Virus record (IMG/VR): IMGVR_UViG_3300037589_000020
Location: 1 to 28,676 of that record
DNA from: a virus
Taxonomy: Duplodnaviria > Caudoviricetes
DNA length: 28,676 bases
Direction: 5' to 3' (one strand)
The notes below the pieces were generated by a model that saw only the letters and a program-made list of their open reading frames with translations, was not told where the DNA came from and did no database searches. This document shows positions 1 to 28,676 of the stretch, piece by piece. How positions within the stretch are numbered: position 1 is the first letter of the stretch; every line of letters starts with the position of its first letter. A program made the position numbers and the translations under genes.

Positions 1-2
1 TG

Positions 3-371
3 GGTGGCGTTGCTGGCTGTTACAAACGACGTGCTACCGACGGTGAACTCCAGCGGGGCGGGCAGGGTGGTTCCGGGCGTGCCGGTAAGCTTGATGAACC
101 CTTGCGCCGGGACCGCCGGGTTGGGGTAGACGCCGTCCAAAGCCGCTTGCGCTTCCAAGTTGACTGCGCAGGCTTGGCGGGGGTCGCGCTCCTTCCACGC
201 CTGTTCTGTAAGGGCGTAGAACTCCTCGGCCATGGCGTAGTTAAGCGCCACGGCGTACCATTCGTTGGACTCCGGAATGACCGCCCCGCCGCCAAGCACG
301 GTGGACGAAAACATGTCCTTGTAGCGGTCGAACAGCTCTTGAGGGTCCGGACGTTCAATATTGCAAGCCAT
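3..371 (-). CDS. Baseplate J-like wedge protein (Mu gp47-like), 5' part only; runs off the window
   Basis: Not in the ORF track. Hand translation from ATG 371 (TAATG-coupled to the upstream stop) gives MACNIERPDPQELFDRYKDMFSSTVLGGGAVIPESNEWYAVALNYAMAEEFYALTEQAWKERDPRQACAVNLEAQAALDGVYPNPAVPAQGFIKLTGTPG..., open to the edge. Position after the gp46-like gene fits. Confidence 0.8.
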   Translation of the reverse strand, partial: MACNIERPDPQELFDRYKDMFSSTVLGGGAVIPESNEWYAVALNYAMAEEFYALTEQAWKERDPRQACAVNLEAQAALDGVYPNPAVPAQGFIKLTGTPGTTLPAPLEFTVGSTSFVTASNAT

Positions 372-976
372 TACTGCCACACCCATTCGTTAACGGCCCG
401 CGAAGCTGCGAGGCCGACCTTGGCGTCCCCGTAGGAGGTGCCGTAAATTTCAATATCTTGCTGGAAGCGCCCGTCGCCAAGGTAGGCTGTGGTCACCTCT
501 ATGCGGTTTGCTACGCCGCGCGTAACCATGCGCTCAAGGGTCGCCTTGGCGTAGGCGGTCAGCAGGGCCTGCGCCTCGATTACGCGGCCCTGCGGCGGGA
601 TGGTGCGGAGCAGGGTGCCCACGCTGTCGCCTGCCATGTAGCTTTCGGACCAGTGCCCGCCCTGCGAGCCGGGGCGGTAGCCGCAGGAGGTATCCTGTGC
701 GCGACCGTCGGTCATGAGCATGTTGATGGCCAGACCGCGGACCCAGTTTTCGGTTGAGATTGTGGCACCGTCGCAGTCTTGGCAGACCATCTGTTGAACC
801 TGTAGACCGGGGCGTCCGCACTGGAAGCCGCAGTTGTTGGCCACCGGGGCGGGCGGCTGCGGGCACTCCTCGGTGTAGAGGTTTTTCGGCGGCGCGAACG
901 CTGGCACGCACAATTCGGGCTGGGTAGCCCAAAACAACCGGCGGCGGTGCGGTGAGGATTCGTTGCAGACTGCCAT
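371..976 (-). CDS. Baseplate protein, Mu gp46-like (sheath initiator), with Cys-rich N-terminal extension
   Basis: gp46-like core (LMTDGRA...GGHWSESY...VGTLL...A.AYAKATLERMV..GVA..IEV); lies between spike and baseplate J; 8 Cys. Confidence 0.75.
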   Translation of the reverse strand: MAVCNESSPHRRRLFWATQPELCVPAFAPPKNLYTEECPQPPAPVANNCGFQCGRPGLQVQQMVCQDCDGATISTENWVRGLAINMLMTDGRAQDTSCGYRPGSQGGHWSESYMAGDSVGTLLRTIPPQGRVIEAQALLTAYAKATLERMVTRGVANRIEVTTAYLGDGRFQQDIEIYGTSYGDAKVGLAASRAVNEWVWQ

Positions 977-1587
977 TAGGTAGGCGCTCCTGTGCTTCCC
1001 GGACCAACCTCAACCCCGCCGTGGGTGTGAGTGTCGCCCACGTTGGTTCCGTTGTGGGTGAAGGTGCCGCCTGTTGCGGCGAAGTTGCCCTCAACCTCTA
1101 GGTTGCCTGTCACCTTCAGGTTGGGCACCACAATCTCGGCGTCGGGCCTAATGTTAATGGTCACGGCACCGCCGTTCACAACAACCTCAACTTCCTTGTT
1201 GTCGCCCAACTTGTAGTTGCCGTCCTTCAGCCACGTCTCGTCGGCGTTGTATTCCAAGCGGCGCTCGGGGTTCTGGGGGTGCTGTACGCCGCCGGTCCCG
1301 GCTGGCCACTGGAACGCCTGATCGCGTGGGATGCAGGGCAGCGCCACCTTGTCGTTGACGTCGCTACCAAGGCTGAACATGACGACCTCGGCGTTAGCAT
1401 CGCCGCCGCCTAGGTTGAAGCTGTAACCGAAGGACAGGATGGGAACTTCCAAGTCCTCCGTGCCTGTGCCCCGCACCCGCATCATCTGGCCTGCGCCGGG
1501 CACGTCCTCGCTGCCACCCCAGACGCCGCGTTCCACGTAGTCCTGAGTATCCCGCAGCGAGGAAGGGTATCTGGTGAAGTCGCTCAT
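976..1587 (-). CDS. Baseplate central spike (Mu gp45/P2 gpV-like)
   Basis: Beta-helix-like V-x-G repeats (LKVTGNLEVEGNFAATGG) and C-terminal metal-binding HxH (THTHGGV); synteny. Confidence 0.85.
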   Translation of the reverse strand: MSDFTRYPSSLRDTQDYVERGVWGGSEDVPGAGQMMRVRGTGTEDLEVPILSFGYSFNLGGGDANAEVVMFSLGSDVNDKVALPCIPRDQAFQWPAGTGGVQHPQNPERRLEYNADETWLKDGNYKLGDNKEVEVVVNGGAVTINIRPDAEIVVPNLKVTGNLEVEGNFAATGGTFTHNGTNVGDTHTHGGVEVGPGSTGAPT

Positions 1588-2906
1588 TGTGGTCCTGCGG
1601 CTCCTGTGAAGCTTGGCGGAAGCGATGTCGGTGCGCGCGATCGGCTCCGCTCAATTGTGTCAAGTATCTTGGACTGGGCCTTGGTGTTGGCCGCTTCCTT
1701 ACCCACCAGACGCGGACCCTGCCAACTGTCGGCGAAGTTGCCGCTGACGTCGTACTTGCCCTTGCGTGTGTTGGCAATGTCCGGGTTGCTGTCCGGTAGC
1801 GAGCTCAGCGCCCCGGTGGCCTTCGGCTTAGGCTTGACCGGCGGCGGGGCTAGCGTAAGCGTGGTCTTCAGCGTCTTGTCGTTGGAGATGTGGTAGGTTA
1901 GCTCCACAACTTCAAACTCACCGAACACCCCGGCGGGCGGGATCTCCACGTAGTGCTTGACGCCGATATCCCAAGGGGCACCGTCCGTCTGCTGAACGTG
2001 GAACACCTCAACGGTGATACGCTTGGACTCGCTGGCGCGCTTGTTCGCCTCGTAGTTTGCCCGGCGCTCGAGGAGCTCGTCTGTGGCCTCGCCGTAGTGC
2101 TGAACAGTGATAGGACTGAACAGCTTGGTTGCCTCGTCAGCCACCCGTTGCAGGGTTGGCACAACCGCAGCTTCGCCCCACTGCTCAGGGCGCGTCAACT
2201 GCCCCTTAACCAGCACCTCGGACCGTTCGGTGTCTGCCGCTTGGTCCGTGCTGAAGCTGAGAATGTTGGTGCCTAGGGAGATGGGTTCGCCGCTGGCCTC
2301 CGGTGGGCCGTCTGTAACCTTGAGGGTGCCCTCGCGGCTTTCAAAGACGTACAGGCTGGTCATTTCGGCCAGCCGCTGGATTTCGTCCACCACCCGCGCC
2401 CCGTCCCGCAGGCGGTGCCGGTGTAGTTCAATTTCGTCAGCCTCCCACTCCACCTCGAGGCCCCAAGGGCGCAGGAAGTCGTCAAACAGGCCCTTGTTGG
2501 ACGGGCGCAGAACGGTTGTGGGGTTCTGGTGGCTACTGTCGATCAGGGCGCTGGTTTTGCCCCGGCAAGACATCTTCACGGTGTAACTGTCCGCGCCAAT
2601 GCTCAGCGAGGAGCCAGACCCTGTGTTACCGCCCGTGAACCGGCCACGGCTGTCCCGCGCTTTCTTGACCCCGGTGTCCTTACGCCGGTCAATCTTGCCG
2701 GTGAACGCCAAGTGACCGCCAATGTAGACAAGCACCTCCTGCCCGCGCGTGACCTCTTCCAGAACCGGAGCTTCCGGTAGCCACCCCATGAACACATCAA
2801 TGTCTAACTGCCCGGTCAGCTGGTTCTTCGAACGCTTGAGCGTCAGGCCGGTGCAACCGATGAGCTCCTTGCGGTCGATGAAGATGTGGACAGGCTTGGC
2901 AACCAT
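1584..2906 (-). CDS. Baseplate hub protein (Mu gp44/gpP-like)
   Basis: 440 aa with EVLVYIGG..AFTG.ID and LGTNILS motifs; lies between the gp43-like gene and the spike. Confidence 0.8.
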   Translation of the reverse strand: MVAKPVHIFIDRKELIGCTGLTLKRSKNQLTGQLDIDVFMGWLPEAPVLEEVTRGQEVLVYIGGHLAFTGKIDRRKDTGVKKARDSRGRFTGGNTGSGSSLSIGADSYTVKMSCRGKTSALIDSSHQNPTTVLRPSNKGLFDDFLRPWGLEVEWEADEIELHRHRLRDGARVVDEIQRLAEMTSLYVFESREGTLKVTDGPPEASGEPISLGTNILSFSTDQAADTERSEVLVKGQLTRPEQWGEAAVVPTLQRVADEATKLFSPITVQHYGEATDELLERRANYEANKRASESKRITVEVFHVQQTDGAPWDIGVKHYVEIPPAGVFGEFEVVELTYHISNDKTLKTTLTLAPPPVKPKPKATGALSSLPDSNPDIANTRKGKYDVSGNFADSWQGPRLVGKEAANTKAQSKILDTIERSRSRAPTSLPPSFTGAAGPQ

Positions 2907-4093
2907 TAGACGGTTCCTAGAACGGGGCTGGCCAGTCGGCCAACGGCCCCGGTTGAGTTGGTGGTTTCAAGTTGGCGGTGCCGCTTGGCGTCGCCGAAGA
3001 TTGAGTAGGCTGCGACCAGCGGGTGCACGTTGCCCACGAAGTCAAACTCAACAAGGCCGGGCGAGTTGTACGCCTTGTCGTTCAGGCGGGCCTGCACGTC
3101 AGACCGGAACTTGGACATCTGCAAGAACAGGTCGTTCTGGCATGTGCTGCGCGCGTATTCCATTTCCTGAGTAATGAGCGCGTAAATGATGTCAGACTGC
3201 TCGAAAATGGCAGGCGCGCTCAGGTCCGCCGCCTCCATGGCACCTTCGGCCATGTAGGCCGCAGCGAGGGTGCGAACGTGACTGTAGACCGCGTTCTCCG
3301 CCTCACCAGCGGTGGCCGCGAAGCTGGATTGCTTGGACGCCCCGTTGGCTATCTGCCGGAAGGCGTTGAACTTGTCCACGCCGCGCAGCTTCAGCGCTAC
3401 GGCATTCATGCCAAGCGACAACGCCCGGTCCATGGTTTCCGTGTTCTCGGCCTCGCTGTCCACGTTCTGTACGTTGCGCATTTCGTAGACGATGCGGTTG
3501 CGTTCGTCGCTGGTGGCCTCCGTGGTGGTGGCTGCGACGTATGCGTTCGTAACGCTACCGACCTGCTCCTGAGCCGCGTTAACTACAGCGTCCTGACGGA
3601 ACGCCTGAACCTCGGTGGGGCGGTAGTTGGCACTGAAGGACGCCCGGCTTGCCGTGATGAGCGGCGCGATGGCCAGCCCCAGAACCTGACCCAAAAGGGA
3701 CAAGCCGTTGGGCCAGTTGTTCGCCTCAACGAACTCCATGTCCACGTAGGTGACGCCCTGCTCCTCTTCCACCTTGTCGGTGACCTTGAGGGAGCGAACG
3801 GCGGCGCTCAGGATGACGCCGCGTGTTGGGTGTACCAGTGGACCGGGTCCGGGAAGCTCGCAGGCGGCAATGAGGGCCGCAGCTTCCAGGACGTGAGCGT
3901 TACTGTCAAACCGGGCGCTGATGGAGTAAGTCCGGATACGCCGACCGAGGTCGGCGTACCCAGTTACTTCGCCAAAAGGAAATTCCCCCTCAGCACCTCG
4001 ACGTCCGTGTTCGGACGTAACCTCCATGGCCTTGAACGGAACCGCCTTGAACGATCCGGGCAGATATGGTTCGGTGTAGCAACCTTTAGCCAT
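2906..4093 (-). CDS. DNA circularization-domain / tail tube initiator protein (Mu gp43/N-like)
   Basis: N-terminal SFKAVPF...GRR...EFPF...DLGR...GPGPLVHPTRG signature; immediately follows the tape measure gene. Confidence 0.88.
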   Translation of the reverse strand: MAKGCYTEPYLPGSFKAVPFKAMEVTSEHGRRGAEGEFPFGEVTGYADLGRRIRTYSISARFDSNAHVLEAAALIAACELPGPGPLVHPTRGVILSAAVRSLKVTDKVEEEQGVTYVDMEFVEANNWPNGLSLLGQVLGLAIAPLITASRASFSANYRPTEVQAFRQDAVVNAAQEQVGSVTNAYVAATTTEATSDERNRIVYEMRNVQNVDSEAENTETMDRALSLGMNAVALKLRGVDKFNAFRQIANGASKQSSFAATAGEAENAVYSHVRTLAAAYMAEGAMEAADLSAPAIFEQSDIIYALITQEMEYARSTCQNDLFLQMSKFRSDVQARLNDKAYNSPGLVEFDFVGNVHPLVAAYSIFGDAKRHRQLETTNSTGAVGRLASPVLGTV

Positions 4094-4101
4094 AATTCAC
4101 C

Positions 4102-6723
4102 TTAGAAGGGCAGAGCGCGCCCGGTGTCCAGTTGGGGGTTAACCGGGGCCTCGTTGACCCCGACTCCGATTTGAAGATCCTGCAGAACCTGCAGGGTGGC
4201 TTGGCCTATAGCTTGCCCAATTTGGGGCGCAAGCGCAAGCAAACCTTGCCCGGCAACAGGGCCAAACTCCTCCGCCGCCTGTCCAATTTGGGGCACCGCG
4301 ATGTCGGCACCGTCAGCGAACGCGGTCGTAAGGTCAGAAGGAGTTGCCGCGAACTCGTTGAGTAGGGCACTGACTCGGTCTTCTCCAAGCCCGATGTCGC
4401 GAAGGTCGTCGGCGATTACGTGCTGTTGTCGAACGAAGTCGTTAATGGCGGCCTCGCTGCGACCTTCCATGTGCATCTTCTCAGCGTTCAGTTCCATGAC
4501 CGCAATCAAGCGATTGACCTTCGCAAAGTCTATCATCGCCGCTTGCTGGCCCATGCCATACTGAGTCCGGTTAAAGATCTCACGGTTCATGGACGCCTTA
4601 GCGTCGCGTTCAGACTGGCGAGTAACCAACGAGTCAGTGACGGATTCGCCAAGCCACTTGTCGGAAAGGTCTTCCAGCCAACGGTTCCACCCTGCGGTGC
4701 GCTCCACGGTGGCCTCCAGTTCGGCATCGATTACCGTCTTACGCTCCTCCTCGGACAGTCCCATGAGTTCCATGTCGCTGGACACGCCTGCGGCACCGGC
4801 ACCGGCAAGCGCAAGGGCCGGGACGTAACGGAGCAAACTGCCAACGCTGGCGGACCAGGAACGCCCTTTACCGCCCCCGGCACCCCTACCCGCCCCGCCA
4901 ACGGTTTGCGCCCCTGCGGCCCGCTGTAGGGCCGCTGCGGCGGCGTTGAGGTTGGTCGCGCTGCCTGTCAGGGCGGCGGCGCTTCCGGTCAACGGGTTAA
5001 GGGCGTTAAGGGCCTTCTTACCTACGACGGCACCCGTAGCGACAGCGGCTGTTCCTCCGGCGGTCACAGCCAAAGTACGGGTCAGGCTGCCTTCCCCGTC
5101 AGGGCCAGAGATGAAGTTAGCCAACGCGCTGAACCCATCGGCCACCGTGTTCATGGCCGGGATCAGCACTCCTTCGGCGGACCGAGCAACTTCCCCGAGG
5201 ACGTTTGTGAACTGCCCGCCTGCCTCTTCCAAGGCCAGGAGTAGGGACTTGTCCAGGATGGCGTCGACTGTTTCATCACTGGTGTCCTTGGCCAGCGCCC
5301 GTGTCACGGTGTCTTCAATCTCCGCGTTACGAAGAATGATCGCCGTAAGTTGGTCGGTCGCTGTTCTGTCGCTGGTGATGGAACCGGCGAACCGGGCCGC
5401 GTCAACGGCGTTGGCAGGGTCAAAGCCCGCCTTGCGCATGACAGGGATCACATATTTGTTGACCCACGCCGCAGGGTTCTCTCGAAGCTCGTCCTCGCCT
5501 ACGGTGCCTTCAACAATGATTTCTGTGACAGGCTTGCCACCTTCGGTCCCGGTTACGATCTCGCGGGAAGACACCAGACCCAACTCAATGAGCCGCGACA
5601 TCTGCTTCTTCTGGATGCGCTCGCCGCTCAACTGTTTGATGAGCTGGTTGATGCCCACACCGGCGGTGGAACCTTGCTCTTCCGCCAGCAACAGGGACGT
5701 CAGGAAGCCGCGTTCATCCAGACCGAACTTGGATGTTCGCAGGGACTTGGTCAGGGTGCGCACAAGGTTGGCGTCAATCTCACGGCCAAACTCAACCATA
5801 CCCTTGGTGAGCAGGTCAAAGAACTGGTCAATGCCTGCACGGTCGATGTTGCCTTCGGCGTCGGTAAACCGGCCCGCGCTCTCACCGGCCTTGGCGAACA
5901 GGAACGCCCGGTCAATGGCTTCCTCGGCTGTGGAACCTAGCGCAACCTGAAGCTCGGCCATGCGCAGAATCTCGCGGCTGACAAGCCCCAAGGCTTCTGC
6001 GTCGCCACGAACAACCGGAAGAAGTTCTGCCAGAGACCCTTGGATTTCGCCACGGGTGAACGACTGGAACTCACCGGACAACTGAGCGCTGAGAGAACCG
6101 ACCTGCGCGGCCTGTTGCGGGTTCAGGCCCTGCAAACCGAGCCGAGTACCGGCGACGTCTTGAGCAGAGGCACCGCGTTCAAAACCACGGATAACCGCCT
6201 GTTCAATGGTCATGCCGAGCCGTGCCCACGAGTTGCGGAGCATCTGGTCAAGACCACTGTAATCCAGCCGGACCCGCTGGCCCCCGGTGCGTGGCGTGGT
6301 CTGTACCGACCCCGCAACTTGCGAGTTGATGTTACCTACGATGGGGCGGACGTGGACTGTGAATTTGTGAGCCTTCAGGGCTGTACGAAGGTCGCGCGCG
6401 AAGGCTGCCACAGACGCCTTGGTGGCGGCGGGCCGGACTGCGACTTGAAGGTCGCCGCCCTTGAGGCTGTTACGCACACCAGCCAGCGAACCAGCTTTCT
6501 GGATGCGAACAGAGATGGTCTTGCTTCGCGGCAACCGGCGAAGCTGGTCACCGAGACGCGTAACGTCCCGGATGGCCGCAGTAATGCCGGTCATTTTGAT
6601 CGGCATGGACTTGAGGCGATCGGCGGTCTTGTGGAGCTTGTTCAGCTCCTTGTTGACCTTCCGGATATCCTTGGTGGCCTTGTCCTTGACTAGGAGCGTG
6701 GCCTGTTCAACGAAGTTCGCCAT
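4102..6723 (-). CDS. Tail tape measure protein
   Basis: 873 aa, Ala/Gly-rich and helical, with hydrophobic stretches; follows the chaperone genes; no Cys. Confidence 0.9.
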   Translation of the reverse strand: MANFVEQATLLVKDKATKDIRKVNKELNKLHKTADRLKSMPIKMTGITAAIRDVTRLGDQLRRLPRSKTISVRIQKAGSLAGVRNSLKGGDLQVAVRPAATKASVAAFARDLRTALKAHKFTVHVRPIVGNINSQVAGSVQTTPRTGGQRVRLDYSGLDQMLRNSWARLGMTIEQAVIRGFERGASAQDVAGTRLGLQGLNPQQAAQVGSLSAQLSGEFQSFTRGEIQGSLAELLPVVRGDAEALGLVSREILRMAELQVALGSTAEEAIDRAFLFAKAGESAGRFTDAEGNIDRAGIDQFFDLLTKGMVEFGREIDANLVRTLTKSLRTSKFGLDERGFLTSLLLAEEQGSTAGVGINQLIKQLSGERIQKKQMSRLIELGLVSSREIVTGTEGGKPVTEIIVEGTVGEDELRENPAAWVNKYVIPVMRKAGFDPANAVDAARFAGSITSDRTATDQLTAIILRNAEIEDTVTRALAKDTSDETVDAILDKSLLLALEEAGGQFTNVLGEVARSAEGVLIPAMNTVADGFSALANFISGPDGEGSLTRTLAVTAGGTAAVATGAVVGKKALNALNPLTGSAAALTGSATNLNAAAAALQRAAGAQTVGGAGRGAGGGKGRSWSASVGSLLRYVPALALAGAGAAGVSSDMELMGLSEEERKTVIDAELEATVERTAGWNRWLEDLSDKWLGESVTDSLVTRQSERDAKASMNREIFNRTQYGMGQQAAMIDFAKVNRLIAVMELNAEKMHMEGRSEAAINDFVRQQHVIADDLRDIGLGEDRVSALLNEFAATPSDLTTAFADGADIAVPQIGQAAEEFGPVAGQGLLALAPQIGQAIGQATLQVLQDLQIGVGVNEAPVNPQLDTGRALPF

Positions 6724-6920
6724 TAGCGCCTCAACCTTCTTCTAGCGGTCTTACCACCGCCGCCGCCCGTCTTGGGGTTGGCTTTCTTTGCCACCTTGTG
6801 AAAGGAGTTCAGACGTACAGCCAGAACCCCAAGTGGCAGCGGTCGCACGTCGCCGATATAGCCGGAGTGGTAACGGTACTCCTCGACCTTATCAACGACG
6901 CGACGGGCTGCCCTTAGAAA
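6723..6920 (-). CDS. Tail assembly chaperone frameshift extension (gpT-like), -1 frame
   Basis: Open frame without ATG (FLRAARRVVDKVEEYRYHSGYIGDVRPLPLGVLAVRLNSFHKVAKKANPKTGGGGGKTARRRLRR*). It fills the gap exactly and ends in a TAATG overlap with the TMP start. Confidence 0.7.
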   Translation of the reverse strand, partial: FLRAARRVVDKVEEYRYHSGYIGDVRPLPLGVLAVRLNSFHKVAKKANPKTGGGGGKTARRRLRR

Positions 6921-7507
6921 GCCGGATTCACGTTACGCATGATCCCGACACCGTCCGCAAGGGTGATGCGGTCCAGTGCCCAGCCGGGCAGCACGGTCAA
7001 ACTTTCAACGCCTACCGGGGTCGCTACCTTCGTAAGCAACGCGATCGCCTTGGCAACCTCGTGGTCCGCAGCAAGCACGTCTTCCAGTTCGCCGTAGGTA
7101 CTGGCCTGGAACTCCAACTCGGTGATGGAAATTTCCTTTCCGGAACCGTCCTTCATGTCGATGGACGTGCCCAGCTTGTACAGGATGGGGGAGGCTGCAC
7201 CGTCGCCCTTCTGAACCACCTTACCGGGGGTTCCGCTACCGACGTCCTGCGCATCAATCAGCTTCTTGGCGACCTGAGCGGGCAGTTTCGTGATGTCTTC
7301 GTCAGTGGGCACCAGCGGATCGGAGCCGTTCTTGAAGATGGTCTGTGCCTTCATGCGCGCCCGGTTCAGGTAGACCTCGGGCTTGGCACCGGCGGGCATA
7401 CGGTCCCACAGTTTACCCAGACCTACGAAGGTGAGGGGCATGACTTCGATGGAAGTGACCGGCTTGTCGGCCACTTGGAAAGAAGCGGTAAATTCAATAT
7501 TTTGCAT
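6914..7507 (-). CDS. Tail assembly chaperone (gpG-like)
   Basis: Lies between tube and TMP; ITELEF...TYGEL and 'LDRITLADG' chaperone-like motifs; AGGA RBS. Confidence 0.75.
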   Translation of the reverse strand: MQNIEFTASFQVADKPVTSIEVMPLTFVGLGKLWDRMPAGAKPEVYLNRARMKAQTIFKNGSDPLVPTDEDITKLPAQVAKKLIDAQDVGSGTPGKVVQKGDGAASPILYKLGTSIDMKDGSGKEISITELEFQASTYGELEDVLAADHEVAKAIALLTKVATPVGVESLTVLPGWALDRITLADGVGIMRNVNPAF

Positions 7508-7612
7508 GGTTTCCGTCCTATCGTCCTGCGTTGAATAAGCGCCGCCGCCCCGTTGCAGGACGGGAAAACAGGGCGGCGACTAATCCCTTGCCGGTGGCCA
7601 GACCGGCGAGGG
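7508..7612 (-). promoter_or_regulatory. Structured intergenic RNA: two hairpins plus loop/RBS complementarity
   Basis: Inverted repeats at 7585-7612 and 7541-7580; loop sequence CGUCCUGC is complementary to GCAGGACG next to the RBS. Confidence 0.5.
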
Positions 7613-7614
7613 TG

Positions 7615-8025
7615 TTACGCTGCCGGATCCAGAGAGGTCGGCAGGAGTTCGTCGATCTGCTCGAACGTGGCGGTGAGGGTGACCTCGTGCCCGTCAGAGC
7701 TTTCGTCTCCTGTGCCAGTGCCGCGCAGGCCGGTGATGACCAGACCGTTGAAGTGTTCAATTGTGATGTCAACCGACGCACAACCCTGATACAGCGCCAG
7801 CGGGATGCCGGTGTTGCGGATCACGGTCAGGCTGATCTCGTTGTTGCCTTTGGTGCGACGCACGTATCCGCCGGGGAGCGGTTCGTTGCTGTAGTCGCAA
7901 AGGCGGTATTGCGGTTGTTCGTCGCCAGACAGTTCGTGGCTGACGGGGCCGTAGGTTACGTCGTTGTCGCAATCATAAAACTTGATCAGAATGTTGCGAA
8001 CGCCGACCTGATTCTCACATGTCAT
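7615..8025 (-). CDS. Tail tube protein
   Basis: 136 aa, beta-rich, directly after the sheath gene; strong AAGGAGG RBS; 4 Cys. Confidence 0.85.
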   Translation of the reverse strand: MTCENQVGVRNILIKFYDCDNDVTYGPVSHELSGDEQPQYRLCDYSNEPLPGGYVRRTKGNNEISLTVIRNTGIPLALYQGCASVDITIEHFNGLVITGLRGTGTGDESSDGHEVTLTATFEQIDELLPTSLDPAA

Positions 8026-8056
8026 CGGGGTGCCTCCTTACAGGGCGTTGAAGGTA

Positions 8057-8079
8057 GCGGCCCCCGTGGTGGGAGCCGC
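8057..8079 (-). repeat. Conserved intergenic hairpin, copy 1
   Basis: mRNA GCGGCUCCC-ACCAC-GGGGGCCGC just after the sheath stop. Confidence 0.65.
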
Positions 8080-8087
8080 AGGCCGGA

Positions 8088-9590
8088 TTAGCAGTTGCTG
8101 AGCAGCTTCGGGGCCGCGTTCACAACCACCTGACGGATACGGACCGGCGGGCGGTACACAAAGTTCATGTGCAGCTTGCCCGGCACACCCTGACAACGCG
8201 CGGCGACTTCGAAGTCGTCGGTGATGGTCAGGTCCGAGTTGAGGTCTTCGAACTCGCTGAACAGGCGACCGACGTTCGCCTTGGCGAATGCGCGCATGGT
8301 GCCGAGCATCATCTTCCGGTTCACACCCTGCGCACCCTCGCGGATGTTGGTGTTCTCGGAGTAGTAGCCCAGACCTTGGAACTGTTGCAGCTCCTGCGCG
8401 ATCTCCGTGGCGGTGACAGTGGCAAGGCGGCGGGCGGCAACCGACTGGAATGTCAGGTTTTCGCGACCTTCCGCGTCGTAGCGGTTGTTCGTCACATCGT
8501 TGGTGATCATGGGGCTGGTGAGGGCACCTTCGCCGCCGGACACGGGCACAGTGACCACGAAGCCGGACTCACGGAGTTGTTCCTGCTCGTCAAAGGTCCA
8601 GCACGTGGTGCAGCTTTCCGGGGCCTTGACACAGTCCAGAACGCCGAAGTTCGGGCCTTGGATGCTCAGCTCCGGGTTGTCCACGGTCAGGCAGCACGAC
8701 TTGGCAGCGTAGGCAGCAACCTTCAACCACGGGAAGTTCGGGTCGGTGTTGCAGTGTGCCAGACGGCTGATGGTGGCGGTGTTGGTGTCACTGGCCAGGA
8801 TCTGACCCAGAGTGCCCGCGTTGTAGGTATAGCCGTGACCGAAGCACTGAGGCTTGTCGCACGCCCACGCGTCGTCCAGATAATCGACCATGCCATCCTG
8901 ATAGGCGGCGTCACCGGTCAGCAGTGCCCAGCAACAGACACAGCAGTCGCCGAACACGGTGCTGTAGTTCAGTTGTTCGGGGTCGGTTTCTCCGGTAACG
9001 GTCTGAGCGAAAGCCACGCCAACGCCGCCGGGCAGATAACCGTTCTTACCGTGCCAGTTGACTTCCGCGTTCAGGTAGTTGCCCACGGTGCCTGCGTTCT
9101 TGGCCGTCAGCGTGATCACGTTGGTGGTGACGCTTCCGGTGTACGGGAAGTCCGCCGGAATGGCCGCGTTAATGGCGGTCGCAATCTGGTCGGCCGTGTC
9201 ACCCGCCGAAACCCGGACGCTGATATTGTACCGGGCGTCGCCCCAGTAAATGTCAACACGACCGTCGCTGGTGGCGGGGCCGGTCACAGTTGCGGTGTAG
9301 ACCGCAGCGGTGGCCGCAGCGGCGTCAGCGCGGGGCAGGGCGAAGATTTCAACGGCGTCGTTACCGCAGCAATCAACAGCCACCTTCAGGGACTCGGCAA
9401 GAACCGAACCAGCGCCGAACATAGTATCAATGTCGCGCGCGGAAGTCATCTTGACAAGCTGGTCGTTGGTTGCGCTGCCCGCCGCCAGCTTCTGGCCCTC
9501 GATGACCATGCGGCATTTGTCGCCCACAAGGTTCGCGCTAGGGTCAAAGCACAGGCGGACGAATCCGTCGCGCAGAGAGTCGATAGCCAT
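8088..9590 (-). CDS. Contractile tail sheath protein (Mu gpL-like)
   Basis: 500 aa; FGAGSVL, GDTADQIATAINAAI and ITLTAKNAGTVGN motifs typical of Mu-type sheaths; 18 Cys. Confidence 0.92.
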   Translation of the reverse strand: MAIDSLRDGFVRLCFDPSANLVGDKCRMVIEGQKLAAGSATNDQLVKMTSARDIDTMFGAGSVLAESLKVAVDCCGNDAVEIFALPRADAAAATAAVYTATVTGPATSDGRVDIYWGDARYNISVRVSAGDTADQIATAINAAIPADFPYTGSVTTNVITLTAKNAGTVGNYLNAEVNWHGKNGYLPGGVGVAFAQTVTGETDPEQLNYSTVFGDCCVCCWALLTGDAAYQDGMVDYLDDAWACDKPQCFGHGYTYNAGTLGQILASDTNTATISRLAHCNTDPNFPWLKVAAYAAKSCCLTVDNPELSIQGPNFGVLDCVKAPESCTTCWTFDEQEQLRESGFVVTVPVSGGEGALTSPMITNDVTNNRYDAEGRENLTFQSVAARRLATVTATEIAQELQQFQGLGYYSENTNIREGAQGVNRKMMLGTMRAFAKANVGRLFSEFEDLNSDLTITDDFEVAARCQGVPGKLHMNFVYRPPVRIRQVVVNAAPKLLSNC

Positions 9591-9805
9591 TAGGAGGTCT
9601 CCTTCTTGTCGGCTTCAGCCGCAGGCTTCTTTACAGGGGGTTTAACGGCCTCCGTGGACCGCTGCTCGATGTCGCCCCAGACATTCAGCAGGCGGTCAAC
9701 ATACGGGGTGAGTTCCACCGCCACATATTCGTCGTCCGGAATGAAAGGGCCGTCCGGGGCAGTTCGAGCGATGCGCCCCGGCTTGGCTTTAACTTCGATT
9801 CGCAT
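9590..9805 (-). CDS. Small pre-sheath protein (Mu gp38/DUF2635-like)
   Basis: Start moved to ATG 9805 (MRIEVKAKPGR...FIPDD...YVDRLL..GDI), with GAGGAG RBS; typical position. Confidence 0.7.
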   Translation of the reverse strand: MRIEVKAKPGRIARTAPDGPFIPDDEYVAVELTPYVDRLLNVWGDIEQRSTEAVKPPVKKPAAEADKKETS

Positions 9806-9815
9806 AACTGCTCCT

Positions 9816-10436
9816 CTACTCTGTGATAGGGCCATGGTCGTCGGCTTCGCCTTCCGACCAGTTCTCGCGCCCGTGCGGATTGCGCTTGCGAGCGGCGTCG
9901 CAAGGGTCTTCCGGATCGGGGCACTCGCGGGGCGGGCATTTACCCGCCGCACCTAGGACGCTCGTGGTGATGACGAACGGCACCGGCTTGGCTGCCAACT
10001 CCTCCGGCTCGCACCAGCGGGTTTCCATGCCGAACCGCATTGCAATGTAGACCGCAAACTCGTCGCTTTCTACGTCAAGACTGCGGTAGCGCAGAATGGA
10101 ACCGCGCGGGCTGGTCCAGTTGCGGGCCAGAGACAGCATACGGTCACGAAGCGTTTCGTAGTCGTAGAAGGCAAAGAACGGACTGTCGTTGCCGTCTTCC
10201 TTCTTGTACTTTACCGGCTCGAACACGAAGTGGACAAGGATGTCGTCAGTAAGGTTGGGAACCTTAGACCCTTCCCCGGTTTCGCCCACCAGTGCCACCA
10301 CAGCGATCGGCAGGGTGGGGATGTTGGTGCTCTTGTCGAACGGGTCCACCTCGCTTACCGCAATGGACCGCCCTTCCAGTTCGGGGAACGTCTCGGCAAT
10401 GGCTTTCGCCAGCGCGGGCAGTGTTGGCTCTGGCAT
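9816..10436 (-). CDS. Probable tail terminator protein
   Basis: Synteny (neck genes, HK97 gp10-like, this gene, sheath); AGGAG RBS; Cys/Pro-rich C-terminal tail. Confidence 0.65.
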   Translation of the reverse strand: MPEPTLPALAKAIAETFPELEGRSIAVSEVDPFDKSTNIPTLPIAVVALVGETGEGSKVPNLTDDILVHFVFEPVKYKKEDGNDSPFFAFYDYETLRDRMLSLARNWTSPRGSILRYRSLDVESDEFAVYIAMRFGMETRWCEPEELAAKPVPFVITTSVLGAAGKCPPRECPDPEDPCDAARKRNPHGRENWSEGEADDHGPITE

Positions 10437-10867
10437 CAGTTCAGGCTCCTAGACTTGCGAGCGTGGTTGCCCCGCGCCCACTGGACCCAGCCGCGTGAAC
10501 GAGGCTTGGCCTGCTCGGCACCGGCGACAAGAGCGTGGTCGCTCATTTTGCGACGCGCCATCTTGCGGGTGCCTTCCCGCAGGAACTTGGCGTAGTGGAC
10601 ATTCGTCCCGATGGTGACGCTGTCCTTGGCCTGCCGACTCTTAAGACTGGCCAGCAAACGCCCGGTGTCGTTTGCAGGGTATTCACCGGGGGCCGACGCT
10701 TGGTGCCTGCGACCGCCGCGCCGCCTGTAGATCCGCCCACTGTGACGCCCCAGCATACCGGCGGCGAAGTGTTGCTGCGCGCGGGCGCGAACAGCGGACA
10801 ACCAACCACGGATGACAGGCCGTTGCAGTTGCGAATAGAACTTTCGCCACGGCTTAAACTCGAACAT
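10436..10867 (-). CDS. HK97 gp10-like tail completion / morphogenesis protein
   Basis: ASAPGEYPANDTGRLLAS and IGTNVHYAKFLREGTRKMARR motifs; start at the TAATG-coupled ATG 10867. Confidence 0.8.
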   Translation of the reverse strand: MFEFKPWRKFYSQLQRPVIRGWLSAVRARAQQHFAAGMLGRHSGRIYRRRGGRRHQASAPGEYPANDTGRLLASLKSRQAKDSVTIGTNVHYAKFLREGTRKMARRKMSDHALVAGAEQAKPRSRGWVQWARGNHARKSRSLN

Positions 10868-11298
10868 TAAAGCTTCACTCCATGCGGCATGTGCATCACG
10901 GGACCGGCTTCGGCCTCCGTGGTGGGCTCCGCCGCGTCGTCGCTGCGCTCCACAAGGCGGCAACTGAACGTCTGGAAGGCGTTGCCCGCGTGTTCTGTTT
11001 GTCCGGTCTTAAGTACCTTGAACCACCGGGGCGGAGATTTAAGGCGCTTTTCGTAGATCCAAGCCATCAGGCTTACGTTCAAGTCCCAGCGGTAACGGAC
11101 GGTTGTGACGTGCGTTTGTTGGGCGCGGGACTCGTTCATGGCAGCGCCTTGACGACTGAACCCGCTTCCCGACTTCTGCTCAATCATGGCCCACATTTCG
11201 GCAACCTCGCCCCGGTTGAGGATGAGGTCGCCATTGGACTTAACCACGTCGCACTGACTGCACAGGATCACACGGTGCTGTAGCTTGGCGATGTGCAT
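10867..11298 (-). CDS. Head closure / head-tail joining protein (neck 2)
   Basis: LQHRVIL...EMWAMIEQ.SG...THVTTVRYR pattern of SPP1 gp16-like proteins; synteny. Confidence 0.75.
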   Translation of the reverse strand: MHIAKLQHRVILCSQCDVVKSNGDLILNRGEVAEMWAMIEQKSGSGFSRQGAAMNESRAQQTHVTTVRYRWDLNVSLMAWIYEKRLKSPPRWFKVLKTGQTEHAGNAFQTFSCRLVERSDDAAEPTTEAEAGPVMHMPHGVKL

Positions 11299-12002
11299 CA
11301 GATTGCGTTCCTTACCATAGAGCGCCAGATGGCGACTGCCCCGCTGGCGTGCGCCGGGTCGGCTGCGGATGCGGCGTCAAGGTTCGTGCCCGAGGACCGC
11401 CCGCCGCTGGTGTTGGTTGTCACGACGTTATCGCCAGCGTTCATCACCACGTGGGCGATATACTTCAGCGCCCCCAGTTTGAGGGTCGCGGTGTGACTGC
11501 CAAGCTTGGAAAGGCACTCAAACCCGCTGACGTACATGATTCGGCTGAACGGTTCCGGACCGCACGGGTTACAGCAACCAAGGCCGAAGTCGTCGTGATC
11601 GCGCGGAATTTCTATGTGCGTGCTGCCCGGCGGTACGTTGAACAGGCGCGGTTTCTGGTTCGCCTTACCGTAGTGCCAGATCCTACCGTCCATCGTGGGG
11701 TGTTTCAGTGTGTGCGAGAACGTGCGGCGGCGGTAGAACCGGGGGTTAGTGTCGATCGGCGGACGTACATCCTCGAACACGGTTTCACGGCTGTGGAAGC
11801 GGAGGCCCGTGTATTCCTGCGCTGCCATGAGCGCCGCGTCACGGTACAGTTCCAACAGTTCGTCCGTCACCGACGGAATGTCGTCGGTCTTGGTGTGACT
11901 GCGGATAATACTCAGCGGCAGAATAGCGTCAAAGTCGTACGGGTCCAGAGGAACGTCCTCTGGTCCGAACTGCTTCTGCATTGGTACTGCCGTGATAGAC
12001 AT
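11298..12002 (-). CDS. Head-tail adaptor (neck 1)
   Basis: 'IIRSHTKTD...DELLELYRDAALMAAQEYTG' and 'LKLGALKYIAH' gp6/gp15-like motifs; start taken at the TAATG-coupled ATG 12002. Confidence 0.8.
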   Translation of the reverse strand: MSITAVPMQKQFGPEDVPLDPYDFDAILPLSIIRSHTKTDDIPSVTDELLELYRDAALMAAQEYTGLRFHSRETVFEDVRPPIDTNPRFYRRRTFSHTLKHPTMDGRIWHYGKANQKPRLFNVPPGSTHIEIPRDHDDFGLGCCNPCGPEPFSRIMYVSGFECLSKLGSHTATLKLGALKYIAHVVMNAGDNVVTTNTSGGRSSGTNLDAASAADPAHASGAVAIWRSMVRNAI

Positions 12003-12742
12003 TATCCGCAATCCTTAGAAACGATGTCGAAACACGACATGTGGTAGTAGAGGTTCCCGTCACAGTCTTTGGCGGGCTGGCGAATGGTCAGGCGGAAGCG
12101 CTCGCAGTCACGCACACCCACGGGCATCGTGATCGGGAACTTTACTTCCTGCGTATGGGACAGGGTCTGGATTTGAGTCGCGTCGATGAACGGTTCCAGC
12201 GCCATACGGGCAGGGTCGCGCCGAGCGGTGTGCTGACCGACCGAGATACGCACGGTGCGGGTAACGGAGCGTCCCTGCGCATCTTCCATTTCGTAACTGA
12301 AATAGTCGTAACCGGTGAAGCCGCCGTTGGGAGTGTAGGTGAACGTTGCCGCGCCGGAGGTGCCGGTCTGCGAAAGCGTGCCGTTCTTGGGACCGCTGAA
12401 CGGGACCACCTTATACGCGAAGGTGTTGCCAGACGGGGCCGAGTTGGTACTCAGGTCGATGGTCAGCTCTGTACCGACGGGGGTGTTCAGTGTGTAGTTG
12501 GTGTTCGAGGGCGGGACGAAACCTTCAACTGCGTTGGTGGGGCAGGAGGAGCGGTCAGCCTCGATGTTGAATTCTAGCGTGGGCACAATGCCCGGAGGGG
12601 CGATCGGTAGACTCCACGGAGCGTAGTTGATGGTGACGAGGTTGGTTTCGCCGGGACGCAGGTTCAGCGTCTCACAGCAACAAGCCTGACAGGTCGTCCC
12701 AGCGGGGGCACCGTCACGGGCGTCAGCGGTGAAATAGAGCAC
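12002..12742 (-). CDS. Virion collar-like protein with Ig/cadherin-like domain
   Basis: GPKNGTL...FTYTPNGGFTGYDYFSY Big_9-like motif; N-terminal CQACCC; 9 Cys; GTG start with GAAAGG RBS. Collar assignment is by recalled similarity to the Milano layout. Confidence 0.65.
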   Translation of the reverse strand: MLYFTADARDGAPAGTTCQACCCETLNLRPGETNLVTINYAPWSLPIAPPGIVPTLEFNIEADRSSCPTNAVEGFVPPSNTNYTLNTPVGTELTIDLSTNSAPSGNTFAYKVVPFSGPKNGTLSQTGTSGAATFTYTPNGGFTGYDYFSYEMEDAQGRSVTRTVRISVGQHTARRDPARMALEPFIDATQIQTLSHTQEVKFPITMPVGVRDCERFRLTIRQPAKDCDGNLYYHMSCFDIVSKDCG

Positions 12743-12773
12743 GGCGAAAGCCTTTCTTACTCAGGTGAGGGGT

Positions 12774-12797
12774 GGCGGCCCCCGTGGGGGGCCAGCC
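12774..12797 (-). repeat. Conserved intergenic hairpin, copy 2
   Basis: mRNA GGCUGGCCCCC-CAC-GGGGGCCGCC followed by ACCCCUCAC. Confidence 0.65.
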
Positions 12798-12799
12798 GA

Positions 12800-12904
12800 T
12801 TAACTCGCGGCTGCGGGAGCCGGGTTGCACACGAAGCACGGTGCCGGAACAAGCACGGTGGCGTTGTTCTGCGAGCAGTTCGGTTTGCAACTCAGTTTAC
12901 CCAT
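12800..12904 (-). CDS. 34-aa Cys-rich micro-protein, candidate capsid linking protein
   Basis: Below the ORF-track cutoff. GGAGGA RBS 6 nt before ATG; translates to MGKLSCKPNCSQNNATVLVPAPCFVCNPAPAAAS*. Confidence 0.8.
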   Translation of the reverse strand: MGKLSCKPNCSQNNATVLVPAPCFVCNPAPAAAS

Positions 12905-12974
12905 GGGACGTCCTCCATATAGGTACGAGTCCGCCAGTTACCGCCGGGCGGACACAATCATAACGCGACGGGCG

Positions 12975-13403
12975 TTATTCGTCTTCGGCGTCGTCCGTGG
13001 ACGGGGCCGGTGGGACCACAGGTGCGCTAGGCGGCTCGCTGGGGGTCGGTGCGGGCGCGACGGCAGGGGTAGGTGCCGGGGCAGGCGTTCCAACCTCCTG
13101 TGCGACCGCTACGCCGCCCAGAAGCGCGACTTCGGCGTCGTCAGGGGTGCGGGCGTAGCCCTGCGCCAACAACGGGCGGGCGATTTCCTCGGGAAACAGT
13201 GCGATGTTGTCCTCGCGGTCCCACTGGACGGACACTTGGTCGCCCTGCATGTGGGTCTTGAAGTTGAAGACCCGGATACCGTCTCGGGTGATGCCCGTGA
13301 GGGCTTTCATCACAACCGCGAACTGTGCGTCCGGCGTTTCAACCAAACCATCGGAACGCCGATGCAACTCGAGCCCAGAATTTTCCAAGTTTTGTTCCGT
13401 CAT
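12975..13403 (-). CDS. Hypothetical head-module protein with Pro/Ala-rich, acidic C-terminus
   Basis: 142 aa; AAGGA RBS; within the structural operon. Confidence 0.7.
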   Translation of the reverse strand: MTEQNLENSGLELHRRSDGLVETPDAQFAVVMKALTGITRDGIRVFNFKTHMQGDQVSVQWDREDNIALFPEEIARPLLAQGYARTPDDAEVALLGGVAVAQEVGTPAPAPTPAVAPAPTPSEPPSAPVVPPAPSTDDAEDE

Positions 13404-13731
13404 AGCAGAGGATCCTTGCTTTCACGAGCTTGTCGTCGGCGGTGTCCACTTCCTGCATAAGGAAGAACTCGCAGTCTTCGTCGGCTATCAGCTCAAGGGT
13501 GTGTTGGGGGCGCATCTCTTCCGTGAGGCGCATGGAGGTTGGAGCCATCATGTCGGGCTTGTCCGACTTAATGTCCATCTTGTGGAGCGGCACGTGCGGG
13601 GACGGTTCATACTCGCCCACGCGCGAAAAGGCTACGACTGAGGCGTAATGTTCGCCGCGCCTCAATGCGGCGTGAAGGCTTACCGTCTGGCCACGGGTAG
13701 CCTTCACCGGTCCTGCAACGGTCTGCCTCAT
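13339..13731 (-). CDS. Hypothetical head-module protein
   Basis: Start taken at ATG 13731 (MRQTVAGPV...) just after the upstream stop; overlaps the next gene by 65 nt. Confidence 0.65.
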   Translation of the reverse strand: MRQTVAGPVKATRGQTVSLHAALRRGEHYASVVAFSRVGEYEPSPHVPLHKMDIKSDKPDMMAPTSMRLTEEMRPQHTLELIADEDCEFFLMQEVDTADDKLVKARILCYDGTKLGKFWARVASAFRWFG

Positions 13732-13735
13732 AGGC

Positions 13736-14143
13736 TTAACCCATCTTCGGGCCGGAAAGTACGCCAGCAACCAGAACGTTGTTTGTCTGGCCGGACGCGG
13801 ACACCAGCTGAATGAACGCGCCGTTACGGCACGGGATGGTCCCGGTGCAGACGGTGCCAGCTTCGGTTCCGGACGGGATGGTCACGGTGGCCTGCGCCGC
13901 TTCAGCACCGCCTTCACAGGTGGCGACTTCGGGCACGGCGGCAAAGGTGCCGGGGTTACAGGGGTTGGAAGAAGACGGCGGTGCCGCCTGAATGTTGAAC
14001 ACCGCGTCTGCAGTCAGAGTGGTGGTCACTTCGAAGGAAAACGCGAAGCCAACATGCTTGCGGATGTCAATGGGGCGGGCGTTGGTGCCATCCCACATGA
14101 CGCGCGGCTGGTGCTGGATCGCGTAATTACGCTGAACAGGCAT
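13736..14143 (-). CDS. Capsid decoration / minor capsid protein
   Basis: AGGAG RBS before ATG 14143 (MPVQRNYA...); 135 aa, beta-rich, 4 Cys; directly after the MCP gene. Confidence 0.7.
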   Translation of the reverse strand: MPVQRNYAIQHQPRVMWDGTNARPIDIRKHVGFAFSFEVTTTLTADAVFNIQAAPPSSSNPCNPGTFAAVPEVATCEGGAEAAQATVTIPSGTEAGTVCTGTIPCRNGAFIQLVSASGQTNNVLVAGVLSGPKMG

Positions 14144-14174
14144 TGGAAACTCTCCTAGTTGCCGTGAGGGTGGT

Positions 14175-14196
14175 GGCGGCCCCGTGGGGGCTCGCC
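14175..14196 (-). repeat. Conserved intergenic hairpin, copy 3
   Basis: mRNA GGCGAGCCCC-CAC-GGGGCCGCC followed by ACCACCCUCAC, after the MCP stop. Confidence 0.65.
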
Positions 14197-14214
14197 GTGC
14201 TGAGCGTGCCGGGC

Positions 14215-15684
14215 TTAGGAGCCGGACGGAGCCGCGCCAGCGGTGAGGGTACGTGCCGCAGGGCAGCACTGGACGAAACCGCCATCTTTCGCACCAAACT
14301 GGTACTTGACGCACCATGCGGTTGAGCCACCTTCCCACTGCTCCATGAACATGGGGCGGTGATTCACGGCAGCGTAGGCACGAGGCCAGACACCAGCGGC
14401 CATGATGAAGTCGCCGGTGGTGAACGGCGCATCGGTGGAACCCTTGGTCAGCCCTTCGGTGGCGTCGGGCAGGCAGTTGGAGATCCGGATACGGTCGCGC
14501 ACGTCGGAGGGGCTGAAGCCCATCAGACCGTCACCGAACAGGAAGCGCCCATTGTTGTCCACCATGGACGCGAAGTAGGCGAAGATGTTCTGGTGCATGA
14601 TGGCGGTCACGTCACCATACTCAACCGGGGCGGAGGCCAAGAACTGGCGCAGATCTTGGTGCGTCGGGTTCGGGCCGGGGGTCTGGAGCTTGGTGAAGCA
14701 ATCAGAGGTCAGCCAGCCCATCGGCTCGTTGACACCGTCGCCGGTGATCAGGGCCGCGTTGCGGTTGATGCGGTAGGAACGGGCCGCAGCACGCATCATG
14801 AAGCCGAGCAGGTCGTAATTCGCTTCGCGAAGGGTGTCACGCTGGAAGCAGAAAACACCGCGCCAGTCGTAGGTCTGGCCGTTTTTCCAGGTAATGTTGC
14901 CTTCGGGGCCGTATTCCGCGTCACACTTGGCGTCGCAGTCGTACTGACCGATGTCGCCGTAGCTTTCCACGTGCGGGAACATGAAGGTGGACTTGGACAC
15001 GGAAATCTGGGCGTACAGGTCCAGCAGTGACGCACACTCGATTTCACAGTCAACTTCAATGCCCAGCATTTCAGGGCTGAAGAAACCGGAGTCCAGAGAG
15101 GCCGCTTCAAACGCCTTGGTTTCCTCGGCGGTGAAGTCGCGCATGATGCGGGCTTTGGACTCGATGCCAACCTTCATCAGCTTCTGCACAGCGGAGCGGT
15201 AATGGCGCGGGTCGACCAAGTTGTCCAGGTCGGCTTCAAAGTCGGCCTCGGTGCCGCCCTTGACGATGTGCGCACGCTTCTGGAGTTCGATGGCGTTCTG
15301 GCGGTCTTTCTCGACCAGATCCTGGCCACCACGGTACAGCGGCTGATCCATCTCTTTCTTGATGGTTTCCACTGCCTCGGTACACGCCTGAAGCTTGGCC
15401 ATGGCATCGGCCATGGATTCGGCCTGTTTCTTGATGGCTGCCTGAGTTTCGCCATCAATTTCCTTCATCTTCTCCGCGTCTTTCTGCAGAGTGTGCAGGA
15501 TCTTGGCAGAGTCGTCGAAGTCGGCTTTCATCTTGGTAACAAGGTCAACTGCGCCGGACAGTTCTTTTTCCATGTTTTCCAGACCGGCTTCGCGCGTGCG
15601 ATCGTCGGGGTTGGTGTCCTTGCGGATAACCATCCCGGCTTTCATGGGACGGTCGCGCAGCACGTTATAAGGGATCTTGCTCAT
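14215..15684 (-). CDS. Major capsid protein, HK97 fold, with N-terminal coiled-coil delta domain
   Basis: NAALITGDGVNEPMGWL and MVDNNGRFLF motifs; GGAG RBS supports ATG 15684; 11 Cys. Confidence 0.93.
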   Translation of the reverse strand: MSKIPYNVLRDRPMKAGMVIRKDTNPDDRTREAGLENMEKELSGAVDLVTKMKADFDDSAKILHTLQKDAEKMKEIDGETQAAIKKQAESMADAMAKLQACTEAVETIKKEMDQPLYRGGQDLVEKDRQNAIELQKRAHIVKGGTEADFEADLDNLVDPRHYRSAVQKLMKVGIESKARIMRDFTAEETKAFEAASLDSGFFSPEMLGIEVDCEIECASLLDLYAQISVSKSTFMFPHVESYGDIGQYDCDAKCDAEYGPEGNITWKNGQTYDWRGVFCFQRDTLREANYDLLGFMMRAAARSYRINRNAALITGDGVNEPMGWLTSDCFTKLQTPGPNPTHQDLRQFLASAPVEYGDVTAIMHQNIFAYFASMVDNNGRFLFGDGLMGFSPSDVRDRIRISNCLPDATEGLTKGSTDAPFTTGDFIMAAGVWPRAYAAVNHRPMFMEQWEGGSTAWCVKYQFGAKDGGFVQCCPAARTLTAGAAPSGS

Positions 15685-15704
15685 CGGGGTCTCCATTCTG
15701 AGCG

Positions 15705-16508
15705 TTAAGACAGCGCCTTACGAAGTTCCGCCAGCTTGGCGGTGATGCTGTCAATTGATTTCATGGTGGACGCCGACACGGGCTCCGGTTTAGGTTCCGC
15801 AGGTTGGGACAAGCTTTTCACCCAACGGGTAAAGCGCTGCGCCTCGTTGCGGGACTTTGCGAAGCCGGACGCCACAAGGGCTTTCTCAGCTTCAGCAAGC
15901 GTGGTGAACGGCGCGTCGCCGTCCTTGTTCTTGATGTAGGTCATGCGGGCTTCGTCGTTGCAGGGGAACGTCACAACGCTCACCTCGAAGAGGTCGCCCT
16001 TGGTGATCAGCCAGAAGCTGTCCTCACCCTTCTCTACGAATTCGAAACCTCCGTCAACGAGGCGGAAGCCGACGCTGAAGTTCAGCCCGCCGTTCATCTT
16101 GGCGGCTTCGTACAGGTCACGCACGTAGCTGATGTTCAGGTTCAGCTGCGCCTCAATCCACAGGCCGCCTTCGCGATACTCCAGCTTCTTGATGGTGCCC
16201 GCCGGTTGGTCGGGGCGGTGTTGGGCGAGCAACTTAATCCCGCTCGGCCCTTCAAGGCCCTTCTCGTTGATGGACTCTTGGAACGCGCCGTCCGCCACAA
16301 CGTCCCAAGCGTGGTCCTTGTGGTTGGTGCTGGCCCAGCCCGCGATGTATCCCTCGGGCAGGCTGTTGGAGTCCGTGACGTCCAAGTTCTTGCGCAGCTC
16401 CTCGGTGGTGGCCGGGCGGAACTTGGTGGCAAAGGTGGACGCCTCACCGGCTCGATAGGCGGGGGCCTCTTTCGTAATGAACTGACCTGCGCGGCGCTTA
16501 TTCAGCAT
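15705..16508 (-). CDS. Prohead maturation protease (HK97 family)
   Basis: GYIAGWAS...D..WDVVADGAF, LLAQH, FSVGF and LFEVSVVTFPCN motifs; GGAG RBS favours ATG 16508. Confidence 0.93.
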   Translation of the reverse strand: MLNKRRAGQFITKEAPAYRAGEASTFATKFRPATTEELRKNLDVTDSNSLPEGYIAGWASTNHKDHAWDVVADGAFQESINEKGLEGPSGIKLLAQHRPDQPAGTIKKLEYREGGLWIEAQLNLNISYVRDLYEAAKMNGGLNFSVGFRLVDGGFEFVEKGEDSFWLITKGDLFEVSVVTFPCNDEARMTYIKNKDGDAPFTTLAEAEKALVASGFAKSRNEAQRFTRWVKSLSQPAEPKPEPVSASTMKSIDSITAKLAELRKALS

Positions 16509-17793
16509 CGTCGTTGTCTCCATTGTTGTCGGCCCCCGTGGCGGGCGGGGTGTCCGTGGCGGGGATGGCGTTGGTCTCTTCCCAGCCGTACAGTTCCCGC
16601 TTTTCGTTTGTAGTCAAGAAGCCGATACCGTCGGCTTCGACCATGCTGGTGACGCGGCTCTTCTTAAGGGCCGGAATCTCGTCAAGGTCCGCTACGATGC
16701 GAACGCCCGTCGGGCACAGCAACCGCGTCATGCCCTGCATAAGCGGACTGACGTAGTCCGGGATGATTGTGTCTTCCCAGAAGGCCGCGCGGCTTTCAAC
16801 GTAGTTGCCCGCGAACTTGGCACCGTCGGCGGCACCCATGCCAGCCAACGCGATGGGAATACCAAACGCGCCGAAGATCAGGCGGGCCATGTCGTCCGAA
16901 GGCATCTTGCTGTGAATGTCGCTGAGGTCATTGGCCAGAGTGTGGATCTGGACGTCAGCGGCGTTCTGAAGGATCGGGATGCGCCCCGCATCGGGGCCTT
17001 CCGGACCGAAGCCCTCAAGGTAGCGCTTCAGTTCTACCTTCTGCGGCTCCGTAAGCGTGCGGGAACACGTTACCAGATAACGAGCGTTGGGGTGCCCCTC
17101 GGCCGTTTGGATGGCGCGAATAAGCAAGGACGTGATAACCTGCGAGGGCAGGCCGATTGTGTTCAGCGGTGTGTTCTGGTCGTCCTTGTGCTGGAACCCA
17201 CGGAGGCCCGGACGCCATATAACGTCGGCGAAGCCCTTGGTAGAGGTTCCGTCCTTTTTCCACGTACTGAAGGACGGGAACTTCTCGGGCCGTTCGCCCT
17301 GCCCGTACTCGTACCGATCGGTCATGCCACGTTGATTCTGGAACGCCCGCACGTGCTTGGTTTCCAGCGTGTACAGCCCGGTCGGCTGGTTGCGGTCAAG
17401 GGCCGCCGTGGTCACGCGCAGGGGCGTGCGACCGTAGGCAGCGTAGTTCAGGGCCATCCAGTACCGCAGCATCGCCGGGGTCATTTCGTCGTTGGGGCTC
17501 ATCAGCAAACTGTTGAGTTGCTTGATGCGTTCCTTGACGCCGCGACGGTCGGTTGCGGTTGCCTTGGGGTCTTCCTCGGCGAACCAGCCGACCTGTTGAA
17601 CAGAACTTGCGATCTTGTGCAGGGCACGACCGACGACGGGGTGCTTCATCGCCGTTTCGGCGGCGATGTAAGCGTTCCACTTGATAACCGACACGCCCAA
17701 CCCGCTAGACAGGTAAAGGACTTCCGGTTGGCGAGGCGCGTCGTCGGCCTCCCGAGGGGGTGCCGCTTTGCGCGTGAAGCTAATTCCGAACAT
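16498..17793 (-). CDS. Portal protein (HK97 family)
   Basis: IASSV, LLMSPNDEMT, FGIPIALAG and LTTNEKRELYG motifs; follows terL; AAGGA RBS. Confidence 0.92.
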   Translation of the reverse strand: MFGISFTRKAAPPREADDAPRQPEVLYLSSGLGVSVIKWNAYIAAETAMKHPVVGRALHKIASSVQQVGWFAEEDPKATATDRRGVKERIKQLNSLLMSPNDEMTPAMLRYWMALNYAAYGRTPLRVTTAALDRNQPTGLYTLETKHVRAFQNQRGMTDRYEYGQGERPEKFPSFSTWKKDGTSTKGFADVIWRPGLRGFQHKDDQNTPLNTIGLPSQVITSLLIRAIQTAEGHPNARYLVTCSRTLTEPQKVELKRYLEGFGPEGPDAGRIPILQNAADVQIHTLANDLSDIHSKMPSDDMARLIFGAFGIPIALAGMGAADGAKFAGNYVESRAAFWEDTIIPDYVSPLMQGMTRLLCPTGVRIVADLDEIPALKKSRVTSMVEADGIGFLTTNEKRELYGWEETNAIPATDTPPATGADNNGDNDDAE

Positions 17794-17802
17794 AGCGGTT
17801 CC

Positions 17803-19032
17803 TTACAGGTAAGCCACTCCGCCGCCCTGCATCTCGTGGACGGAAAGGTCTTCCACGGCGTAACGGATGGCGTCAATGCAGTGGTCGTCGCTGTCCGGGT
17901 CGGGCATCGGAAGCGGCTTGTCGTTGGGGTCAGCCTTCCAGCGGTAGCTCTTGATCTCCTCGTACGTAATGGGGCACTCGGGGTCAATGAGCAGTTGGTA
18001 TCCGCTTACGAAGTTGATACCGTTCTTGACGCTACCTGCCCCCTTGATGGCTCCGAACATGTTGTAGCCTTTGGAGTTCAGGTAGTCGATGGTTTCGGGA
18101 CGGGCGCTGTCGGCCGTGATCGGCCAGTCGCGCACCTCGTGTAAGTCGTCCATAAGGTCCGGCAGCTTGTTGTTCGGGACCTTATAGCCTACGTTCTCTT
18201 GAGCGACGTAGATAATGCCGTTGAATAGTGCCGGGTCAAGGCCCATGTCCTCGGGCTCAATGACGTACACCTTGACGATAGCGTTGGGGTCGGAACCAAA
18301 ACCGAAGTCCATGCCGAAGCGTGGCAGGCACTTCTCTGGGATGAAGTCCGGACGACCGATCGCGTAGTTGTCGAAGATTGCGAGGTCGGGGTTTTCGTCG
18401 TAACCGCCTTCCCAGATGTGCACGTGACGTTTCGGGTTGGCGCGAAGACTGCGACGGTACTCACTGGGCATCCGTGTCTGGTAGAAGAACGGATTGTCGC
18501 GCCAGCTTACGTGACGAATACAAGAGGCCTCAGGTGGGTGCGGCCCGCGAAAGAGCTGGTCCACCTCGTCGGTGCGGAAACGTGGGTTCCACGTCCAGAT
18601 CATTCTGGAACCGGGGGCACGGATGGTTGGAATGATTAGTTCCACCGACCGCTTGGTGAAGGTTTGCGCCTCCTCGCCCCAGAAGATCGTCGCGCCCTCA
18701 AGCGACTTGGCGCTTTCTGGGTTGCGATCCATACCGATGAACGAAAACCGACTACCCGTTGAGGTGTTGATGATTTCACGTTCAAGGATCTTGTGGCAGT
18801 CGTTCAGACCCATCTTATAGATCTTCTTCTCTAGAAGTTCCTTGACGGAGTCTTTGATAGAGTTTTGGTATTGCCGACCGCAAACTACTCGTTCGGTACG
18901 TTGCGCGGCAAGACCGATGCAGGCTTCTCCTACACCGTGAGATTTACCGCCGCCACGTCCACCGAAGAAGGCGTAGTGCTCATATCCCCCGTTCCACAGC
19001 GGAATATAGGCTTCGGCTATTTGAAGGTCCAA
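17803..19032 (-). CDS. terL: Terminase large subunit (PBSX-like family)
   Basis: Walker A GGRGGGKS, Walker B FWGEEA, TWNP, nuclease GMDFGFGSDP, ADSARPE and DHCIDAIRY; TTG start. Confidence 0.95.
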   Translation of the reverse strand: MDLQIAEAYIPLWNGGYEHYAFFGGRGGGKSHGVGEACIGLAAQRTERVVCGRQYQNSIKDSVKELLEKKIYKMGLNDCHKILEREIINTSTGSRFSFIGMDRNPESAKSLEGATIFWGEEAQTFTKRSVELIIPTIRAPGSRMIWTWNPRFRTDEVDQLFRGPHPPEASCIRHVSWRDNPFFYQTRMPSEYRRSLRANPKRHVHIWEGGYDENPDLAIFDNYAIGRPDFIPEKCLPRFGMDFGFGSDPNAIVKVYVIEPEDMGLDPALFNGIIYVAQENVGYKVPNNKLPDLMDDLHEVRDWPITADSARPETIDYLNSKGYNMFGAIKGAGSVKNGINFVSGYQLLIDPECPITYEEIKSYRWKADPNDKPLPMPDPDSDDHCIDAIRYAVEDLSVHEMQGGGVAYL

Positions 19033-19035
19033 GGG

Positions 19036-19200
19036 TTAAACGGTCTTCCGACCGCCTTGAACGGGCCCGGTGAGGGCAGTCTTCATCGTGCCAGACTGGA
19101 ACGTCTTGGCCGCCTGAGTGCGAGTCTGCCCGTTGGTACTTGCGACAGTGCGCGAAACCTGCGCCGGACGGCTCGCCTTTTTACCACATCCACAACCCAT
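19036..19200 (-). CDS. 54-aa basic micro-protein with N-terminal MGCGCGKK
   Basis: Below the ORF-track cutoff. AGGAG RBS; translates to MGCGCGKKASRPAQVSRTVASTNGQTRTQAAKTFQSGTMKTALTGPVQGGRKTV*, stopping 3 nt before terL. Confidence 0.8.
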   Translation of the reverse strand: MGCGCGKKASRPAQVSRTVASTNGQTRTQAAKTFQSGTMKTALTGPVQGGRKTV

Positions 19201-19226
19201 GGTGTTCTCCTACTATTGCTTGTGGT

Positions 19227-19502
19227 CTATATAACGGTTAGCACAACAGCGGTTCCGGTGACAACCCCGAAAATGGCCCCAAGTGAAAAGAAACGCCAAG
19301 AAAGGCAACACGAACAGTCTGCCCAGAGGTAAAGGACAATTTTCACCGTCCAGTGGTCGGGACTTTGGCACCAGTTTGGCATGAAGGTTTCACTGAACCA
19401 TGCCATAGAGTTACTCAGCCAGTTGTCCTCCCAAGACTCTTCCGGTTCGTCTCCATCGTACATGGGCTCCCAGTTCGGGCGGTGATTCCAAGGTATCCTC
19501 AT
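19227..19502 (-). CDS. 91-aa Trp-rich protein with CSCC motif and C-terminal TM helix
   Basis: ATGA-coupled start at 19502; ends ...LWADCSCCLSWRFFSLGAIFGVVTGTAVVLTVI. Confidence 0.7.
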   Translation of the reverse strand: MRIPWNHRPNWEPMYDGDEPEESWEDNWLSNSMAWFSETFMPNWCQSPDHWTVKIVLYLWADCSCCLSWRFFSLGAIFGVVTGTAVVLTVI

Positions 19503-19726
19503 TGCGGCCCTGCTCCTGCTGCTGTGGGGACGGTTGCCAAAAGCACCCTCCCAATTGTCGGCCACGTGTTCAAAAACACCATGATCCCACCAGAGGCCCA
19601 TACCACTTTTTCCAGGATGCGAAGGCGTTTTGACTGAGAGTCAAGGCGTTCTGTGTGCTGCGCGGCGATATTCTCGAGCGCGAGGATACGGCCCTCAACT
19701 AATCCGTCTTCGTACGTCTTGGTCAT
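19499..19726 (-). CDS. Small coiled-coil plus hydrophobic-segment protein (holin/XhlA-like architecture)
   Basis: 75 aa; RILALE...RLRILEK followed by a hydrophobic stretch; ATGA-coupled at both ends. Confidence 0.6.
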   Translation of the reverse strand: MTKTYEDGLVEGRILALENIAAQHTERLDSQSKRLRILEKVVWASGGIMVFLNTWPTIGRVLLATVPTAAGAGPQ

Positions 19727-19875
19727 CGGCAGAACCCCGGCTCGCCCTGTGTAAGCTTCTTGATGGTGACGTGCGCGCAGGCCCAGTCCTCGATGGCCTG
19801 TATGTGGGCGCTGTGGCCGTTGCCCCCCGGTCGCGAACTTGCTTCGCAGGGGCGCGGTGTGTTCACAATTGTCAT
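19723..19875 (-). CDS. 50-aa hypothetical protein with 3 Cys
   Basis: MTIVNTPRPCEASS...WAC...GFCR; AGGA upstream; fills the gap and is coupled to the next gene. Confidence 0.55.
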   Translation of the reverse strand: MTIVNTPRPCEASSRPGGNGHSAHIQAIEDWACAHVTIKKLTQGEPGFCR

Positions 19876-19879
19876 TAGA

Positions 19880-20137
19880 TTACTTCCTGACGCCAGTGCC
19901 GACCCAGACAGGTTCCAGCGCACTCATTTCGGTTTGGGATCGATGTGCCCCACACGACGGACAGCGGCCCCCGTGGTGCACAGTGCCGCAGTAGTCACAT
20001 GAAAAGTCTATGGGTGCTTGTACGGGGAGCGCAGGGGGAGGCATCGACAGGCGATCGCGCCTACCCCCTGCTAACTTGATGAGCCTCTCAATTCCTCCCA
20101 CAAGCATGAGGAAGAGTAGCTGACCAAGTATCTGCAT
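19880..20137 (-). CDS. 85-aa protein with hydrophobic N-terminus and CxxC...CxxC motif
   Basis: GGAG RBS before ATG 20137; CDYC-x8-CPSC. Confidence 0.65.
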   Translation of the reverse strand: MQILGQLLFLMLVGGIERLIKLAGGRRDRLSMPPPALPVQAPIDFSCDYCGTVHHGGRCPSCGAHRSQTEMSALEPVWVGTGVRK

Positions 20138-20141
20138 TTCG

Positions 20142-20642
20142 TTACTCCGTAGGCGGTTTCGCCTCCGGTTGCTGTTCAGGAGGCTCCAGGAACGTGCCGC
20201 TCTGGATTGGGACCAGATTGAACACTGGCAAGGGTGCGCCCCCGCCGCCGGTGGCTTCAACCTTGCTTTCTTGCTTCTCAGCCAGACCGAGGTCACGACC
20301 GATGATACTGGCGTTGAGCAATCCTGCCGCAGCGCCCTCAAACTTCTGCGTGTAGATGACCTCTTCGATCATTGCCACGACTTCCGCCCATTCTTCCCCG
20401 CGTGACTTGAACCCGTTTAACCGGGAGACAGTCATGCCGAGGTGGGAGGCGAGGCCCGTCTTGGTGTAGGGCCGCATCTTAGCGAGGTCGTCTTTGACGA
20501 TAACGCCTTGGAACTGAAAGCTCTTTTCCTCTAGGAGGGGGTGATTGTCCACCCACCTGAAGTAGTCCACCGCATCCTTCAACAGGTCGTCGGGTTTCAG
20601 GTAGATTTTCTTCTTCCGTTTAAGGAGTCGCTCGTAATACAT
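20142..20642 (-). CDS. terS: Terminase small subunit (P22 gp3-like)
   Basis: YFRWVDNHPL, KMRPYTKTGL and IYTQKFEGAAAGLLNASIIGRDLGL motifs match the P22 gp3 family. Confidence 0.9.
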   Translation of the reverse strand: MYYERLLKRKKKIYLKPDDLLKDAVDYFRWVDNHPLLEEKSFQFQGVIVKDDLAKMRPYTKTGLASHLGMTVSRLNGFKSRGEEWAEVVAMIEEVIYTQKFEGAAAGLLNASIIGRDLGLAEKQESKVEATGGGGAPLPVFNLVPIQSGTFLEPPEQQPEAKPPTE

Positions 20643-20720
20643 GGCGTTGCACAGGCACTCGCGGCACCTGTTCCTCTTGTGGTATGCGGCATCCTTTCAG
20701 TCCAGTCACGGGCACATTCA

Positions 20721-20767
20721 GGGGCCTTTGCCAACCGTATGCACATTTAGCGCACGGTGGCAACCCC
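20721..20767 (-). promoter_or_regulatory. Candidate late promoter inside an imperfect inverted repeat
   Basis: TTGCCA-N18-TACGGT upstream of terS; arms TTGCCACCGT / ACGGTTGGCAA. Confidence 0.4.
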
Positions 20768-20773
20768 TTTCCC

Positions 20774-21283
20774 CTACATTTTGCGCAATTGCTGCTTTTT
20801 CACCTGCAAATACTGCATCCCGCCGCCCAATTGCACTCTGACGGTTCCATCGCTCTTAATGCGCTGGATAATGCCGACCACGCCGGGCAACAGGCACCCG
20901 CTGAGGTCCACCTTGTCGCCAACGTCAAACCACACCTCGTCCGCAGGCTCCGCCACGGGGGCCAGCCCTCCAGCAAACTCAGCGTTCAGGATTTCCTGCA
21001 TTCGCACCAACTCGCTGAGCTCCACCGTCCGTGGGTTCATACTGGGTTCGAAGAAAAGCTGACGCAGGAAGTACCGGCCCGGCACCCTGCGTCGGAAATC
21101 CTTGTGACGGGAGAGCGGGGCAAAGACAAGACCGTACATCGCAGGCCGCTCGATAACAGAGACCTCCTTTGTCTTCTTGTCAATGCGCCGTTCACGTTCC
21201 ACGGGGATGTAGACCCCGTGGGAATCTTTGAACTGTTTATAGAGCTCCATGGCTCCGCTACAGTTGAAGACGGCTAGTTTCAT
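20774..21283 (-). CDS. NusG-family transcription antitermination factor (NGN + KOW)
   Basis: VYIP...IERPAMYGLVF (NGN 'P.FPGY.F' equivalent) and C-terminal FDVGDKVDLSGCLLPGVVGII (KOW); last gene before the late operon. Confidence 0.8.
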   Translation of the reverse strand: MKLAVFNCSGAMELYKQFKDSHGVYIPVERERRIDKKTKEVSVIERPAMYGLVFAPLSRHKDFRRRVPGRYFLRQLFFEPSMNPRTVELSELVRMQEILNAEFAGGLAPVAEPADEVWFDVGDKVDLSGCLLPGVVGIIQRIKSDGTVRVQLGGGMQYLQVKKQQLRKM

Positions 21284-21675
21284 GCGGGCCTCGGCGGTGG
21301 TGGCGGTGGTGGCGGTGCGCTGGGGGCCGCTGTGGCGACCGCAGGGCGGGCCACCGGGGGTGGTGGGGGTGCACTCGGGGCGGCACCCCGTTTGCGCTCC
21401 TTACGGCGTCTACGGCGTTCTTCCCTGTGATCGCTTTCTACCTTGGCGGGTTTCACGTAACCCTCTGGTCGGCGGCGGATTGTATGTGTGATCTGGATTT
21501 CCGCATGGGCCAGGATCGGCTCCAGGGGTTGAGTCAGGTAAGCCAACGTCTTCGGGCTCAGTACAATGACCCATCCATTGTACGGTTCCAGGTGTGCTCC
21601 GATGCACCAGTCGGCGCCGAACATCTCATGCCCGGCATCGATGGCGTCTTGTTTCTTGGGATAGTAGTAAGGCAC
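21280..21675 (-). CDS. Hypothetical protein with Arg-rich and poly-Pro C-terminus
   Basis: GGAGAGG RBS before GTG 21675; ATGA overlap with the nusG-like gene. Confidence 0.7.
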   Translation of the reverse strand: MPYYYPKKQDAIDAGHEMFGADWCIGAHLEPYNGWVIVLSPKTLAYLTQPLEPILAHAEIQITHTIRRRPEGYVKPAKVESDHREERRRRRKERKRGAAPSAPPPPPVARPAVATAAPSAPPPPPPPPRPA

Positions 21676-21682
21676 TAGACCT

Positions 21683-21732
21683 CTCCGTTGCTTGTGTGGA
21701 GCCACCCTAGCAGGGACGGCACCAACACGCAA
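21683..21732 (-). promoter_or_regulatory. Sigma70-like promoter and conserved leader
   Basis: TTGCGT-N17-TAGGGT; contains GCGTGTTG; leader CACAAGCAACGGAG. Confidence 0.55.
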
Positions 21733-21735
21733 GCC

Positions 21736-22032
21736 CTAACGCGCGCGACGCGGTTTGATTTTCGTGACCCGGCAATCACGCTCTGTGCCATCGGGTTCAA
21801 CCATCTTGACACCCTCAGCACCTATACCGATCGGCGGCATGGAGTGGCTCATGATGCTGACCCAGACAATGCCGGTCTCCGCCACCTTGGCCTTCTCCTC
21901 ATCGTCCAGCATAACAGCGAACGTGAGGCCCTGCGGGTGCTTGAACACGGGCAGGTCCAGCACCTCGTCCTCTTTGCCTTTGGGTGCCGCCATGATCAGG
22001 TTCGCACCTTCGAAATCAACCGGCACACCCAT
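21736..22032 (-). CDS. Hypothetical protein
   Basis: 98 aa; AAGGAG RBS. Confidence 0.75.
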   Translation of the reverse strand: MGVPVDFEGANLIMAAPKGKEDEVLDLPVFKHPQGLTFAVMLDDEEKAKVAETGIVWVSIMSHSMPPIGIGAEGVKMVEPDGTERDCRVTKIKPRRAR

Positions 22033-22207
22033 CAGAGAACTCCTTCCCCTTGGTGGTTACGGTCCAGACGCCAAGGTCCAGCGTGATCAGCCCGTGCTTC
22101 TCCAGCGCGGACAGGTCGTTGGGGTCTGCCGTGTTGATGGACATGTTGCTCTTGATGCGGCTGAACAGCATCTTCTGTTTACGGGTGAGTCGTTTCAGCT
22201 GTGCCAT
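22016..22207 (-). CDS. Hypothetical protein (possible small winged helix)
   Basis: GGAGG RBS before ATG 22207; LSALEKHGLI...WTVTTKG pattern. Confidence 0.7.
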   Translation of the reverse strand: MAQLKRLTRKQKMLFSRIKSNMSINTADPNDLSALEKHGLITLDLGVWTVTTKGKEFSDGCAG

Positions 22208-22373
22208 GAAGCACCTCCAGATCGCTTGTGTAGAATGTGAACAGCTGAGCGCCCATGCGCACGGCTGCAATGGTTTTGAAGGGGCTGGCCTCCGTGGTGC
22301 CGGTGCTACCACGCCAGCGCTTGAGGTGGTCGTAGGTGCTGTTAACCCGAACCACGTAGCCCGGCTTCAGCAT
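22179..22373 (-). CDS. Small SH3/KOW-like hypothetical protein
   Basis: MLKPGYVVRV...WRGSTG...SDLEVL; GAAAGG RBS. Confidence 0.6.
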   Translation of the reverse strand: MLKPGYVVRVNSTYDHLKRWRGSTGTTEASPFKTIAAVRMGAQLFTFYTSDLEVLHGTAETTHP

Positions 22374-22551
22374 CTTGGACCTTTCGTCTGTGCGGTGTGA
22401 TTTCACGTTCCGCCTCCTCTTTCCAGCCCGGCGCGTTGTCCATGGCGTTGCGCAACAGGCGGCGCAGTCGGGCAATGTGTTGAAGGTGAGCGGCCCGCTC
22501 GTGTTCAAGCTGGCCGATCCGGTTGCGTTGTTTTGCGAGCTTCGACTGCAT
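22342..22551 (-). CDS. Hypothetical coiled-coil protein
   Basis: TGATG-coupled start (MQSKLAKQ...). Confidence 0.6.
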   Translation of the reverse strand: MQSKLAKQRNRIGQLEHERAAHLQHIARLRRLLRNAMDNAPGWKEEAEREITPHRRKVQDAEAGLRGSG

Positions 22552-22973
22552 CAGTCGTCCCAGTTGTACAGGGTCACGCCGAACTTCAGGCGCATCACCT
22601 CGGCCCACGACACATTGTCGTCGCCTTCCTGTGAGAGGTAGTCCAGCATTGCCAGTGCCTCTTTCTTCTTAGGCGCGAAGGTGTTGTCGTCGTTGTGCAC
22701 CTCGCCTCTAGGAACTGGAACCATGGAGTATTCGATGAACCCGGCAGAAATCTCGGTTGCCGCCGACTGCGAAATGTCGAGGTACGCGGCAAGGTTCCTT
22801 GCGAAGTAGACGCCAGCGGCAAACAACTCCTGCACAGCGTCCTCGCCCATAAGGGCCGTTGCGTGCCCGGCGATGCAGGCCGGTGTCCCGCAGGTATGGA
22901 CGTAACGGTTCATATTGAACGTGTTGTCCTTCTCGATGGCGTCGCGCAGGGTTTTCAGGTTCGCGTAGTTCAT
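22551..22973 (-). CDS. Hypothetical phage protein with CGTPACIAGHA motif
   Basis: 140 aa; GGAGG RBS; ATGA coupling. Confidence 0.75.
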   Translation of the reverse strand: MNYANLKTLRDAIEKDNTFNMNRYVHTCGTPACIAGHATALMGEDAVQELFAAGVYFARNLAAYLDISQSAATEISAGFIEYSMVPVPRGEVHNDDNTFAPKKKEALAMLDYLSQEGDDNVSWAEVMRLKFGVTLYNWDD

Positions 22974-23314
22974 GCGTTGTCCTCCACGGGACGCGCGTCA
23001 CAGCTGACGGACGGGCCGTTGTAGATGCTGGCTTTGCCGAGGGCCTCTGCGCAGGGCGTGCCCATCAACTGACGGATGCGGCCAACCGCTTCTTGCTGGG
23101 TATCAACGCCTAGCAGGGTCCACAGTTCGCCGAGATTGATGAGCGCGGCCTTGGCCGCGTTGTCAAGCTGGCCAGCGCCAACGCGCGGGGGCGTGATCTC
23201 GCCGACGATTTCTTCCATGACCTTGGCGCAGGCGGTGTAGGTGCCTTCAAACACCACCGTTCCGGTGTCGGTTGCCAGTTGTGCCGGGCTTGTGGTTCCG
23301 GGTTCAATTTTCAT
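22970..23314 (-). CDS. Hypothetical protein
   Basis: GGAG RBS before ATG 23314 (MKIEPG...). Confidence 0.7.
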   Translation of the reverse strand: MKIEPGTTSPAQLATDTGTVVFEGTYTACAKVMEEIVGEITPPRVGAGQLDNAAKAALINLGELWTLLGVDTQQEAVGRIRQLMGTPCAEALGKASIYNGPSVSCDARPVEDNA

Positions 23315-23320
23315 TGCTTG

Positions 23321-23372
23321 CTCCGTTTGCTTGTTGCACCCCCTGACTAAACCAACACGCCAGCGGGTGCAA
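23321..23372 (-). promoter_or_regulatory. Candidate promoter with inverted repeat and conserved leader
   Basis: TTGCAC-N17-TAGTCA; arms TTGCACCC / GGGTGCAA; GGCGTGTTG in the spacer; leader CAAGCAAACGGAG. Confidence 0.5.
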
Positions 23373-23375
23373 GAG

Positions 23376-23609
23376 TTATTTCTTCGGGGGCGGCGGGCCT
23401 GGAGGCCGGGCGGGCAGCGGCGGCCCTGCCGTGCCGTACCGCTTGAACTCTTTGCGCCGGGGCCTGCCCGACGCAATGGGTCCATGTTCGCGGTATTCAA
23501 ACCGCTCCAGCCACAGAACCCAGCCGTCCCACGTGGTAACGGGGAACAGGGCGAACCCTGTCATCCACCCGTCCTCGTCGGGGCCTTTCTCTCGTGCACG
23601 CCACCTCAT
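23376..23609 (-). CDS. Hypothetical protein with Pro-rich C-terminus
   Basis: ATGA-coupled start (MRWRAR...FALFPV...WVLWLE). Confidence 0.65.
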   Translation of the reverse strand: MRWRAREKGPDEDGWMTGFALFPVTTWDGWVLWLERFEYREHGPIASGRPRRKEFKRYGTAGPPLPARPPGPPPPKK

Positions 23610-23863
23610 CGGCAGGGCTTCCGTGTCTGCGCCGCCTTGTACTTCTCCACGGTGGCCATCAGGTTTGCCCATGCCACCGAGTCCTTCGGCTTTTTGAGCA
23701 CCTTGGCCAGATTTCGGTGGTCGTAGTCAAGGGCACGGGCCGCATCGGCAATGCTCGGCCATTCAAACCCGCCGATGACGACAGGCTTCTTAGGACGGCC
23801 CCCGTGGTGGGGGCGGCGGGGGTTGGACTTCTCCGCGCGGGGCAGATACTTCTTGATCGACAT
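23606..23863 (-). CDS. NUMOD1-like HTH DNA-binding protein
   Basis: KPVVIGGFEWPSIADAARAL motif. Confidence 0.7.
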   Translation of the reverse strand: MSIKKYLPRAEKSNPRRPHHGGRPKKPVVIGGFEWPSIADAARALDYDHRNLAKVLKKPKDSVAWANLMATVEKYKAAQTRKPCR

Positions 23864-24284
23864 CTATGCGGTCCTTGTGTAGTGTGATGTATTCGTGGAA
23901 CCAGATACGGGCCTGCGCCTGTTCAAGGTCCACTACGAGAGGGAAATGCGCCCACTGACCACCGCATACCATAGCGATTTCAGTAAGCACACGGAACCTC
24001 CATGGTTGACGGTTCTTTCGATGCGCCAGGAATGGCCGCTTCCCGGTCTTGGCCGCAGCGCGACAAACTTGGTCCCACCAACTGTTGATCCCATTGGCCT
24101 CAACCCGTTTGACTTCGACTTCCAGACCGGGGACGCCGTTGACATCTGATCCTCCATGCCGTACCTGCTCCAAGTTTCGTTCAAGGTTAAGGGCGACGCC
24201 GACTTCAAGCGCCCAGCCCGTCAGCAGGCGGGCAAGCTCACGCTCACCCGCCGCACCTTTGCTTTTCGGCGACTTAATCGGCAT
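23790..24284 (-). CDS. Holliday junction resolvase, Hjc-like PD-(D/E)xK
   Basis: KSKGAAGERELA, GGSDV, EVKRVE and HRKNRQPW motifs; GAGG RBS before ATG 24284. Confidence 0.8.
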   Translation of the reverse strand: MPIKSPKSKGAAGERELARLLTGWALEVGVALNLERNLEQVRHGGSDVNGVPGLEVEVKRVEANGINSWWDQVCRAAAKTGKRPFLAHRKNRQPWRFRVLTEIAMVCGGQWAHFPLVVDLEQAQARIWFHEYITLHKDRIDVDQEVSAPRGEVQPPPPPPRGPS

Positions 24285-24480
24285 TAAGCGCCTCAACCAC
24301 TTGCGCGCCCGTGGCCGCCACTATGTACAGAAGCCCAGAGGCTATCTGGACCTCCGTGCAGGGCACCGAACCGTGCACCAGTTTTTCACGGACCGTCACG
24401 ACGTAGGCAGGGTTGATGTGGACCGTGTTGTCTATGGTGTGGTCGTCGAAGTGGTAGAGCTGGAACGGTTTAAGTGCCAT
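24274..24480 (-). CDS. Hypothetical protein
   Basis: 68 aa; AGGAGG RBS; VHINPAYVVTV. Confidence 0.7.
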   Translation of the reverse strand: MALKPFQLYHFDDHTIDNTVHINPAYVVTVREKLVHGSVPCTEVQIASGLLYIVAATGAQVVEALNAD

Positions 24481-24661
24481 TGGTCAGGACCTCCTGATCT
24501 GCCTCAAACTGTTCGTGGTTCGGGTAGCGGTAGATGCCGTAGAACCGGGGGGCATCCTTCGGCTCCATGCTGGCGATCTGCATCCGCTCCTTCTCTGTCA
24601 TCATGATGCAGATGTCCGTCACCGCTGCGTCGAAGATCTTGTTCCCAACCTTAACCTTCAT
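24470..24661 (-). CDS. Hypothetical protein
   Basis: 63 aa; GAGGA RBS; ATGA coupling. Confidence 0.7.
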   Translation of the reverse strand: MKVKVGNKIFDAAVTDICIMMTEKERMQIASMEPKDAPRFYGIYRYPNHEQFEADQEVLTNGT

Positions 24662-24978
24662 TGTCCTCTCCCAATCTTGTAGATGTCTGCGGTTGTGCGC
24701 CCCATCATCTTTTCCAGACGGGACTGCGATTCTTTCATGGTGGACGTGTTGAAACCATCAATGGTGATGTTGACTTCCACGATCACGGTATAACGGACCA
24801 TGCGACCGTCGCCATCGCACTTCTGACAAACTTCATTCCATACGTCGTACTCTCGCTTGTGGTAACTGGTCATCTCCTCCTTCTCGACGACACCGCTGCC
24901 CTCGCAGGCGCTGCACTCAACGATTCTGGCTGACTGGTACGCACGGGAACCGTTTACGACGGTGGCTACATCACGCAT
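24658..24978 (-). CDS. DnaJ-type zinc-finger protein
   Basis: Two CxxCxGxG motifs (CSACEGSG, CQKCDGDG); AAGGA RBS before ATG 24978. Confidence 0.75.
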   Translation of the reverse strand: MRDVATVVNGSRAYQSARIVECSACEGSGVVEKEEMTSYHKREYDVWNEVCQKCDGDGRMVRYTVIVEVNITIDGFNTSTMKESQSRLEKMMGRTTADIYKIGRGQ

Positions 24979-25618
24979 CGTCACCGTCCTTCTTGGGCGC
25001 GGGGTGGCGGTTGTTCGCACGCTGCACGGAATCGGTGATGTCCGTTGCCGTGGGTGACGTATCCACAAGGGAGACTTCCAACACGGTAGGCTCGAACACG
25101 GTTGACTCGACCTCGGCCGGGACGCCGTTGCTGTCCACCAGATACATAGTGTTCGGCTTCAGGCCCGGCGGTGGCCCCGCAAGGGCTTGCTCCATGCGCT
25201 CGCGCAGGCGTTCGCTCTGACCGTGCCACACAATCATCGCAAGGAAGTTCATGGCGTCCAGCGCGTGGCCTTCCCGCAGGTTGCGGATGACACCATCAAT
25301 GGCGACCTCGGTGTTGATGTTCTGCCAGCCGTTCTTGTCGCTGTTCTTCATGCACCGCAGCATTCCTTGTGCAGCGTTGCGGATAAGGTGCCGCTCGTGC
25401 CGCATGTCCGGGTCGTAGCCGTCCTCGTAGTGGACCAGCAAGTCCGAAAGGGCCGCCGGGGTGGGCCGCTGGAACGCGCTGTTCTTCTGGTTGCACCGCG
25501 CAAGGATTTCGTCAACGATACTGGCGAGGGCGAAGTTGTTGACGCTGAACGCCTCGATAACGTCAAGCGTGCTGGACCGCCCGTCGGCGTCGCGGTTGAT
25601 GGTTGTCTTCTGGGTCAT
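24971..25618 (-). CDS. Hypothetical protein
   Basis: 215 aa; coupled to its neighbours. Confidence 0.75.
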   Translation of the reverse strand: MTQKTTINRDADGRSSTLDVIEAFSVNNFALASIVDEILARCNQKNSAFQRPTPAALSDLLVHYEDGYDPDMRHERHLIRNAAQGMLRCMKNSDKNGWQNINTEVAIDGVIRNLREGHALDAMNFLAMIVWHGQSERLRERMEQALAGPPPGLKPNTMYLVDSNGVPAEVESTVFEPTVLEVSLVDTSPTATDITDSVQRANNRHPAPKKDGDDA

Positions 25619-25827
25619 GGGAGTTTCACCGTGTGAACTGTTTGGTTGCTGTGGAGGACGAGCAGGCTGGCGATGATGAAAATGGCGGCGCTAACACCAC
25701 AGATCACTGTCAGGGCCTGCCCGATGCGGGATTTGGGGTCGATGCCAAGACCGCCCCCAACGAGTGCAGACATGAGGGCCGTCATGCCCGAATGCGTCTG
25801 CACTTGCACAATGTATTCAATCAACAT
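25615..25827 (-). CDS. Small predicted membrane protein
   Basis: Two hydrophobic segments; fills the gap between coupled genes. Confidence 0.55.
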   Translation of the reverse strand: MLIEYIVQVQTHSGMTALMSALVGGGLGIDPKSRIGQALTVICGVSAAIFIIASLLVLHSNQTVHTVKLP

Positions 25828-26287
25828 GCTTGAAGCCGTTCTCGATGAACTTCTGGGAACGCTGGGTCAGCTGGTTGCTGATGGCGGTGACGCGGGATTC
25901 CATCTCGGCCATCATGGTGATGGATTCCTCGACGGTAATGGACCCGGCGTCGATTTCACCGTTAAGCGTCTTGGTGGACTGCTCAACCATGGTGGTGAAC
26001 TCGGCCATGAACATTTCAAAGAACTTGACCGCGCGGTTCAGCTGCACCTGCGCGCTGTCCGCCGGGCGGTTGGGGTTGTGCAGGCCGTTCTCTTCGAAGT
26101 AGATGATGTCCTGCCCGACCACGCGGTAGCCCTTGTCGTCTACCTCAAAGATTTCGACCTTCCAGACCGGGTCGGCGATAACCTTGCCGTGGTCGCGGCG
26201 CACCTCGTGCGCTTCCTCGACCGTCTGGAACTCGTCCTCGAACGGCTCGATGGACTGGTCCTTGTATGTGATTTTCAACTTAAACAT
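25817..26287 (-). CDS. Hypothetical protein
   Basis: GGAG RBS before ATG 26287 (MFKLKIT...). Confidence 0.75.
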   Translation of the reverse strand: MFKLKITYKDQSIEPFEDEFQTVEEAHEVRRDHGKVIADPVWKVEIFEVDDKGYRVVGQDIIYFEENGLHNPNRPADSAQVQLNRAVKFFEMFMAEFTTMVEQSTKTLNGEIDAGSITVEESITMMAEMESRVTAISNQLTQRSQKFIENGFKHVD

Positions 26288-26293
26288 AGAACG

Positions 26294-26348
26294 CTCCGTT
26301 GCTTGTGGTTGCCCAACACGCCTAGCACGGGGACAGGCGTGTTGTAAA
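26294..26348 (-). promoter_or_regulatory. Candidate promoter with paired CAACACGCC operator-like sites
   Basis: TTTACA -35-like hexamer; inverted repeat CAACACGCCT...AGGCGTGTTG; leader CACAAGCAACGGAG. Confidence 0.55.
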
Positions 26349-26351
26349 GTG

Positions 26352-26807
26352 CTATTTCCCGCGAATAGGCGGAAGGGGTTCGCCGGTCGGTACGTACAGG
26401 CCACGCTCAATGCGCTTGATCACACCGGCGTCAATCATGCGGGTCATGATGGTGCCTACCCGAGCGGTCTTCATGCCCAGCATTGACGCGATGTGCTGCG
26501 CCCGGCCACCCTTCTTGCCCTTGGCCATTTCTGACTCGCAGAACCGGATGACCTCGCTCCAGGTGTCGTGCACCTGTTGTGCAATCTTCTGCTCAGTTTC
26601 GGTCTTTTCGTAGAAACGCTTAGGCACGGGCCGTGAGGAGTCTTCCTTCATGACCTTGAGCGCTTGGTATTCTTGCGGGTCTTTGTCCAGCTTGGGGCGC
26701 GCAGTGCCCTTGATGTGGCGGATTTCGCGCGCTGTGCGGCTGTTTGGGCTAATGGGGACCTCCTCCTCAAAGAGGCCCCTGTAGCCGTTGCGGTCCAGCT
26801 TACTCAT
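26352..26807 (-). CDS. Protein with C-terminal winged-helix DNA-binding domain
   Basis: AQHIASMLGMKTARVGTIMTRMIDAGVIKRIERGLY; ATGA-coupled start. Confidence 0.7.
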   Translation of the reverse strand: MSKLDRNGYRGLFEEEVPISPNSRTAREIRHIKGTARPKLDKDPQEYQALKVMKEDSSRPVPKRFYEKTETEQKIAQQVHDTWSEVIRFCESEMAKGKKGGRAQHIASMLGMKTARVGTIMTRMIDAGVIKRIERGLYVPTGEPLPPIRGK

Positions 26808-27244
26808 CCTTGACGCCATGTCTGCAGAATGTGCGGTTTGGGGCGGCGGTAGTCGGTCAGCGCGTCAGGCAGCTTGACGAACTTGCCGTTGCGCTTGGCC
26901 GTGACCATCAGGTCGAGGTTGCCCTTGGCCACCGGGGAGCCGGGGAACTCCTTGTCCAGCCGGTTCAACAGGCCAGACATCTGGTACTGCCACGCCGGTG
27001 ACATGTTCTGCATGAGGACGCGGGGCAGGACGCACCAGCTTGCACTGTCGAACCACTCGCTAAGCCGTTCCGGCCCTTCCTTGTGCAGTTCTTCGATGGC
27101 CTCAACCTGTTTGATCTGGGACTTGCGTTTGATGCGGTGGGCTTCCTCGTAGTCCTTGATCCGCAGCGTCAGGTAGCGGACGTAGGCCATGAGGATCAGT
27201 ATCGTGACCCCCATGACCGCGTAGATTATGGCTTGAATGTCCAT
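26804..27244 (-). CDS. Hypothetical protein with N-terminal TM helix
   Basis: 146 aa; hydrophobic residues 4-24; AGGAG RBS. Confidence 0.75.
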   Translation of the reverse strand: MDIQAIIYAVMGVTILILMAYVRYLTLRIKDYEEAHRIKRKSQIKQVEAIEELHKEGPERLSEWFDSASWCVLPRVLMQNMSPAWQYQMSGLLNRLDKEFPGSPVAKGNLDLMVTAKRNGKFVKLPDALTDYRRPKPHILQTWRQG

Positions 27245-27245
27245 G

Positions 27246-27689
27246 TTACTTCTCCTCGCGTGTTACGTTCTCAGTTTGAACGTGGGCTTCGACGTGGGTG
27301 TTGGTGTAGTTCTGGTCGCCATTGGTGACCGGCACCGGCACGGAGCGCGTGACCGACTCGTGCACCTGCGCATTGCGGAACACCAGTTCAAAGCACGAGT
27401 AGACCGTGCCCGCCTTGGCGTTCGCAGCGGCAAGCTCGATGGCCATGTCACGCTGAAGGTTGCGACTGTCTTCCAGCTCTTTGCGCGCAGCGTTGCGCTC
27501 GTTCTCGATGTTGTGCAGGCGCGCAACCTCGTCATGGAGTTCGTCCACCCGCTTCAGCAGACGTTCGTTTTCCTTGTTGGCCTCTTTGCCCTGTTGGATC
27601 GCGTTGTTGATCACGTTCAGGGTGTCAGGGCGCAGGGCCGCCTCGCGGATTGCTTCCTGTGCGGCTTCCATCAGTTTATTCTCAGACAT
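27246..27689 (-). CDS. Hypothetical coiled-coil protein
   Basis: 147 aa, heptad-rich; GGAG RBS. Confidence 0.75.
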   Translation of the reverse strand: MSENKLMEAAQEAIREAALRPDTLNVINNAIQQGKEANKENERLLKRVDELHDEVARLHNIENERNAARKELEDSRNLQRDMAIELAAANAKAGTVYSCFELVFRNAQVHESVTRSVPVPVTNGDQNYTNTHVEAHVQTENVTREEK

Positions 27690-27704
27690 TGCTGTTGCTC
27701 CGGT

Positions 27705-27730
27705 AAAAGGGCCGAGGCCGTAGCCCCGGC
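27705..27730 (-). terminator. Intrinsic terminator-like hairpin
   Basis: mRNA GCCGGGGC-UACG-GCCUCGGC-CCUUUU (cUACGg tetraloop, short U tract). Confidence 0.55.
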
Positions 27731-27821
27731 TAGTTGGTTTTGTGAAACTTGGTAGCCCAACACCATGTCAGGCCTCCATAGCCTGCGCACCGTTGCACAG
27801 GAATGGCGTGTTGTAAACCCC

Positions 27822-28217
27822 CTATTTGTAGGGCGTATCGTTCGTGTAGAAACAATTCCCGCCAATACATCCATCAAACTTGTAATGTTTGGTCCAAAAC
27901 AGAACATGACCCTCAGTGTGGAAGTGCGTGCTGGTAATGTCCAGCCCGGCCCCGCTCAGTTCGGCAAGGGCCACCGCCTTGGCCACGTCCCAAGCCCACT
28001 GGTCGGGCGCGCCATTCATGGGCGGCACAATGTCCATGCCCTTCTCAAACCATGGGAACGACCCGTCGGCAATAACCGAGCAGGCTGTGTCCGGGTAGCG
28101 GTGGTCCTCCACCCGGTTCATGATCACGGCGGCAACGGCGGCCATGGTGTCAGGGTCGGTGTAGCTCTGCCGGGCTTCCATGTAGGCGGCAAGGGCGATG
28201 CAGGTCATGCTAATCAT
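27822..28217 (-). CDS. Cell wall hydrolase, SleB/Hydrolase_2 family
   Basis: CIALAAYMEAR, AVAAVIMNRV...YPDTACSVI, FPW and IGGNCFY motifs; AAAGGA RBS before ATG 28217. Confidence 0.85.
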   Translation of the reverse strand: MISMTCIALAAYMEARQSYTDPDTMAAVAAVIMNRVEDHRYPDTACSVIADGSFPWFEKGMDIVPPMNGAPDQWAWDVAKAVALAELSGAGLDITSTHFHTEGHVLFWTKHYKFDGCIGGNCFYTNDTPYK

Positions 28218-28283
28218 TGGTCTGTCCTTTCGTTGCTGTGCATTCATCATACACAAAGGGGGCTGACTAGCAACCCCCTTTTC

Positions 28284-28451
28284 TTAGTCAGGAAAGATTA
28301 CCTCGCCCGTCACCGGGTTGGTGCACAAGGGCGTGAAGGAATTACTCTCCTCTACCACCTGCTCCATCGCGGTCAGGCACGCCTCCTTCGTGGAGTACTC
28401 AATTTCTACGCCGCCGTGGCGGAATGCGAACAGTACCAAAATCCAGGTCAT
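28284..28451 (-). CDS. Small hypothetical protein with hydrophobic N-terminus
   Basis: MTWILVLFAF...YSTKEAC...C; GAGGA RBS; ATGA coupling. Confidence 0.65.
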   Translation of the reverse strand: MTWILVLFAFRHGGVEIEYSTKEACLTAMEQVVEESNSFTPLCTNPVTGEVIFPD

Positions 28452-28675
28452 GTGATTCGGTTCCTCATTGTGAAAAGGTGGTCTTCTGGTGCGTTGTCCT
28501 CTAGCACGGGCAGGCGCTCCAGACAAGACGACGGCACATTCAGGTCAATGCTGTGGTCAAAATACACCAGATACCCCGGACCGTCGCGGCGAATAGCCGT
28601 GCCCACCCTGCCGACCCAGTCGCGCATGATGAGGTCGTCGTTGGGAATGACCTTGACACGTGTGCCGGGCCGTTC
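28448..28675 (-). CDS. 3' part of an SH3/KOW-like hypothetical protein
   Basis: Hand translation ...ERPGTRVKVIPNDDLIMRDWVGRVGTAIRRDGPGYLVYFDHSIDLNVPSSCLERL...; open from the window edge. Confidence 0.6.
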   Translation of the reverse strand, partial: ERPGTRVKVIPNDDLIMRDWVGRVGTAIRRDGPGYLVYFDHSIDLNVPSSCLERLPVLEDNAPEDHLFTMRNRIT

Positions 28676-28676
28676 C

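Follow-up and report, generated by a model that had tools for sequence, protein, structure and literature searches.

DsbB is built of four membrane helices, and its Arg48 stabilises the thiolate-quinone intermediate. Sulfhydryl oxidases of the Erv/ALR type are soluble four-helix bundles that bind FAD and combine a CxxC with a downstream His/Asn FAD motif, and the Erv-type proteins of poxviruses and mimivirus are small and helical, with the CxxC at the start of a helix. Work on inverted DsbB and VKOR was reportedly done by Hatahet and Ruddock in 2013, and Bacteroides phage PD491P1, the gp39 siphovirus and phage Jabs are said to be disulfide-linked. Engineered inverted DsbB and VKOR form disulfides in the cytoplasm (PMC5471842). 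Poxviruses, with E10R-A2.5L-G4L, and mimivirus, with its Erv-type proteins, encode pathways of their own by which virion disulfides are made despite the reducing cytoplasm (PMC13576161). Dedicated thiol oxidoreductase machinery has not been described in bacteriophages, as stated in the same source (PMC13576161, 2026). For Agrobacterium phage Milano, cryo-EM revealed a virion that is disulfide-cross-linked in capsid, neck, collar, sheath and baseplate, and tail contraction requires reduction; the available parts of these two structure papers mention neither the cytoplasm nor Dsb (PMC10811340, PMC10491603). The question addressed here is how a phage that is built in a reducing cytoplasm acquires a dense disulfide network.

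The window, i.e., the whole stretch of 28,676 nucleotides that was analysed, covers the late genes of a myophage. Its relatives include the Agrobacterium phages Milano, 7-7-1 and OLIVR4, to whose capsid protein its own is 50-52% identical, while the identity to that of the Synechococcus-labelled phages Ssp-JY38 and Yong-L2-223 is 61.5%. The gene under study (the focal gene, Table 1) is followed by the gene for the MGCGCGK peptide and then by that for the large terminase. The first-pass annotation had proposed a minimal DsbB-like thiol oxidase in a phage with a Cys-rich virion, and the cysteine counts of the capsid, sheath and collar proteins bear out the description of the virion. The product of the 75-aa gene upstream has no match in Pfam or PHROG and is presumably holin-like, judging by resemblance. 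Two small Cys-containing ORFs are found between the small terminase gene and the focal gene (19723-19875 and 19880-20137, minus strand); the one of 85 aa has a hydrophobic N-terminus and a zinc-ribbon-like CxxC-x7-CxxC motif, with a weak match to Pfam Zn_ribbon_3. A NusG-like transcription antiterminator (phrog_6386; 20774-21283, minus strand) is encoded just upstream of the small terminase, a position that is kept in several relatives, and is likely to serve late-gene control. A gene for a SleB-like cell wall hydrolase with PHROG endolysin matches lies outside the late operon (27822-28256, minus strand).

Table 1. Positions of the focal gene, its notable codons and other late genes in the window.
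Feature	Position	Strand	Observation
Tail sheath, 18 Cys/500 aa	8088..9590	-	51% identical to Milano gp20; candidate substrate
Collar protein, 9 Cys/246 aa	12002..12742	-	Similar to Milano gp13; candidate substrate
Major capsid protein, 11 Cys/493 aa	14215..15696	-	50% identical to Milano gp9; candidate substrate
Terminase large subunit	17803..19032	-	PHROGs
MGCGCGK peptide, 54 aa, basic	19036..19200	-	Ortholog of Milano gp5 / 7-7-1 gp111 (virion protein)
Focal gene, 91 aa	19227..19502	-	Milano gp4 (QBQ72027.1) ortholog: profile match E=7.7e-11, shared position
Hydrophobic C-terminal helix 71-91 with G75-x-x-x-G79	19230..19292	-	G75 in 103/107; median KD19 2.2 (107 homologues)
Codons C63-S-C65-C66-L-S-W-R70	19293..19316	-	CxxC and Arg in 107/107; start of AlphaFold2 helix 64-90
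Codon C45	19368..19370	-	Presence/absence coupled to C65, 0/107 discordant; 2-3 joint losses on tree
75-aa gene upstream of focal gene, stop overlapping focal start	19499..19726	-	KD19 1.39
Terminase small subunit	20142..20642	-	PHROGs

The focal ORF is real, with 91 codons on the minus strand and the plus strand closed. Its start overlaps the upstream stop codon as ATGA; a longer in-frame ATG at 19601 would overlap the upstream gene, and 19502 is favoured as the start because homologues begin at its equivalent. As first annotated, the protein has nine tryptophans, a W44-C45-Q-S site and the motif D62-C-S-C-C-L-S-W-R70-F-F-S-L-G75, its four cysteines being residues 45, 63, 65 and 66. The motif is strictly CxCC, and its middle cysteine, C65, is evolutionarily paired with C45. 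The 21-residue helix does not come after the motif, as had been described, given that residues 71-91 include FFSLG. The string quoted for E. coli DsbB, CVLCIYERCALFG, is correct. The motif had been granted to be possibly due to chance. When the focal protein is shuffled 200,000 times, CxxCxxxR turns up in 0.42% of the resulting sequences and CxxCxxxRxxxxG in 0.018%; conservation of CxxCxxxR in 107 of 107 aligned homologues can be taken as stronger evidence against a chance motif than the shuffles.

By tblastn, the focal protein matches only the two Synechococcus phages, and Milano is missed. The Milano ortholog, gp4, was found at low identity through synteny and a family profile, of which it is the sole significant match across the six frames of the Milano genome; as in the window, its gene is followed by those for the MGCGCGK peptide and the large terminase. 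Milano gp4 is annotated as hypothetical. It differs from the focal protein in its basic N-terminus and in having no WEDNWLSN segment, and it retains all four cysteines, the Arg, the Gly and the membrane anchor. The orthologs in 7-7-1 and OLIVR4 are 92-94% identical to Milano gp4, and from the gene order we infer that the one in 7-7-1 is gp110. The virion mass spectrometry table of 7-7-1 contains gp108, gp111 and gp113 and not gp110 in the part of the paper available, the supplements of which may list peptides (PMC3517404). The MGCGCGK peptide is a candidate substrate or carrier for the focal protein. Its gene persists beside a family member without C45 and C65 (L113:5156-5332). Milano gp123 (L029:30614-30868), an 84-aa protein with a C-terminal hydrophobic helix that is encoded after the small terminase, is by its resemblance what we take to be a candidate for the holin left unannotated in Milano and 7-7-1.

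Homologue searches gave 5 close relatives, 26 IMG/VR loci and 118 representatives at 50% identity. The alignment comprises 107 sequences (P0001-P0005 and 102 of the 118 representatives), and the 16 representatives left out comprise three long proteins, a number of fragments, and products that look frameshifted or chimeric. Among these, P0097 has Lys in place of the Arg, and P0065, P0079 and P0096 keep C65 and have no upstream Cys, since that part of the protein is absent or foreign. C63, C66 and R70 are invariant in the alignment and are present also in Milano gp4, as was expected of a functional motif by the first-pass annotation; the best-conserved non-Cys positions after R70 are G75 and G71 (91/107). 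C45 and C65 behave as a unit: both are present in 100 of the 107 homologues, both are absent in 7, and neither is ever found alone. In the members without the pair, C65 is replaced by Thr, Trp or Tyr, not by His or Asp. On a quick tree that was built with C45 and C65 masked, and whose forks are mostly unresolved, the joint loss takes three changes, of which at least two are forced by well-supported forks. The profile search weights the Cys columns, which makes members without CxxC harder to detect; losses of Cys are detectable by this search, because those of C45 and C65 were seen. WEDNWLSN, which does not vary among the close matches, was considered as a core motif and rejected, given that it was a search seed, is absent from Milano and distant members and is confined to one subfamily. 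Cluster look-ups for ten distant members gave no name beyond 'hypothetical', the ESM Atlas returned nothing but three clusters below 0.8, none of them named, and no matching structure, and the family is described in no paper among the matches listed in the open full-text literature, subscription papers being outside the scope. It is a real, widely shared phage membrane family with what reads as a redox-type signature.

AlphaFold2 (23 sequences) places helices at 28-40, 43-46, 51-58 and 64-90, with a pLDDT of 75. In this model, the CxxC opens the last helix, Arg70 is found one turn further along, and there is no thioredoxin fold. The proteins have one hydrophobic segment, and a 19-mer with KD above 1.6 upstream of it occurs in just 2 of the 107 homologues. 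The single C-terminal anchor that had been proposed is what is predicted, with the motif at its N-terminal end, and this fits a cytoplasm-facing site.

The likeness to DsbB consists of the CxxCxxxR(xxxxG) motif where a membrane helix begins, with CxxCxxxR in 107 of 107 members, and possibly of a further, losable Cys pair, which is arranged differently. The shared spacing was correctly noted, and in an hhalign alignment of 25 columns the two motifs are matched to each other. Kinship is another matter: the probability of this alignment is 0.7%, and its score is equalled by 10 of 60 column shuffles and by 19 of 60 motif-keeping shuffles, the DsbB profile being a shallow one of 101 enterobacterial sequences. 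PF02600 was matched neither among all 8 Pfam families returned for 23 members nor among the best 25 of the 42 families returned for the 107 members. PHROGs and PDB sequences gave no relevant match for the focal family, and a Foldseek search of the PDB with E up to 10 yielded 0 matches, a result of little weight given the small model and its pTM of 0.43. Membership of the DsbB family was rejected on the grounds of the single helix, the hhalign score at shuffle level and the absence of a match in Pfam, PDB sequences and Foldseek, and the likeness of the CxxCxxxR to that of DsbB may be convergent, or the motif too short for tracing descent. The differences from DsbB are several. The focal chain, with one hydrophobic segment, forms no four-helix bundle; it has 50-130 aa in the family versus 176, is phage-encoded and is predicted to face the cytoplasm; the second pair, where present, is made of C45 and a Cys inside the CxxC, whereas in DsbB the pair lies in a later loop; and a DsbA-like or thioredoxin-fold partner was not noticed on reading the focal loci. 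VKOR shares with the family a membrane CxxC and a second Cys pair, and it gave no match among the Pfam families listed, PDB sequences and Foldseek; the focal protein has a single helix and not the four-helix core. The engineered inverted DsbB and VKOR (CyDisCo) show that a quinone-linked oxidase can function when it faces the cytoplasm; they differ from the family in being engineered and multi-helix. Erv/ALR was likewise without a match among the Pfam families listed, PDB sequences and Foldseek, and its FAD-bound soluble domains contrast with a focal family that carries a membrane anchor and no fourth helix, the chain ending in the hydrophobic helix after the CxxC.

The family is present in Milano-like myophages, Bcep22-like podophages and long-tailed siphophages. 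With gene sets and six comparators that were hand-chosen, comparators that are 20-35% identical and three lineages, too few for a statistical claim, the Cys content of selected virion proteins is 2.43 and 2.24% in myophage carriers versus 0.74% in SfV, 2.42 and 2.28% in podophage carriers versus 0.72, 0.54 and 0.63%, and 1.07 and 1.01% in siphophage carriers versus 0.36 and 0.27%, i.e., approximately 3-4 times more in carriers than in gene-less relatives in each lineage. The family gene was found in none of four comparators and, in a search that detected 3 of 3 positive controls, in neither DLP5 nor DMS3. Among the records examined, there was no complete Cys-poor phage that carries the gene. 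The view of Cys-rich phages as the home of this protein is borne out by the enrichment over gene-less relatives in the three lineages; the siphophage carriers, with approximately 1% Cys, are not broadly Cys-rich, and there are the stand-alone bacterial copies described below. Zero Cys in tape-measure or ejection proteins was rejected as a signature, because it is found in 6 of 6 gene-less comparators as well as in 7 of 8 carriers. In siphophages, where the capsid is Cys-poor (3-4 Cys), the gene comes after a tail-tube gene bearing Cys28 and Cys47. Both cysteines are present in 3 of 3 aligned carriers and neither in the gene-less DLP5 and DMS3, and L132 carries the family gene together with the Cys pair, although the tube seeds that led to it were free of Cys. 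The phrog_807 tail tubes with the acquired cysteines are those of L077:9230-9988, L078:4433-5191 and L132:2904-3650, and the Cys28/47 pair is a candidate inter-ring disulfide. The Bcep22-like podophages G001:C1:53461-54081 (minus strand) and G002:C1:27683-28351 (plus strand) encode a head-tail protein of 206-222 aa with 25-26 Cys (26 Cys in 206 aa in one), their tail proteins have Cys-rich N-terminal arms, and their family members have extra Cys and a CWCC motif; these carriers are probably a disulfide-cross-linked podophage lineage. All of this is consistent with a putative tie of the family to disulfide-rich virions.

The reading preferred here, to which we assign a probability of roughly 45%, is that the focal protein faces the cytoplasm and, probably as an oligomer, acts as a quinone-linked thiol oxidase that makes the disulfides of the virion. 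This reading keeps from the proposed mini-DsbB the invariant CxxC and Arg and the enrichment of virion cysteines, and gives up the kinship to DsbB. The protein would be a late inner-membrane protein with the N-terminus inside, and C63-C66 would take electrons from virion cysteines, directly or via the MGCGCGK peptide, and hand them to membrane quinone at an Arg-lined site, where Arg70 would play the part of Arg48 in DsbB and stabilise a thiolate-quinone intermediate. Oligomers driven by GxxxG would supply the quinone pocket; an oligomer must be assumed because a monomer of 50-54 aa cannot enclose a quinone and one helix makes no pocket. A dimer prediction for residues 20-91 scored 0.02 against a mark of 0.42, which decides neither way. 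C45-C65 would be a dispensable structural or shuttle disulfide, acting as an optional second pair. As the outcome, disulfide cross-links would form in the capsid, neck and tail ahead of lysis or in its course, in the mode of a DsbB or VKOR turned inward without membership of the DsbB family. Host cytoplasmic reductases would oppose early oxidation. The thiol-oxidase reading agrees with the absence of the ortholog from the 7-7-1 virion table, in which gp111 appears, and with the activity of the engineered inverted enzymes in the cytoplasm. It is weakened by the Cys-poor capsids of the siphophages, by the copies in lysis cassettes, by the stand-alone copies in Paracoccus and by the fact that virion disulfides can arise in air with no catalyst (PMC13576161).

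The gene is seldom missing, which favours the preferred reading, and its position bears on the first alternative. When 35 loci on contigs of at least 40 kb were chosen by their capsid protein, the gene was found in 29 of the 31 resulting records (Milano-like 22/24; podophage 7/7 among the matches listed) and in 20 of the 21 that are at least 90% complete, these records being dependent in that the myophage seeds held Cys and many are near-copies or had already been found through the gene itself. The sole near-complete miss, G014, ends inside the large terminase gene, short of the usual place of the focal gene, and the other, G022, is 60% complete. The gene is retained although its position shifts: it is found ahead of the large terminase gene, ahead of the collar gene (L033) or behind the endolysin gene (L020, L024, L055). 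Transfer between head lineages is suggested by a close family member (L008:3913-4191) whose phage has a head module of a divergent HK97 type (capsid 25% identical, 7 Cys). The protein may be a lysis accessory, i.e., a single-helix holin, antiholin or redox-gated timer in which the cysteines set oligomerisation and the link to the virion reflects shared ancestry or hitch-hiking. This is in line with the one membrane helix and its glycine zipper (G-x-x-x-[GAS] downstream in the helix in 87/107), with the genes adjoining endolysins in L020, L024, L055, L083, L084 and L092, Milano-like variants among them, and with those heading podophage lysis cassettes. In the accessible part of the 7-7-1 paper, furthermore, a holin-lysin cassette was not recognised and the focal ortholog is missing from the virion table (PMC3517404). 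Nonetheless, the 107 members match no holin family among the best 25 of 42 Pfam families, a PHROG holin match was likewise absent, and the carrier L083 already has a PHROG holin. In siphophages, the gene for the form of 50-54 aa is flanked by those of the tail tube and the tail chaperone, a long way from the lysis genes. Carriers also have further small membrane proteins, which we take to be holin-like (Milano gp123, the 80-aa protein of JY38 and the 102- and 79-aa proteins of L092), and the enrichment of Cys in three lineages is left unexplained. A role in lysis is considered unlikely.

It is also rather improbable that the protein is a reductant or isomerase that keeps or restores the state of virion cysteines during assembly, with the final bonds made by air oxidation after lysis. 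Such a role would explain equally well why the CxxC is invariant, why a Cys pair is lost jointly and why the family goes with Cys-rich virions. Virion disulfides can indeed arise spontaneously in air, with no catalyst needed, according to the available part of PMC13576161. The AlphaFold2 model has, however, no thioredoxin fold, and an Arg four residues past a CxxC that opens a membrane helix matches the layout of a quinone oxidase. The cytoplasm is, moreover, already reducing, and a dedicated reductant would add little.

The orientation in the membrane decides on the next possibility. Every one of the 107 members has more Lys and Arg on its N side, with a median of 0 after R70, the N side being longer and holding the invariant Arg; the N-terminal parts are net acidic in 62 and net basic in 28 of the 107, and those of the Milano type are strongly basic. 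From this weak charge count, the N-in orientation of the predicted anchor is the likelier one. In the GTDB scan, made with close-family patterns only, four matches were obtained, one in a Milano-like prophage of Bradyrhizobium lablabi and three in Paracoccus. The latter are intact stand-alone copies, one among IS elements in Paracoccus sp. SM22M-07 (L125:10001-10291) and two in P. gahaiensis (L126:9932-10222 and L127:9932-10222), with a shared upstream flank and no phage genes among the ORFs listed nearby; host capture, e.g., for phage exclusion, is possible. A Cys domain that faces the periplasm and acts on envelope targets, whether spanin disulfides or incoming virions that are held oxidised in superinfection exclusion, would also account for such capture by bacteria, and an oxidising compartment suits a stable C45-C65 disulfide. 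The acidic N-terminal parts speak for it too. The available text on Milano, in which contraction needs reduction, agrees with it as well (PMC10811340, PMC10491603). The charge distribution in every member, the basic N-termini of the Milano type, the absence of a signal peptide and the late-operon location in lytic phages all argue against this arrangement, which we regard as very unlikely. The same low standing is given to a membrane-tethered metal or Fe-S protein, with the cysteines as ligands, for instance at a dimer interface: four cysteines on a probably cytoplasmic domain and a CxxC, a common metal ligand, would suit it, but two of the four disappeared jointly on two or more occasions, position 65 then being taken by Thr, Trp or Tyr, so that two disulfide pairs are favoured over a four-Cys site. 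C65 and C66, as direct neighbours on a helix, would moreover be awkward ligands, and the invariant Arg is left unexplained.

Taken at its widest, the thiol-oxidase reading would mean that tailed phages own a one-helix, self-assembling, DsbB-independent, cytoplasm-facing thiol:quinone oxidase that has been passed among myophages, podophages and siphophages, each time licensing the build-up of virion Cys cross-links, a generalisation that we hold to be doubtful. Milano gp4 offers a single test gene in a cultured, structurally solved phage, with a prediction at the level of residues: C63, C66 and R70 would be essential, and C45 and C65 dispensable as a pair. Even if the protein is no oxidase, the membrane family to which it belongs is conserved, has not been described before and goes with Cys-rich virions. 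If it is an oxidase, it would be a new minimal catalyst, useful for cytoplasmic disulfide formation in protein production, and, should the one-helix reading be true, the siphophage form of 50 aa would be the smallest such catalyst known.
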